From an uncultured Candidatus Binatia bacterium (GTDB taxonomy: Bacteria > Desulfobacterota > Binatia > Bin18), in NCBI GenBank assembly GCA_965200965.1, contig OZ241744.1, positions 1,696,001 to 1,760,000 of the forward strand: a DNA stretch of 64,000 nucleotides. Direction: 5' to 3'. Below, one piece after another: positions 1 through 64,000 of this stretch. The translations under genes were made by a program, and so were the position numbers. How positions within the stretch are numbered: position 1 is the stretch's first letter; each line of letters begins with the position of its first letter. Below the pieces are notes generated by a model. The model saw only the letters and a program-made list of their open reading frames with translations, searched no databases and was not told where the DNA came from.

Positions 1-28
1 GGCGCGCAAGAATGAGTAGCCATTCTAT

Positions 29-2694
29 GTTTCAATCCTCACCCGCCCTTACGGGCGGATGCTATGGCGCAAAGCCACCAAACGCTTGCGTCGTATGCCA
101 TGTTTCAATCCTCACCCGCCCTTACGGGCGGATGCTATGGCCGCCGTGGCCGCCCACGCACCAAGACCGATTGGGTTTCAATCCTCACCCGCCCTTACGG
201 GCGGATGCTATGAAGATATGCTGGGAGGTGCTAGCCGAGGAATGCCGGGTTTCAATCCTCACCCGCCCTTACGGGCGGATGCTATGTCCCTTATCCTGGC
301 ATGTATCGGGTCAATCTCAAAGTTTCAATCCTCACCCGCCCTTACGGGCGGATGCTATGTTCACCGCTGGGTCGAGCATCGAGGTCTTCGTGCGGTTTCA
401 ATCCTCACCCGCCCTTACGGGCGGATGCTATGGCCATGCGGCTATCCGTCATATCGTCAACGAGATGTTTCAATCCTCACCCGCCCTTACGGGCGGATGC
501 TATGGTCATATGTTAGGCTCTCTCCAAATGGTGGGGTGGGTTTCAATCCTCACCCGCCCTTACGGGCGGATGCTATGCCTGAGCTCAAGGACCGAATCCA
601 GGCGCTGGGGACGTTTCAATCCTCACCCGCCCTTACGGGCGGATGCTATGTCGTCCTTGGGTTCGGCGGATACCTACTCGTGGCCGGTTTCAATCCTCAC
701 CCGCCCTTACGGGCGGATGCTATGTGCTTGTGAGCGACGCCATGCGGAACAAATACCAGTGTTTCAATCCTCACCCGCCCTTACGGGCGGATGCTATGTA
801 CGGACTCATGCGTTTGTTGCCATAGCCTTGGAGTTTCAATCCTCACCCGCCCTTACGGGCGGATGCTATGGCCCTCTTGCTTGGCCGGGGCCGCATCACC
901 ATCCAGTTTCAATCCTCACCCGCCCTTACGGGCGGATGCTATGGAGTCCATCGGATCATAGACGTTGCCAGGAGTCAGGGTTTCAATCCTCACCCGCCCT
1001 TACGGGCGGATGCTATGGGTCTATACAAGCGGCGGCGGAACCGGAAGCAGTGTTTCAATCCTCACCCGCCCTTACGGGCGGATGCTATGGAGCGCAAGGC
1101 GTCAATCACATATCACCTGCCATGTTTCAATCCTCACCCGCCCTTACGGGCGGATGCTATGGCGCCGGCGGTGCGGCGGAGTTTGATGTTTCATGTGGTT
1201 TCAATCCTCACCCGCCCTTACGGGCGGATGCTATGTCGACCGACCATTCTAGCAGTGGGCGGTATAACCAGTTTCAATCCTCACCCGCCCTTACGGGCGG
1301 ATGCTATGCCCTAAATGCTCTTCGGTCAGCCGCTTTTCCCACGGTTTCAATCCTCACCCGCCCTTACGGGCGGATGCTATGTTGGGTCAAACTATCTGGT
1401 CGTGATCGAGCAGATACCGTTTCAATCCTCACCCGCCCTTACGGGCGGATGCTATGATGGGACTCCTCGTATCGCATTGACCGGACGAGATGTTTCAATC
1501 CTCACCCGCCCTTACGGGCGGATGCTATGGGTTGGCGAGGCACGGGCATACTGCCTGACGATGGAGTTTCAATCCTCACCCGCCCTTACGGGCGGATGCT
1601 ATGACCAAGGTCAAAGCCACCAAGGTCAAAGCCACAGAGTTTCAATCCTCACCCGCCCTTACGGGCGGATGCTATGGCGAACATGTTTTCCCGTGGGAAA
1701 AGCGGCTGACCGTTTCAATCCTCACCCGCCCTTACGGGCGGATGCTATGGCCGGGGGGCCACAAGAAAGGAGCCGTTATGGCTGTTTCAATCCTCACCCG
1801 CCCTTACGGGCGGATGCTATGGCCCTTTTCACTGTTGCAGGCGGGACACAAGAGTTGTTTCAATCCTCACCCGCCCTTACGGGCGGATGCTATGGCTCAA
1901 GTCCGCCGCTGACACCATCACCGGAAAGTAGTTTCAATCCTCACCCGCCCTTACGGGCGGATGCTATGGCGCGATCATCTTCGGATTTCATCATCCGGGC
2001 GGTGTTTCAATCCTCACCCGCCCTTACGGGCGGATGCTATGTGCTTACCAAACCCACGCACCCAGGAGCGTAGTTAGTTTCAATCCTCACCCGCCCTTAC
2101 GGGCGGATGCTATGGCTATTATGCATGTAGGAGGTGAGGTGAGGTGACGTTTCAATCCTCACCCGCCCTTACGGGCGGATGCTATGCTCAAGACGCCCCG
2201 CGCTGTGGCGGACCTGGTGAGCGTTTCAATCCTCACCCGCCCTTACGGGCGGATGCTATGACTATGAGCTCGCCCTGCGGGGTATCAACGAGATGTTTCA
2301 ATCCTCACCCGCCCTTACGGGCGGATGCTATGCCGGCTATGTCCGTGGGCTACTGGAAGCGCATAAGGTTTCAATCCTCACCCGCCCTTACGGGCGGATG
2401 CTATGGCGGGCATGGTCGAACGGCGCTTTGTCCGTGACGTTTCAATCCTCACCCGCCCTTACGGGCGGATGCTATGAATGATGCTCTAGTCGGGCGCATA
2501 GTGTGGCACTGGTTTCAATCCTCACCCGCCCTTACGGGCGGATGCTATGCTGGTTCTTGGTGTCCTTCCCACATTTACGATTGGGTTTCAATCCTCACCC
2601 GCCCTTACGGGCGGATGCTATGCGCGGAGAGGCTGGACGCCAACGCGCTGGCCGAGGTTTCAATCCTCACCCGCCCTTACGGGCGGATGCTATG
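29..2694 (-). CRISPR. CRISPR array: 37 identical repeats, 36 complete spacers of 33-37 bp, partial spacer at 1-28; continues beyond the left edge
   Basis: GTTTCAATCCTCACCCGCCCTTACGGGCGGATGCTATG recurs every ~73 bp from 29 to 2657. The minus strand ends in the canonical ATTGAAAC and has a CCGCCC/GGGCGG hairpin. Adjacent to cas2. Confidence 0.99.
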
Positions 2695-2887
2695 TCTTTC
2701 TCACCCAAGCCCTTGACCTGCCTGGGGTTTTTTCCCCGTTTCCGCGATCCCCTCTCTGGCAGGTCTGGAATCTGCACGCGGGAGATCAAGGATAACGAGA
2801 AAATCGTTATTATTCGGGTGCTTACGGTCAACGCGATCCTCCCCGCTGTTGCGCCGTCGCTCCAGGTTCGCACATGTGGATAGCCGC
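2695..2887 (-). promoter_or_regulatory. CRISPR leader
   Basis: Non-coding stretch with AT-rich patches between the cas2 stop and the first repeat; orientation agrees with the ATTGAAAC 3' end. Confidence 0.8.
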
Positions 2888-3178
2888 TCAGGCCAGGAGC
2901 GGGTCATCAAAGTTGACCGAGGGGTTCACCCCAAAGTGCCGACAATGTTGGTCTTTGGGTTCTCGCAGACGATAAATACGCAAATTGTCCTCCTTGTCGT
3001 CAATGCACCTGACAAGGTCCCGAACCAGTCGCTCGTACTGCACCTGATCGACCGCGCATTCAAAGACAGAATACTGAACCCGCTGGCCGAAGTTCTTGCA
3101 CACCTGAGCGACCTTGCGCAGGCGTCGCTTGCCGGCGTCCGTTTCCGTTGCCACATCATAGGCGACTAACACCTGCAT
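2888..3178 (-). CDS. cas2: CRISPR-associated endonuclease Cas2
   Basis: VLVAYDV...RRLRKVA..CKNFGQRVQYSVFEC motif; 96 aa; next to the leader. Confidence 0.97.
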   Translation of the reverse strand: MQVLVAYDVATETDAGKRRLRKVAQVCKNFGQRVQYSVFECAVDQVQYERLVRDLVRCIDDKEDNLRIYRLREPKDQHCRHFGVNPSVNFDDPLLA

Positions 3179-3229
3179 ATCCCGCTGATCCTTACCCAGC
3201 CCCAGGGCCGGATATTGCCCAGCCTGCCC

Positions 3230-4261
3230 TTAGCGATAGACAAAGGGCAGGTAGTCTTCCATGTCTCCACGCAGCACCCGCGCCAGGAGACGCGCCTGAA
3301 TGTGGGGAATCAGTCCAAGCGGCACTTTCTGTTCAAGAACAACATGCTGGACCTCTTCCTGTTTGCGCTTCTGGTAGGCAACAATGACCTCCTTGCGTCC
3401 GTCGTCGGTCAGGGACACAGCCCCGCCCGGACGGCTGACAAAATGCGCGGCAGTCAACTGCCTACGGTTAATCAGGGTCAGGGCCAGACGCTCGGCAATC
3501 ACCGACCGCAGTTCTTCCATCAGGTCCAAACCGAGAGCCGGCCGCCCCGGGCGCAAGGTGTGCAGAAAGCCCATCTGCGGATCAAGCCCGACTCCCTCAG
3601 CCGCGGCCACGCAGTCGCCCAAGAGCAGGGCATACAGAAAGGACAAGAGCGCGTTGGTCGGGTCTTTGGGTGGCCGACGGCTCCGACCGTCAATGCCAAA
3701 GGTGGCCCGGTCTTCCCGAATGAGACACGAGAAGGACTGGAAATGCCGACGGGCAGCATCGCCTTCAAAGCCCCGGAGTTGATCCAGCCCGTCGGCAGTC
3801 GCCAGCCTGCCCAGCGACGCCGCCAGGGAGCGGGCGGTTGCTTTGAGCGCGGCTTCGTCTTCGGGCGTTTTTGCCTCACGCGCCGCCCGCATGGTGATGT
3901 GGCGGGTATTCTGGATTTTGCCGGCAACGATATGCCGGGCGAGGGTCAGGGTGCGGCTCGGGTCACTCACCGCTTCGTGCTGGGCCTTGCGGAGCAGCAC
4001 ATTGCCCGAGACCGGCCCTTCCAACCGGGCCTTGAACCGCCCGTTGCGGTCCAGGAAGCTCACCGACCGCCCGTCATCGGCGCAGCGGTGCAACACGGCC
4101 GGGCTGATGAGCACATTGCCAAAGCAGACCAAGCCGCCGATGTGATGCAGCGGGACTTGCAGCTTGGTTGTGCCCTCAAGCTCGACGCGGAGCGTTTCGT
4201 GATCCAGCCGCACATACGCCTGGGGGGTCGTGACATATAAGGTATTGAGCAATTGGCGCAT
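3230..4261 (-). CDS. cas1: Type I-C Cas1
   Basis: MRQLLNTLYVT start (ATG at 4261); LRGFEG, RRPPKDPTNALLSFLY, GFLH, LDLMEELR motifs. Confidence 0.97.
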   Translation of the reverse strand: MRQLLNTLYVTTPQAYVRLDHETLRVELEGTTKLQVPLHHIGGLVCFGNVLISPAVLHRCADDGRSVSFLDRNGRFKARLEGPVSGNVLLRKAQHEAVSDPSRTLTLARHIVAGKIQNTRHITMRAAREAKTPEDEAALKATARSLAASLGRLATADGLDQLRGFEGDAARRHFQSFSCLIREDRATFGIDGRSRRPPKDPTNALLSFLYALLLGDCVAAAEGVGLDPQMGFLHTLRPGRPALGLDLMEELRSVIAERLALTLINRRQLTAAHFVSRPGGAVSLTDDGRKEVIVAYQKRKQEEVQHVVLEQKVPLGLIPHIQARLLARVLRGDMEDYLPFVYR

Positions 4262-4266
4262 GGATC

Positions 4267-4902
4267 TCAATCGGCGGCGACAAACAGGGCGCGGGCAAAG
4301 CCTTGCAGCCGGGCTTTTTCGCCCACCACCGCCGGCAGACACGAATCCTGTAAGGAACAGCGGTCGCAGCGGGCGTCATTGACCGCGGCGGGCAGCCGGC
4401 GGCGGGCCAGCATGTGCCGAATCTCGGCCACGCTGCGTTCCACCTGCTCCCGCAATTGGGCTGAGAACTCAAGCTCACGCCGACGCCGTGAACTGTGATG
4501 GAAGATCGCCCCTCTGGGGACCGCCTGCCCGGTCATTTCTTCGAGACATACGGCCTGGGCACAGAGTTGCAGATCGTCGTGCGTTTTCTGGCGGCGCGGG
4601 CCGTGCTTATACTCGACCGGGTAAGGAACCTCGCCGTGAAACTCGACCACATCCGCCCTGCCGACCAGCCCCAGCCGGTGGGACCACAGCGGCAAGGCCC
4701 GCTCAACTCGCACCCCGCTGAGGGTCTCGCCTACCGGCTCATCAACCTGCTCGTGGACCGCCCGCCCCCGAAGGGTGTACAGATTCTCATCAAAGGTCTG
4801 CTCCTGGTGAATCAGGGCGCACTGCCGCGGGCAGTAGCTATAGTGCTCCAGGGCCGAGATCATGATGGGGTCGTCGTCTGACCAAGTGGTTGAATTGGAC
4901 AC
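4267..4902 (-). CDS. cas4: Cas4 exonuclease
   Basis: YCPRQ, GRADVVE...PVEYKHG, QLCAQ, C-terminal CxxCSxxxxC iron-sulfur cysteines. Confidence 0.96.
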   Translation of the reverse strand: MSNSTTWSDDDPIMISALEHYSYCPRQCALIHQEQTFDENLYTLRGRAVHEQVDEPVGETLSGVRVERALPLWSHRLGLVGRADVVEFHGEVPYPVEYKHGPRRQKTHDDLQLCAQAVCLEEMTGQAVPRGAIFHHSSRRRRELEFSAQLREQVERSVAEIRHMLARRRLPAAVNDARCDRCSLQDSCLPAVVGEKARLQGFARALFVAAD

Positions 4903-4906
4903 ATCC

Positions 4907-5791
4907 TTATCCTATCAGGCGTTTCAACGCCACGCCCTCAGGAATGTCGACTTCTTCCACCGCCACGCTGTAATCGTCAAAATCACGCGGCACGGTGACG
5001 CCTTCTTTCAGCCCCGGCCGAATACGCGCAAAAAGGTCATGGGCATGCGCATTGCCGATTTGCGAGTCATGTTTGAATACATACAAGCCTCGGGTCGCCA
5101 TCTCGCCGCGGGCAGCCGAGCGGTCGTGCTCAAACATGTTGCTGAGCGCTTCCCACAGGAGCGCGAGGTCGTTATCGGAAAAGCCGGTTTGCGCTGCCAG
5201 ATGTGCCGACACAAAACCACGCGCCACATAAAGGCCGTAGGGCACAGTGTGTTTGCGGCCCATAGTCCGATTGTCTCCCTCTTGCTTTTCGGCTTCCGCT
5301 TCTGTCGCTACCGCCATGCGGGTGATCGAGTGTTCCTGAGCAGTAATAGAATCAACCGAGCGCGCAAATGTCAGTTGAACCGGGCCTCGCACCTGGCCGC
5401 AGTTCACACCCGTAGACATCACTGCGCCAAAAGTTCGCACATCGTAGAAGTTCTTGCACATCCAGGCCCGCGCCTCATCAACTTTTTCTCCGCCTTTGCG
5501 CTTTTTGCCGTCGGCCTTGAGTGCGTCGCCGGCACCGATGGCTTCATACGCGCGTTCGTGCTGTTTGTTGAGGATCGCTTTTTCCTTTACATAAATCTCG
5601 CAGGGCGGCTGCTCCGCTTTCACCAGACCGACGTAATTGCGGACTTTTCGTTTCAGACTTACGTCGGTCACAAGGCCCCGCCCGGTCTCAGCATCGACAC
5701 GGGGCAGATTACCCGCATCGGGATCACCGTTAGGGTTGCCGTCTTTCACGTCGAACACCAGGACAAAGTCGTACCGATTCTCGATTGCCAT
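4907..5791 (-). CDS. cas7c: Type I-C Cas7 (Csd2)
   Basis: [36 protein letters not shown] motifs. Confidence 0.97.
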
Positions 5792-5813
5792 GCTTACGCT
5801 CCTTTCAATGAGG

Positions 5814-7523
5814 TCAGCTTGATTTTTTGAAAAAATCCTGCCGCTGGTGGTAATAGCCGATAGCGAAGCGTCCCTGGTCTTCCAAAGCCAGTTGCCCTGG
5901 GAAATCGTCTATGCCGTCCATGATTTCACCGAGGCGTTTCTCCAGATTCACCACCCGGCCAGGATTCTCCAGTTTAGAGAGATGATGGTTTTTCAGCTTC
6001 AGCAGGGTCGAAAACACGATCACCGGCGTACTTGACGCCGCTCCGTAGTAGCGGTCGCGTATAGTGGCATTGAGGCCAGGGTTCGCCTCCTCTTGGATTT
6101 TCTCCAGCACCGCAAACAACCGGCCTAGCCGGTAGCCAGTGTTCATATTGGCTTCATCCAGAGACATACCGATCTCCTCCTTCATGCTCAGGTTTGAATG
6201 ACGTGTCGTTCGGTTGATGCAGGCTTTTATCAGCGCAGCGCGTGGATATGTCACTTGGTGCTCGGCGCGAATCCGGCGCACGGCAGCCGAGAGCAGCGTC
6301 TGCGGATAGGGCAGACCCGCGAGAATACTGCGCATCAACTCGCCCCCGAGGTTCGGCGGAATATTGTCCGCCTTGCCTTGGATTGCCACGGCCTTCAGCA
6401 GACGAAACACTGAAAGATAGGGCGGGTCACGCGGCGAACGTTCAATAGTCAGATCGTCAAGGTGCTGCTTAATCCGCCCGGCCATTTCGGCCACCGTAGC
6501 GTTGTGCCAGAAACGGATGGCGACCCGAGCTGCATTGGGAGAGATCCCTAATGCAAAAAATTTTGCTTTCCCCTCATTGTTCTCTAACAGGCCATGCGCA
6601 ATAGCGGCGTAGAGACTTTTCACCGCCTGCACATTACGGTCGGGGTCGTCTTTGGGCGGTTCGCCAAAAATGTCCACGGGCAGGGTCTCAAACTCCACCG
6701 GGCGGTCAGCCCAAAACACGACAGTGGCATCGCCGACTTGGAGACGTTGCGGTGAATCTTTGCGGAGGAGATAATTGAGCGCTGTGGTGTAGCTGAATGC
6801 TGTGCGCTTGCCGACAGGCGCGTTTGCGCCCTGCTTTTTCCCATATGAGCAGAACGCGGGCTTATCAAACGAGACGATGTTGGCTCCTGATGTTTGCGCA
6901 CCCCACACCCCCTTGATCGCCGCGTGCAGCTGCTCAACTTCGTCCGTCTCGCCCGTCACCAAGCACAATTCGCCTGCGCCTTGCGCGGTTTGATCTGCCG
7001 TGATGAACTCCGCGACTGCGGCACGCTGGCACACGAGGTCTATGTCGCCATGTAGGCGGAACGTCACATTCGGATTATTGTCGATAATCTCACTCCATGC
7101 ACTGTATTGTGACAAGGCTCCGATGTCCATACCCTGGAGGAAGGATGACACCGCTTGCACTCCCTCATCGCTCTGCGCTGTGGGAGAGAGCAATTCGATT
7201 TTGTCCCTAAAGGATTGGTGTTGCCTGGCAACGCGCTCAGGTTTCCCCTTCGTATCAACCCCCAGCGCGTATTCAACAGTATCCCACAGGAGATTTGCTT
7301 CGATGTTGACCGTTCTCTTCACCCCCTGCGGTACCAGAAATGCCTTCGCCCGTTTTTTCCTGCCCTCCCCCTCGCATGTATCTTCAATCTGTATCAGCTT
7401 TCCCTGGGCGTCAATTTCGAGGATGAACGGAATCTCTTTCCACTCGAAGCCCAGAGGAGCAACGACGGTGTCTGGCTCAGCCCTTTTGCGTTTGTAATAG
7501 TCACGGAGTGCTTGGAGAATCAT
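5814..7523 (-). CDS. cas8c: Type I-C Cas8c (Csd1)
   Basis: MILQAL start, [41 protein letters not shown]. Confidence 0.96.
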
Positions 7524-8251
7524 CCTCGTACCTCCTCACTGTTCCAGGTTGGAATGTCTACTACACCGTTCACCAGCCTCGCGCGGAAAAAACGCGGCTT
7601 GGGATCAGCGGGATTCCGATAATCCATATCGTACAGCATGTAGCCGAGTTCCCGCGTCTCGGCGATCGGACGCACTTCTGAATCTTTCGGCTCTACCAGG
7701 CGAAAGTCCGCCGCAAACTCACGACAGCCTAGATATGGCTGGTTCACGCACTGACCCTTGGCCGCGCGTCGCTCGAACATCGTCATGAATTTCACCGCCT
7801 GGTTTGGGGCGTCGTCTCTATCAGTCCCACCCGTATTAGCCGTTTGTTTGCTCAGGTGCGGGAAGTTCGGCCTGTATGAAGCGGGATCGCGCAACTCAAA
7901 CGACGCATGAATGCGGTATTGTACATCACGCAGAAACAGCCCTGCACGCTGTTGGCGATCGTCTTCAATGAAGATACCTAACCGACCAACCCCGGTTCGC
8001 ATTGCACTTTCGGCGTTGCGCGTTGAAGCGACGCAGCGGACCTCGTTACGGCGCAGATTGATCCATTTGATAGGGCTGAGCACTTCAATCCTGCTTACCT
8101 GCCAGCGTATCGCAGGTTTCCACAGGACAGACTCAAATATGGCTCGCGCCGCCGACGGTGTCATCACATCGTAACTGACGCGCTCGACCTTCATCTCTGG
8201 CCGCGTGAAACATGCGAAGTCGCCGCTGACTTCAAGGCAGTACGTTTTCAT
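7520..8251 (-). CDS. cas5c: Type I-C Cas5 (Cas5d, crRNA processing)
   Basis: GDFACFTRPEMKVERVSYDVMTPSAAR and PYLGCREF motifs. Confidence 0.97.
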   Translation of the reverse strand: MKTYCLEVSGDFACFTRPEMKVERVSYDVMTPSAARAIFESVLWKPAIRWQVSRIEVLSPIKWINLRRNEVRCVASTRNAESAMRTGVGRLGIFIEDDRQQRAGLFLRDVQYRIHASFELRDPASYRPNFPHLSKQTANTGGTDRDDAPNQAVKFMTMFERRAAKGQCVNQPYLGCREFAADFRLVEPKDSEVRPIAETRELGYMLYDMDYRNPADPKPRFFRARLVNGVVDIPTWNSEEVRG

Positions 8252-8260
8252 TGCTCTTCC

Positions 8261-10522
8261 TTAGCTGATCAAATCACTCGGATTCAGATTCGTCTCGTCC
8301 ACGAGGACCCCTAATTCCGGGTGATACAGCACCTCCGCAGTCTGCGCGAACATGTCGGAATACACTTCACGCACGTCACCCCTGCGCGACATCTGTTGGA
8401 ATTGGTAGTCCGGTAGCGACACGGTGTAGCGCTGGAGCCTCCGCATAAGCCGCCGCGACGGCCCGTCTTGGCGCAGCTGACTGATCAAGGCGGGGCTCTT
8501 GTCATAACGCACGATAATGCTGCGATAGCCCGATTCGTCAATCAACCGAAAACGCTGGGCCGCGGTACGGAACTGCACTTTCAACGGATCGTCGCCTTCG
8601 CCCTGGGGCATAAGCAATCCGGTTCTGCCGTTGCCGTGTATGTTGTGCTTGTCGAGAGACGGCGCTTTACAGTAGAAGTGCTGGAAATACTTCTTGAACA
8701 TATCGCGCTTGAACAGGTCGGCTATCGTCAACGGCTGGGAGCTCGCCCCTGCCAGCAACGAAACGGTAGTGTCTTCTGCACGGCGCAGATGTCCGAGAGG
8801 GGCACGGTTGGGTGGCACAAAGACGACGACCTGACCCCGATCCATCTTCCCCTCACGGTTACATCGCCCTGCCGCTTGCGCAATCGAATCCAGACCCGCA
8901 AGCGCACGGTACACAATGGGAAAATCCAGGTCGACGCCCGCCTCTACCAATTGGGTACTGACAACTCGTACATCTTCCCCGGTAAGCAGCCGCCGTTTGA
9001 TAGCAGCAATGACGCGCGACCGATGCTCACCACACATCAGGGCGGATAAATGAATCGTCCCTTCAGGCATGCGCCGGTGGAGTTCACGGGCGTCTGCACG
9101 CGAATTGACAACGGCAAGGACAGTAGCATGGTGCTGAATCTGGAGGGCGAGATCGTCCCATTCCTGCCGCTGATGGAAGTCCTCCGGCAGTGACACAGTG
9201 ACGCGCTCCAAATCGCGGTACAGGGTATCCGGGTCGGTGATGATTTCTCGCGTCCCCTCAAGGCCGCGAATCCTGTGTTGAAAACTGTGCAGCCGTCCCA
9301 ACTCTGGTTGGGTCGCGGTTGAGATGACGAAACTGACCCCATAGTAGCGAACAAGCAGATTCATCACGTCAAGAATCGGTTGCAGGAATTCAGGGGGGAG
9401 CAACTGGGCTTCGTCAAGGACCACCACACTGTTCACGATCTTATGCAGCTTGCGGCAACGGCTCGTTCTGGAGGCGAATAGTGACTCGAAGAACTGAACG
9501 TTGGTCGTGACAATGAGCGGAGCATCCCAATTCTCTGCCGCCAAGCGACTTTTCCCTGTCTCTTTTTCGGGATCGAGATTGCTGTGATGCTCAATCACTG
9601 CATCAGAAAAGATTGAGCGGAACACATTGGCGGTCTGCTCAATAATGCTGGTGTAGGGAATGGCATAAATCACCCGCCGCTTGCCGTGGCATTTTGCATG
9701 TTCCAGGGCAAAGGCGAGGCTCGATAGGGTCTTGCCCCCTCCGGTGGGGACGGTCAAGGAAAACAATCCCGGCGCTTCATGCGCCTTGTCCCGACACTGC
9801 CGCAGCACGGTGGCGCGGGTACGGTTCACGCGCGTCTCTTCCACACCTGAAAACCTTTTTTCAATCCAGGCATTAAACCGAGCGAGCATATCTGGAATCG
9901 TAGGCGCGCCGCCCCGCTGTGCGGCCTTGTCCGCATCCATAAACGCTTCGGTATCCAAAAAATCCGCGTCTACCAGGCAGGAAAACAAGAGACGTACCCA
10001 CAGCGCAAAGCCTTCTGATCCTCCCACCAATGGGCTGTTGGGCTTAGATTGTTTAAGAATTGAAGGGGGGATCGGCTGGCACAGTGCTCGTTCCACATGG
10101 CTCGGATCATCGAGGCGCGCTTTGAGTGCCGCTCCACGGGTCTCGCTCGTATGCCAATCTGGCAGGCCGGTGTGATGACCGGCGATGATGTAGGCGAGAA
10201 TCCGGCCGTGCAATCTGAATTGTTTTATGGCGTGCTGTGCGCCGGCAGTGGAATGATCAACCCGTCCGGCCTGTCCTTCAAGATGAGCCTCGGTATCGTA
10301 TCCAGATTGGGACCTGATACGCCTTTGAAATTCCTTGCTATATTTTCCCAGATCATGCCATGTCCCCGCTGGCCGCGCCCAATCTCCACTCCCAAAGGCG
10401 CACGCGAACTCGTCGGCGCGTTGGCCGACACCGCGGAGGTGGTCTTCCAAGTCATGCAAATCGAAGTCATTGTCAACCTGACGGATGTGCGCAATGAAGG
10501 CGGGTGGCTCTTTGGTCCTCAT
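8261..10522 (-). CDS. cas3: Cas3 HD nuclease-helicase
   Basis: HDLGK (HD), PTGGGKT, DEAQ, TAT, STQLVEAGVD, QAAGRCNR. Confidence 0.97.
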   Translation of the reverse strand: MRTKEPPAFIAHIRQVDNDFDLHDLEDHLRGVGQRADEFACAFGSGDWARPAGTWHDLGKYSKEFQRRIRSQSGYDTEAHLEGQAGRVDHSTAGAQHAIKQFRLHGRILAYIIAGHHTGLPDWHTSETRGAALKARLDDPSHVERALCQPIPPSILKQSKPNSPLVGGSEGFALWVRLLFSCLVDADFLDTEAFMDADKAAQRGGAPTIPDMLARFNAWIEKRFSGVEETRVNRTRATVLRQCRDKAHEAPGLFSLTVPTGGGKTLSSLAFALEHAKCHGKRRVIYAIPYTSIIEQTANVFRSIFSDAVIEHHSNLDPEKETGKSRLAAENWDAPLIVTTNVQFFESLFASRTSRCRKLHKIVNSVVVLDEAQLLPPEFLQPILDVMNLLVRYYGVSFVISTATQPELGRLHSFQHRIRGLEGTREIITDPDTLYRDLERVTVSLPEDFHQRQEWDDLALQIQHHATVLAVVNSRADARELHRRMPEGTIHLSALMCGEHRSRVIAAIKRRLLTGEDVRVVSTQLVEAGVDLDFPIVYRALAGLDSIAQAAGRCNREGKMDRGQVVVFVPPNRAPLGHLRRAEDTTVSLLAGASSQPLTIADLFKRDMFKKYFQHFYCKAPSLDKHNIHGNGRTGLLMPQGEGDDPLKVQFRTAAQRFRLIDESGYRSIIVRYDKSPALISQLRQDGPSRRLMRRLQRYTVSLPDYQFQQMSRRGDVREVYSDMFAQTAEVLYHPELGVLVDETNLNPSDLIS

Positions 10523-10622
10523 TCAATTCTCCCAATGTCCTTGCCTTTTTGCTCCCACAGATTAGACCATAACTGAGGATTGGGGCATAGCGCCTTGCTA
10601 TAAGCGTTCTCTTTTGGAGGGG

Positions 10623-12251
10623 TTAGCGCGTGGTGCTTCGTCTGAGCAGGCGGGCCAGCAGTTGCACTTCCTCTACTTTGAAGATGAAGCCCAGGGTCAG
10701 ATACAGCCCGCTGCCGGCCAGCAGAATTGCGGCCAGGTGCAACATCGGAAGCGGGGCCAGCAGGGCCCCCGGGGTAGCGGCCAGCCCTCGGCTCAGCACG
10801 AACAGACAGGTCCCGAGGGCCGCGGCCAGCAGAAAATGGGTGGCGAACTGACGGGCGAGCAGGGCTTCGTTCAGCGGGCCGCGGCGGTGGCGGAAGATGG
10901 CGTACAGCACGAGGGTATTGAGGCCCGAGGCCAGCGAGATCATCAGCGCAATGCCCCAGTGGCCCCAGACCTGCATCAGCAGCCAGCCGCCAAGGGCGTT
11001 CAGGCCGACCGAGGCCAGGCCGACGAGGGCCGGGGTGCGGGTGTCTTTGGTGGCGTTGAACAGCCGGACCATGACCTGGCTGGTCCCATAGCCGACAATC
11101 CCGACGCCATAGGCCATGAGTGCCTGGCTGGTCAGGGTGACATCTTCGGGTGTGAACTGGCCCCGCTGGTAGAGCAGGCGGGTAAGCGGCGTGGCGAGGC
11201 CGACCACGACCGCGGTGGCCGGCAGGGCTACAGCAAACAGCAGCGACAGGCCGGCGGTGGCTTTGTCCTTGAAGGCCGGCTCGGCCCCGTCGGTCTGGGA
11301 GAATTGAACGTGTCGTCTTCCTGTCGATCTGATGACACCTTCACTCCTTTGGACCGCGGACAGCTCGGTCAGCAAGACGGTATACACCGGCACGGCAAAC
11401 AGGCTGACCGGCAGCAGGAAGATGCGAAACGCATAGGCCAGGGCCGAGATGCTGCCCTCGGCCAGGGTTGAGGCCAGGGCGCGGGCAATACAGGCGTTGA
11501 TCGGCACGACCGCAGTCGCTATAAACGCCCCCAACGCCAGCCCGCCCATCTCACGCAGGGCCGGATGGTGAAAGGCGAGGCTGGGACGATAGCGCAGCCC
11601 GAGCCGGGCCAGGGCCGGGATTTGTACCGCTAACTGGACCAAGCTGCCGGCCACCACCCCGACGGCCAGGCTGCTGATGCCGCAGGACCCGCTCAGGCTC
11701 AGGGCACAGCCGATCATCACCACATTGAAGAACACCCCGGCGTACTCGGGCATGGCGTAGTGCTCCAGGCTGTTCAGCGTGCCTTTGACCACGGCCAGCA
11801 GGCAGTGCAGAACCAGCATGGGCAGCATCAGCCGAAACAGGAAGACGGCCAGATGGTGGTCGTCGCCACTCAGGCCGGGGGCGGCCAGGGTCAGGATGGC
11901 CGGGGCGGCCAGATAACAGCCGGCGGCCAGGGTCAGGGCGATGACAAAGGCCGCGGTCAGGGCCAGGCTGAAGACCGTGTTCAACTCGGCGGCGCGGTAG
12001 CGGGTGATGACCGGCACGAAGAAATTGCTCAGTACCCCGCTGAAAAACACGGTCTGGATCATTTCCGGCACATTATAGGCCACCAGAAAGGCATCGGTCA
12101 GCCGTGAGGCACCAAACAGAGCGGCCTGGACGGCTTCGCGGACAAAGCCCAGCGGCCGGCTGAGCAGGGTAGCAATGACGATGGGGCGGCCCTTGCGGAC
12201 CAGGCTGGCGCGGGAAGACACGCCGGCACTGTAGCAAGGCCGAGCGGACAC
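10623..12251 (-). CDS. murJ: Lipid II flippase MurJ/MviN (start uncertain)
   Basis: TLLSRPLGFVRE..AALFGA...DAF.VAY; RLLYQRGQF; FNATKDTRTP; many transmembrane segments. Confidence 0.92.
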   Translation of the reverse strand: MSARPCYSAGVSSRASLVRKGRPIVIATLLSRPLGFVREAVQAALFGASRLTDAFLVAYNVPEMIQTVFFSGVLSNFFVPVITRYRAAELNTVFSLALTAAFVIALTLAAGCYLAAPAILTLAAPGLSGDDHHLAVFLFRLMLPMLVLHCLLAVVKGTLNSLEHYAMPEYAGVFFNVVMIGCALSLSGSCGISSLAVGVVAGSLVQLAVQIPALARLGLRYRPSLAFHHPALREMGGLALGAFIATAVVPINACIARALASTLAEGSISALAYAFRIFLLPVSLFAVPVYTVLLTELSAVQRSEGVIRSTGRRHVQFSQTDGAEPAFKDKATAGLSLLFAVALPATAVVVGLATPLTRLLYQRGQFTPEDVTLTSQALMAYGVGIVGYGTSQVMVRLFNATKDTRTPALVGLASVGLNALGGWLLMQVWGHWGIALMISLASGLNTLVLYAIFRHRRGPLNEALLARQFATHFLLAAALGTCLFVLSRGLAATPGALLAPLPMLHLAAILLAGSGLYLTLGFIFKVEEVQLLARLLRRSTTR

Positions 12252-12468
12252 GTCAGCCGGACCGCCCCGGGCTGGGGTCGGCGGCTTTGGGGTCGTGGAA
12301 GTCGGGGTCGGTCTGATGCGCCGGTGGTGGGAAGTGTGACCGGGCGAACTTGGGTCAGGTTTGCCAGAGAGGTCGAACCCGGATCCATCTGATCAGGAGA
12401 TTCCCGTGATTACCTGCCCTGTCCCTGCTCCCCTATTTGCTTGAAGAGCAGCGCTCTGTTCCACGGCG

Positions 12469-14034
12469 TCATGGACGCGGATGTCGCCTGAAATGAATTG
12501 CATCTTTTTGACTAAGGTGCAGTTTTGCCCGCTCTACCTTGCCCATTGCGTTACGGGGAATCTCGGCAATACACCGATACAGGCGGGGGCGTTTATAGGG
12601 CGCGAGCCCATGCTCGGCGCGTGCCCTGAGCCGGGTCTCAAGTTCGGTCGGGTCTTGTCCCGGGCGCGGCACAATAAAGGCAGCGATGCGCTCCCCCAAG
12701 TCCGGGTCAGGCAGACCGGCGACGGCGCAGTCGTGTACCCCGGCTTCCAACTCTAACACTGCCTCAATCTCCCCGGGGGTGACATTGCTTCCCCCAACGA
12801 TGATGAGTTCTTTGAGCCGGCCGACAATTGACACATAGCCGTCTTGGGAGACGGCCCCGAGGTCACCGGTCCGAAACCAGATGCCATCAAAGGCGGCCGC
12901 GGTGGCCTCGGGGTCGTTCCAGTAGCCGCCAAAGACATTCGGGCCACGGACCCAGAGTTCGCCGGTGTGGCCGGTGGGGAGGGCGCGGCGCGTGTCCGGG
13001 TCAAACACCCCGATCTCTACCCCGGGCAACGGCCGGCCGACGCTGCCGGCCTTGTGGACCCCGTGGAGCGGGTTGGAGGTGTTGATGGCGGTCTCGGTCA
13101 GCCCATAGCGTTCAACCGGGGCAAAGCCAAAGCGGGTCTGAAAGCGGCGGAAGGTTTCAATCGAGAGAGGGGCCGAGCCGCAGGTGAAGAGCCGCATTGA
13201 GGCCAGCGATACCTCGTCTTCTATGTCCAGCAGGCGGTGGTACATGGTGGGTACGCCCATGAACACGCTGATGCGCTGGCGGTCGAGCGCGCGCAGGACC
13301 ACCGATGGATCAAAACGTTCCAGCAAGACCGCGGTGCAGCCGCTATACAGCGTGCCGTACAGGCCGAGTCCCAGCCCGTGCAGATGGTGGGGCGGGAGGA
13401 CATGCAGGAGGCGGTCGTCTTCGGTCATCTCCCAGGTGTCACACAGTAAAGCCTGGAGGTTGGCGTGGAGATTCCGATGGCTCAGGCCGACCCCTTTTGG
13501 CCGGCCGGTCGTGCCGCTGGTGAACAGCAGGAGGGCCAAGTCATCGTCGGCCCGATCGACAGGCTCTGGACCGGCTTGGGCACCGGCCAGGACATCCGAC
13601 ACCAGGGTCGTTCCCACGGCCCGGTCGGCAGCGCGGCCACTTACCCACCACGGCCCGGCTACTGCGGCCGTGATAGCCGGTGCCTGGCTGACCGTTTGCG
13701 GCCGGGTGATGGCAAGTTTGACCGCGGCACGCTCTAAGACGGCCTCGGCTTCGCGCGGGGCCAGGGCCGGGTTCAGCGGTACGACCCCGGCTCCAATGCC
13801 TAAGACGGCCAGATGGACAGTGGGCAATCCATCTGCCTTGCCCAGAGACAGCGCCACCCGGTCGCCGGCCTGAACACCCGCCGCCCGCAGGGCCGTCATC
13901 CAGCGTGAGGCGTCTTCCAACAGTTCGCCGCGCGTCTGCCGCCGGCTCACCCGCCCGTCCGTTTCCAGCTTCTCGAATATCGGGCGGCTGGTGTCACGGC
14001 CCAAATTGTGCCAGAAAGCCTGTGCCAGATTCAT
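12469..14034 (-). CDS. AMP-binding acyl-CoA synthetase (malonyl-CoA synthetase MatB-like)
   Basis: FTSGTTGRPKG, ERYGLTET, FRTGD, PRNAMGKV. Likely start is MNLAQAF at 14034; the ORF-track extension overlaps the opposite-strand protease gene. Confidence 0.9.
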   Translation of the reverse strand: MNLAQAFWHNLGRDTSRPIFEKLETDGRVSRRQTRGELLEDASRWMTALRAAGVQAGDRVALSLGKADGLPTVHLAVLGIGAGVVPLNPALAPREAEAVLERAAVKLAITRPQTVSQAPAITAAVAGPWWVSGRAADRAVGTTLVSDVLAGAQAGPEPVDRADDDLALLLFTSGTTGRPKGVGLSHRNLHANLQALLCDTWEMTEDDRLLHVLPPHHLHGLGLGLYGTLYSGCTAVLLERFDPSVVLRALDRQRISVFMGVPTMYHRLLDIEDEVSLASMRLFTCGSAPLSIETFRRFQTRFGFAPVERYGLTETAINTSNPLHGVHKAGSVGRPLPGVEIGVFDPDTRRALPTGHTGELWVRGPNVFGGYWNDPEATAAAFDGIWFRTGDLGAVSQDGYVSIVGRLKELIIVGGSNVTPGEIEAVLELEAGVHDCAVAGLPDPDLGERIAAFIVPRPGQDPTELETRLRARAEHGLAPYKRPRLYRCIAEIPRNAMGKVERAKLHLSQKDAIHFRRHPRP

Positions 14035-14154
14035 GCTCCGAGTGTCTAGCACAGCCCCCCAGCCGGGAAAAGGCGCACCAGAACCCCGCCGGCCATACAG
14101 ATGCGTATCCTGGGGCCGTGGGTTTGACAGGTGTTTGACAAGAAGGAGAGCTGT

Positions 14155-14542
14155 ATGGGAGCGACACATGTCACCGTCACCATACGCAACACGGCTGAAC
14201 TGGACCGCAGCTGGGAAGGGCTTTTTCCGGTTGATACCGGGGCGACCGATTGCCTCGTCCCCAGACAGCACCTTGAAGCCATTGGCCTCAAGCCCGAAGG
14301 CCAGCGGACATATGAACTGGCCGATGGCACTGCGATCACATTGGATATCGCGGGATATCGCGGTGGGGCGGATAGAGTTCATGGGGGAGTTTGTCGGCGG
14401 AACGCTCATCTTCGGCGGGGCGGACGCCGAACCACTGCTGGGCGTGACCGCCCTGAAGTCGTTCGGCATTGAGGTTGACCCGCTCAATCAGCGCCTCAAA
14501 CGCCTGCCGGCGGTGCGTCTCAAGAGCCTCAGGAACCGCTGA
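14155..14542 (+). pseudogene. Clan AA aspartic protease (AF_0612-like), frameshifted by a 10-bp tandem duplication
   Basis: VDTGAT and YELADG in one frame, PLLGVTAL..GIEVDP in another. GGATATCGCG is duplicated at 14343-14362 and removing one copy restores the frame. AAGGAG ribosome-binding site upstream. Confidence 0.88.
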
Positions 14543-14590
14543 CAGGTATCCTTTCTAAGGACATCACCATTGTCAGAAAAGGAGGAGGCC

Positions 14591-15667
14591 ATGTCTGATA
14601 AGAGATTTCGGGAAGAGGAGATCGAAGACCCCATCGGTGACGACGATCAGATCAGCACACCTATCCGTTACATGATCACCAGCTACGGCGCGGATATGCC
14701 GGTCGATGGGATCGTGAAACGGATCGAGCGCGGTGATATTGTTGTTCCATCATTCCAGCGGAATTTCGTGTGGACCCTGGCGCAAGCCTCGCGCTTCATC
14801 GAATCTTTGCTGCTCGGGCTACCTGTCCCGGGAATTTTCCTGTTCAAGGAGCCCGATACGCCAAAACAGATGATCGTTGACGGTCAGCAACGGTTGCTGA
14901 CTTTGCAGCGCTTCTACAAGGGGCTATTTGGCAACAAGAAGTTCATGCTGACCGGCGTATCTGACGAATTGAATCAGAAGACCTATGAAACATTGGCTTA
15001 TGAGGATCAACGTCGTCTCGATGACTCGATTCTCCACGCCACGATATTCCAGCAGAGCGAGCCGAGCAATGACCGGAGTTCGATCTACCAGGTCTTTGAG
15101 CGTCTGAACACGGGCGGCACACCGCTCAATCCGCAGGAAATCCGGGCTTGTGTCTATCGGGGGAAGCTGAACAAGCTTTTGTCAGAACTCGCCCAAAACC
15201 CTCATTGGCGCGACTTGTATGTTGGGAAGAGTACCAGGAAAAAGGACCAGGAGATTATCCTGCGTTTCTTCGCCCTGTATGACCGGCTGGACAGCTACGA
15301 GCGTCCGATGAAGCACTTTCTCAATACCTTTATGGGAGACCATTGCGATCTCGAACAGGCCCGGCAGGAGGATGAGCTTCGCCGGATGTTTGAGCGGACG
15401 GTAGAAACCGCGGCAACCGTCCTGACATCGAAGGCGCTCCGACCGGAACGCGCTCTGAATGTATCGGTCGCCGACGCGGTGTTGGTCGGGCTTGCCCGCC
15501 GCCTGGACGCAGGCCCTGTTTCTGACGCTGACGCGCTGAAGGCGGCTCACGAGGGGCTGTTGAAGAGACTAAAAGAGGAGTCCCTGCATACCGTAGACAC
15601 GACGGCCCCGGAGCGGGTGAAGCTACGGATCGAGTATGCGTGCGAAGCGTATGGGCCGGTCCAATGA
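14591..15667 (+). CDS. DUF262 (GmrSD N-terminal, ParB/Srx-like) domain protein
   Basis: PSFQRNFVW, IESLLLGLPVP, VDGQQRL, FERLNTGG.PL motifs; GGAGG ribosome-binding site. Confidence 0.9.
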   Translation: MSDKRFREEEIEDPIGDDDQISTPIRYMITSYGADMPVDGIVKRIERGDIVVPSFQRNFVWTLAQASRFIESLLLGLPVPGIFLFKEPDTPKQMIVDGQQRLLTLQRFYKGLFGNKKFMLTGVSDELNQKTYETLAYEDQRRLDDSILHATIFQQSEPSNDRSSIYQVFERLNTGGTPLNPQEIRACVYRGKLNKLLSELAQNPHWRDLYVGKSTRKKDQEIILRFFALYDRLDSYERPMKHFLNTFMGDHCDLEQARQEDELRRMFERTVETAATVLTSKALRPERALNVSVADAVLVGLARRLDAGPVSDADALKAAHEGLLKRLKEESLHTVDTTAPERVKLRIEYACEAYGPVQ

Positions 15668-16135
15668 GCATCGGTGACAGCCAGCGTCTGGAAAAGGCTA
15701 TCCTGTCTGCGCGTGATGCCGCCCGGGCTCTCTCAGCCGAAAACCAGGCCCGGCTTGCCCAGCTTATGACGGTCTGGGCGTCCGGCTATCTGGAAGCGAT
15801 GTGCAGAGATGTGCTGCGGGCCTATGCTGAACAGCGTGCAGACCCTGGCGTGGCACGCTTCGTCAGTCACAGCCTCACCCGCTCCCGCAGTCCAAGGATG
15901 GAGAATATCGTGGAGTTGGTTCGCTCGTTCGATAAAAATCGAGCCAGCGAGCTGGAAAATTTCGCAGAGGGGGCCATAAAAGGAAAGCATGAACAGTATA
16001 GTCGGCTTACGGAATCAAATCGCTCACGGACGCCCAACGGATATATCTGTTGGACGCATAGGGTCCTATTTTGACCATGCCAGGAAATTTGCTGAGAAAC
16101 TGGAAGCCCTTTTCAACACACGACAGAAAAGCTGA
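15664..16135 (+). pseudogene. HEPN-domain RNase (MAE_28990/RiboL-PSP-like), +1 frameshift before the active site
   Basis: ATGA overlap with the DUF262 stop; SGYLE N-terminal motif. Removing one A at 15978-15981 gives ...IKESMNSIVGLRNQIAHG...QKS*, with an R-x4-H motif. Confidence 0.8.
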
Positions 16136-16383
16136 AAATGATGAACATCCAGCACGCCAACCGCTATAACTCAGCCTGAAACAGGCCACCCTCACTCCGG
16201 TCCATGAAGAAGGGGCGGCACGGGCCTGTCCCAAGGCTACGCAGCCGGCCACCACTCGTCCCAAAGCCCTCTTTCAGCAGCCCCGGCTTTTCGCTATGCT
16301 GCCCCGGTTTGCAGGACGAATCGTGATGCCCCCCTCTCGATCTGATATCACGACTCGTCCTTCAGGAGTGACCAGGAGCAACT

Positions 16384-18177
16384 ATGAGAGAAACGAGTAG
16401 GACCTGCCCGCGGTGGCTTGGTCTCGGCCTGGGGATGCTGTTCAGCCTGCTCTCCACTGCGGCCTGGGCTGTCTTTGTTGATGAGGCCGAAACCATCCGC
16501 TTCAACGGTCGGGTGTATAACCGGACGGCGATGGCGGTTGACAGCGCGGCCGAGAACACCCGCCTCCAGACACCCTATAACAGCTGGAACATGTTGCAAA
16601 ACCGGACCTTCGTGCAGATGGAACTGCGCCACAACCTGACCGACCTGGTTATGGGCCGGTCTGAGGGTCCCTTGGCCGCGGTCCAGTCCCTGCTCAGCCC
16701 CCTCAGCTTTCTTGCTCCAGACGATTTTGAGTATTTCGTGACCTATCGTGGCGAGTACGACGGGGTGTGGGACTTTGGCCCGGACGTGTTCAGCGAGCGT
16801 TTTCCGCTGCTGAGCGACTGTGGCACGCCGGGCAAAGCGACCCAGAAGAAGCCGGGCGCTTTTGACTGCACCCAGGTCGATACCCGTCAGCGCCGGCGGA
16901 GTCGTCACCGGTTGTTTGAGGCCTATCTCAACTACACCAAGGGTCCGCTGTTTGTCCGGATTGGACGCCAAAACCTGTCGTGGGGTGAGACGGATGTGTT
17001 CCGCCTGATGGACCAGATTAACCCCCTGGACGCCAGCTTTGGCGGCTTTCTGGTCACGCTGGACGAGCGGCGCATCCCGCTCGATATGCTGCGGGTGGTG
17101 TACGGTTTTGGGGGTGTTGGCCCGCTGTCAGAGCTGAATATCGAAGGCTTTATGGTTGCGGACGACGAAGTGTCAACCCCAGTCCCGGCCGGCTCGCCGT
17201 GGTCAACCCCCAACCCGGCCGGTATTCGCAGTGCCCTCAAAAAACCGGCCCGCAACTTCACCGATATGCGGGGCGGCGGGCGGGTCGTCGGGGTGTGGGG
17301 GGATTTCATGTTCAGCGTGGCCCATTACTACACCTATCTTGACAGCGCGACGCTGCGCATTGTCACCCCAGCCACGGCTGCCCCGCTCAGACTCAGCGAG
17401 TTTCGGGACGCAACCCAGCGGGGGGAGTTCGGACGCTATCTGTTTGATCATTTTCAGGCCAATGTGTTATTTCCCAAGACGCAGATCAGCGGAGCGACCC
17501 TGACCTTTGGCCTGCCCAGCCTGTCGGCCATTATTCGCAGTGAATTTGCCTATTTTTATGCCGAGCCGTTTTTCAAGAACTCGGCCTCAGATCAACTCCA
17601 GGGGCCGGTTGCCGATCTCGCCAACTTTGCCCTGACCCCCGGTTACAGCCAAGTCCCCTGCCCGCCTTCCGTCAGCAACGATATATGCCTGCGCTACAAA
17701 ACGGACATTGACCGTTCGGACGTGATCCGCTGGTCGGTCGGCCTTGACATGGACCGCTATATCCGGCTGCTCAACCCCCAGCAGTCAATCGTCATCAGCG
17801 GCCAGGTCTTTGGCACCCATATTCTGGATTTTGACGACACCAAGCTCCGCTCGGTCAGAGACGACTTTGGCTTTGGGCACTTCGCCGTTCCGGTCTTTGA
17901 CCCGCATGGGAACAACGCGTCCTTTGTCAATATAGACCAGCACCAGCTGATCCATACCCTGTCCGTTTCAACCGCCTACCGTTCAGGCGCGGTCTCGCCG
18001 GCGCTGATCTTTCTGTACGACTGGCAGGGCGCGTGGCTGGTGCAGCCGGGCATCACCTTTACCCGCGACCCCTTCCGCTTCACCATCCAGTATAACTATA
18101 TTGACGGCCAGTTTAACGGCATCGGCTTTTTGCGTGACCGTGATAACCTGATCTTCCAGCTTGAGGTGGTCATCTAG
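16384..18177 (+). CDS. DUF1302-like outer-membrane beta-barrel protein
   Basis: Signal peptide; LFEAY...RIGRQNLSWGETD.FRLMDQINPLD; C-terminal RDRDNL.FQLEV. Confidence 0.75.
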   Translation: MRETSRTCPRWLGLGLGMLFSLLSTAAWAVFVDEAETIRFNGRVYNRTAMAVDSAAENTRLQTPYNSWNMLQNRTFVQMELRHNLTDLVMGRSEGPLAAVQSLLSPLSFLAPDDFEYFVTYRGEYDGVWDFGPDVFSERFPLLSDCGTPGKATQKKPGAFDCTQVDTRQRRRSRHRLFEAYLNYTKGPLFVRIGRQNLSWGETDVFRLMDQINPLDASFGGFLVTLDERRIPLDMLRVVYGFGGVGPLSELNIEGFMVADDEVSTPVPAGSPWSTPNPAGIRSALKKPARNFTDMRGGGRVVGVWGDFMFSVAHYYTYLDSATLRIVTPATAAPLRLSEFRDATQRGEFGRYLFDHFQANVLFPKTQISGATLTFGLPSLSAIIRSEFAYFYAEPFFKNSASDQLQGPVADLANFALTPGYSQVPCPPSVSNDICLRYKTDIDRSDVIRWSVGLDMDRYIRLLNPQQSIVISGQVFGTHILDFDDTKLRSVRDDFGFGHFAVPVFDPHGNNASFVNIDQHQLIHTLSVSTAYRSGAVSPALIFLYDWQGAWLVQPGITFTRDPFRFTIQYNYIDGQFNGIGFLRDRDNLIFQLEVVI

Positions 18178-18193
18178 ACAGGAGGACAAGACA

Positions 18194-19648
18194 ATGGGCC
18201 TGCGCACCCCGGAACAGTACAAAGAAGCCCTGAAAGACGGCCGCGAGGTCTATTATCGGGGAGAATTGGTGCCCGATGTCACCACCCATCCCATCATTGG
18301 CAAGGCGGTCAACCACGCCTGTATTGACTACCAGATGGCCGAAGACCCCCGCTACCGGGAGCTGGCCGTAGTCAGCGATCCCGGCCTGGGTGACTATTCG
18401 CGCTACTATCATCTCCCCCGCACGACCGAGGACCTGCTCCAGCGCAGCCGGCTGATTGCGGCCAGCACCCGCGAGGGGGCGACCCTGGTCGTGCTGATTA
18501 AAGAGATCGGTACCGACGCCCTGTTCGCCCTCCACATTGTCGCCGAAGAGATGGCCAAACGCGGCACGCCCGAATACAGAGACCGGGTTCGCACCTACTA
18601 CGAGCTGTGCCGCAACCGGGACTACGGCGTGGCTGTGGCCCAGAGCGATGTCAAAGGCGACCGGGGGCTCGGCCCTCGGGGCCAGGCCCACGACGACTAT
18701 TACCTGCGGGTGGTGGAAGAGCGCTCGGACGGTATCGTGGTGCGCGGGGCCAAGACGCATACCTCGGTGCTGACCAACACCGACGAGGTCATCGTCCTGC
18801 CGACGCGGGCGATGAAGCCCGACGACACAGCCTACGCGGTGGCCTTTGCTCTGCCGGCCGCCACCAAGGGACTCAAGCTGCTGGCCAGCTCCTACGGCGG
18901 GGGGGAGAAAGACCCGTTTGAGTTCCCGATCAGCGCCAGTCATAAAATGATGGAAACACTGACGGTTTTTGACGATGTGTTCGTGCCTTGGGAGCGCGTG
19001 TTCTTGAACGGTGAAACCGAAGCCGCCGGCTTCCTGGCGCTGACCTTTGTCAGGTTTCACCGTTTCACCGCGGTGTCCTATAAGCTGCCCCTGCTGGAGT
19101 TGCTGGCTGGCGCGGCCCAGGCCATAGCCGAGTACAACGGGATTGAACGGGCCGGCCATATCCGGGAGAAGCTGACCAAGCTGGCCACCTATCACGCCAC
19201 CGTCCAAGGGCTGATTTTTGCCGCGGCCCACAACCACGGGATACTTGCGCCGGGCATTGCCGTGCCCAACACCCTGCTGACCAATGTGGCCAAGTACCAG
19301 TTCGCCTCAAACTATCACGCCGCGGTGCAGATGGTGCAGGACGTGAGCGGCGGTCTGCTCGTCACCGGCCCGGCGGCCGAGGACTGGCGCAGCGAGGCGA
19401 CCGGGCCGTACCTTGAAAAGTACTATGGCGGCAAAAAAGGCACCTCGGCCGAAGAGCGCCTGCGGCTGCTGAACCTGATCTCTGACCTGACTGCGGGCGA
19501 CTTTGGCGGCTATCAGGAGGTGCTGGCCGTCCACGCCGAAGGCTCGCTGGAAGCCGAAAAACTCCAGACCTACCGGGAGTACGACTTTGCCACCGCGGCC
19601 GACTACGCCCGGCAACTCGCCGGCATCAAGCACAGGACAGACGGATGA
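18194..19648 (+). CDS. 4-hydroxyphenylacetate 3-hydroxylase (HpaB)/AbfD-family flavoprotein
   Basis: [58 protein letters not shown]. Confidence 0.88.
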
Positions 19649-20013
19649 AGACCTGTCCCTACTGCGCGGAAGAAATCCAGAATGCGGCGATTGTCTGTCG
19701 CTACTGCGGGCGTGACCTGCCTAGTGTCTCAGCAGAACCGCCACCCACGCCACCTTCATTGCAGCCCACTCCGCCCAGTCCGGGCGTGGCTGCGGTCCTG
19801 AGCCTGGTCATCCCTGGTGCAGGTTCCATGTATACCGGCCGGGTCACTGCCGGCCTGGTCTGGCTGATCACGACCGCCATTGGCTACTTGGCCTTTGTTG
19901 TCCCAGGCCTGCTTCTTCACCTCGCAGCGATATTCTCAGCTTACGGCGCAGCGGAAAAAAAGAACAGATCAACCCACGAAGACCCACATACCACACCTGC
20001 CAACACAGCCTAG
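19645..20013 (+). CDS. Zinc-ribbon (CxxC..CxxC) plus TM2-like membrane protein
   Basis: [10 protein letters not shown]...CRYCG; Pro-rich linker; [15 protein letters not shown] hydrophobic domain. Confidence 0.75.
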
Positions 20014-20064
20014 CTGTCTCTTGCCGTCTGCCGAAGCCGAAGTTTCATCTGCCCCTGAGAATAT

Positions 20065-21897
20065 CTACTCCACCGTTACGCTTTTGGCCAGGTTGCGGGG
20101 CTGGTCAATGTCGGTACCGCGGGACAGGGCGATGTGATAGGCCAACAGTTGCAACGGAATCGTCAGCACGATCGGCATGAGCAGATGGGGCGCGCTCGGA
20201 ACCTTGACGACCTCCTCGGCGATATTGTCCAGTTCCGGCGACGGCGCGTCGGTCAGGGCGATAATCCGTCCGCCGCGCGCCTCAACTTCTTTCATGTTAC
20301 CGAGCGTCTTGGCGTAGACAGGGTCCTGAGGCAGCAGCACGACCACTGGCATCTGATCGTCAATCAGGGAGATCGGCCCGTGTTTCATCTCCCCGGCCGG
20401 ATAGCCCTCGGCGTGAATATACGAAATTTCTTTGAGCTTGAGCGCTCCTTCAAGCGCAATGGGATAGTTCACCCCGCGTCCCAGGTATAAGAAGTCGTCG
20501 GCGTGTCCATATTTTTTGGCGATTTTTTCAATCGCCGGCTGTGTGGTCAAGCTGTGGTGCAGGAGAGCCGGGAGGTTCACCATACTCTCGACGAGCCGGC
20601 GACCGCGTTCCGGACTGAGAACGCCACGGCGGCGGCCCAGATAGACTGCCAGCAGATACAAGGCGATCAACTGACTGGTAAAGGTCTTTGTTGCGGCAAC
20701 GCTGATCTCCGGTCCGGCGTGGGTATAGACAACCATGTCGGCCTTGCGCGGGATCGAGGCGTCAAGCACATTACAGATGGTGAGGGTCCTGGCTCCGGCG
20801 GCTCTGCCGCCGTCGAGCGCCGCTAAGGTGTCGGCCGTTTCGCCCGACTGTGACACGGTCAAGACCAGGGTGTCGGCGTCAAGGGGCGGGTTGCGGTAAC
20901 GGAACTCGCTGCCGTAATCCACCGTGGCCGGAATACGGCCCAGTTCCTCCAGGAAAAACTTGCCCAGCAAACAGGCGTGCCAGGCCGTACCACAGGCCAG
21001 CAGCGCGATGCGTTTGATCGAGTCCAGAACCTGGCCGTGACCCTCCAGTTCGCCCAGCCACACATGACCCTCCTCAGCCCGGAGGCGGCCGCGCATGGTG
21101 TCGATAATGGCCTGCGGCTGCTCGTGGATCTCTTTGAGTAGAAAGTGCTTATAGCCCTCTTTCTGGGCGGTCAGGGCGTCCCAGGTAACGTGCCGGGGGA
21201 GACGCTCAACCGGCTCGCCCTCACTATTGTAGAAGCGCACTCCTTCGCGGCTGACTGCGGCCATCTCCCCGTCGTCGAGGAAAGCGACTTGGCGGGTATA
21301 GTCCAGCAGGGCGGGAATATCGGAGGCGATGAAGTTTTCCCCCTCTCCAAGCCCGACCACAATGGGCGTCGCGTTTTTGGCCGTGACGATGGTATCGGGC
21401 TGGCTCTCGCACAAGGCCACAATGGCGAACGACCCGGTCAGCCGTTTGAGGGCGGCCCGGGTCGCCTCGGCAAAAGGCAGGCCGTCCTGGATATACTGGT
21501 CAATGAGGTGTGAGATCACCTCGGTATCGGTCTCTGAGCCAAAGCGCCGGCCCCGGGCCAGCAGTTCGTGGCGCAACTCCAGATAGTTTTCAATGATGCC
21601 GTTATGGATGACCACTACCTGTCCGGCGCGGTGAGGATGGGCGTTCTCCTCGGACGGGCGGCCGTGCGTGGCCCAGCGGGTATGTCCCAGCCCTACCGTG
21701 CCCCGGACCGGCTCGGCGCGGAGCACATCGGCAAGGTTCTCCAGCTTGCCGACCGACCGGCGCAGCGCGATCCCGCGGCCGTTGCCGGCTACCGCCACGC
21801 CGGCCGAATCATAGCCCCGGTAGGCCAGGCGTTGCAGCCCTCGGTATAATACCGGGGCGGCTTCACGATGGCCGACATAACCGATAATACCGCACAC
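20065..21897 (-). CDS. glmS: Glutamine-fructose-6-phosphate transaminase
   Basis: MCGIIG start, GHTRWATHG, SQSGETADT, C-terminal DQPRNLAKSVTVE. Confidence 0.98.
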   Translation of the reverse strand: MCGIIGYVGHREAAPVLYRGLQRLAYRGYDSAGVAVAGNGRGIALRRSVGKLENLADVLRAEPVRGTVGLGHTRWATHGRPSEENAHPHRAGQVVVIHNGIIENYLELRHELLARGRRFGSETDTEVISHLIDQYIQDGLPFAEATRAALKRLTGSFAIVALCESQPDTIVTAKNATPIVVGLGEGENFIASDIPALLDYTRQVAFLDDGEMAAVSREGVRFYNSEGEPVERLPRHVTWDALTAQKEGYKHFLLKEIHEQPQAIIDTMRGRLRAEEGHVWLGELEGHGQVLDSIKRIALLACGTAWHACLLGKFFLEELGRIPATVDYGSEFRYRNPPLDADTLVLTVSQSGETADTLAALDGGRAAGARTLTICNVLDASIPRKADMVVYTHAGPEISVAATKTFTSQLIALYLLAVYLGRRRGVLSPERGRRLVESMVNLPALLHHSLTTQPAIEKIAKKYGHADDFLYLGRGVNYPIALEGALKLKEISYIHAEGYPAGEMKHGPISLIDDQMPVVVLLPQDPVYAKTLGNMKEVEARGGRIIALTDAPSPELDNIAEEVVKVPSAPHLLMPIVLTIPLQLLAYHIALSRGTDIDQPRNLAKSVTVE

Positions 21898-21902
21898 GGC
21901 CC

Positions 21903-23321
21903 CTAATCCCCGGTTTTCCTGGCCTCCCTGGCCCGCTTTGCCGCGGTCCAGCCCTGGCGCGTCTGCTGTTGGCGGGGATTATACACCAGCGCGCCGGCCG
22001 GCACATCGTGGCGCACAGTGGTCGCCGTGGCAATATAGACATCATCGTCAACGGTAATCGGGGCCACCAGCGTGGTATCAGAGCCGACCTGAACCCGGTC
22101 GCCGATCCTGGTCCGATGCTTACGAAAGCCGTCATAGTTGCAGGTAATCGTTCCGGCCCCGATATTGGCATCTTGTCCGATCTCGGCATCCCCGATATAG
22201 GCCAGATGCTTGGCCTTGGTGTGGGCACCGATGACCGACTTTTTGACCTCAACAAAATTCCCCACCTCGGCCCCGGGGGCAAGCGCAGCCTGGCTGCGCA
22301 GGTGACAAAAAGGCCCGGCCGAGCTGCCGTCGGCCAGCTGGCTGTCGGACAGGACGACCGAAAACAGGATATGCACATCGTCGCCAATCCGGCAATTTTC
22401 AATATACGCGCTGCCGTCGATCCGGCAGCGGGCTCCGATCCGGGTGTGGCCCCTGAGGTGGGTGTTGGGCCCAATGACCGTGTCCCGGCCAATTATCACG
22501 TCTTCGTCAAAGTAGACCGTCTGAGGGTCTTCCAGGGTTACCCCGTGGGCCATCCACTTCTTGCGCAGCTGGTTTTGTTTTGCCTGTTCCATGATGGCCA
22601 AATCCTCCTGGGAATTAATCCCGCCAAGCTCCTCGCTCTCCTCTGTCAGCACCGCCTGGGCCGGCCGTCCAGCCCGGACGGCCCGCTCCACAATATCCGT
22701 CAGATAGTATTCAGCCTGCGCATTGTCGGGTCGCAGGGCACGGAGCGCGGGAAATAAAAACCCGGCCTCCACACAATAGATACCCGAGTTGATTTCATCC
22801 ACCGCTCTCTCAGCCGTGGACGCGTCTCGGGCTTCGACAATTCTCTTCGGTCGGCCATCCCCAGCGCGAATCACCCGACCGTAGTCAGCCGGGTCAGGCA
22901 GGCGCATAGTCAGGACCGACACAGTCGCCCGCGCCGCCCGGTGGCCTTGCACAAAGCCGGCCAAGGTCGCCGTTGTCAGCAGCGGCGTGTCGCCGCACAC
23001 AATCAAGACCTGCCCCTGCCAGTCGGCAAACGCCGGCTGGGCGGCCAACACCGCATCGCCAGTGCCGCGCTGCCGGCGCTGGATGGCAAACCGAATACCC
23101 GCCCCGCCACACGCCCGCCGGACCGCCTCGGCCTGGTGGCCGACCACAACGACGAGGCGCTCGGGCCGCAAGCGCTGGGCGGCCTGAATGATATGAGACA
23201 CCAGGGGTTTACCCGCCACACGGTGTAAGACCTTGGCCCGCTCAGAGCGCATCCGCTTGCCAAGACCGGCGGCGAGAATGACAATGCCGAGCTGACTACC
23301 CTGAGCGATATTCCACCCCAC
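21903..23321 (-). CDS. glmU: Bifunctional UDP-GlcNAc pyrophosphorylase/acetyltransferase (start approximate)
   Basis: ILAAGLGKRM, GTGDAV, EYYLTD, GNFVEVK, GAGTITCNYDG; directly upstream of glmS. Confidence 0.96.
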   Translation of the reverse strand: MGWNIAQGSQLGIVILAAGLGKRMRSERAKVLHRVAGKPLVSHIIQAAQRLRPERLVVVVGHQAEAVRRACGGAGIRFAIQRRQRGTGDAVLAAQPAFADWQGQVLIVCGDTPLLTTATLAGFVQGHRAARATVSVLTMRLPDPADYGRVIRAGDGRPKRIVEARDASTAERAVDEINSGIYCVEAGFLFPALRALRPDNAQAEYYLTDIVERAVRAGRPAQAVLTEESEELGGINSQEDLAIMEQAKQNQLRKKWMAHGVTLEDPQTVYFDEDVIIGRDTVIGPNTHLRGHTRIGARCRIDGSAYIENCRIGDDVHILFSVVLSDSQLADGSSAGPFCHLRSQAALAPGAEVGNFVEVKKSVIGAHTKAKHLAYIGDAEIGQDANIGAGTITCNYDGFRKHRTRIGDRVQVGSDTTLVAPITVDDDVYIATATTVRHDVPAGALVYNPRQQQTRQGWTAAKRAREARKTGD

Positions 23322-23376
23322 CCGCGAGAGACCTTCGGCAAGAGGTTCCCCACCCCCTTCCCGTGTGCCCGGAGCC

Positions 23377-24498
23377 TCACGACCCCTTTGCTTCCGTCTG
23401 CGGCTGTCTCGACGGCAGGCTGCTGAACCAGGGCAACACCAGGGTGTCGTTAATGGAGTAGGTGTAAGCGTGCCCCCAGTCGGGCAACTCCTCATACTTC
23501 ACCTTGGTGAACTCGCTCTTCTGCAACAGGTCATAGGCCATCCGCGCGGTGGCAACCGGAAACATGAAATCTCTGCCGCCGTGGACAATATAAATGGGCA
23601 GGTCTCTGGCCTTGTCCAGATCAAACATACCGACGATCATCCCAGCCGCGGCAATCGGCGCAACCCCGGCAAACAGCTTGGGACAGCTCAGTCCAATCGC
23701 ATAGCTGAACGACCCGCCGTCAGACAGGCCGGTGGCAAACAGCCGGCCGATATCAATACTGTATTCGTTGAGCAGAGTCTCGACCATTGACAAAACAGAG
23801 CGGATATCAACGCCCGGCCGCTGGAGCGACCACGTCCCGCCCAGCGATTTTGGCGACAGCAGAATATAGCCGGCGCTCTTGGCCGCCCGCAGCCAGGTCA
23901 GCAGGTAGTCATCCCCACGGCCATGCCCACCGTGCAGCGTCATCACCAAGGGCCAGGACCGGCTCGGAGCGTAGTATTCGGGCACATACAGCGAATATTC
24001 AGCGTGCTTGTCGGTGCTCGGCCGGTGGATGACCCCGGTCTGTGCCGCGACGCCCGCGACCGGCCCCTCCAGCTCATCCCAGCGGGACAGCGCTTCGGGC
24101 AACACCCAGTATTCCCGCAGCGCTGGCAGATCGGCGCGTATATCGTACAGGACGTATTTGCCGAGTGAGAAGGCCCGGCGGCTTTGCATATAGGCAACAA
24201 TGAAGTTGGCCTCAGAGCCGGTCAAAAAAGAGGTGTAGGCGTCCTCTAAGTGCTCCAGAGCTTCCAGCCATTTCTTGTGAAACGCTTCACGCCCACTCGG
24301 CACTTCCAGGCCTTCGAGGGCGGCGTTCAAGGGAGGGAAAATATCGCCACCAGCGCGGTCAAATATGTCTTGCCTGGCCTGCTTGATCTGGCCGAGGTGC
24401 ATGTGCTCCTGCAACCACTCGAACGCCCTGAGGAAGACCAGGACCTTTTCCTGCTGACCGCTGATTACGGCCCGATAGTGTTCTTCCGAGATTGCCAT
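23377..24498 (-). CDS. Phospholipase/carboxylesterase-like alpha/beta hydrolase
   Basis: LHGGHG, GLSDGG nucleophile motif, HGGRD, GH; start MAISEEH at 24498 after a GGAGG site. Confidence 0.8.
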   Translation of the reverse strand: MAISEEHYRAVISGQQEKVLVFLRAFEWLQEHMHLGQIKQARQDIFDRAGGDIFPPLNAALEGLEVPSGREAFHKKWLEALEHLEDAYTSFLTGSEANFIVAYMQSRRAFSLGKYVLYDIRADLPALREYWVLPEALSRWDELEGPVAGVAAQTGVIHRPSTDKHAEYSLYVPEYYAPSRSWPLVMTLHGGHGRGDDYLLTWLRAAKSAGYILLSPKSLGGTWSLQRPGVDIRSVLSMVETLLNEYSIDIGRLFATGLSDGGSFSYAIGLSCPKLFAGVAPIAAAGMIVGMFDLDKARDLPIYIVHGGRDFMFPVATARMAYDLLQKSEFTKVKYEELPDWGHAYTYSINDTLVLPWFSSLPSRQPQTEAKGS

Positions 24499-24581
24499 AC
24501 GGCCCTCCTTGTGTGCGGCAAGGCTAGCCCCCCCTCCGGACAGTTGCAAGAGGCACACCCATATGCCAAGGTAGCCGCGCC

Positions 24582-25973
24582 ATGAAGACCGCCCGTGAAC
24601 TCCTGCGCCGGCTGCCGGCGGTTGAAAAGGTGTTGTCATCTCCCACCCTGCGCCGGCTGCTCCAAGACCATCAGCACGGCTATATCACACACGGCGTCCG
24701 CAGCGTACTGGACGAGCTGCGCCGGGACATTCTGGCCGGTTCGCTGACCGGGGAAATAACACCGTCGGCTATCGCCGAGCGGGTTGAGCAACGGCTGGCC
24801 AGGGCCGGACGATCGCCCTTACGGTCGGTTATTAATGCTACTGGTACCGTCCTCCACACCAATCTCGGCCGCGCCTTGCTGGCAAAATCCGCGGTGGACG
24901 AAGTCATCCGGGCGGCAACTACCCCGGTGACCCTCGAGTACGACCTGACGGCTGCCGGACGCGGAGACCGTGACACCCTCGTCGAGGCCGACCTGTTGGC
25001 GCTGACCGGCGCTGAGGCCGCAACCGTGGTCAACAACAACGCGGCGGCTGTTCTGCTGGCCCTGAATTCTGCGGCCGAAGGCCAAGAGGGCATTGTCTCG
25101 CGGGGAGAGCTGATCGAGATTGGTGGCGCGTTCCGGATTCCTGATGTCATGCGCAAAAGCGGGGTCGTACTGCGTGAGGTCGGCACCACCAACCGCACCC
25201 ACGCCCATGACTATGCCGAGGCAATAGGCCCAGAGACCGGCGTCCTGCTGAAAGTCCATCCGAGTAATTATCGGATCATCGGCTTCAGCAGTGAGGTCGC
25301 CCTGGACGAACTCGTCACCCTCGGACACGCCCATCAGATTCCGGTCATGGAAGATCTAGGTGCCGGGGCACTCATTGACCTGTCGCAATACGGCCTGCCA
25401 AAAGAACCGATCGTGTCTGAGCGGGTAGCAACGGGCGCAGATATTGTCACCTTCAGCGGCGACAAACTGCTAGGCGGACCGCAGGCCGGGTTGATTGTCG
25501 GCCGCCAGGAATGGATTGCCCGCATAAAGAAAAATCCGCTGAGACGCGCCTTACGGCCCGATAAGCTGACCCTGGCTGCTCTTGGGGCAACCCTGCGGCT
25601 GTACCGTCAGTCGCCGTGTCTGAGCACCGAGATTCCAACCCTGCGCTGGCTCACCCGGCCTGTAGAAGAGTTGGACACGCTGGCCGCCCGGACCCTTCCA
25701 CTCTTGCGCCAGCGGCTCGGCCAGGGCTTCAGCATCACGCTTGAAGACACCGAGGCCCAGATCGGCAGCGGAGCCTTGCCCGAGGCAAGCCTGCCCAGCC
25801 GGGTCATTGTCATTCGTCATGCCCGGCTCTCTGCCGCTCATATTGCGGCGCAATTCCGCGCCGCGGCCACGCCTATCCTGGGTCGGATTCGGGACGGGGC
25901 GTTTGTGCTGGATTTACGCGGGATATTTCAACCCCAGGAATTGATTCCCGCCGCCTCAGAACGGGCCGATTGA
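24582..25973 (+). CDS. selA: L-seryl-tRNA(Sec) selenium transferase
   Basis: VINATGTVLHTNLGRA, VVNNNAAA, EVGTTNRT, FSGDKLLGGPQAG. Confidence 0.97.
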   Translation: MKTARELLRRLPAVEKVLSSPTLRRLLQDHQHGYITHGVRSVLDELRRDILAGSLTGEITPSAIAERVEQRLARAGRSPLRSVINATGTVLHTNLGRALLAKSAVDEVIRAATTPVTLEYDLTAAGRGDRDTLVEADLLALTGAEAATVVNNNAAAVLLALNSAAEGQEGIVSRGELIEIGGAFRIPDVMRKSGVVLREVGTTNRTHAHDYAEAIGPETGVLLKVHPSNYRIIGFSSEVALDELVTLGHAHQIPVMEDLGAGALIDLSQYGLPKEPIVSERVATGADIVTFSGDKLLGGPQAGLIVGRQEWIARIKKNPLRRALRPDKLTLAALGATLRLYRQSPCLSTEIPTLRWLTRPVEELDTLAARTLPLLRQRLGQGFSITLEDTEAQIGSGALPEASLPSRVIVIRHARLSAAHIAAQFRAAATPILGRIRDGAFVLDLRGIFQPQELIPAASERAD

Positions 25974-25980
25974 ATACGAC

Positions 25981-26075
25981 TGGCGGAGAAGGGATGGAGT
26001 CGAACCATCCGCGCAACTTACGCCACGCAACTCGGTTTTGAAGACCGGTGCGGCCACCGGGCCACATCCTTCTCC
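25981..26075 (-). tRNA. selC: tRNA-Sec (TCA)
   Basis: Minus strand reads GGAGAAGG...GGTCTTCAAAACC...long variable arm...GGTTCGACTCC...CCTTCTCCGCCA: 8-bp acceptor stem, UCA anticodon, CCA end; convergent with selA. Confidence 0.96.
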
Positions 26076-26180
26076 ACAGGGCGAAATTAGCGGGCTTTTT
26101 GTTCCACGGGAAGAGGGGACGGCTTTCAAGATTGACAGACCGGCGAGAACATTCTACACGGGGCAACAGAAAGGAGCAGC

Positions 26181-26413
26181 CTGGCTCACCAGACAAATCT
26201 GCACAGAGAGATGGACAAGCTGGCCAGCCTGGAAAAGAACGACAGAGGATTGGCCAGCAGACCGGCTCTCTCGCTCAACTCGTCGTGCTCGCCAAGCGGG
26301 ACTCCCAGGCAATGGTGCGCGACCTGGGCCACATCCTCCTGGAAGTCAAAAAATCCTCCGCACGCACAGAACAACGGGCAGCAGAGATACTGTCTGAAAC
26401 CCGAAGGCACTAA
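26181..26413 (+). pseudogene. Possible decayed small coiled-coil protein gene
   Basis: AAGGAG site followed by helical-looking peptide in two frames (..MDKLASLEK / ERQRIGQQTGSLAQL..EILSETRRH*). Confidence 0.3.
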
Positions 26414-26604
26414 CAGGAGGGTACATCGTGGATATCCTGCTCGTGCCGTTGATGATCTGCTGAGGAGTATGTGAACTCCCTCTACAGCCGGCCATGAATA
26501 AAAAGCCACGCCGGCCGGTACGAAAGCGCCTGGACCTTGACCAGCCGGCCCTATCCTGATTTCCAACCGGGGAGGCTCTGAGCAGCTCAAAGGAGTTGGA
26601 AGCG

Positions 26605-27975
26605 ATGCCGAGTACCAAGCCCCCGAGCGGGATGCGTGATTATCTGCCCGAAGCGGTGGCCAAACGCCGCCATGTGGTGGCGACGATAGAGCGCGTTTTC
26701 CAGCGTCACGGCTTCCTGCCGGTAGAAACGCCGGCAATTGAAAACCTCTCTACCCTGCTTGGCAAATATGGCGAAGAGGGCGACCAGCTGCTCTACCGTC
26801 TGCTGCACCGGGGTGACAAGCTGAGCCGCGCCCTGGCTGAACCCCCGGTCGAGATGGGCGACCTGGCCGAGCTGGGCTTGCGCTATGACCTGACCGTCCC
26901 GCTGGCCCGCGTGGTGGCCTGCTACGGCCAGCAACTGCCGCGCTTTTTCAAACGCTACCAGATTCAGCCGGTGTGGCGCGCCGACCGGCCGGCCAAGGGC
27001 CGCTTTCGGGAGTTTTACCAGTGTGATGTCGATATGATCGGCACCAGCTCACTGCTGGCCGAGGTCGAGGTCATCAACGCCATCTGCGGCGCGCTGCTGG
27101 CCCTCGGCTTTTCGGGCTTTGGGGTGGCGCTCAACCACCGGGCGGTGTTACGCGGTCTGATAGCAGCGGCCAACATTGATCCGACCCTCGAAGGCTCGGC
27201 CCTGATTGCCCTCGATAAACTGGATAAAATCGGCCCCCCTGGGGTCCGGCAGGAATTGGTCCAACGCGGCATGAACGAACAGGCGGCCGAGCGTTTACTG
27301 GCGCTGACCACCATGACTGAGGACAGGGGCAACACCCGCCTCCTCCACGAGTTGCGTGCCGCGCTCAGCCTGCCCGAGGCCCAGCGGGCGCTCGCTGAGC
27401 TGGACACCCTTTTCAGGCTCAGCGCTGACACCCCGGCCGGCCCGCTGCTGCGCCTCACCCCGGCCCTGGCCCGGGGTCTCAGCTATTACACCGGACCCAT
27501 CTTCGAGATCATCTCGCAGGATTGCAGCGGTTCGCTCGGCGGTGGTGGCCGCTACGATAACCTGGTCGGCATGTTCAGCGGCAAGCAGGTGCCGGCCGTC
27601 GGCTTCTCGCTGGGCTTGGAGCGGATTCTGTTGCTGATGGAAGAACGCCACATATTCCCCGACCTGCGGCTGCGTGCCGAGGTCATGGTGTGTCCCTTGC
27701 CCGACACACCGCTCGTCGCCGTGGCTGGCCTGGCGGCCCGGCTGCGCCAAGCCGGTATTACCGTCGAGTTGTACCCAGAACCGGCAAAACTCGGCCGCCA
27801 ACTGTCCACGGCCAGTCGTTTACACATCCCCTACGCCCTGATCATTGGGCCGGACGAGCTGGCCCGGCAGACCTATAGCCTCAAAAATCTGGCCACCGGA
27901 CAACAGAACAGTCTGGATGAAGCCGGCCTGATTGAAACCCTGGGGCGGACAGGAAACGGTGAGCAATGCGCGTAA
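26605..27975 (+). CDS. hisS: Histidine-tRNA ligase
   Basis: GMRDYLP, LRYDLTVPLAR, RADRPAKGRFREFYQCD, RGLSYYTG, GGGRYDNL. Confidence 0.97.
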   Translation: MPSTKPPSGMRDYLPEAVAKRRHVVATIERVFQRHGFLPVETPAIENLSTLLGKYGEEGDQLLYRLLHRGDKLSRALAEPPVEMGDLAELGLRYDLTVPLARVVACYGQQLPRFFKRYQIQPVWRADRPAKGRFREFYQCDVDMIGTSSLLAEVEVINAICGALLALGFSGFGVALNHRAVLRGLIAAANIDPTLEGSALIALDKLDKIGPPGVRQELVQRGMNEQAAERLLALTTMTEDRGNTRLLHELRAALSLPEAQRALAELDTLFRLSADTPAGPLLRLTPALARGLSYYTGPIFEIISQDCSGSLGGGGRYDNLVGMFSGKQVPAVGFSLGLERILLLMEERHIFPDLRLRAEVMVCPLPDTPLVAVAGLAARLRQAGITVELYPEPAKLGRQLSTASRLHIPYALIIGPDELARQTYSLKNLATGQQNSLDEAGLIETLGRTGNGEQCA

Positions 27976-28700
27976 CAGTTCTTGGCGCGGGCGACGCCTT
28001 CAGCAGCGGCGGTCAGCGCCAGAGTGGCTATCTGATTGAGACCAACAGCGCCACTTTTCTGCTCGACTGCGGCACAACAACGCTGCTGGCGCTGAAAACA
28101 CTCCAGATTCCGGCCGAGCGGATCGACTTTGTGGCCATCAGCCACATGCACGGGGATCACTTTGGCGGTCTCCCCTTCCTGTTCCTCGAATACCTCCACG
28201 AGCAGCCGCGTACCCGTCCGCTGTATATCGCCGGGCCGCCGGGCATACAGGACCGCGTCCTGGCTCTCCACCGGGTCATGTATGGCGAGTTGTCCACCCG
28301 CGCCCCGTCCTTTGAACTGACATTTCACCAGCTTCCGCCGGGCCGACCGGCCTGTATTTGCGGGGTCAAACTCCTGCCTTTCCGCGTGCCGCACCAGCAG
28401 GACGATATTTCTCTGGGCTACCGCGTGACAGTTGACGGAAAATCCCTCCTGTACTCCGGTGACTGTGGCTGGAACGAAGCCCTGGCCCGCTATGCACACG
28501 GCACAGACCTGTTCATCTGCGAGTGCTGCTATTTTCAGACCCGGACCTCGTATCACATCAGCTATCCACAGCTCGCCGAACAGGCCCCCCGCCTGGCCTG
28601 CAAACGCCTGCTGCTCAGCCATCTTGGCCGTGAGGTCCTGGAATGTCTGCCACAGCTCAGGCTGGAGTGGGCAACCGATGGCCTCGTCGTCGAGGTCTAG
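27966..28700 (+). CDS. MBL-fold metallo-hydrolase (RNase Z/BN-like)
   Basis: TVLGAG, LLDCG, SHMHGDH, YSGD motifs. Confidence 0.88.
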   Translation: MRVTVLGAGDAFSSGGQRQSGYLIETNSATFLLDCGTTTLLALKTLQIPAERIDFVAISHMHGDHFGGLPFLFLEYLHEQPRTRPLYIAGPPGIQDRVLALHRVMYGELSTRAPSFELTFHQLPPGRPACICGVKLLPFRVPHQQDDISLGYRVTVDGKSLLYSGDCGWNEALARYAHGTDLFICECCYFQTRTSYHISYPQLAEQAPRLACKRLLLSHLGREVLECLPQLRLEWATDGLVVEV

Positions 28701-28704
28701 CCGC

Positions 28705-29925
28705 TCAGCCGTTCATGAACAGTCGCCCGGAGGCCGTCCACAACTGAAGCAGCCCGAGGGCCGACACTGCCAGGACGACCAGCGTGCCCAAGATATTCGC
28801 CACCCATCCGTTTGTGTCTTCCCCCAACAACTGTGAGCGGTTCATGACGAGCAGCAGGAAGACCGCCATGAGCGGCAGCAACGCCCCGTTCACCGCCTGA
28901 GCCACAACGATAGCGGTCACAGGCCGTTGCCCAAAGGCGGCCAGCGCTGTCCCGATCAGGGTAACGGCTCCCCACACCGCACAACACCGCCAGCCACGCA
29001 TCTCCTGCCTCCAGCCAAGAACGCCGGCGGTTGCATAGGCCGCGGCCAGCGGGGCGGTGATGGCACTGGTAAGGCCGGCGCACAACAGGCCGGCGGCAAA
29101 AAAAGACTGGGCGGTCGAGCCGAGCAGCGGTTCAAGCTGACTGGCCAGCATCCCGGCGGTGTCGGGCAAGTTGCCCCGCCCAAAAAACGCGCCCGCCGCA
29201 GTTGAGACAATGGCCAGCGTAATCATACCCCCAAGAGACACCGACACCCAGCTGTCACGCCGAGCGATCGTGACAGCCTGGTGCTTGGGCAGTCTGTCGG
29301 CCCAGCGTTCGCGGACCGCGTTGGCGTGCAAGAACAGGTTGTAGGGCACAACCGTCGTGCCAATCAGGGCCATAATCAGCACCGCAGAATCCGGGGGGAA
29401 ACGCGGCCACAGCCCACCCCCCAGAACCTCTCCAAGCGAGGGACGAGCCACCACCGCAGTCAGGACAAAGACCAGACTCATGCTCAGCACCAGGACGAGC
29501 AGACACCGTTCAAGCCCCCGGTAGGTGCCCAAGGCCAACAGGACCGCCACACCAAGCCCGATTACCACCGCCCAGACCTGGGCGGGCAGGCCGGTCAGGG
29601 CTGCCAGCCCCACCGCGGCCCCGGTGATATTGCCGGTTTCAAAAGCCGCATTCCCACCACCGATGCCAACCACAACGAGGGCACACACCGGCAGCCGGAG
29701 ACGTGACCCACGAAAGACCGCTCGCAGCGCTTCGCCAAGTCCCTGGCGGCTGACGATCCCAAGCCGGGCGGCCATGTCCTGGAGGACAATGCTTGCCAGG
29801 ACGGAAAAGACCAGCACCCAGACCAGGCGGTGTCCAAAGCGCGCGCCGACCAAGCTGGCCGTTGTCACCGTCCCCGGACCGATAAAGGCGGCAACAACCA
29901 GAAAACCCGGGCCAAAGTGCTTCAC
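28705..29925 (-). CDS. Nramp-like divalent metal transporter
   Basis: GPGFLVVAAFIGPGTVTT, IGTTVVPYNLFLH; multiple transmembrane helices. Confidence 0.88.
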   Translation of the reverse strand: MKHFGPGFLVVAAFIGPGTVTTASLVGARFGHRLVWVLVFSVLASIVLQDMAARLGIVSRQGLGEALRAVFRGSRLRLPVCALVVVGIGGGNAAFETGNITGAAVGLAALTGLPAQVWAVVIGLGVAVLLALGTYRGLERCLLVLVLSMSLVFVLTAVVARPSLGEVLGGGLWPRFPPDSAVLIMALIGTTVVPYNLFLHANAVRERWADRLPKHQAVTIARRDSWVSVSLGGMITLAIVSTAAGAFFGRGNLPDTAGMLASQLEPLLGSTAQSFFAAGLLCAGLTSAITAPLAAAYATAGVLGWRQEMRGWRCCAVWGAVTLIGTALAAFGQRPVTAIVVAQAVNGALLPLMAVFLLLVMNRSQLLGEDTNGWVANILGTLVVLAVSALGLLQLWTASGRLFMNG

Positions 29926-30125
29926 GCCTCACCCCCGCCAGCCAGCCACATCTTTTCCGGCTCGGCAGTCATTTTCTTCATGACCAGAATATGACCTGTT
30001 TCTTCTCATGAAGAAAGCGACAGACCACTGGGTCCGGGCGGTGTCTCGTCTTGCCCCCTCTTCCTGCGCCATAGTATACAGTCAGCTTCCGGGTTCACAG
30101 TCGTACACAAAGGAGGGGGCACACG

Positions 30126-31400
30126 ATGGCGCGACCGGTTCGCTATAATATGATTGGGTTGCTGTTCTGTAGCTCGGTCGTCAATTACATCGATCGGGTC
30201 AATATCTCGGTCGCTGCCCCGGTCATCATGGCCGCTACCGCTTGGGATACAGACCGCTTCGGGCTGGTCTTTTCGGCCTTTCTGGTCGGCTATGCGCTGT
30301 TGCAGATTCCGGGCGGCCTGGTAGCCGACCGCTGGAGCGCCCGCAAGGTGCTGGCGGCAGCCTTCTGCGGCTTTTCGCTGTTCACCGCCCTGACCCCGCT
30401 GGGCCAGTTGGGCTTTGGGCTGTTTATCGCCATGCGTTTTCTGGTCGGCGCGTTTGAGTCCATGACCTTTCCGGCCCTGACCTCGCTCAACTCGCGCTGG
30501 ATTCCACGCACAGAGTTCGGCCGGGCGCAAACGATCAGCATCTCGGGCATCACCGTCGGCCAGATGATCGCCTACCCGCTGACCACCTGGATTGTTGTCC
30601 GGTTCAGCTGGCCGAGCGTCTTTTATTTCAACGCCCTGCTCGGTTTTGTGTGGGCCGCGGCCTGGCTGTGGTATGCGACCGACACCCCGCGCCAGCACCC
30701 GCGCATCAGCCATGCAGAGCGGGACTATATTGAGTCCAACCTGTCGCCCAAGCCGAGCGCCCCGCTGCCCATCAGCGCCCTCTTCAGCAGCCTGCCCCTG
30801 CTGACCGTGTGCCTCAGCTATATGGGCTATGCCTACATCGGCTGGATGTTTCTGTTCTGGTTTCCGACCTATCTGGTCGAAGGCCGGGCCATGTCGCTGG
30901 AAACAATGGGCCTCCTGGGTGTCCTCCTGCACGGGGCCGGCTTTGTCGGGATTCTGGGCGGCGGCGTGGTATCGGACTGGCTGCTGCGCAAAGGCTGGAG
31001 CGCCCAATTCGCCCGGGCCCGGCTGGCCGGCTTTGGGGTTGGCCTGTCCCTGCCCTTTCTGCTCACGGCATCGTTGGTGCCCTCAACCACCCTGAGCGTC
31101 CTGTGCCTCGTGAGCTTTTACTTCTTTTTCGCCAGCGCAGTCGCCGGCTATACGACCGTGTCGATTGAGTTCAACCCCCATTTTGCCGGGGCGATCTTTG
31201 GCATGATTAACTGTCTGGGCAGTTTCGCCGGCATCTTCGGCCCGATGACCGCCGGCTTCATGCTGGCCGGGGGCGGCAGCTGGACCCTGCCGTTTTTTGT
31301 CGCCACCGGGGTCGGCGTCGTATGCACGGCCATCCTGCTCATCGTCCCGATCCGCCCCATCGCCTTCCCCGGCCTCACCGCAACAGCATCGCGTGTTTGA
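30126..31400 (+). CDS. MFS transporter (anion:cation symporter type)
   Basis: [29 protein letters not shown]; about 12 transmembrane helices. Confidence 0.92.
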
Positions 31401-31471
31401 CTTCAATGCGCCTATTCCTTAAGGTAGCGGGCGCTGACAAGACCGCCCTGCGACACGGAAGGAGCCTGAAG

Positions 31472-32683
31472 ATGGATTTTGAATACGCGCCCAAGGTCAC
31501 AGCGCTGCGCCAGAAGGTCCAGGACTTCATGGATGAGCACATCTATCCCAACGAAAAGACCTATGACGAGCAGCTCAACAGCCAGGGCGACCGGTGGCAG
31601 ATTCCGCCCATTATCGAAGAACTCAAACACAAGGCCAAGGCCCGCAACCTGTGGAACCTGTTCCTGCCCGAGAGTGACCACGGCTACGGTCTCACCAACC
31701 TGGAATACGCGCCTCTGGCCGAACTCATGGGTCGCGTCCACTGGGCGTCCGAGGTATTCAACTGCTCGGCCCCGGACACCGGCAACATGGAAGTCCTGTC
31801 GCGCTACGGCACCACGGAGCAGCAGGACCGCTGGCTGCGCCCCCTGCTGAACGGCGAGATCCGGTCGTGCTTTGCCATGACCGAACCCGCGGTCGCCTCG
31901 TCTGACGCGACCAATATCGAGTCGAGCATCGTCCGGGACGGTGACGAGTACGTCATCAACGGCCGCAAATGGTGGTCATCGGGCATGGGCAACCCGTGCT
32001 GTCAGATCATCATCTTCATGGGCAAAACCGATCCCGCCAACCTGAGTCGCTATCTCCAGCAGTCGCAGATTCTGGTGCCGCGCGACACCCCGGGGATCAA
32101 CATCGTTCGTATGCTGTCGGTGTTCGGCTATGACGACGCCCCGCACGGTCATGCCGAGGTCGAGTTCAAAGACGTGCGGGTACCGGCCTCGAACATGATT
32201 CTGGGCGAGGGCCGTGGGTTTGAGATCGCCCAGGGACGGCTCGGGCCGGGCCGCATCCACCACTGCATGCGGCTCATCGGTCAGGCGGAACGCGCCCTGG
32301 AGAAAATGTGCCGGCGGGCCAAGTCGCGCATCGCGTTTGGCAAGCCGGTTTCAGAACGAACCGTGACCCAGGAGCGCATCGCCGAAGCCCGTATCTCCAT
32401 TGAACAGGCCCGGCTGCTGACGCTCAAAGCCGCCCACATGATGGACACGGTCGGCAATAAGGCGGCTCGGGCCGAAATTGCGATGATCAAGGTCGCCGCG
32501 CCGAACATGGCCCTCAAGGTGATTGACTGGGCCATGCAGGCCCACGGCGGGGGCGCGGTGGACGAAGAGTTCGGCCTGGCCAGAGCCTATGCCCAGGCCC
32601 GGACACTGCGCTTTGCCGATGGCCCGGACGAGGTTCACCGTAACCAGATAGCACGCCTCGAGTTGCGCAGGTACGACGACTAA
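31472..32683 (+). CDS. Acyl-CoA dehydrogenase (ACAD10/11-like)
   Basis: [52 protein letters not shown]. Confidence 0.95.
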
Positions 32684-32723
32684 GGGGAACCACCCCGGTC
32701 AGACCAGGGCCGGAAATACGGAA

Positions 32724-33503
32724 TTAACTGTTGCCGAACAGGCGGTCCGAATCCATGTACTGCCCCGCCAGACCGGCCAACAGCGCCCCGACATCGGGCG
32801 CGTCAAGCACCAGATTCCCCACCAGCACGGCGTCAACCTTGCCCAGCAGGGCCGCGCATTCGTCGGCGGTTGCGGCTTCATCCAGGGCCAGCACGGTCTT
32901 GTGGCGGGGTATCAGGGCGCTGAGCCGCTCAATCTGTTTCATGTCTATCCGGCCCGAGGCTGAGCTGATCCCCAAGACAAACGCGCCAGCGCCCAGCGCC
33001 CGGTCCACCTCGGCCGGGGTCTGCACGGCGACCACCGGCGTCATATGGTTGGCGCTGGCGGCGCTCATCAGGCGGGTCAGGGCCTCAGGCTCCGGTCCTC
33101 CGGCCCAGACGGGCACCGCGTCCGCTCCACACAGCCGGGCGTGGTGAATCTGGTGGGGATGGATGATGAGGTCAAGCCGCAAGAGGGGCGCACTGACCGC
33201 CTCTGAAACCGCCCGCAGGTCTTCGAGCGAGGCACCAAACACGGTCGGCTCGGTGTACACGCCGACCGCGCCAACCTCGGCCTCATCACAGGCCCGAGCC
33301 AGCGCCACCAGGTCGGTCTGCGGCCAGCCCCGCCCGGTGTGGGGATCGAGCCGCTTGAGGGCCGCGATACAGGCGAGTTCCTGCTTATGGGTCGTAACAT
33401 ACTGGGCAAAGGCCCGGATGCTGGGGCGTACCTCGCTCACCGACAGCTGGGCCAGGCGTTCAAGCTCGGCGTCCTTTGCGGCGCGTAAGGCTTGCCAGTC
33501 CAT
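32724..33503 (-). CDS. TrpC (indole-3-glycerol-phosphate synthase)-like TIM barrel with degenerate active site
   Basis: V.TEPTVFGAS.EDL.AV..AV..PLLR.D.I.HP.QI..AR..GADAV and DAVLVG match TrpC; most catalytic positions are substituted. Confidence 0.8.
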   Translation of the reverse strand: MDWQALRAAKDAELERLAQLSVSEVRPSIRAFAQYVTTHKQELACIAALKRLDPHTGRGWPQTDLVALARACDEAEVGAVGVYTEPTVFGASLEDLRAVSEAVSAPLLRLDLIIHPHQIHHARLCGADAVPVWAGGPEPEALTRLMSAASANHMTPVVAVQTPAEVDRALGAGAFVLGISSASGRIDMKQIERLSALIPRHKTVLALDEAATADECAALLGKVDAVLVGNLVLDAPDVGALLAGLAGQYMDSDRLFGNS

Positions 33504-33554
33504 ACACCTGGTCACGAAAGGAAACGCTGACGACCGTTTCGCATGAGGATGCTC

Positions 33555-33851
33555 TCAGCGTTCACTGTTTCGGAAACGCGACAGATCGGGCAGGCCGGTC
33601 CGGGCGGTCACGCCGCCATCAACCCGGATCGCTTCACCGGCCAGAAACGACACCTCGTCAGAGACCGACACAGGACGGTGTAGGCGATATCCTCGGGCCC
33701 GCCCATCCGACCGGGCCGCGGGCCGCTTGCCGCTCAGGTCGGCAATCACCACCGCCGCGCCCTCCTGGACAGAACCGCCGGCAGTCGCCGCGCCAATACC
33801 AGAGCCGCCGGCGGTAATAACGGCTCCCCTGCGCGTGAATCGTCCGGCCAT
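33555..33851 (-). pseudogene. Short-chain dehydrogenase with large internal deletion
   Basis: N-terminal AVITAGGSGIG.A.A...EGAAVVIADL joined almost directly to C-terminal SDEVSFLAGEAIRVDGG; no YxxxK; 98 aa. Confidence 0.8.
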
Positions 33852-33928
33852 CGCCGTCTCCCCCTTCCGCCTGGTCCTGGCCGGAGTTAAAGCACCCTGA
33901 ACCGGCCAAGACAAGAGGACCGGGCCGG

Positions 33929-34870
33929 CTAGGGGGCGGAAGAAACGGTCACAGTAGGGGAAGAAAACGGCAGCTCCTGGCGGATAGCCACGCCGACCTG
34001 CTGAGCGCTGGCCGCCGACGGAAACGGCCCGAGCACTACCTGATACCAGCGGCTGGCCAGCCCGGGCGGGGCCAGCAGTTCGGCCTGGTAGCCCCTCTGG
34101 CGCAAAAGCTGGACCGCAGAGCTGGCCGACTCGGCCGACTCAAAAGCGGCGACCTGGAGCCGGTACGAGGCCGGGGCCTGGCGGGTGGACTCAGGCCCGG
34201 TCGGCAGGGCAGGCGGCAGGGCGTCGGCCAACTCGGGCCGGGCCGGACTTGCCGGCACCGGATGGTAGGGCAGGTCGGGCACCCGGGCAGCCAGATTGCG
34301 CGCCAAGTCGTCAACGGCCCGCTGTATCTGTTCATCGCTGATATCACGCAGCAGCAGCACCGCGTTCGGCACAATGCCGATGGGCGACAGGGGCAGGCCG
34401 CCAGACCGGAACCGGGTGGTGTACGACTCCTCAACCAGCGACCGGCCGCTCTGCGTGTCAATCAGCCGGATACCAGCGTCAAGCACGATGTCGGCGTACA
34501 AGCCCAGATACAGGCGCCTGGCCTGGGTCACGATCCCGTACACCAGAGCCTGACAGCCAAGGGTCTCGCCCAGCGCCCGGGCCGACAGCCCTCTCCAGTC
34601 CGGCGGCAGCCTGGCATCGATCTCGTGCAACTCGACATCGACAAAGCGTTTGGTGCTCAGGTGGCCGGCAAAACTGCGGCGCACCTGAGTGACAACCGCC
34701 GGCCGCCCGGTCCTGTTGCTGAAGGGCAGCACGCATACCCGCTTGGGGTTGGGGTCCTGCTGGCTCCAGGCCACAAAATGAGAAGATGGGGGGGCTGGCT
34801 TTTGCACCCCGCAGGCCGTACACACCAGGGCGAGGCACACGCCCCACACCAGACCAGCATACTTCTTCAT
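33929..34870 (-). CDS. Lipoprotein (DUF799/GNA1162-like) with C-terminal SPOR domain
   Basis: Lipobox-like CTAC; VCVLPFSN; YRLQVAAF...WYQVVLGPF SPOR motifs. Confidence 0.75.
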   Translation of the reverse strand: MKKYAGLVWGVCLALVCTACGVQKPAPPSSHFVAWSQQDPNPKRVCVLPFSNRTGRPAVVTQVRRSFAGHLSTKRFVDVELHEIDARLPPDWRGLSARALGETLGCQALVYGIVTQARRLYLGLYADIVLDAGIRLIDTQSGRSLVEESYTTRFRSGGLPLSPIGIVPNAVLLLRDISDEQIQRAVDDLARNLAARVPDLPYHPVPASPARPELADALPPALPTGPESTRQAPASYRLQVAAFESAESASSAVQLLRQRGYQAELLAPPGLASRWYQVVLGPFPSAASAQQVGVAIRQELPFSSPTVTVSSAP

Positions 34871-35038
34871 CCTCACCTCCCATCCACACCGCATGCTGTG
34901 TCCTTTGTACAGCAATCCGGGCCGGGAAGAAACGGGCCACGGCCGCATTCTTGTCCTCCGGTTCCAAAGCGGCTAGACTGTGGGCTGCGCTGAACGACAC
35001 AAGCCCCGCGGCCTGCTCTCGTCCAGCCCTCCTCACCG

Positions 35039-35917
35039 ATGCTTACCTCCACCTTTCAACACCTGCGCGGCATTGGCGAAAAGACCGAGAAAAAAATCTG
35101 GGCGGCCGGTCTGAGCAACTGGCAGACCTTTCTGGACACGCCCCACCGGGCACCCTTGAATCCGTGGCAACGCGAGCAGGCCTGTCGCCAACTTGAACAG
35201 TCGCTGCGCCGCCTGCAATGCGGCGATGCCCAGTACTTCAGCCAGCGGCTGGCCCCGGCTCTCCACTGGCGGCTGTATCCCGAGTTCTGCCAACGGGTGG
35301 CCTATCTCGACATTGAGACGACCGGGACCTCTCCCCCTGCATGCGCGATTACCGTCATCGGTCTGTACGACGGGCAGCACCCCCAGGTCTATGTGCAGGG
35401 CCGTAACCTGGCCTGTTTTGGGGCGGATATTGGGGAGTTCACGCTGCTCGTGACCTACAATGGGCTGGCCTTTGACCTGCCGTTTCTCCGCCGTGAGTCA
35501 GGTCTGCCGCTCCGCCAGGCACATATTGACCTCCGCCACCCGCTGGCCGCCCTGGGCTATACCGGCGGGCTGAAAAAAATTGAGCAGCGGCTCGGCCTGG
35601 AACGCGAGGGCCCGCTGGCCCTGTTGGACGGCTGGTGCGCGGTGCTGCTGTGGCAGCATCATATGCAGGGACAGGCCGGTGCCCTTGAGACGCTGCTCCG
35701 TTACAACCTCGAAGACGTGATCCACCTGCCGGCCCTGCTGGCCGAGGTGTATAATACGCACGTCCGCGGCCTGCCCTTTGCGCTCCCCGTCCTGGAGTTT
35801 CCCCGGCCGCCGGCGATTCCGTTCAACTTTGACCCTGGGGTTGTCCGCAAGGTGCTGACAGCCACCGGCAAAATCTCCCCCAGCCACCTTGAGAGCAGTT
35901 CGTCCCGGGCGCACTGA
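35039..35917 (+). CDS. YprB-like RNase H-fold exonuclease
   Basis: YLDIETTG, TYNG..FDLPFL, HIDL, GGLKKIE..LG, YNLED. Confidence 0.88.
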   Translation: MLTSTFQHLRGIGEKTEKKIWAAGLSNWQTFLDTPHRAPLNPWQREQACRQLEQSLRRLQCGDAQYFSQRLAPALHWRLYPEFCQRVAYLDIETTGTSPPACAITVIGLYDGQHPQVYVQGRNLACFGADIGEFTLLVTYNGLAFDLPFLRRESGLPLRQAHIDLRHPLAALGYTGGLKKIEQRLGLEREGPLALLDGWCAVLLWQHHMQGQAGALETLLRYNLEDVIHLPALLAEVYNTHVRGLPFALPVLEFPRPPAIPFNFDPGVVRKVLTATGKISPSHLESSSSRAH

Positions 35918-35948
35918 AAAAGTGGAGCCAGACAGAAGGGATAGCGTT

Positions 35949-36332
35949 ATGGCAGACGATTCTTCGGAAACAATTCCCCGCATCAAGGTATCAAGCGCCT
36001 ACCCTGGAGCGTGGTATATCGTTGAGGTCAATGGTGGTGAGGGCAAGCTCCACATGGAACTCCGCCGCCCGGTCGGCGAGGAGGACAACGATGTCTTTCA
36101 CCTGAATGTCCGCGCCCCGCTCCAGCCCTTTGAGGTGCAGAGCACCACGAGCGGCGGCGTCAAGCATACCCATGAGCGGATCGAGTCTGCCCATCTGAGC
36201 TTTTCCGGTCCCCGCACGGTGTGGCCCGACTTTGTGCGCTGCATCCAGGCCCTGGCCAGTATTTTTGATACCCTGGAAACCAGCCCGCTTGACCGGGAGA
36301 AGGTCAGAGAGCACTTTTTTAAGAAAAAGTAG
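35949..36332 (+). CDS. Hypothetical protein
   Basis: 127-aa ORF with coding-like codon usage following the exonuclease gene. Confidence 0.65.
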   Translation: MADDSSETIPRIKVSSAYPGAWYIVEVNGGEGKLHMELRRPVGEEDNDVFHLNVRAPLQPFEVQSTTSGGVKHTHERIESAHLSFSGPRTVWPDFVRCIQALASIFDTLETSPLDREKVREHFFKKK

Positions 36333-36340
36333 CCGGGCCG

Positions 36341-37435
36341 CTATTCGACCTGCATCTGTCGGGTACGGACGACCACATCGTCACGGTGGGTCTCAACCCG
36401 CACGCGGCGCTGCCCTCCATCGTCCTGTACCGCATAACCAATACTGTACTGCGCGCGTAACTCCCGGGATATCGTCCGGGTGGCCTGGGCCAGCGTGGCC
36501 CGGAGGTCCGGCAGGTCGGCCGTATTCAGCAGAAAATGTTTCCCGCCGGTCTGGGCACTCATCTGTTGCAAGGTTTTGACATCAACCCGCTGGGCACCCT
36601 GATTCGGCAGCATGGCATAGCGGCCAATCATAATCCGCCGTCGGTCGCCGAGATAGCTATGGGGATTGCCAATGCCGATGGTATAGATCAGCACCCCGGA
36701 GCGCCGGGCGGCGTCAAGCATGGCGTCAAGCGGGGTGAGGCTGGCGGTATCGTAGCCGTCGGTCATCACGATCAGGGCTTTTTTCTGGTGACGGCCGCGT
36801 GTGACCCGGCGCAGGCCGTCCACAACGGCGTCGTGCAGCGCCGTTCCCCCAATTGGCCGCAGTTGGCTCACCGCCTCGATGAGCAACATCCGGCTGTCGG
36901 TAAAGTCCTGGAGCAGGCTGAGTTGGTGGTTGAACTGTTCAAGAAAGACCTCATCGCCGCGTCTGATCTGGCCGATGAGACCCCGGAGGGCGTGACGGGC
37001 AGGGCCTCTTTTGGCACGCATACTGCCGCTGCCATCAACGAGAAGCCCCAGACTCACCGGCTCCCGGCGGCCGGTATTGAAGTAGACGATGTTCTGCGGC
37101 ACGCCATCAACATACAGGCGAAAGTCCCGGGGTTTGAGGTCTGGAATATAGGTGCCCTCAAAATCCGTCACCGTCACCGTCACAACACGTCTCGGCCAGT
37201 GGGCGAGAGGCGGGGCGGGGGGCGGGAGCGGACTTGTGAGCGTGTCAGAAGAGACGACCGGCGGCACGGTTTCCTGCCCGCCCTCGGCGTCCTGGGCCCG
37301 GACGCCCGACACCATCAACACCAGCGTCAGCAGGCTGATGAGCAAAGGTGACGCAATTGTCTGTATGGCCGTGGCCCTCCTGCCGGCGAGCTTAGCCCCT
37401 GGTCCGCCCAGGAACAAGGGGCGAGCGGGGTACAA
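36341..37435 (-). CDS. Secreted VWA-domain protein (start uncertain)
   Basis: LLVDGSGSM MIDAS motif, GGTALHDA, MTDGYD, ELRAQYSIGY. Confidence 0.88.
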   Translation of the reverse strand: MYPARPLFLGGPGAKLAGRRATAIQTIASPLLISLLTLVLMVSGVRAQDAEGGQETVPPVVSSDTLTSPLPPPAPPLAHWPRRVVTVTVTDFEGTYIPDLKPRDFRLYVDGVPQNIVYFNTGRREPVSLGLLVDGSGSMRAKRGPARHALRGLIGQIRRGDEVFLEQFNHQLSLLQDFTDSRMLLIEAVSQLRPIGGTALHDAVVDGLRRVTRGRHQKKALIVMTDGYDTASLTPLDAMLDAARRSGVLIYTIGIGNPHSYLGDRRRIMIGRYAMLPNQGAQRVDVKTLQQMSAQTGGKHFLLNTADLPDLRATLAQATRTISRELRAQYSIGYAVQDDGGQRRVRVETHRDDVVVRTRQMQVE

Positions 37436-37443
37436 GCCGGCTC

Positions 37444-38388
37444 TCAGCGTGCCTCACGGCGCAGCACCGCAATTTTGTCCCGAATCCCGGCCGCGTCGTC
37501 GGCACCCGGCACCAGGACCAAATAGCGGTCATAGGCCTGGGCCGCGGCCCGGAGGTTGCCGGTCTCCTCAAACGCTTGGCCGAGGTTGCGATGGACCGCG
37601 CCAAAGTTGGGGTCAAGGCGGAGCGCCATCATATACCCACCCATCGCCTCACTGAGCCGGCCGGCCATGCGGAACGCCTGACCGAGCATATTGCAGGCTT
37701 CGACATAATTTGGCTTGAGGCGCATGGCAATCAGAAAGGCCGCGGCCGCTCCCGGCCCATCCCGCCTGGCCAGCAGGCGTGTGCCGCGCCGAAAGTGGTC
37801 TTGAGCCGAGCCGGCGGCCGGCGTTGGGGTTGTGCCAGATTCGAGAGCCTGGCGGAGGGCGGCAGTTTCATCGCTGGCCGGAGTTGCTTCCAGATAGCGG
37901 CGGTAGGCTTCGCGCGCGCCCTCTCTATCGCCACGTCGTTCCAGGGCGTTACCCAGATTGTAATACGCCTGGGCGTTCAGCCGGGTTGCCCGGCGGAAGG
38001 CGGCAATCGCGCCGTCGAGGTCGCCCTGGTCATACAGGGCCAGACCGAGACTATGGGCGGCATCAACCCGGTCCGGCTGGAGGTCCAGCGCCCGTTGGAG
38101 GGCGCTGACAGCCGCCGGGATTTTGCGGTGGAAATAGTAGGCCATCCCCATGTTGGTCTGCGCTTCGACCAACTGAGGGTCTATCCGCAGAGCCCTGGCA
38201 TAGGCTTCAACCGCGGCTTCCCAGCGGCCCCGACTCAGGGCGTTGTTGCCGCGCTGCATCTGTTCCTGGACCGCGGGGTTGGGGTGGGACACGGGCGGGG
38301 CGAAAGGAGGGCCGGGCTGGCCGGCAGCCCGGCCAGCCAGCCCGACAAGGGCGAGCAGCCCCATCAGCAGTGTTGCGGCGTGGCGCAT
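37444..38388 (-). CDS. Secreted tetratricopeptide-repeat protein
   Basis: Signal peptide MRHAATLL..; repeated A..NLG.A.......A...Y..AL...P units. Confidence 0.85.
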   Translation of the reverse strand: MRHAATLLMGLLALVGLAGRAAGQPGPPFAPPVSHPNPAVQEQMQRGNNALSRGRWEAAVEAYARALRIDPQLVEAQTNMGMAYYFHRKIPAAVSALQRALDLQPDRVDAAHSLGLALYDQGDLDGAIAAFRRATRLNAQAYYNLGNALERRGDREGAREAYRRYLEATPASDETAALRQALESGTTPTPAAGSAQDHFRRGTRLLARRDGPGAAAAFLIAMRLKPNYVEACNMLGQAFRMAGRLSEAMGGYMMALRLDPNFGAVHRNLGQAFEETGNLRAAAQAYDRYLVLVPGADDAAGIRDKIAVLRREAR

Positions 38389-38481
38389 GGGGGTCATCAT
38401 ACACCACAGGCCAGAGAGGCCAAGACGGGGGCTTGCCCTGCCTGGCCGGCTGTGATTGTGTCTGGAGCGAGGTTTACGCCT

Positions 38482-39051
38482 ATGCCGCCCGTTGAAACCA
38501 CGGCATCCCCACCGACCCTGTTGCTCAGCCTGCTTGTCCTGCTGCTCAGCCTTGGTGTGCTCGTGCCGCTGGTCGTCGTGCTGCTGGCCGCCTTCCAGGC
38601 TGCCTTTGGCGGCTTTTTTGAGCGGGCCGCCTTTCGGTGGGCGGGTCTGCGCTGCGGCCAGGGCGACGCCCTGGTTGAGCAGGGCGACTTTGCCGCCGCC
38701 GTCCGGCTGTTTGGCGAGGCGTTTTTTCTGCGCCCCATCCGCCGCGACGCCGAACTGCTGTCTGATATTGCCAATTACCACACCGGTCTGCTGAGCCGCC
38801 TGCTCACCATTGCCGACGAGATGGGGAAAGGCGTTACCCACCTGCCATCTCTGGCCGCGGTAGACCGTCTGCTGGCCGAGCGCCTTGAGATGCAACTCGC
38901 CTACTTTCGGGCATGCAAACGCCAAGACAGCGAGCAGCTGCGAGACAGCCAGGAGCGTCTCAAAAACAATCACAAGCTGACCCGGCTGGCCATCAACCGC
39001 CTGCTGGATGAAATCCGCTCCTCTCCGGAAGAGCGCATGCAGTATCACTAA
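38482..39051 (+). CDS. Hypothetical membrane-anchored helical protein
   Basis: Long hydrophobic N-terminus followed by a helical domain; upstream of the aminotransferase gene. Confidence 0.65.
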   Translation: MPPVETTASPPTLLLSLLVLLLSLGVLVPLVVVLLAAFQAAFGGFFERAAFRWAGLRCGQGDALVEQGDFAAAVRLFGEAFFLRPIRRDAELLSDIANYHTGLLSRLLTIADEMGKGVTHLPSLAAVDRLLAERLEMQLAYFRACKRQDSEQLRDSQERLKNNHKLTRLAINRLLDEIRSSPEERMQYH

Positions 39052-39070
39052 CCCCGTCCGTAGGAGCGCC

Positions 39071-40279
39071 ATGCTCGATGTCAACGCGATCAAGGCCGAT
39101 TTTCCGGGCGCTTCACAGCAGGTCTACCTGAATACCGCGGGCGTCGGCCTGCCCCCCCGCTCGGCCCTGGACGCCGTACAGCGGGTCTGCCGGCTGCTCG
39201 GCCAGGGCCCGGCCCGGTTGGGCTCTGGCGACTACGCCCGGGCGCTTGGCGAGTCGGCCGTCACAGCCAAAAACGAGGCCGCCCGACTGCTGCGCGTCAG
39301 TCCCCAGGAAATCGCGTTGATCGACGATACGACGATGGGGCTGAATATCGCCCTGGCTGCCCTGCCCTTTGCGCCGGGCGACAACATTGTGCTGTGTGAC
39401 CTGGAGTATCCCCAGGTGGCGATCAGCGCCGGCCACCCCCAGCGGCACAGCCAGGTCGAGGTCCGCGTCGCCCGTCATACCGGGGGTCTGGTCAGCGTTG
39501 ACGACTACGCCCGCCTCGTTGATGCACGCACCCGGCTGCTGCTGGTCAGCTCAGTCCAATGGATCAACGGCCTGCGGATGGACTTGGCCGGCTTCTCTCA
39601 ATTGGCCGAAGAGCGTGGGTGTTTCCTGGTGGTTGACGCCATTCAGCAGCTCGGAGCTCTCCCGCTCGACCTGAGCGGGCTCCGGGTCGATTTTCTGGCG
39701 GCCGGCGGCCAGAAATGGCTGAACGCGCCGTTTGGCACCGGACTCTTGTACATCTCACAGCGGCTCCACGACCAGCTTCAGCCCGGCCTCGCCCACGGCC
39801 TGTTTGCCTACGCCGACCCGCCCGGCGGCTGGATCACATACCTGGGAGACCCGGGCCTGACCCCGTTTGTGTCTCTGCCCCCGGCCCCCGACGCCCGGCG
39901 GTTTGAAATCCACGGGATGCCCAGGATGCTGGGCACGGCCGGCCTGGCCGCATCACTGGCCTATGTGAACCGCCTCGACCGGCACGCGCTCCGTGGGCAT
40001 ATCCTCAGCCTGGGCGATTTTCTGATTGAGGAGTTGACCCGAAGGCACATCCGGGTCTGGACGCCCCGCCCCGCGCGGCTGCGCTCCGGCATTATCACCT
40101 GCGCCCCTTTTCCCGACGCCGAGCGCGTCCATCAACTCGCCCACACCCTCGAGGCCCGGCAGATCTACCCGGCCGTCCGCTACTGTTCGGGGATCGGCGG
40201 GCTGCGTATCTCAATCCACTACTACACTGAGCGGGCCGACCTCGAAGCCCTGCTGGCCGCCCTGGACGAACAGAGGTGA
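39071..40279 (+). CDS. Class V PLP-dependent aminotransferase (cysteine desulfurase-like)
   Basis: YLNTAG, VDAIQ.LG, GGQKWL, LRIS.HYY. Confidence 0.9.
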   Translation: MLDVNAIKADFPGASQQVYLNTAGVGLPPRSALDAVQRVCRLLGQGPARLGSGDYARALGESAVTAKNEAARLLRVSPQEIALIDDTTMGLNIALAALPFAPGDNIVLCDLEYPQVAISAGHPQRHSQVEVRVARHTGGLVSVDDYARLVDARTRLLLVSSVQWINGLRMDLAGFSQLAEERGCFLVVDAIQQLGALPLDLSGLRVDFLAAGGQKWLNAPFGTGLLYISQRLHDQLQPGLAHGLFAYADPPGGWITYLGDPGLTPFVSLPPAPDARRFEIHGMPRMLGTAGLAASLAYVNRLDRHALRGHILSLGDFLIEELTRRHIRVWTPRPARLRSGIITCAPFPDAERVHQLAHTLEARQIYPAVRYCSGIGGLRISIHYYTERADLEALLAALDEQR

Positions 40280-40320
40280 ATCGTCTTATCCGGGCGAGAG
40301 GAAGGCAAGACGATTCACCT
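40274..40320 (+). terminator. Perfect 14-bp inverted repeat overlapping the stop codon
   Basis: AGGTGAATCGTCTT (40274-40287) pairs with AAGACGATTCACCT (40307-40320); only a short U run follows. Confidence 0.5.
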
Positions 40321-40340
40321 TTCCTGACCCGGCTCTCACC

Positions 40341-41060
40341 ATGACCCGGCTCTCACGGGATATCACCGCGGTCTTCTTTGACGCCGCCGGCACCCTGATA
40401 GCCGTCAACGGCTCTGTTGGCGGCATCTACGCCGACCTGGCCCGGCGGCACGGCAGAGCGGTGGACAGGGCCGATGTTGAAGCCGGCTTTGGCCGCGCAT
40501 TTGCCGCCGCCCCGGTCATGGCTTTTCCCGGGGCCGCGGCCGGCGATCTCCCGGGGCTGGAAAAACAGTGGTGGCGGGAGGTGGTCCGCCAGGTCTTTTC
40601 GCCGCTCGGGCCGTTTGCCGGCTTTGACAACTATTTTGACGAGTTGTACGGCTTTTTTGCCCAGCCGCGCGCCTGGCGGCTGTACCCGGACACCCGACCG
40701 ACGCTGGCCACCCTGCACGACCGAGGGCTGCGGCTGGGGGTCATCTCAAACTTTGACTCGCGGCTGTTTGGACTGCTTGACGGGCTGGGCATTGCCGGAT
40801 TTTTTGATCCGGTTGTCATTTCAACCCGGGCCGGAGCGGCCAAACCGCAGGCCGCCATCTTTGACCACGCCCTGGCCCACCACCGGCTGGCCCCCGAACA
40901 CGCCGTCCACGTCGGCGACAGCTATGAGATGGATATCCTGGGGGCCGAGGCGGCCGGCCTCCAGCCGGTCCTGATTGACCGCCGGGCCGAGGCGGCCGGG
41001 TCACACGCCCATCTCGTCACCAGCCTCACCCAGCTCCCGGCCCTGCTCAACCGTTCATAG
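40341..41060 (+). CDS. HAD-family hydrolase (REG-2-like)
   Basis: FFDAAGTL, ISNFD, KP...IF, HVGDS..MD. Confidence 0.92.
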   Translation: MTRLSRDITAVFFDAAGTLIAVNGSVGGIYADLARRHGRAVDRADVEAGFGRAFAAAPVMAFPGAAAGDLPGLEKQWWREVVRQVFSPLGPFAGFDNYFDELYGFFAQPRAWRLYPDTRPTLATLHDRGLRLGVISNFDSRLFGLLDGLGIAGFFDPVVISTRAGAAKPQAAIFDHALAHHRLAPEHAVHVGDSYEMDILGAEAAGLQPVLIDRRAEAAGSHAHLVTSLTQLPALLNRS

Positions 41061-41144
41061 CCACCCATCCCCGCGCACTTTGCGCTTCCGCCCCGGGCTG
41101 GCTATAACGGCAGCCATATTCCGGGTTTGCACAAGGAGGATGTC

Positions 41145-42083
41145 ATGCCAGGACGTGAAGCTATTCCACGGGTCAGCAACTGGGGCCGCTGGGGTAAGGA
41201 CGACGAAAAAGGCACCGCCAATTTCATCACCCCGGAGGTGATTGTCGCCGCCGCCCGGCTGGTCAAAAAAGGCGCGGTTTTCTGCTGCTGTATTCCGATT
41301 GACCAGAACGGCCCGGTCTTTCCGACCCGCACCCCGCCGCAGCGTTTTATGTCGATTCTGAACGTGCCTGTCAGCGAGGTCGGGCTGGCCGGCTCGGCGA
41401 TTGCCAACGACGACTACATCACCATGTATCTTCAGGGCTCAACCCAGTGGGACAGCCTGGCCCATGTCGGCTACGACGGCACGTTCTACAACAACGCCGA
41501 CACCAGCACCGTCACCGCCCACGGCGGAGCGGCCAGAAACGACATCGGCAAGCTGTACCAGTCGTTTGTCACCCGTGGCGTGCTGCTCGACATGGTGCGC
41601 TACAAGGGCTGCGAAGCGGACGGCCACCTGCCCAGGGACTACCCGATTACCATCGCCGACCTTGACGGCTGCTGCCAGGCCCAGGGCGTTGAGGTCAGAA
41701 GCGGGGACGCCCTGTGTGTTCGCACCGGCTGGGTTCCGTACTGGTACACGCTGGAGACCGCGGAGGACAAGGACACCTATTTTCACGCCCAGCCGGGCCT
41801 GTCGGTAGCAACCGCGGAGTGGGTGTATCGCAAAGAGATCGCGTGCATCGCCGTGGACAATATCGCCGTTGAGCGCCTGCCCTCAGAAGTGGACGGCGAG
41901 TTCATCCCCTTCCATCAGGTCGCCATTCGGGACCTAGGTCTGACGCTGGGCGAGATCTTCACCTTTGAGGAACTGGCCAAGGACTGCGCGGCTGACGGTG
42001 TGTACGAGTTCCTGTGGGTCGCCCCGCCGCTGCACATCCCCAACGCAGTTGGCAGCCCCCTCAACCCCCTGGCGGTTAAATGA
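41145..42083 (+). CDS. Cyclase family metal hydrolase (kynurenine formamidase-like)
   Basis: SNWGRWG.DDE.GT.N, TQWDSLAH, RGVLLD, GSPLNPLAVK. Confidence 0.9.
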   Translation: MPGREAIPRVSNWGRWGKDDEKGTANFITPEVIVAAARLVKKGAVFCCCIPIDQNGPVFPTRTPPQRFMSILNVPVSEVGLAGSAIANDDYITMYLQGSTQWDSLAHVGYDGTFYNNADTSTVTAHGGAARNDIGKLYQSFVTRGVLLDMVRYKGCEADGHLPRDYPITIADLDGCCQAQGVEVRSGDALCVRTGWVPYWYTLETAEDKDTYFHAQPGLSVATAEWVYRKEIACIAVDNIAVERLPSEVDGEFIPFHQVAIRDLGLTLGEIFTFEELAKDCAADGVYEFLWVAPPLHIPNAVGSPLNPLAVK

Positions 42084-42219
42084 GGAGACGGGGGTGCGTG
42101 ACGCCCGCCCTTAGAGTCGTAGGAGAAAATGATTTATGAACAAGAAATGAAGAAGCGCTTTTTGACCTTGCTGACTATGCGCTCTATGTGGCAAGCGTGA
42201 GGAACGCCGATTGAGCCGG

Positions 42220-43218
42220 CTATGAGTCTATGGGCAGACTTTTATACGCCGCCCGCTCCTCCAGTACCCTGTCAATTCCAGTCATCCATTCCAAATCTCT
42301 TCCAATAACGAGTTCGGTCATTGCCGCGTGGTGGGTATTTTTCATGGAGATAGGCTTCGCCGCAAGGCCGTGTTTTCTCGCAAGCTCTCTCACTTCTTCT
42401 GCGTTGTCGTAGGTCATAATAAAATCGCCTTTTATTTTCTCACACCCCGCGAAAAGAGTTTCGTGATCTAATTCAAAATGCGTATACAGGCGGCTTCCCG
42501 CTTTCTTGCCGCCGGCCGTATAGGGAGGATCGATAAAAAAGACGACCTCTTTGTTATCTTTGTATTGTTCCAATGTCTGAAAGGCGTCTCTGTGCTCAAA
42601 AAACAACCTGTCCCGCGTCAGGTGAATCTCTCGCAGACGCTTGGCAAGCGTAGCAGGATACCAGCGTGAAAGAACGCCTTTCCCCGCTTCTCCGTTTTTC
42701 AGAAATCCGGCTCCCGACGCCAGAATCCCCCCGTGAAATGTCCGGTTTTTTATGATGGTTTGAAAAGCCCTCTCTTTCATCAATTTTCTCTTTGCATTGA
42801 TCTCGCTAAGAGCGTTCTCTTTCGACATTTCAAAATTGAGTATTCTCGAGGCGAGCCATTCTGCTTCCCCATCAATAAGGGTCTGCCACACGGCCGCGAT
42901 CTCCTCATCAAGCTCAACCATCAACGCGGCTTCAACCAGGTTTTCAAAAACTGCTGTTAAAGAAACGATACCGCCGCCGGCAAAAAGTTCAATCAAAAGA
43001 TTCGGACGCTTTGGTTGGCTGCACAGCCACTCCCGAAGACGAGGAACAAACCAAGTCTTACCGCCCGGATAGCGAAATGGACTTCGCTGGGGAACAGACG
43101 CAACATTCACCGCCTTCATACCCGGCAAGGGTCCGGCCACCTCAGGAGAAGTCTCAAGCTCAGCCAAAGGTTCCGCGGCTTCACCGAACAGCGATTTTTG
43201 CATGGAACTATGCCCCAA
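42220..43218 (-). CDS. D12-class (Dam-like) N6-adenine DNA methyltransferase
   Basis: SPFRYPGGK, ELFAGGG, FIDPPY; visibly lower GC than the flanks. Confidence 0.92.
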   Translation of the reverse strand: MGHSSMQKSLFGEAAEPLAELETSPEVAGPLPGMKAVNVASVPQRSPFRYPGGKTWFVPRLREWLCSQPKRPNLLIELFAGGGIVSLTAVFENLVEAALMVELDEEIAAVWQTLIDGEAEWLASRILNFEMSKENALSEINAKRKLMKERAFQTIIKNRTFHGGILASGAGFLKNGEAGKGVLSRWYPATLAKRLREIHLTRDRLFFEHRDAFQTLEQYKDNKEVVFFIDPPYTAGGKKAGSRLYTHFELDHETLFAGCEKIKGDFIMTYDNAEEVRELARKHGLAAKPISMKNTHHAAMTELVIGRDLEWMTGIDRVLEERAAYKSLPIDS

Positions 43219-44095
43219 GCGAGCCTTCGTTGGTTGGTGTAGAGGGCTGTTTTTGGTCCACCTTTGACTGAAGCAATTTCACAAAATTCTCAACCCTGCC
43301 AACCCTCGGCCGGGTTATCGTGTTCAAAGCCTCTGAGAATTTTGTATAGACGACCCTAGTTTTTGTCAAGTTATATCTGGGGGCTGCAAGGTCGAGAACA
43401 AGGGCATACACCAGCCAAGCCACTTCAGCCTCAGATTTTGCCACTTCTTCCAAAGCGGGGAGGGTATTGAAGAAAGAATGGTCTAAAGCGACCGCCATTT
43501 TCTTCTTCCAAGCGTGAAGAATTCCGCCCTTAAACATCAGTTGAGGGGCTAAGCGTTTTCGAGACGATGACAGAAAGTCAGGACGGGGAGAGTTGGGGTG
43601 ATCTGTCCAGTCCATTGAGGCATTCGCCCGGCAATCCGACATGTAATGCGAGAATGGCTCTCGTACATTTCCAGAAATGTAAACAGCCTGAATCTCTAAG
43701 GAGCCAAAGTCGTATACCCTTCCATTATGGTCATAAGCAGCTAACACCAAGTCAATATTCCCGGCAGACTTCCCATCAGAATCAGCCAGTCTTACCTCGG
43801 TCAACGGAGTCCAGGCAGTTCCTTCAGGGAAGAAGAAATCCGCAGCATCAGCGACGACACGCCAATTTTCACGAAATCGGATTGGACAGGTAATGACCGC
43901 GCTGTCCCGGTGGGAAATGCTACAGACCCCGAGGGGATCTTTCGCCTTGTCCTTGGTGCAAGCCGGAACCTTATTGTTGAATGGACAAAGTTTGTTCCCC
44001 CGATGGAGTATTGCCTGCGGACTAAAATCTGTCGGCAAATGGCCGAAAACCTCCGCTAAGGGCCGATTTTCCTTTTGCATCTTTCCTCTGTCCAC
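43208..44095 (-). CDS. NotI-family type II restriction endonuclease
   Basis: CPF..C.K...GVCS...CP.RF metal-binding cysteines; EV...GNID..L; EIQAVYISG; RPD..SS..KRL.PQL. Confidence 0.82.
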   Translation of the reverse strand: MDRGKMQKENRPLAEVFGHLPTDFSPQAILHRGNKLCPFNNKVPACTKDKAKDPLGVCSISHRDSAVITCPIRFRENWRVVADAADFFFPEGTAWTPLTEVRLADSDGKSAGNIDLVLAAYDHNGRVYDFGSLEIQAVYISGNVREPFSHYMSDCRANASMDWTDHPNSPRPDFLSSSRKRLAPQLMFKGGILHAWKKKMAVALDHSFFNTLPALEEVAKSEAEVAWLVYALVLDLAAPRYNLTKTRVVYTKFSEALNTITRPRVGRVENFVKLLQSKVDQKQPSTPTNEGSLGA

Positions 44096-44105
44096 GGGGC
44101 AGGCC

Positions 44106-44945
44106 CTATCTGGCCAGTGCCCGCAGGCGGGTGATGCGCTCTTCCAGCGGCGGGTGGGTGCTGAAGAAGCGGGCCAGCGACTGACCGCTCAGCGGATTGA
44201 CAATAAAGAAATGCGCCGTCTGGGGCGAGGCGTGCACTGGCCGGCGCTCTGAGGCCAGCCCCAGCTTTGACAGTGCCGAGGCCAGACCCAGCGGGTCGCC
44301 GCTCATTGCCGCCCCGGTCCGGTCCGCGGCAAACTCGCGGGTGCGGGAGATCGCCATCTGAATAATCGTGGCCGCCAGCGGGGCCACAAAGGCCATGACC
44401 AGCATCCCGACCATGCCCCCGCCGTCCTCGTCGTCCTCACTCCGGCCCAGGCCGAAGATCGCCGCCCACTGGGCCATGTTGGCCAGCATCATAATCACCC
44501 CGGCCAGGGTGGCGGCGACCGAGCTGATCAGGATGTCGCGGTTTTTGACATGAGCCAGTTCATGGGCCAGCACCCCGGTCAGCTCGCGCTCGTCCATCAG
44601 CCGCAGAATGCCCTCGGTCACGGCCACCGCGGCGTGCCTGGGGTCACGGCCGGTCGCAAAGGCGTTGGCCCCCTCGTCCGGAATGACATACAGCTTGGGC
44701 ATTGGCAGCCCGGCCCGCACGGTCAGGTTGTGGACGATCCGATGCAACTGCGGTGCCTGGGCCTCATTCACCTCCTGCGCCCTGTACATGCGCAGCACAA
44801 TTCTGTCCGAGAACCAGTAACTGCCGAAGTTCATCACAACGGCAAAGAGAAAGGCGATCACCAGACCGCCCTGACCGCCCATGTACTGGCCAAACAGCAG
44901 GATCAAGCCGGTCAGCGTACCCAACAGCATGGTTGTTCGCAGCAT
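44106..44945 (-). CDS. htpX: Zinc metalloprotease HtpX
   Basis: [26 protein letters not shown]. Confidence 0.96.
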
Positions 44946-44991
44946 ACAGTCTCCTTCCTTGTCACTACGGTAAGACCGCCCCCCGGGGCTG

Positions 44992-45915
44992 TCAACTCGG
45001 CAGAAAGCGGCTCGTCAGCAGGCCCAGGATCAGCAAGGCTCCGTAGGCCAGGTGGAGCTGGGCGGACCGGGCGTCAATATCCCGGTCTTTGAGTTCCCCG
45101 GTCTGAAAGATCGTCCGCACCACCGGCACGGCCAGACCCACGGCCAGCAGGGTCAGCAGCACCGGCCACGGCGCAGAGCCGAACGCCACCAGCCCGACCG
45201 TCAGCACAAAAGCGCCGTATACCAGACCGGCCATCTCCCAGTTGGCCGCCCGCCGGCCAATGACGGTCGCCAGGGTGTTTTTGCCGTGCCCCCGGTCGGC
45301 CTCAATATCACGGATATTATTGGCCTGGAGGATCGCCGCCACCAGACAGCCGACCGGCAGCGACATCAGCAGCGGGGCCAGGGCGAAGGTCTCGCGCTGC
45401 ACATAATACGCGCCCATGATGATGACCGGCCCCATGAAGAGAAAAACGGTCGCTTCGCCCAAGGTGATGTAGGCCAGCGACAGCGGGTTGGCGGTATAAA
45501 AATAGCCGGCCAGCACACTCAGCAGCCCCAGGGCCAGGATCGGCCAGCCGCACAGCGCGACCAGGATGAGGCCACACAGGCTGCCCACCCCAAAGCTCAC
45601 AATCCCGCCCCAGTACACCTGCCCGGCCGACAGCAGCCGGCGTTGAATCACCTGGCTGCCGCTCTTGGACTCCAGGGTATCAACCCCGCTCTGGTGATCG
45701 TAGTAATCGTTAATCATATTGGTCCCAATGTGGATACACAGCGAACCGGACAGGGCCAGGAAAAAGCGCCCCCACCAGAAGGTGCCGTCGAGCGCACCGA
45801 GCACCGAGCCGATGAGGACCGGGGTCAGTGAGGCGGTAAACGAGAAGGGACGGCTGGCGGCAATCCAGCTCTGGACAGAACCCGGCCCGGGACCGGCAGG
45901 AAGGGTGCGGGACAT
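44992..45915 (-). CDS. menA: 1,4-dihydroxy-2-naphthoate prenyltransferase (UbiA family)
   Basis: [25 protein letters not shown]...GKNTLA. Confidence 0.88.
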
Positions 45916-46049
45916 GACGGCCTCCTTGTCGGGCCTATTATGGGCGTGTTGCCGTGGGGGAGTCAAACGGCCCCGCGGCACTGCTGAACGGCTTGCCCGC
46001 CTGGAGTTGGCCGGCTACACCCTCGACTGACTGAAAGGAGGACTGAGAT

Positions 46050-46505
46050 ATGGCAACGGAAGAAATCGGCCGTCTGGATCACATTGGCATTGCCGTCCAC
46101 AGCATTGACCGGGCGCGGCTCTTTTTTGAAGAGGTGCTGGGCGCGCGGTTTCGTTTTCTCAGGACATCCCGCGACGGCAGTTTCCGGTTTGCGGTCTTTG
46201 ACCTGCACGACTTCACCCTTGAGTTGATTGAGCCGGTCACTGAAGACAGCTTTTTGACCAGGTATCTGGAAAAAAGGGGCGAAGGTGTCCACCACCTCAC
46301 CGTGCAGACCCCGGACCTGAAAAAGAAGGTCGCCGGCTTAGAGGCACAAGGGCTGCGGGTGGTGGATAAACACCTGGACGGACCCGATTTTCTCGAGGCG
46401 TTTATCTCGCCCAGGAACGCCTGCGGCGTGCTGTTCCAGTTGGCTGAGACCTGTCCGCCGCTGGATAATGCGCCGTACTGGCACAATGAGCAGGATGAAC
46501 CGTAG
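46050..46505 (+). CDS. VOC-family protein (methylmalonyl-CoA epimerase-like)
   Basis: LDHIGIAV, LELIEP, GEGVHHL, GVL.QL.E. Confidence 0.85.
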   Translation: MATEEIGRLDHIGIAVHSIDRARLFFEEVLGARFRFLRTSRDGSFRFAVFDLHDFTLELIEPVTEDSFLTRYLEKRGEGVHHLTVQTPDLKKKVAGLEAQGLRVVDKHLDGPDFLEAFISPRNACGVLFQLAETCPPLDNAPYWHNEQDEP

Positions 46506-46559
46506 GTCACGGCTCAAGCGACCTGGCAGCCCGGCGTATGGTGTGATAGCTACAGGGCC

Positions 46560-48104
46560 GTGAATGTGGCGGCACAGCAGGGCAGTCGGGGCAATGTCAG
46601 CGGCTTTGGGCTGGATATCAACGGCCCGGTCTTTCTGATTTCGTCCCTGACCATCCTGGTCTTTATTGCCGGGGCGCTGACCTTTCAGCAGGGCGCGACC
46701 GAGGTCTTTGGCGCGGTCCGGCTGTGGCTTACCACCCGCTGTGACTGGGTGTTCATGCTGAGCGTCAACATTGTGCTGCTGTTCTGCCTGTTTGTGATTG
46801 TCTCGCCGCTGGGCCGGATACGCCTCGGCGGCCACGCAGCGCGGCCCGCATACTCCAACCTGAGCTGGTTCGCCATGCTGTTTGCCGCGGGGATAGGCAT
46901 CGGCCTGATGTTCTTTGGCGTGCTGGAGCCGGTCTATTTCTTTCAGCATCCGCCGCTCGGCGTGGCCGCGACCCCGACCGAGGCGGTGCGCGCCCTGGGC
47001 ATTGCCGGGGCGGCTTTTCACTGGGGGCTGCACGGCTGGGCGATCTATGGGCTGGTGGGCCTGACCCTGGCCTTTTTCAGCTACAACCGGGGTTTGCCGC
47101 TGACCGTCCGCTCGGCCTTCTACCCGCTGCTGGGCGAGCGGGTGTGGGGGTGGCCCGGGCACACGGTCGATACCCTGGCCGTGTTTTCCACCGTGTTCGG
47201 GCTGGCGACCTCACTCGGCCTGGGTGTTGAGCAGCTCACGGCCGGGCTCAACTATCTGTTCGGCACACCCGCGGTCGGGGCGACCAAGGTGGCGCTGATC
47301 GGGCTGATCACCGCCACCGCCCTGGTCTCGGTGCTGACCGGGCTTGACGTGGGCATCAAGCGCCTCAGTCAGCTCAACCTGCTCATGGCGGTCGGGCTGA
47401 TACTGTTCATCATCACCGTTGGCCCGACCCTGGCGATAGGCGCGAGCGTCCTCAGCGGGCTGGGCACCTATGTGGTCAACATTCTGCCGCTCAGCAATTG
47501 GATAGGCCGCTCGGACACCGATTTTCTGCACAACTGGACCACCTTCTACTGGGCGTGGTGGATCGCCTGGTCGCCGTCGGTCGGCATTTTCATTGCCCGC
47601 ATCTCACGCGGTCGCACCGTCCGCGAGTTCATGATCGGCGTGTTGCTCGTGCCGACCCTGTTCAGCGTGGTGTGGATGAGTGCCTTTGGCGGCACCGCCA
47701 TCGAGCAGTTCATGGCCGACGGCTACACCGGCGTCACGGCCGCGGTCAGCGCCAACCGGCCGGAACTGTCGCTGTTCAAGATGTTCGAGCCGCTGCCGCT
47801 GACCGGGCTGCTGTCCCTGGTCAGCATCGTCCTGGTGGTCATCTTTTTTGTCACCTCCGCGGATTCGGGCGCGCTGGTGGTCGATACCCTGGCCGCCGGC
47901 GGCAAGGTGGATACGCCGGTCGCGCAGCGGGTGTTCTGGTGTGTGAGCGTGGGGCTGGTGGCCACCGCCCTGCTGCTCGGCGGGGGGCTGGACTCCTTGC
48001 GGGCCGCCGCGCTCGCCACCGGCTTTCCGCTTGCGTTTGTACTCATCGGCATGGCGGTCAGCGTGTATCGGGGCTTATCGGGATTTCAGGAGGCCCGGGA
48101 CTGA
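46560..48104 (+). CDS. BCCT family transporter
   Basis: SWFAMLFAAGIGIGL, FHWG.H.W, WT.FYWAWW.AWSP.VG.FIARISRGRT, FFVTSADSG. Confidence 0.95.
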   Translation: MNVAAQQGSRGNVSGFGLDINGPVFLISSLTILVFIAGALTFQQGATEVFGAVRLWLTTRCDWVFMLSVNIVLLFCLFVIVSPLGRIRLGGHAARPAYSNLSWFAMLFAAGIGIGLMFFGVLEPVYFFQHPPLGVAATPTEAVRALGIAGAAFHWGLHGWAIYGLVGLTLAFFSYNRGLPLTVRSAFYPLLGERVWGWPGHTVDTLAVFSTVFGLATSLGLGVEQLTAGLNYLFGTPAVGATKVALIGLITATALVSVLTGLDVGIKRLSQLNLLMAVGLILFIITVGPTLAIGASVLSGLGTYVVNILPLSNWIGRSDTDFLHNWTTFYWAWWIAWSPSVGIFIARISRGRTVREFMIGVLLVPTLFSVVWMSAFGGTAIEQFMADGYTGVTAAVSANRPELSLFKMFEPLPLTGLLSLVSIVLVVIFFVTSADSGALVVDTLAAGGKVDTPVAQRVFWCVSVGLVATALLLGGGLDSLRAAALATGFPLAFVLIGMAVSVYRGLSGFQEARD

Positions 48105-48154
48105 GCAGGATGGAGGAGGGGGGACGACACGCCCGCGCTGGAACAAGCCGCTCT

Positions 48155-48184
48155 GCCGGATTACGCTTCGCTCATCCGCTCTAC
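48155..48184 (-). repeat. GTAG-type REP palindrome forming the 3' end of the ParA gene
   Basis: Minus strand GTAGAGCGGATGAGCGAAGCGTAATCCGGC, homologous to the REPs at 52611 and 54730; it encodes VERMSEA*. Confidence 0.8.
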
Positions 48185-49177
48185 CCTCTCGAGAATCTTC
48201 CGCGCCAGCAGCTCGAAATCCCGCCGTGCATCAGTCGCAGCCGCGGCATGGCTGCCAATCGCGCCGTCAGCCGAAGTCAGATGAAAAATGGGCTTGCGCG
48301 CTTCCTGCGCCAGTGGCACGAGGCTGCGGTAGTGCCTGACGGTAGCCAGGGCGTGTTCTCCATCCTGGTGCGGCGTCTCGGGATACGGACCGCAGCTATC
48401 CCCCAACAGGCTGCGGGCGTATTCCCGCGGCATGCGATTGACCCACTTGTCATACGCTCTGACGGGGCGGTCCAGGCGCACGCTGTGCTGTTGCACCACA
48501 TAGCCGATGGGCCGCATTGTTCCGTCCGGCAGCAGAAAGTCCGGTTGCTGCCAGTTATCCTTTCGTTTTTCCCAGTCCCCCCGCCAGCGGTTGAGGGTCG
48601 GGCCGAGATTGCGCAGACCCTGGAGTGAGAACAGGTCCGCGCCCAGCGGAACAACGATGTAGTCGGTTGCGATCAAGGCCGAGCGATTAATCGCGCCCAG
48701 ATTGGGGCCGACATCGGCCAGGATGACATCGGCCTGCATCTGCTCAGCCCCGGCCTGCATGACGGTCGAGAAGGCGGTCAAAATGCGGAAGGGACGGTGG
48801 AGGAGGGTAGAGCCCAAGGCGTTGGGCCATTCCGCGGACAGGGTATCTTCAAAACCGGCCAGGGCCAGGTCGCCCCGTATCAGGTACAGATCGGGGGGGG
48901 CGACCGGCGTGAGCTGCGGCGGCTTGAGGTCGCCCACTTTCGTCAGCGGTAAGACACAGCGCAAAATGGTGTTCGCAGACGTGTCGTCGTCTGTGTCCCA
49001 GAGTGTTTCCAGATGCTCTTCATCCAGAAAAGCGGCAGTGAGGTTCGCCTGCGGGTCAAGGTCACAGGCCAGCACCCGATGCCCCATGTCGGACAGCATC
49101 CAGGCCAGATGATAGACCAGCGATGTTTTACCTACGCCCCCCTTGTTGTTGAAAAAAGTCAGGACAGGCGCGGTCAT
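48161..49177 (-). CDS. ParA/Soj-family ATPase (orphan, no parB)
   Basis: FFNNKGGVGKT deviant Walker A, DLDPQANLT, D.GPNLG. Confidence 0.9.
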   Translation of the reverse strand: MTAPVLTFFNNKGGVGKTSLVYHLAWMLSDMGHRVLACDLDPQANLTAAFLDEEHLETLWDTDDDTSANTILRCVLPLTKVGDLKPPQLTPVAPPDLYLIRGDLALAGFEDTLSAEWPNALGSTLLHRPFRILTAFSTVMQAGAEQMQADVILADVGPNLGAINRSALIATDYIVVPLGADLFSLQGLRNLGPTLNRWRGDWEKRKDNWQQPDFLLPDGTMRPIGYVVQQHSVRLDRPVRAYDKWVNRMPREYARSLLGDSCGPYPETPHQDGEHALATVRHYRSLVPLAQEARKPIFHLTSADGAIGSHAAAATDARRDFELLARKILERVERMSEA

Positions 49178-50391
49178 TGTGCCAGCCTCCCGGCGCGTAT
49201 CGTTATCCGCACAAAGTTGGGAGAAACATCAAACTCAGGTTCTGCGTGTCCCGCGGCCGCCAGGCGCTGCCTGGCCAGGGATATGCCAATGCCAAAACGC
49301 TGAACAAACCCGAGGGTTTTCATGGCGTCTGCCAGGTTGGGGTTGCGATAATCGACTACTCCCGGCTCCCCGAACCGCTCAGCCGTTACCACTCCGAACG
49401 CGCCGCCGGGACTCATTACTTCGATACGGTCATTGAACCAGTAGACATGCACCGGCGCGTTGGTGGCTTCGTATGTCCTGTGCATCAGCGCGTTACGCAC
49501 GAACTGCCGCAAGGCTTCCAGGGGGTAGTGCGCGGTGCGGTGTTCAACAGGGCCGCTTGTGACATCGACTGCCACGCGATTATGCGCTGTGAGTTTTTCT
49601 TCGAGCTGGCGAAGCAGGTCTGGAAGCGCGCCGCGTATCTCTTGGGCATCAAGTATGTCATCGGCATGGCTCGTCCCGTGTATCCTGAGAAATTGTACAT
49701 ACGCGCCCGGCAGAAAATCCTGCGGGCTTTTGCCGATCGCCAGCAGGCCCAGCACGGTCGCGGTGGGCTGGTCGGCAGCAACGATCATTTTTGTCGCGGC
49801 CAGTTGCTCGTTGAGACTGCGGGCATTGGCGGCCAGCATCTCGTCGGAAAATGCCCGGACCAGGTATTCGTTCGTGAACTGGGTCAGGTTGAGGTCTGCC
49901 AGACCGGCCGGAGGAACAGGCTGGATGTCAAAGGGACGGTCGCCAGACCGCCGTTTTTCGTTGAGTATCCTTTCATCCTGTGCCGTGGCGATACCGCGGC
50001 GCGAGCCAGTGCGGATACAGATAGCGCCTTTGCAGCGCACCGGCGGTGAGTCGGAGGGTTCCACCACAACAAGCGCAAGCTCCTTGCCGTGCAGCCGGCG
50101 CTTTTCCACGCTGAGCGAGGGCGGGGGCAGGATCGTGCCGTCGGTTTTCATGTCGGCCAACTGCCGGAGCAACTGGTCAGTCACAGACAGCCCGCACGAG
50201 GTGCCATTGTCTCGTACCCCGATGAACACAAAACCGGGCGCTCTGTGGTCGGGCAAGTCATTGGCAAAGGCGCAGATGGCTTGTCTGATCCTTGAAGCGA
50301 CGCGCTCGGAGAACGCCTCCTTGAACTCGACGCGGTCGGCTTCTCCAGCCGTGATGATCTCCAGCACCTCGGTATCGGTGAACTGCCGCAT
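49174..50391 (-). CDS. Schlafen/AlbA_2 domain plus HATPase_c_4 protein
   Basis: GEADRVEFKE, ICAFAND...G.VFIGV.D.G; ALRQ.V.NALMHR.Y, DRIEV.SPG, RNP.LA, QRFG.GI. Confidence 0.88.
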   Translation of the reverse strand: MRQFTDTEVLEIITAGEADRVEFKEAFSERVASRIRQAICAFANDLPDHRAPGFVFIGVRDNGTSCGLSVTDQLLRQLADMKTDGTILPPPSLSVEKRRLHGKELALVVVEPSDSPPVRCKGAICIRTGSRRGIATAQDERILNEKRRSGDRPFDIQPVPPAGLADLNLTQFTNEYLVRAFSDEMLAANARSLNEQLAATKMIVAADQPTATVLGLLAIGKSPQDFLPGAYVQFLRIHGTSHADDILDAQEIRGALPDLLRQLEEKLTAHNRVAVDVTSGPVEHRTAHYPLEALRQFVRNALMHRTYEATNAPVHVYWFNDRIEVMSPGGAFGVVTAERFGEPGVVDYRNPNLADAMKTLGFVQRFGIGISLARQRLAAAGHAEPEFDVSPNFVRITIRAGRLAQ

Positions 50392-50645
50392 GGCCGGCTC
50401 CGTTCATTCTGAGCCAGATGACGCCCGGGGGCTGGCCCGCCCGTCCTTTTCGCCAATCACGGGCAGCCCGGAATCACACCAATCACGGTTCAGACCGCCC
50501 TCGGTCGTCCTGACACGCGCCTTGACCGCGGCCCCAACTCCTCAACCGCCGTCCCGGGGGGCTCCTCGGGGGAGCTCAGAGCAAAGAAAGTGAGTGGGCA
50601 TGTCCTGTCTTTGAGCGGGGTCAACTGTGAACGGTATCACCGGGA

Positions 50646-50936
50646 TTATTCTGCTACTGTGACGTGTTCGTTTGCCCAGCGGGCGGGGAACGTCATGAAG
50701 CCCATAGCGGTGGTGAAAAATTCACCGGGGAGTTGGACGGTGATGGTCTCGCCGTCTATCTTCCTGATGATGCCACGAATGGAGCCGGCGGGCTTGTTGA
50801 CATGCCGGGCTTGGACAAACCCTGAAGACGGGCCGTTTTGGGTGGTAAGCGTCACCAGGTATTCGTCAGGAAACGCGCCGGTGCCGATGTGGCAGGGGAT
50901 ATTGACCGATTGTTCAAGCTGAAAGACCTTTGTCAC
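50646..50936 (-). CDS. Small hypothetical beta-rich protein
   Basis: 96 aa; GTG start preceded by AAGGAGGG; co-oriented with the island. Confidence 0.7.
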   Translation of the reverse strand: MTKVFQLEQSVNIPCHIGTGAFPDEYLVTLTTQNGPSSGFVQARHVNKPAGSIRGIIRKIDGETITVQLPGEFFTTAMGFMTFPARWANEHVTVAE

Positions 50937-50999
50937 TGTTTTGCCCTCCTTCGCAATGGCCCCGGGTGTATCGCGTCGGTGCTGGTCACTGCAAGCCCT

Positions 51000-51031
51000 G
51001 TAGGTCGGCTGAGCCGGCGGGCGTGAGCCGC
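51000..51031 (+). repeat. Single degenerate GTAG-type REP
   Basis: GTAGGTCGGCTGAGCCGGCGGGCGTGAGCCGC; shares the loop AGCCGGCGGGCGT with the REP at 52576. Confidence 0.7.
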
Positions 51032-51076
51032 TGGATCGCTCTGATCGTGGGGTTGTGCATGGGGTTCCTTCCTCAA

Positions 51077-52534
51077 CTACTCCACTTTAAACTTCTGATT
51101 TCCCTGTTGCGCCTTCAATGCCTCATACTTGGCAAAATCCAGAGAGGCTTCTCTGTCGTAAAAGGCTATCTTATTGGCCCATCCCCGATTGTGGTACGCC
51201 GCAGCAAAGTCAGGCTTTAGCGAAATGGCGCGGTCGTAGTCCGCAAGCGCCGCTTCGAGTTGCCCAAGATTTCTCTTGACATTGCCCCTACCGGAGTACG
51301 CTTCGGCGTAATTAGGGTCTAACCTGATAGCCTCCTCGTAGTCCGCAAGGGCTTCTGCGTTGCGTCCGAGTTCCTTCTTGACGTTGCCCCGGTTGTTATA
51401 CGCCGCAGCGTAACCGGGATTTAACCTAATAGCCTCATCGTAGTCCGCCAAGGCGGATTCATACTCCTTAAGTGCGAACCTGACAGCACCCCGGCTGTTG
51501 TACGCATCATAGTAATCAGGTTTTAGTTCAATAGCCTTATTGTAGTCCGCCAAGGCGGAGGCGTAATCCTTCTCGCTAAAGAACTTAATAACACCACGGT
51601 TGTAGTACGCTACGGCGTAATTAGGGTCTACCCTAATAGCCTCCTCGTAATCCGCAAGGGCTTCTGAGTACTCCTCCAAGAAGATTCTAAAATCGCCTCT
51701 CTGACAATAATTGTCACTTTGCACATTCTCCCGCATTGGTTCTCGACGCTTCTCCTTTCTGATTTCCGCGGTGTAGTAATGCGCTGCGAGTTCAGCGTTG
51801 TAGTCGGATTCGGCTGTGTTTCTCTCAAGAAAACCCGCCGAGTCGGGAAACAGCGTTTTCTCCGAAATGCCCACCCTGTCCAACTCTTGCAAGATCGTTT
51901 TCTGGTGCTCTCTGGAGACGATGATCTCCCGCTCGATCATACTTTCTTCTATTTCGGGTGCTCCAAACAGGAAGACGGACTGCTGTACCGTGAGGCGTTG
52001 GCTATCCAGGACAGGATTGCCGACAGCGGGCCGCCACATATGCCATTGATCATCTCGCTCAAAGAATTCCTTGAGTTCCTGCTTCAAGTCTTCTTGGGTG
52101 GTGACTTCTTGAATCGTGCCAGGCTGCTGGACGTTGACCACAAAGACCTTACCGTCTGTTTCCCCATCAGTTTTGCAGGCAAACCAGAGGGCAACCAGAG
52201 GATTGTAGGTAAAGTCTATCAGCCCGGTCGCTACCCCGTTGTGTTGGAGGTGGGCCATGCACTCCAGAGGCGTCAGATTGCTGTAGGCGTTGGGGTAGCG
52301 GAGATTCACTTCGTAAATAATCTGGTGGATGTAGCCTCTGAACAGGGCAAACACTAACCCAGGATGTTTCAACGGGCGCTTTCGCAGGCGGCGCAGGGCG
52401 CTGCTCTGCACCTTCCAGCTTTCATCCTTTTGGCCGCGGTAAATGTAGCGGCGCTCTTCGCCAGAGGCGGCAAGCTTGTCTATGACTGCGATGTAATCCG
52501 CCAAGCTGGTTATGGATTTTTGATCGTCGCTCAT
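51077..52534 (-). CDS. FRG-domain protein with C-terminal TPR repeats (copy 1, fused)
   Basis: YRGQ, LQHNGVATGLIDFTYNPLVALWFAC, RL..QQSVF; about 5-6 TPRs of the AYYNRG...ALADY..AI...P type. Confidence 0.9.
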   Translation of the reverse strand: MSDDQKSITSLADYIAVIDKLAASGEERRYIYRGQKDESWKVQSSALRRLRKRPLKHPGLVFALFRGYIHQIIYEVNLRYPNAYSNLTPLECMAHLQHNGVATGLIDFTYNPLVALWFACKTDGETDGKVFVVNVQQPGTIQEVTTQEDLKQELKEFFERDDQWHMWRPAVGNPVLDSQRLTVQQSVFLFGAPEIEESMIEREIIVSREHQKTILQELDRVGISEKTLFPDSAGFLERNTAESDYNAELAAHYYTAEIRKEKRREPMRENVQSDNYCQRGDFRIFLEEYSEALADYEEAIRVDPNYAVAYYNRGVIKFFSEKDYASALADYNKAIELKPDYYDAYNSRGAVRFALKEYESALADYDEAIRLNPGYAAAYNNRGNVKKELGRNAEALADYEEAIRLDPNYAEAYSGRGNVKRNLGQLEAALADYDRAISLKPDFAAAYHNRGWANKIAFYDREASLDFAKYEALKAQQGNQKFKVE

Positions 52535-52578
52535 ACGCTTCCCTCCACCGCCCTGATTTGCCCCTCGGTCAGCCCGCA
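52531..52578 (-). pseudogene. Relic of the 3' end of a type IIG methylase gene
   Basis: Translates CGLTEGQIRAVEGSV*, versus YGLTEEEVRAVEGSRA* in the gene at 54756; its TGA overlaps the FRG ATG. Confidence 0.75.
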
Positions 52579-52640
52579 GGGCGGGTTAGCCGGCGGGCGT
52601 AACCCGCCATGTCGGATTACGCTTCGCTAAGCCGACCTAC
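52576..52640. repeat. Inverted REP doublet (REPIN-like)
   Basis: GCAGGGCGGGTTAGC..GCGTAACCCGCC-AT-GTCGGATTACGCTTCGCTAAGCCGACCTAC; near-identical to 54695-54759. Confidence 0.88.
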
Positions 52641-53836
52641 GCGCTTTCCAATTCATTGATTTTTGCTTCTGCATCCCGCACGAATTCATTCTTCCCCTGC
52701 TGTTGCGCCAATGTCAGCGCGTGTTTAAAATCCGTCAAGGCGTCCGCAGTGCGCCCGAGTGCCTGCTTGGCCTCGCCCCGGTTGCTGTATGCCTCAGCAA
52801 AGTCACGCTCTAGTTTGATGGCTCGATCATAGTCCACCAAGGCGGAGGCGTACTCCTTAAGCTCTACCTTGGCATTGCCCCGGTTGTAGTACATCTCAGC
52901 CAAATCAGGCTTTAGCTCGATGGCGCGGTCATGGTCCGCAAGTGCCGCTTCGGATTGCCCAAGCTTTGCCTTGACATTGCCCCGGTTGCCGTACGCCTCA
53001 GCATAATCAGGCTTTAGCTCGATGGCGCGGTCATAGTCCGCAACGGCCTCCGCATCGCGCCCGAGTGCCTGCTTGGTGTTGCCCCGGTTGCTGTACGCCT
53101 CAACAAAGCCAGACTTTAGCTCAATGGCGCGGTCATAGTCCGCCAAGGCTTCCGCGTTGCGCCCGAGTGCCTGCTTGGCAGTACCCCGGTTGTAGTACGC
53201 CTCAACAAAGTCAGGCTTTAGCTCAATGGCGCGATCATAGTCCGCAAGCGCCGCTTCAGGTTGCCCAAGCTCTGCCTTGGCGTTGCCCCGGTTGCTGTAC
53301 GCCTCAGCGTCATTAGGCTTTAGGGCGATAGCGCGGTCATAGTCGACAAGCGCCGCTTCATACTCCTTAAGATCGAAATTGGCGACGCCCCGGTTGCTGT
53401 ACGCCTCAGCAAAGCCAGGCTTGAGCTCAATGGCACGGTCATAGTCCGCCAAGGCGGAGGCGTACTCCTTAAGCTTTACCTTGGCATTGCCCCGGTTGTT
53501 GTACGCATTAGCATAATCAGGCTTGAGCTCAATGGCGCGGTCATAGTCCGCCAAGGCGGAGGCGTACTCCTTAAGCGCTGCCTTGGCATTGCCCCGGTTG
53601 TTGTACACCTCAGCGTCATCAGGCTTTAGCTCGATAGCGCGGTCATAGTCCGCAAGCGCCGCTTCATACTCCTTAAGATCGGAATTGGCGACGCCCCGGT
53701 TGCTGTACGCATCAGCAAAGTCAGGCTCTAGCCTGATAGCCTCACCGTAGTCAGCAATGGCTTTCTCGTATTTGCCCAGCGCGACTCTGAAATTGCCTCT
53801 TTGAAAATAATTGTCGCTTAGCGCTTTCTTATTCAT
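52637..53836 (-). CDS. TPR protein (about 11 repeats), C-terminal half of FRG-TPR copy 2
   Basis: 102-bp repeats encoding AY.NRG.AK..L...E.ALADYDRAIELKP; ATG at 53836 with GGAGG upstream, overlapping the FRG stop. Confidence 0.85.
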   Translation of the reverse strand: MNKKALSDNYFQRGNFRVALGKYEKAIADYGEAIRLEPDFADAYSNRGVANSDLKEYEAALADYDRAIELKPDDAEVYNNRGNAKAALKEYASALADYDRAIELKPDYANAYNNRGNAKVKLKEYASALADYDRAIELKPGFAEAYSNRGVANFDLKEYEAALVDYDRAIALKPNDAEAYSNRGNAKAELGQPEAALADYDRAIELKPDFVEAYYNRGTAKQALGRNAEALADYDRAIELKSGFVEAYSNRGNTKQALGRDAEAVADYDRAIELKPDYAEAYGNRGNVKAKLGQSEAALADHDRAIELKPDLAEMYYNRGNAKVELKEYASALVDYDRAIKLERDFAEAYSNRGEAKQALGRTADALTDFKHALTLAQQQGKNEFVRDAEAKINELESA

Positions 53837-54653
53837 TGCCCTGGTCCTCCGCTTTTCTGATCTCCTCGGTGTAGTAATGCTCTGCGAGTTCAGCGTTGTA
53901 GACGGATTCGGCCGTGTTTCTCTCAAGAAAACCCGCCCAGTCGGGAAACAACGTTTTCTCCGAAATGCTCACCCTGTCCAACTCTTGCAAGATCGTTTTC
54001 TTGTGCTCTCTGGAGACGATGATCTCCCGCTCAAGCATACCTTTTTTTATTTCGGGTGCTCCAAACAGGAAGACGGACTGCTGCACCGTGAGGCGTTGGC
54101 TATCCAGGGCAGGATTGCCGATGACAGGTTGCCACAGATGCCATTGTTCATCGATCTCAAAAAACGTCTTGAGTTCCTGCCCCAAAGCTCTTTTGGTCGT
54201 GACTTCTTGAATCGTGTTGGGCTGGACGTTGACCACAAAGACCTTGCCGGCTGTCTCCCCAGCGGTTTCGCAGGCAAACCAGAGGGCAACCAGGGGACTG
54301 TAGGTAAAGTCTATCAGCCCGGTCGCTACCCTGTGGTGTTGGAGATGGGCCATGCACTCCAGGGGCGTCATCGGCTCGCTGTAGGTGTTGGGGTAGCGGA
54401 GTTGTACTTCGTCAATAATCTGGTGGATGTAGCCTCTGAACAGGTATGATATCGTCATCCCTTCATAGTTACGACTATAATCACGGCCGTATCCAGATTG
54501 TTCCAGGCGACGCAGGGCGCTGCTCTTGACCCCCCAGCTTTCATCCTTTTGTCCGCGGTAAATGTAGCGGCGCTCTTCGTCAGAGGCGGGAAGCCCGTTT
54601 ATGACTTCGATGTATTCCGCCAAGCTGGTTATGGATTTTTGATCGTCGCTCAT
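53829..54653 (-). CDS. FRG-domain protein (copy 2, split from its TPR domain)
   Basis: Paralogue of 51077-52534 with the same MSDDQKSITSLA start and FRG motifs. Confidence 0.88.
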   Translation of the reverse strand: MSDDQKSITSLAEYIEVINGLPASDEERRYIYRGQKDESWGVKSSALRRLEQSGYGRDYSRNYEGMTISYLFRGYIHQIIDEVQLRYPNTYSEPMTPLECMAHLQHHRVATGLIDFTYSPLVALWFACETAGETAGKVFVVNVQPNTIQEVTTKRALGQELKTFFEIDEQWHLWQPVIGNPALDSQRLTVQQSVFLFGAPEIKKGMLEREIIVSREHKKTILQELDRVSISEKTLFPDWAGFLERNTAESVYNAELAEHYYTEEIRKAEDQGNE

Positions 54654-54697
54654 CGGCTTCTCTCCATCGTCCTGATTTGCTCCTTGATCAGCCCGTA
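54650..54697 (-). pseudogene. Second relic of a type IIG methylase 3' end
   Basis: Translates YGLIKEQIRTMERSR*; its TGA overlaps the FRG ATG; it begins at the REP terminal CTAC. Confidence 0.7.
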
Positions 54698-54759
54698 GGG
54701 CGGGTTAGCCGTCAGGCGTAACCCGCCATGTCGGATTACGCTTCGCTAATCCGACCTAC
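54695..54759. repeat. Inverted REP doublet (REPIN-like)
   Basis: GTAGGGCGGGTTAGCCGTCAGGCGTAACCCGCC-AT-GTCGGATTACGCTTCGCTAATCCGACCTAC; GTAG ends on both strands. Confidence 0.9.
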
Positions 54760-57700
54760 GCCCGACTGCCCTCCACCGCCCGCACTTCCTCCTCCGTCAA
54801 CCCATACAGCCCATACACCAGCCGGTCAATCTCGGCTTCCTGCTCGGCGGTGTCTGCCGAGGGGTCGGCGGCTTTGGCCTTGAGGATGCGGTCAAGCAGC
54901 CGGATGGACGGGCGCTGCTTGGCGGCTGATATCTCAGGGACGGGCAGGCGCTCTACGGCAAACCTTTTCCATCGAGTGACACCCATTCCAGAAGTCAGGC
55001 CCGTACTTTTCATAAACCACGTCATCAGATTAGAATTGAGGACAGCGCACAGATATTTGATTGCTCGCCCGGACATCATAAATGCGGTATCAGCGCAGAA
55101 CATTTCGCTCGCATCATAAGCGAATCGCCCTTGCTCAGTCAGGTCCATCCAGAACAGCTTTTCTTTGGTAAACTCCTTGTAAGCTCCCGAACTGTAATAA
55201 TCTACTTGCAGTTGCCACCATTGATAAGGCACCTGCCCCGTCTTTGGATTAGCTCCGCCCCGCCGCTTCAAAAGCTGCTTCTTGTGCGGTAACAGATGTT
55301 TTCGCACTGCGGGATATTCATTTTCTGCGATGTTGGAATGGCTGTATATCAGCCACACCCCCGCCCACTCTGCCCGATACCGCCGAATGTCCCGGCCCCG
55401 CAGCACCGGCTTGATGATGTCCGCGGAAGCCGGGTCTTCGTCAATCAACGCCTGCCTGGTGGTGTCGTCTATAATGAAGGCCGTGTTGTAGCCGGTCTTG
55501 ATGCCATAGTTGATCTTCACATCCCAGTCTTTCAGCGGCGTCCCTTTCGCCTCCATCTTATCCATGACGGACCATTCCAGGGCCGACAACGCACCCCACG
55601 GCTTTTCGCCTTGCGGGCGCAACACCCCCCACAGGCTTTCGGCCGGCGGAAAATCCTTGTCGGGCAAGCGGTCCATGTCTACCGCTCTGCCGGCTTCTCC
55701 GCTTTTGCCCTGCCGCGCAATCAGAACGCTGGTATCAACAATAGCGTTTTCAAAAACGTCTTTGCCCATTTCCAGCAGGCGCAGCGGTGTGTGTTGCTCG
55801 GAGAACCAGCGCCGCAGGGGCTTGCCGTATTCGGCCTTCAGCCAACTGTTTGAGGTGATGTAGGACAAGAGGCCGCGTTGCGGTGTCAGCAGTTGGCCGC
55901 CTCTCTCATAGAAAAGCTGATAGATGTCGCCGCTGCGGGCGAAGGTGGCAAAGCCGGCGTCTTTATAGAGTTTGCCCAGCTCGCCGGCGTTCTTCTGTAA
56001 CTGAACATACGGCGGATTGCCGATCACCACATCAAAGCCCTCAGCCACACCGAACATATACTCAGCGTCAAACCAGCCGGCGCGGGCGTTCTGGTCGTAG
56101 GGGTCCCACTGCGCGATCTTGTCGGCGTCATCCGCGGGAAACCCAAGGCTTTCCAATGCCTGCGCCAACGACTTCCGTAACTGCTTGTCTTTTCTCTTGT
56201 ACTCCAGCTTTTTCCGGCGCGTGGTGGCGTGAAAATGCCGCTCGCGGTTGTCCAGTAACTGACGCTCCACCTGCTGCGCTTTTGCGCTCGTCAGCATCCG
56301 CTCGCCCTTGAGACCCAGAAGCGTATCCGCAGCAATAAAGCGCGTTTCCAGGTTGGGCAGCGGCTTGAGGCCGAAATTGTCCGCGGCGGGGTCGGGCTCC
56401 TGCTCAATGGCCAGCGAGATGAAAAAACGCAGCTTGGCGATCTGGCAGGCGACCGGCTGAATGTCTACACCGAAGATGCTGTTCTGAATCAGGTACAGCT
56501 TGCGGCCAAAGTCGGAATCGCGGTAGCGTTCAAAAGTCTGGCTGATCTCGGTCAACTCGGCCTCGCGGTCGCCCTGGTCCCGGGTATCAAAGGCGGCTTG
56601 GGCCCGGTCCCGGGCGATCGCTTTTTGCAGCCCCTCCCAACGGGTGTTGTCAGGGTCAAGCCGGCGCAAGGCCAGGGTAAGCTTGTGCAGCACGCCCATT
56701 GGAAACGCCCCGGAGCCAACCGCGGGGTCCAGCACCTTGAGCCCGGCTATGGCCCGGACAACCGCGTCGGTCTCAGCCGCGTCAAACAACGCGCTGGCGT
56801 CGCTGAAGGCATCGGCATAGTCCAGCAGATAACGAAGGCGTTCCTGCCAGAACACGCGGTCGTTGTCGCTCGGCTGGCAGCGTTCGGCCAGGGCGGCGAC
56901 AAGGGCCTCATCAACCATGTAGTCCACCACCGGCCGCGGGGTGTAGTAAGAGCCGGTCTGCTTGCGGGCCGTGTCGCGGGTTTCGGGGTTGTAGGCGGCC
57001 AGCAGGTTTTCAAACACCTTGCCGAGCAGCTCAGGGTCAAGGGCGACTTCCTGCTCTATGGGCGTGTTCTCCTCAACCGTGAACTTGTAACTGTTGAACA
57101 GCGGAATAAGGCCGTGGTCATCAAAGAACAGCCGGTTGGGGATGGAATAGTCCCGCCGGTGGCGGGGGTTGTCGGTAAAACAGTCAATCCGCCAGCCCTG
57201 CTCCGAGGTGGCTTCTTCGCTGTCGAGGCAGTCAAACAGCCCGCCGTTGATGAACGGCGTCCGGCTGAACAGGGCCAGCAGTGCGTCGGGGTTGCGGAGT
57301 TCGGAGCGGTAGCGGTACAGCGAAAAATTGCGGTGGGTGGTACGCTTCCCGCTGCTGAAGCCGCGCTTGGTCCTCTCGGTGTTCAGGGTGGCGAAAAACA
57401 GGTTCTGGAGCACCGCCCGGTACCAGGAATCGCCGGTGTCCCGGTCGTAGTCGCGGAGCAGGGCCGCGACCTCGCTTTCGTTGAACAGCTCGTCCGCTAC
57501 CAGGCCCTTTTCCTTGATGAACCAGACAAACAACAGCCGGGTAATGAGACGGATGATGTGTTCTTCGGGCGACAGGGTTCTGGCCGGCGAGGTGTCACCA
57601 GATCGTCCTTTGGGAAACCGGGCCTCTGTGACGCCACGGCTGAACCAGTCGAACAACTGCCGGTAGAAGCGGCGGTTCAGTTCCCGCGTGTCCAGGGTGT

Positions 57701-58364
57701 CGAGCCAGGCGTTGAGCAGCCCGTCAAAATTGTGGGGGATATGGTGGCTGGTCATCCAGTCCAGCAGATTCTCCAGCGACAACCCGGCCAGGATGTCGAG
57801 GTGGGCACGGTGCGGGTCGGTGGGGTTGATTTCACGGATCAGCGACACGCGGCCCAGCACATCACGGCTGTGGTCGAGCGTGTTGCGTCGGCGATGGACA
57901 AAGGCCAGGCTGAGCCGGTCGTCAGAGCTGCGGAACAGGACCACCACAGGTGCGGGGAAACGCTTGTTGATCTCGCGGGTGAAAGCGGCGTAGCGGCTCC
58001 GGGGGTAGCTGGCCTGTTTCAAGGCAACGGCAAAGAACAGAAAGCTCTGCTGCCGGCCCTGCTCAAAGGCCGCCAGCCCGGAATCCAGCCGCGGGGGCTG
58101 GCTGGCGGCGATCTCATCGCTTGTCACCTGAAACAGCAGCCGGACCGAGGCGGCGTTCTCACACAAGGCCCGCTCTGAGTCTGTGCCCGGCCGCTCAGCC
58201 GGAAAAGCCCGCAGGAAGTCGTCAACAGCCCCGGTCTGCTCGCTCAGGCGGCGGTCACTGCGGTAGCCGAGGGCGGCCAGCAGCTCGGTGGCCGCGGCGG
58301 CAAAGTCCGGCCCGGCAGCGTTCTTCAAGGCGGTCTGGATGGCGCGGAGGGTGCTCAAGGGCAT
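54756..58364 (-). CDS. Type IIG/Eco57I-like N6-adenine methyltransferase with TaqI-like C-terminal specificity domain
   Basis: PFINGGLF, LGKVFENLL, GSYYTP, LDPAVGSGAF, FGVDI, GFDVVIGNPPY, LRGRDI.RY, IDRLVY.LYGLT. Confidence 0.92.
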   Translation of the reverse strand: MPLSTLRAIQTALKNAAGPDFAAAATELLAALGYRSDRRLSEQTGAVDDFLRAFPAERPGTDSERALCENAASVRLLFQVTSDEIAASQPPRLDSGLAAFEQGRQQSFLFFAVALKQASYPRSRYAAFTREINKRFPAPVVVLFRSSDDRLSLAFVHRRRNTLDHSRDVLGRVSLIREINPTDPHRAHLDILAGLSLENLLDWMTSHHIPHNFDGLLNAWLDTLDTRELNRRFYRQLFDWFSRGVTEARFPKGRSGDTSPARTLSPEEHIIRLITRLLFVWFIKEKGLVADELFNESEVAALLRDYDRDTGDSWYRAVLQNLFFATLNTERTKRGFSSGKRTTHRNFSLYRYRSELRNPDALLALFSRTPFINGGLFDCLDSEEATSEQGWRIDCFTDNPRHRRDYSIPNRLFFDDHGLIPLFNSYKFTVEENTPIEQEVALDPELLGKVFENLLAAYNPETRDTARKQTGSYYTPRPVVDYMVDEALVAALAERCQPSDNDRVFWQERLRYLLDYADAFSDASALFDAAETDAVVRAIAGLKVLDPAVGSGAFPMGVLHKLTLALRRLDPDNTRWEGLQKAIARDRAQAAFDTRDQGDREAELTEISQTFERYRDSDFGRKLYLIQNSIFGVDIQPVACQIAKLRFFISLAIEQEPDPAADNFGLKPLPNLETRFIAADTLLGLKGERMLTSAKAQQVERQLLDNRERHFHATTRRKKLEYKRKDKQLRKSLAQALESLGFPADDADKIAQWDPYDQNARAGWFDAEYMFGVAEGFDVVIGNPPYVQLQKNAGELGKLYKDAGFATFARSGDIYQLFYERGGQLLTPQRGLLSYITSNSWLKAEYGKPLRRWFSEQHTPLRLLEMGKDVFENAIVDTSVLIARQGKSGEAGRAVDMDRLPDKDFPPAESLWGVLRPQGEKPWGALSALEWSVMDKMEAKGTPLKDWDVKINYGIKTGYNTAFIIDDTTRQALIDEDPASADIIKPVLRGRDIRRYRAEWAGVWLIYSHSNIAENEYPAVRKHLLPHKKQLLKRRGGANPKTGQVPYQWWQLQVDYYSSGAYKEFTKEKLFWMDLTEQGRFAYDASEMFCADTAFMMSGRAIKYLCAVLNSNLMTWFMKSTGLTSGMGVTRWKRFAVERLPVPEISAAKQRPSIRLLDRILKAKAADPSADTAEQEAEIDRLVYGLYGLTEEEVRAVEGSRA

Positions 58365-58392
58365 GGAGTTCCTGTCCTGCGTGCGGGCCAAG

Positions 58393-61300
58393 TCAGGCGG
58401 CACGGATGACGAGCCAGCTGACAAGTTCAAAGTCATCGTCGGGCGTGCCGGCACTGGAAGCCACCGGCAGCTTGAAATCGCGGTTGCTGCGCAGCTGGGC
58501 GACCTGGGTGGCGTGGTTCGCCTCGTCGATGTGGGCAAGCACCGCCTGCACCAGCCGGTCGTACCGGGCCATGTTCCGGCCGTGGCGGGTTTCGCGGTCA
58601 AACTGGTCGCACAGCCGTTGCAGCGGCTTGGTCCTGCCCTCTGCCGCGGCCTCAAATACGTCGAGCGCCTGCCGGGCGTTGGTGCAGCCGTGGCGGATGT
58701 CGCCGGTCTCGTGGATGTAGACCGCATAAAAGGGATGGATCGGGCTGGCCGCTTTTTCGCGCCTGTCCGTGCCGGCCCCACGCTGGCGCAGAAAAAATAT
58801 CGCGCCGGGTTGGGCCGGGCCGTCCGTGACCGCGTACACCCCGGCCGGCGTGGCTTCGAGTTCGGCCCGGTTTTTTTCGAGATAGCGCAGGAGCTGGGCA
58901 AAGAAATAATCCAGGGTGAAATCGCTCATCACCACGCCGTCGTCCAGCTCGTCGAGGTCCAGCACCTCTTCCTGCAACTGGCGGAGCTGCCGGTCACGGA
59001 AGTTCAACTCCATCTGGGCCTGCGCAAAGGTGAAGGTGTTCAGCGGGTCGTCATCACCGCTGGCCGCGGCGTCGGCCAGCGCCATGCGTGCCTCAACCCG
59101 GCTTTGCAGGCGGAGATAGACATCCATGTCTTTGGTCGGCCAGTAGTTAATCATCCGCACCCTTGTGTTGCGGCTGCCGATGCGCTCAATCCGCCCAAAG
59201 CGCTGGATGAGGCGGACCGGATTCCAGTGAATGTCATAGTTCAGCACGGTGTCGCAGTCCTGGAGGTTCTGCCCCTCTGAAATGCAGTCGGTGGCGATCA
59301 GCAGGTCAATGTCGCCCTCAACCCCCGCGGCCCGGCCCCGCGCCCGGGGGGCAAAGTTGCTCAGGATAGCGTTGAAATTGTTGTCGCCGTAACTGGTATG
59401 GGTCACATCGCCCGACACCATCGCCATGTGCAGCCCCAGTTCATCGGCCAGCCCGCGCAACTCCCGGTAGAGATATTCGGCCGTGTCCCTGAAGGTAGTG
59501 AACACCAGCAGCTTGCGGTTTGGCCGGCCGTCGCGGTCGGTCGGCGGGCAGGCCACCTTGTGGCGCAGCTCGCTCCGCATCTCGTTGAGCTTGCCGTCCC
59601 GCTCCGGCGTGATGGTCTTCAACTCGTCCAGGACCGCGCTCAGGGTGTGCCGGTCGCGGCGGACATCGGCCTGCCAGCGGGGCAGGTCCAGCTCCCGCAG
59701 GTGATACGGGCGGCGCGCCCGATTGACCAGGAACTCCTCATCGTCTTCGTCAGGCTCGGGCAGGATATCGCCCGGCATCTCCGCGCCGCGGTGTTCGTGG
59801 CCATGCTGCTCGTAGTCGGCGATCCTGGCCAGCAAGCTGTCCATTTTGTCAATGGTGCGGCCCAGGGTTTCCGCCAGAGCATAGGCCGAACTCTCCAGCC
59901 GCTTCAGAAAGTTCGTCCGCATCATGCCGAGCAGGAAGCGCTCGCGGTCTTCCTGATTGAAGTTTCTCTCCCGCTTTTCCCGGACCAGGACCTGCTTTGC
60001 CTTCTGGCTCACCAGGTACTCGGAGGGCCTGTAGATGGACAGGGCGAATTGGCCGATCTGCTCGGACAGGGCTGTGTACGACAGCGCCCCGTCCAGGTCG
60101 GTCGGCGGGTAGCGGTTGTCCGGCTGCCGGGTTGTGGGAAACTCGCCGATGGTCTGCATTTCTTCGGCGTAGAAGGTCTTGATCTGCCGCCGCGAGCGGG
60201 CGATGGACACGCCGCCGAGCAACTGGAAAAAATCGGCCCCGAGTTTTTCCAGCAGGTGCGCCTTATCTTTTGGCCCGGCCTTGTCCTGCCAGTCGCTGAA
60301 CGCCTTCTGGGCCCGGCCCAGCACCGTGCCGATATGGCTGATGCCCAGACTGTCGCGGAACACATCCTCGCGCTTTTCGGTCATAAGATAGATCTGGTTG
60401 CGCAGGTCAAGAAGCGAGGTGTTGACCGGGGTGGCCGACAGCATCAGCACCCTGGTTTGCGCCCCGTGCCGGATGACTTCTTCCAGCAGCCGTGCGTAGC
60501 GGCTGCGGCCCACCCGCCCGCTGGCGTCGGGCCGGGGCCTGGTGTCGTTGCGGAAGTTGTGCGACTCGTCAATCACCACCAGATCAAAATTGCTCCAGTT
60601 GAAGCGTGCCAGGTCAATATCCCCGGCCCTGCCGGTGTCGCGGGACAGGTCGGTGTGCGACAGCAGGCTGTAGCCGAAACGGTCGGCGAGAAAGGGGTTG
60701 TCGGTCTGGGCGTGGACAGCCGGATACAAGGCCCAGTTGTCACGCAGTTTTTTTGGGCATAGCACCAGCACCCGTTCGTTGCGCAGTTCAAAGAACTTGA
60801 TGACCGCCAGCGCGGTATAGGTCTTCCCCAAGCCCACGCTGTCGGCCAGGATGCAGCCCTTGTGGCGCAGCAGACGGGCGATGACGCTCTTGGCCCCGTC
60901 TTTCTGGAAGCCGTACAGCGCCTTCCAGATGGCGGTGTCGTACAGGTGGGTGTCGGACAGGTCGCGCTCGCCGGCCTGTCTGGCTTCCAGCTCGTCGCCG
61001 AACAGCTCAAACAGGGTCTTGTAGTAGACGAGTTCCGGCGCGTGGTCCTTGCCGAGGCGGGCCAGCGCGTCCAGTACCTCGTGTTTCACGTCGCTGGTCA
61101 GCGCGGTATCGGCCCAGATAGCGTCAAACCAGTGCCGCAGGTCGGCGCGTATCTCTTCGGAGGCGCTTGCCAGGTTGATTTCCATGTTGGTGCCGGGGCC
61201 GCAGCCCAGCCCCCTCCGGGTGAAATTCGAGCTGCCCACCACCGCCACACCCCCGGCGGCCCCAGACTCGGCGAGATACATCTTGCCGTGCAGAAAACTG

Positions 61301-61647
61301 GACTGACTGATGGAGCGGATTTTGACCCGCCCGCTCTGGACCCAGGCGGTGCAGTCCCGGGCGAGGTGTGTCTGCCGCAAGGTGTGGCTGGGCGACAACC
61401 GGCCTTCGGTCAGGCAGAAGGCTTTGGGGTCTTTTGGCCCGGGGTCCACTTCGCCGACCGAGGCCGGGTCGCCGAACAGAAACCGCACATCTTTGATGCC
61501 GCTCAGTTCGTGCTGGAGTGCCTCATAGCCGTAAATGCTGAAATAGGCCGAAACCAGGCGAAAGACTGTGGCGTCCGCCAGACCCTGGCGCAGGTAGTCA
61601 ACGACCGGGCGGGAGTGGTTGTCCAGAATGTGTTCGTATCTCTGCAT
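58393..61647 (-). CDS. Phospholipase D-like nuclease fused to SNF2-family helicase
   Basis: LHGKMY...GSSNFT (PLD); LADSVGLGKT, DESH, SATP, EGQNLQ, QRFGRI.RIG. Confidence 0.92.
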   Translation of the reverse strand: MQRYEHILDNHSRPVVDYLRQGLADATVFRLVSAYFSIYGYEALQHELSGIKDVRFLFGDPASVGEVDPGPKDPKAFCLTEGRLSPSHTLRQTHLARDCTAWVQSGRVKIRSISQSSFLHGKMYLAESGAAGGVAVVGSSNFTRRGLGCGPGTNMEINLASASEEIRADLRHWFDAIWADTALTSDVKHEVLDALARLGKDHAPELVYYKTLFELFGDELEARQAGERDLSDTHLYDTAIWKALYGFQKDGAKSVIARLLRHKGCILADSVGLGKTYTALAVIKFFELRNERVLVLCPKKLRDNWALYPAVHAQTDNPFLADRFGYSLLSHTDLSRDTGRAGDIDLARFNWSNFDLVVIDESHNFRNDTRPRPDASGRVGRSRYARLLEEVIRHGAQTRVLMLSATPVNTSLLDLRNQIYLMTEKREDVFRDSLGISHIGTVLGRAQKAFSDWQDKAGPKDKAHLLEKLGADFFQLLGGVSIARSRRQIKTFYAEEMQTIGEFPTTRQPDNRYPPTDLDGALSYTALSEQIGQFALSIYRPSEYLVSQKAKQVLVREKRERNFNQEDRERFLLGMMRTNFLKRLESSAYALAETLGRTIDKMDSLLARIADYEQHGHEHRGAEMPGDILPEPDEDDEEFLVNRARRPYHLRELDLPRWQADVRRDRHTLSAVLDELKTITPERDGKLNEMRSELRHKVACPPTDRDGRPNRKLLVFTTFRDTAEYLYRELRGLADELGLHMAMVSGDVTHTSYGDNNFNAILSNFAPRARGRAAGVEGDIDLLIATDCISEGQNLQDCDTVLNYDIHWNPVRLIQRFGRIERIGSRNTRVRMINYWPTKDMDVYLRLQSRVEARMALADAAASGDDDPLNTFTFAQAQMELNFRDRQLRQLQEEVLDLDELDDGVVMSDFTLDYFFAQLLRYLEKNRAELEATPAGVYAVTDGPAQPGAIFFLRQRGAGTDRREKAASPIHPFYAVYIHETGDIRHGCTNARQALDVFEAAAEGRTKPLQRLCDQFDRETRHGRNMARYDRLVQAVLAHIDEANHATQVAQLRSNRDFKLPVASSAGTPDDDFELVSWLVIRAA

Positions 61648-61672
61648 TGAGGCGTCTCTCGCCTGGACCTGC

Positions 61673-62605
61673 CTATCCGGCCCACCCCCCGGTTTGCACA
61701 TAGCGGGCCGCGGCCAGCCCCGCGGTTGCGCCGTCGCCGGCCGCGGAGACCAGCTGGCGCGACGACTCGGCACGCACATCGCCGGCCGCCAGGATGCCCG
61801 GTACCGCGGTCCGCATCTGGAGGTCGGTCAGAATCTGGCCCCGGGCGTTCAGGGCAACGCGCCCGTTGAGAAAGCCGGTGTTGGGCCTGAGACCGACATA
61901 GATGAAGACGCCGGCGGCCTCAAGGCGGGAGGACTGGCCGGTTTGCAGGTCTTCGAGGTGTACCCGCTCAACACCCTCGCCGCCCTCAATCGCCCGCAGC
62001 GCGGTATTCCACCGGAAGCGCAGTTTGTCGGCTTGCCGGGCGCGGTCCTGGAGGGCGCGGCAGGCCCGCAGCGTGTCCCGGCGGTGGACCAGCGTGACCG
62101 CTGAGGCATACCCGGTGAGGTGCAGGCCCTCGTCCAGTGCGGCATCACCACCGCCGACCACCACCACCGGCTTGTCCATGAAAAACGCGCCGTCGCAGGC
62201 CGCGCAGTGCGACACGCCCCTGCCGGCAAAGGCTGCCTCACCCGGAATGTCCAGGCTGGCAAAGCGCGAGCCGCTGGCCACAATCAGGGCCCTGGCCCGC
62301 AGCTCGCCGGCGTCGGTATCCAGTACCCTGTCCGCGCCCTCCAGCCGGACCGAGGCCACCTCGCTCAGTCGCATGTCCAGGCCAAAGCTCATGGCCTGCT
62401 GCTGCAACAGCGGCCCCAGCGTATAGCCGGCCACCCCGTCGGGAAAGCCGGGGTAGTTTTCAATCCGCTCGCAGTTGAGGACCTGGCCGCCGGCCGAAAA
62501 GCGTTCCAGCAGGACGGTCCGGCAGCCGGCCCGGGCCGCGTACAGGCCGGCGCTGAAGCCGGCCGCCCCGCCGCCGATAACGATAATGTCGCAGGTCCCA
62601 GCCAT
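61673..62605 (-). CDS. trxB: Thioredoxin reductase
   Basis: IGGGAAG, IENYPGF, GVSHCAACDG (CxxC), GGGDAA, AAGDV. Confidence 0.92.
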   Translation of the reverse strand: MAGTCDIIVIGGGAAGFSAGLYAARAGCRTVLLERFSAGGQVLNCERIENYPGFPDGVAGYTLGPLLQQQAMSFGLDMRLSEVASVRLEGADRVLDTDAGELRARALIVASGSRFASLDIPGEAAFAGRGVSHCAACDGAFFMDKPVVVVGGGDAALDEGLHLTGYASAVTLVHRRDTLRACRALQDRARQADKLRFRWNTALRAIEGGEGVERVHLEDLQTGQSSRLEAAGVFIYVGLRPNTGFLNGRVALNARGQILTDLQMRTAVPGILAAGDVRAESSRQLVSAAGDGATAGLAAARYVQTGGWAG

Positions 62606-62656
62606 AGTGATACCCCCCACCGGAACAGTCCCGAATCATACACAGGTTTGCGGGCC

Positions 62657-62800
62657 TCAGCCACGCGCCTCAGGCGGTCGTCCGAAAAACGGAATCAGCG
62701 CCAGCAGCATGGCGTAGGTCAGACCCATAGCTTGCAGATGCAGCAGGTCTTCACGCAGCCGCCAGCCGGCAACCTTGAAAAAATGGCCCAGGGGGGCGGT
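62657..62800 (-). pseudogene. Fragment resembling the YihY/BrkB N-terminus
   Basis: RLREDLLHLQAMGLTYAMLLALIPF resembles the first YihY transmembrane motif; the frame stops soon after. Confidence 0.5.
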
Positions 62801-63018
62801 CAAGCAGGTCACAGCCGGCCAGTTCAGCACCCGGCCACTATAGCCCGATACACCGCCAAACCGAAGAGGCGCAGCCGCGTCTTTCCGCGCAACCGGCGGC
62901 ACGGTTGACATATGCCGCCAGAATGGGCTAAGCGTTGTGCCAAAGAAGCCTGAAAACGAAATCAGCCCTTGCGCAAGGCCGCCGAGGGTGCTCAGTTGGC
63001 CGGCAGGCGGGCGTCAAT

Positions 63019-64000
63019 ATGGCCCGAAAAGTGGAAAAAACAGAACGCTATCTGAATACGCGCCACGCCGGCCTCACCGGTCTGCTACTCCTGTGCGGCC
63101 TGCTGTTGACCCTTGCCCCCACGGCCAGGGCGCAAACAGCCACCTCCACGCCGGCCGCAACCCTCACCGTCACCACCCTTACGGATGACGCCAAAACGCC
63201 GGCACCGGGGTCTCTCCGCTATCAGGTGAACCGGGCCAAGGCCATGTCTACCTCGACGACAATCATTTTCGACCCGGCCCTCAGTGGCGGCACCATCACG
63301 CCCACCCGCCGGCTGGAGCTCTCTGGCAACATACATCTCCTCGCCCAGGATGCCGCCGGGATGTCCATTGGTATGACGCTCGATGGGTCACGGCTCCCGG
63401 CTGGCAATGATGTGCTGACCATCTCTTCCAACACCGCCACCGTTTCGGGATTCGATATCGTCAACTTCGCCGATGCGGGCATCGCCGTCTCAGGCTCTTG
63501 GAGATGCCCGGCCAAGGCACGGGTCACGATCTCCGATAATGTCCTGATAGTAGCCACTTCTACGGCCGTCGGGATTGAGGTGGGCAGTGGCACCCGCCGG
63601 TGCTCCGCCGTGACCATCAGCGAGAATCGGATCGCGGCGGATACGTCTGAGCCGGAAAGCCGAGGGGCCGGCATCTACATTACTGTCGAGGGGTTTAGCG
63701 CCAGGGCGGCCGCCACCGTGTCCGGTAATACTATCACCGGGGCCGGCATCCGCTTTGAAAACGCTGGCGACGGGGGTACCAATGAGATGACCGCCACCGT
63801 GTCCGGTAATACTATCACCGGGGCCGGCATCCGCTTTGAAAACACTGGCGGCAGGGGTATCTACAGGCTAAAGGCCACCGTGTCCGGTAATACTATCACC
63901 GGGGCCGGCATCCACTTTGAAGACGATGCCCGCCGCGGGGTTTTCCCCTATGATTATGATCCCGGTCATCGCAGGCTAAAGGCCACCGTGTCCGGTAATA
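63019..64000 (+). CDS. Secreted right-handed beta-helix (pectin-lyase-fold) protein, truncated by the window end; absent from the ORF track
   Basis: Open from ATG 63019 to the edge: MARKVEK..GLLLLCGLLLTLAPTARA signal peptide; TVTTLTDD..PGSLR..TTIIFDPALSGGTI; repeated ATVSGNTITGAGI.F units. Confidence 0.85.
   Translation, partial: MARKVEKTERYLNTRHAGLTGLLLLCGLLLTLAPTARAQTATSTPAATLTVTTLTDDAKTPAPGSLRYQVNRAKAMSTSTTIIFDPALSGGTITPTRRLELSGNIHLLAQDAAGMSIGMTLDGSRLPAGNDVLTISSNTATVSGFDIVNFADAGIAVSGSWRCPAKARVTISDNVLIVATSTAVGIEVGSGTRRCSAVTISENRIAADTSEPESRGAGIYITVEGFSARAAATVSGNTITGAGIRFENAGDGGTNEMTATVSGNTITGAGIRFENTGGRGIYRLKATVSGNTITGAGIHFEDDARRGVFPYDYDPGHRRLKATVSGN
63712..64000 (+). repeat. Intragenic repeat: 48-bp constant block with variable in-frame inserts
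   Basis: GCCACCGTGTCCGGTAATACTATCACCGGGGCCGGCATCCRCTTTGAA starts at 63712, 63793, 63874 and 63982 (last copy cut off); periods 81, 81 and 108 bp. Confidence 0.92.

Follow-up and report, generated by a model that had tools for sequence, protein, structure and literature searches.

Behind a predicted type IIG restriction-methylase of an uncultured Candidatus Binatia bacterium lie two FRG genes, each preceded by a REP doublet and a short relic of the methylase's own 3' end. How did the end of one gene come to stand twice more beside REP sequences? A sequence-only reading of the 64,000-nucleotide stretch under analysis (the window) took the arrangement for an integron-like defence array, in which new specificity domains or effector units had repeatedly been joined at the methylase tail through REP ends. 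We compared the locus with related genomes, and the most economical account of it is one REP insertion followed by one tandem duplication, the outcome that the sequence-only reading had itself named as its refutation.

The locus and its two relics

The genome that carries the locus (G000) is 3.62 Mb long and 99.3% complete. Read along the minus strand, the features are as follows.

58393..61779, minus strand: PLD and SNF2 helicase gene (Pfam PLDc_2, SNF2-rel_dom, Helicase_C), upstream of the methylase
54756..58364, minus strand: predicted type IIG restriction-methylase (Pfam Eco57I, TaqI_C; ATG start from sequence)
54932..55348, minus strand: variable part of the specificity region, swapped in strain X5 with both flanks unchanged
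54766..54800, minus strand: upstream copy, inside the coding sequence, of the 35 bp proposed as a target duplication, ending in AG
54692..54765, minus strand: REP_A, a REPIN with a 65-bp GTAG...CTAC core (54759-54695) and short arms
54650..54697, minus strand: relic 1 of the methylase tail, YGLIKEQIRTMERSR and stop, with its 35-bp copy at 54691-54657
53829..54653, minus strand: FRG-2 gene (Pfam FRG; PADLOC PDC-S15)
52637..53833, minus strand: TPR-2, a separate gene whose stop is the TAG of REP_B
52576..52640, minus strand: REP_B, the second doublet, of the 65-bp type
52531..52578, minus strand: relic 2, CGLTEGQIRAVEGSV and stop, with its 35-bp copy at 52572-52538
51077..52534, minus strand: fused FRG-1/TPR gene, 77% identical in amino acids to FRG-2
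51000..51032, minus strand: REP_C, a degenerate single REP half of a different stem variant, with no relic behind it
48153..48184, minus strand: REP_D, a REP half that provides the stop of a ParA-like gene

The order of methylase tail, doublets, relics and FRG/TPR genes is thus as the sequence-only reading had it. The tail pattern, searched in all six frames of the 3.62-Mb genome, gave three matches, the methylase and the two relics, so the relics are not chance resemblances. Contigs from public runs cover parts of the locus, and one from strain X5 (record 26) bridges the methylase tail, the doublet, relic 1 and the FRG start; the structure is therefore not an assembly artefact. All strain-level detail given here comes from such contigs, which cannot count array units: those from strains X4 and X5 contain portions of the array, and none bridges the whole.

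The methylase (PADLOC REase_MTase_IIG, E 5e-126) is predicted to combine an Eco57I-type N6 methylase and a C-terminal specificity domain in a single large polypeptide, as a type IIG enzyme does. Its C-terminus, YGLTEEEVRAVEGSRA, ends at 54756 with a TAG stop that is part of the GTAG of REP_A, whose two hairpins, closed by GTAG/CTAC, have a calculated energy of -24.3 kcal/mol (a figure without shuffled comparison). Relic 1 overlaps the FRG-2 start through ATGA and contains the purine-rich stretch that precedes FRG-2. Relic 2 overlaps the start of the fused FRG-TPR gene, places GGAGG 7 bases ahead of the FRG-1 start, and ends in EGSV, stop and ATGA exactly as the intact methylase of G007 does. 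In G007, which belongs to the same genus, the methylase ends in YGLTDEEIRAVEGSV and overlaps FRG through ATGA, no REP stands at the tail, and the order is methylase-FRG-TPR-REP; G062 has a comparable methylase overlap with a distant FRG. These overlaps bear out the suggestion that FRG was originally coupled to the methylase. The PLD and SNF2 helicase has an orthologue in the equivalent place in G007 (82% identity). G007 carries one FRG-TPR and a different array; it is only about 86% identical to G000 in the syntenic flank, and a closer empty allele for G000 was not found.

Both relics adjoin a REP terminal tetranucleotide, as had been claimed, and the coincidence of a Tyr codon with CTAC is probably incidental. 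The GGG that follows CTAC fits the REP arm and the methylase alike, and the junction would best be assigned to the CT of the Leu codon, which lies 3 bp further along. The REP junction is identical in the two relics, and both carry CAA, AGG and a third-base A that occur in none of nine other tails. One junction and three common derived codon changes indicate a single event that was then copied, and not the repeated joining at LYGLT codons that had been envisaged; judged from sequence, the two relics are one junction, probably copied by REP-to-REP duplication. The TPR-2 gene-end/REP junction is identical to that in G007, and REP_B is likely a recombinant: its left junction resembles the old REP after TPR in G007, and its spacer and second stem resemble REP_A. 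The two FRG units are mosaic (68-94% identity by window), so a crossing-over step may have united diverged alleles.

A 35-bp stretch running from CT to AG is found on either side of the first doublet. Each arm of REP_A joins its flank at C|T, read outward, CT making up 5.6% of dinucleotides, and among the 40 REP loci of G000 no other than the methylase locus has a flank direct-repeat score of at least 14. The coding copy (54766..54800), whose first base is now T and is C in G007 and both relics, agrees with relic 2 at 27/35 positions, with relic 1 at 23/35 and with the G007 tail at 29/35. The proposed copies are mutually 23-27/35 identical and 24-29/35 identical to G007; being no closer to one another than to G007, they make an allele swap possible. 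A single base unites the current tail and the relics against G007 and G062.

The REPIN family and its insertion sites

The doublets bear the hallmark of REPINs, GTAG 5' of a short palindrome in two inverted copies. A profile search found 46 REP halves in 40 loci of G000 and 0 in the shuffled genome, and the doublet pattern, searched on both strands, occurs 59 times in G006, 35 in G001, 20 in G005, 4 in G024 and once in G007 (reversed control, 0). REPs of this family are dispersed, multicopy and mostly intergenic. About one bacterial species in four carries a RAYT gene (PMC8266576). The cognate RAYT, 171 amino acids long in G001, is bordered by the same REP in G001, G006 and G024 (NF047646, 182-190 bits; cut-off 80), and the first 31-32 bases of REP_A are 100% identical to the RAYT-flanking REPs of G001 and G006, which agrees with the earlier assignment to a RAYT-associated family. 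Just as no RAYT had been seen in the window, none is present in G000 (PF01797, 0 matches; best E 0.69 in a tblastn search with the RAYT of the relatives). G000 has since lost its RAYT, so the methylase-FRG structure is likely a fossil and not an active array. G005 has many REPINs and no RAYT match. The REPIN of G000 is short-armed, and those studied in G001, G005 and G006 are long-armed. REPIN arms contain CT dinucleotides themselves.

RAYTs cut at C|T, one additionally at C|A, and strand transfer has been shown in vitro (PMC8266576, PMC3333891, text as consulted). Among 70 independent copies of the family, 33/55 truncated arms meet the flank at C|T (null 5.6); the first set gave 19/29 (null 3.0; none of 5000 simulations) and a second one, fetched separately, 7/18 (null 1.9, P 0.002). 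The 70 copies derive from a first 70 loci, of which 9 lacked the core and the remaining 61 collapsed to 46 by flanks, and from 40 newly fetched loci, after removal of 10 without a complete core and 6 orthologous duplicates. These genomic junctions fit the known RAYT cut, as does the junction at the methylase tail, where the duplicated unit starts at the REP as had been proposed; cleavage at C|T by the Binatia RAYT is predicted.

Direct repeats of 18-78 bp flank 8/70 copies (0/28 of those with both arms long; mismatched-pair null, about 0.1%). For six of the eight loci, empty sites were available for comparison, and the repeated stretch is single-copy there: 49 bp at L215 (empty sites of 4 genomes), 28 bp at L193 (1 empty site), 22-24 bp at L174 (2), about 76 bp at L323 (3), 44 bp at L161 (4) and, at L223, a 36-bp CT...AG stretch repeated on either side of a family member, with 3 empty sites that are 11-12 bp shorter than the repeat. 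Of seven adjacent direct repeats in relatives, four are clean CT...AG, one has the CT start only, one the AG end only, and one is ambiguous. For L184 and L194, both full-length copies, the overlap with the empty site is 3-6 bp, around CTAG; at L227 a few bases are lost relative to the empty site. At L216, a repeat lies 117 bp away from the element, and L212 has 150 extra bases; L189, L207 and L209 gave no clean empty site. Consistent short exact duplications at the GTAG/CTAC edges were not found, because the element extends into the arms. Filled and empty sites together show that the REPIN is mobile.

The family shares much with group 3 REPIN/RAYT systems as described in the searched portions of PMC3116915, PMC8266576, PMC3333891 and PMC3733652: inverted GTAG doublets forming hairpins, a single-copy RAYT beside the same REP (here in relatives), junctions that match the in vitro cut at C|T, stop codons supplied by GTAG, and few decayed copies after RAYT loss. 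It differs in its conserved 25-30-bp arms ending in CTAG and in the duplications of 3-78 bp, or small deletions, between C|T on opposite strands; the searched text of the REPIN/RAYT papers mentions no target-site duplication and calls the route of spread unknown (PMC8266576, PMC3333891). A search of open-access main texts likewise found no report of REPIN target duplication. HUH chemistry, hairpin ends and a short target motif recall the Y1 transposases of IS200/IS605; those elements, as the consulted text has it, move as a single strand and leave no flanking repeats (PMC3333891, PMC2817692), whereas the empty sites here show duplications and joins on both strands are implied.

A probable insertion and duplication against other accounts

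In the explanation that we consider best supported (probability roughly 0.6), the relics descend from one junction, made when a RAYT-dependent REPIN insertion duplicated 35 bp, and the unit was then copied once from REP to REP. The ancestral state is seen in G007, methylase-FRG-TPR-REP with the tail free of REP. Each REPIN end would have joined a C|T on its own strand, as at other sites of the family. Adjacent CTs (CTAG) would give a 3-4 bp duplication, staggered CTs a duplication of the intervening CT...AG stretch (18-78 bp in the sites seen), and CTs staggered the opposite way the loss of a few bases. Through the upstream copy the methylase would have stayed whole, its stop now coming from GTAG, and through the downstream copy FRG would have retained its ribosome-binding site; the insertion presumably survived because both were preserved. 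The second unit would then have arisen by unequal crossing-over, in which REP_A recombined with the older REP that follows TPR. Specificity swaps would occur upstream, between conserved blocks, with the REP untouched. The one strain in which we saw a swap, X5, has 54932-55348 replaced, a portion in which identity to G007 is low, and retains the methylase tail, REP_A and relic 1, contrary to the claim that swaps end at the REP. Restriction-modification (RM) loci offer a likeness: the consulted text of PMC2853133 describes long variable duplications that span a stop/start overlap and leave genes intact, and C-terminal specificity swaps between type IIG alleles. The insert there is a set of RM genes unaccompanied by any other mobile element, whereas in the present case a REPIN of 74 bp, with a defined junction rule, takes its place.

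REP sequences reportedly lie at join-points of tandem duplications (Shyamala, Schneider and Ames, 1990); here too, a tandem duplication on the scale of genes is bordered by a REP.

A second account, which we regard as unlikely, is one-ended capture, a single-event version of the sequence-only reading: another methylase 3' end arrived together with a REP, its incoming end entering by homology inside the methylase, and the REP end was joined to C|T in the resident tail, which was left as the relic and duplicated once afterwards. The current tail does have changes of its own (TTG, GTG, AGT), and one 150-column window of the 3' region is 84% identical to G046 versus 55% to G007. At 81.5-84.2 kb of G000, moreover, a C|T junction links a REP to 41 bp copied from the end of a gene that lies 1.5 kb away; the continuation of that relic matches the gene end where it is intact, in G003, G004 and G006, and the cargo is ordered differently from G007. 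Another degenerate REP there is followed by a second relic, which begins further upstream in that gene end. The part of PMC3333891 consulted also proposes that REP units capture the genes beside them. However, capture needs two REP events at one tail, in the donor and at the join, where a single insertion suffices, and the 36-bp CT...AG repeat at L223 shows such a repeat around a family member. No donor combining tail and REP appeared among 24 tails. A look-alike case at an NYN gene (G000 456190) was rejected as cassette capture, since comparison with G007 accounts for it by a tandem duplication and a deletion next to the REP. A 5' relic of a type III Res gene near G000 3035627 was also set aside; it starts 18 bp from the REP and not at CT.

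A broader form, which we hold to be doubtful, would make RAYT an end-joining integrase for defence hot spots, with attC-like REPs that give RAYT-REPIN a host benefit; equally doubtful is its proposed route, in which the enzyme, apart from inserting bare REPINs with long CT...AG duplications, joins the REP end of kilobase-sized DNA to C|T in a conserved gene tail and the other end enters by homology. Defence cassettes would thereby be stacked and relics of gene ends left behind, as at 81.5-84.2 kb and perhaps at the methylase. Other REP/relic junctions at C|T exist in defence islands, that at 81.5-84.2 kb among them, and they keep a weaker cassette-capture model alive.

Integron attC arrays place hairpin elements between promoterless cassettes, with an adjacent integrase and attI. 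The locus resembles them in having hairpins between promoterless, coupled defence-type genes; it differs in lacking an integrase (none among ten flanking ORFs in a Pfam scan) and an attI equivalent, and in having one cassette type and one junction event. That REPs served here as reusable sites, at which FRG-TPR and specificity cassettes were added and reordered at the methylase tail, is in our estimate very improbable. Both FRG units are flanked by REPs, REPs of G000 lie near methylase genes (4/12 within 1 kb, 0.24 expected; 6/12 within 2.5 kb, 0.54 expected), other C|T junctions exist, and G007 also bears a stacked array at the locus; to that extent the integron-like proposal had grounds. But there is only one junction, the specificity swap lies away from the REP, RAYT is missing from G000, and the G007 array joins AlbA 5' ends to TPR/methylase 3' ends with the REP inside the unit and not at the joint. 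Nor do methylase tails appear to be targeted, as had been supposed: a family REP was near the tail in 0/24 related loci with a detectable tail (51 loci examined), a scan for GTAG hairpins of any kind gave no match within 200 bp of the methylase tails detected, and a metagenome scan with the methylase C-terminus returned 35 distant loci (several near-identical), none with the REP. REPs are not the usual joint either. REP-free relics occur in G007 and, ahead of FRG, in G005, and only 6/836 local duplication breakpoints in G000 fall at a REP end; these exceed the 1.4 locally expected (P 0.003), but represent about 3-4 independent breakpoints, less than 1% of all. A loose CT test of the genome-wide breakpoints was uninformative (3/6 versus 31% background).

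A third alternative, to which we give little credence, draws on REP-free tail relics, which are common (in G007 and G005, and probably at L139), on the long target duplications described at RM loci in the consulted text of PMC2853133 and on 209 local duplications in G000. But the two copies are separated by nothing except the REPIN, each junction is at CT, and the family makes this structure at genes unrelated to the methylase too, as empty sites show.

A probable footprint of REPIN spread

On present evidence, the methylase-FRG stack is a one-off scar in a rearrangement-prone defence locus and no new cassette system. The wider meaning lies in the REPIN family, which, as its filled and empty sites show, makes long, variable CT...AG duplications, likely the footprint of how REPINs spread. 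How REPINs enter new sites is called unresolved in the consulted text of PMC8266576 and PMC3333891. The sites described here supply an in vivo footprint, in which ends join at C|T, one per strand, with a variable duplication or deletion, and this footprint links the in vitro C|T chemistry with real insertions. It would explain the inverted doublet as the mobile unit, and it indicates how a REPIN can enter two overlapping genes and leave both unbroken.

Organization and history of the methylase tail locus

The elements of the locus, all read on the minus strand of the window, are arranged in the following order:
PLD-SNF2 helicase
type IIG methylase, with the C-terminus YGLTEEEVRAVEGSRA*
REP_A, a 65-bp GTAG...CTAC doublet directly after the methylase end
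relic 1, a leftover methylase 3' end that overlaps the start of FRG-2
FRG-2, followed by TPR-2
REP_B, a second 65-bp doublet
relic 2, a leftover methylase 3' end that overlaps the start of the next gene
fused FRG-TPR gene
REP_C, a degenerate REP half

This arrangement confirms the order described in the sequence-only reading, and the feature is real. A six-frame search of the whole genome with the methylase-tail pattern gave three matches, all at this locus, and contigs from public runs cover parts of it, one of them running from the tail through REP_A and relic 1 into the FRG-2 start. The closest FRG relatives are in records of Candidatus Binatia, and matching DNA occurs in several sponge metagenomes. 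FRG matches PADLOC PDC-S15 and is described as a predicted antiviral effector with an ADP-ribosyltransferase fold (PMC9503650).

A genome of the same genus, G007, has a locus (L036) that is 86% identical to that of the window's own genome, G000, across a 7.4-kb syntenic flank; its methylase ends YGLTDEEIRAVEGSV* and overlaps FRG at ATGA, with no REP. In G062, an intact methylase overlaps a distant FRG-TPR. Because both genomes show an intact methylase overlapping FRG, the proposal that the two genes were originally coupled is right. Relic 2 terminates like the intact G007 methylase, and G007 already carries a REP half where TPR ends, joined there exactly as REP_B is. The idea that DNA was repeatedly joined at the tail gives way to a single junction, as the two relics start at the identical base and have three changes in common (CAA, AGG, and an A at a third codon position) found in 0 of 9 other tails. 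REP_A and REP_B have a common 3-bp spacer and second stem, the repeated unit starts at the REP's GTAG, and the stem of REP_C differs from theirs and is nearer that of the old G007 REP. The simplest history is one in which a single REP-tail junction would have formed and REP_A would then have recombined, by unequal crossing-over, with the older REP that follows TPR, producing the second unit. The FRG units are mosaic (68-94% identity by window), and therefore the duplication is old or took place between diverged alleles.

Elsewhere in the window, a NotI-family endonuclease adjoins a D12-class adenine methylase (42220-44095), 81-bp coding repeats lie at the edge (63683-64000), and a related strain, X4, has ~570 extra bases between orf96 and the AlbA gene (50472-50656). 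REP_D, a single REP half, provides the stop codon of a ParA-like gene (48153-48184); its downstream flank is similar to that of the TPR-end REP in G007, where no family REP follows ParA.

Joints at and away from REP ends

For this locus, with its one junction, the reading as an integron-like cassette array built through REP ends is mostly wrong, and the locus differs from integrons in the defining features tested. In strain X5, the differing sequence (54932-55348) lies within the methylase specificity region, and the tail, REP_A, and relic 1 are retained with 12 differences in 304 bases; the specificity swap therefore does not end at the REP. Fifty-one related methylase loci, several of them near-duplicates, were surveyed, and neither a family REP nor a generic GTAG hairpin lay within 200 bp of any of the 24 detectable tails. 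The window was correctly said to lack a RAYT gene, and a search of the whole G000 genome found none.

REP-free relics occur in G007, where the last ~150 bp of a methylase gene are fused to a 5' piece of AlbA in an array whose joints lie away from REPs, and in G005, as a 30-codon methylase tail overlapping another, distant FRG(-TPR) gene (L093:8264-8471). At the G005 site, a helicase-methylase pair has shrunk to this tail and a 42-codon helicase start. On a metagenome contig, a probable REP-free tail relic follows a type IIG gene at a distance of ~4 kb (L139:12910). The G007 array (L036:9790-12930), downstream of FRG-TPR, repeats a unit of TPR 3' end, REP half, small gene with 33-bp repeats, and AlbA 5' fragment; the array ends in the AlbA-methylase tail fusion, and a dCTP-deaminase-like ORF, recognized by eye, follows orf96.

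The expected enrichment of REPs at methylases holds as clustering near methylase-like genes in G000 but not at the related tails. In G000, 1 of 12 was within 200 bp (this locus), 4 of 12 within 1 kb, and 6 of 12 within 2.5 kb. The respective expectations for random positions, under a null that ignores islands, were 0.05, 0.24, and 0.54. Other G000 REP ends adjoin copies of gene ends at C|T. At 456190, a 206-bp NYN 3' copy directly follows a REP hairpin, joined at C|T; capture was rejected here, as the G007 gene order shows tandem duplication and a REP-adjacent deletion. The defense island after smpB (L365:2600-9200; G000 450.6-457.2 kb) holds a duplicated NUDIX-AAA-DUF3226-NYN block and relics of several gene ends. 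At 81.5-84.2 kb, one and the same gene end has been copied behind each of two REPs. The intact tail in G003, G004, and G006 is matched by the first of these relics, and the cargo is ordered differently in REP-free G007, a pattern consistent with capture at a REP end and also with other readings. A stack of small unannotated ORFs occupies L367:7300-11800 (G000 81.3-85.8 kb), downstream of another Eco57I-like gene; its two REP-relic junctions involve the end of the convergent gene, and a promoter-like stretch is common to both REPs' sides.

Across 209 local duplications in G000, a REP end coincided with 6 of 836 breakpoints, representing ~3-4 independent events (local null, 1.4; P = 0.003), so that REPs account for few of the many joints. 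Another Eco57I-like gene has 230 bp of its 3' end duplicated in tandem (98.7%; L358:6534-6988; G000 908.5-909.0 kb), ~90 bp from a REP half and not joined to it. Tandem units of 582 bp, each with a REP, lie downstream of a type ISP enzyme (L356:7000-8540; G000 2.995-2.9965 Mb), with a REP-free paralogue near 3.196 Mb. REPs at duplication join-points were reportedly the subject, by title, of a 1990 paper. Long duplications at RM loci, and specificity swaps in type IIG enzymes, are described in PMC2853133.

Probable integration footprint of the REPIN family

In G000, 46 REP halves are spread over 40 loci; the shuffled genome gave 0. The assignment of the repeat to RAYTs is borne out by a 171-aa RAYT flanked by the same REP in G001, G006, and G024. 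Doublets (REPINs) are abundant in G001, G005, and G006, where the conserved arms are 25 and 30 bp and end in CTAG. The locus element is like REPIN/RAYT systems in the features compared, unlike them in having no RAYT in its own genome. Shortened arms were joined to the flank at C|T (read outward) in 19 of 29 cases in a first set (null, 3.0; 0 of 5,000 simulations); the second set gave 7 of 18 (null, 1.9; P = 0.002), and 70 independent copies gave 33 of 55 (null, 5.6). In vitro, RAYTs cleave at C|T (in one case C|A as well) and carry out strand joining (PMC8266576, PMC3333891).

Direct repeats of 18-78 bp flank 8 of 70 REPIN copies; among the 28 copies whose two arms are both long, there is no such case. 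Seven of the eight are adjacent to the element, four of these cleanly CT...AG, and the orthologous empty sites of six repeat-flanked insertions are single-copy.

Repeat-flanked REPIN insertions (fetched loci) and the genomes whose empty sites hold a single copy
L215: 49-bp repeat, 4 genomes
L193: 28-bp repeat, 1 genome
L174: 22-24-bp repeat, 2 genomes
L323: ~76-bp repeat, 3 genomes
L161: 44-bp repeat, 4 genomes
L223: 3 genomes, empty copy 11-12 bp shorter

For two full-length copies, the overlap with the empty site is 3-6 bp, centered on CTAG, and at one truncated copy a few target bases are missing. Each REPIN end would be joined to a C|T on its own strand, independently of the other end, and the stagger between the two joins would set duplication or deletion. 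This RAYT-associated REPIN integration footprint is well supported and apparently undescribed so far. No report that REPINs duplicate their targets turned up in the open-access literature searched, and older E. coli BIME papers or supplements may contain one. IS200/IS605 elements, in contrast to these Binatia insertions compared with their empty sites, are said to make no target duplication.

Outward from REP_A, a CT lies 3 bp past the right end and 6 bp past the left end. The two points are 35 bp apart in the methylase tail, with CT...AG in G007, and each flank of REP_A carries one copy of the 35-bp stretch (54800-54766 and 54691-54657). REP_A is at the only one of 40 G000 REP loci with a flank direct-repeat score of at least 14; its score of 15 is reached by 2% of random pairs. 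The two copies are identical at 23-27 of 35 positions, no nearer to each other than to G007, and part of the methylase 3' region is nearer G046 than G007; some weight therefore stays with one-ended capture of another methylase allele at the REP end, which we consider unlikely. In the more likely reading, insertion of REP_A with duplication of the 35-bp target, the upstream copy preserves the methylase frame, with a stop codon from GTAG, a known habit of such REPs (PMC3733652), and the downstream copy preserves the purine-rich stretch before FRG.
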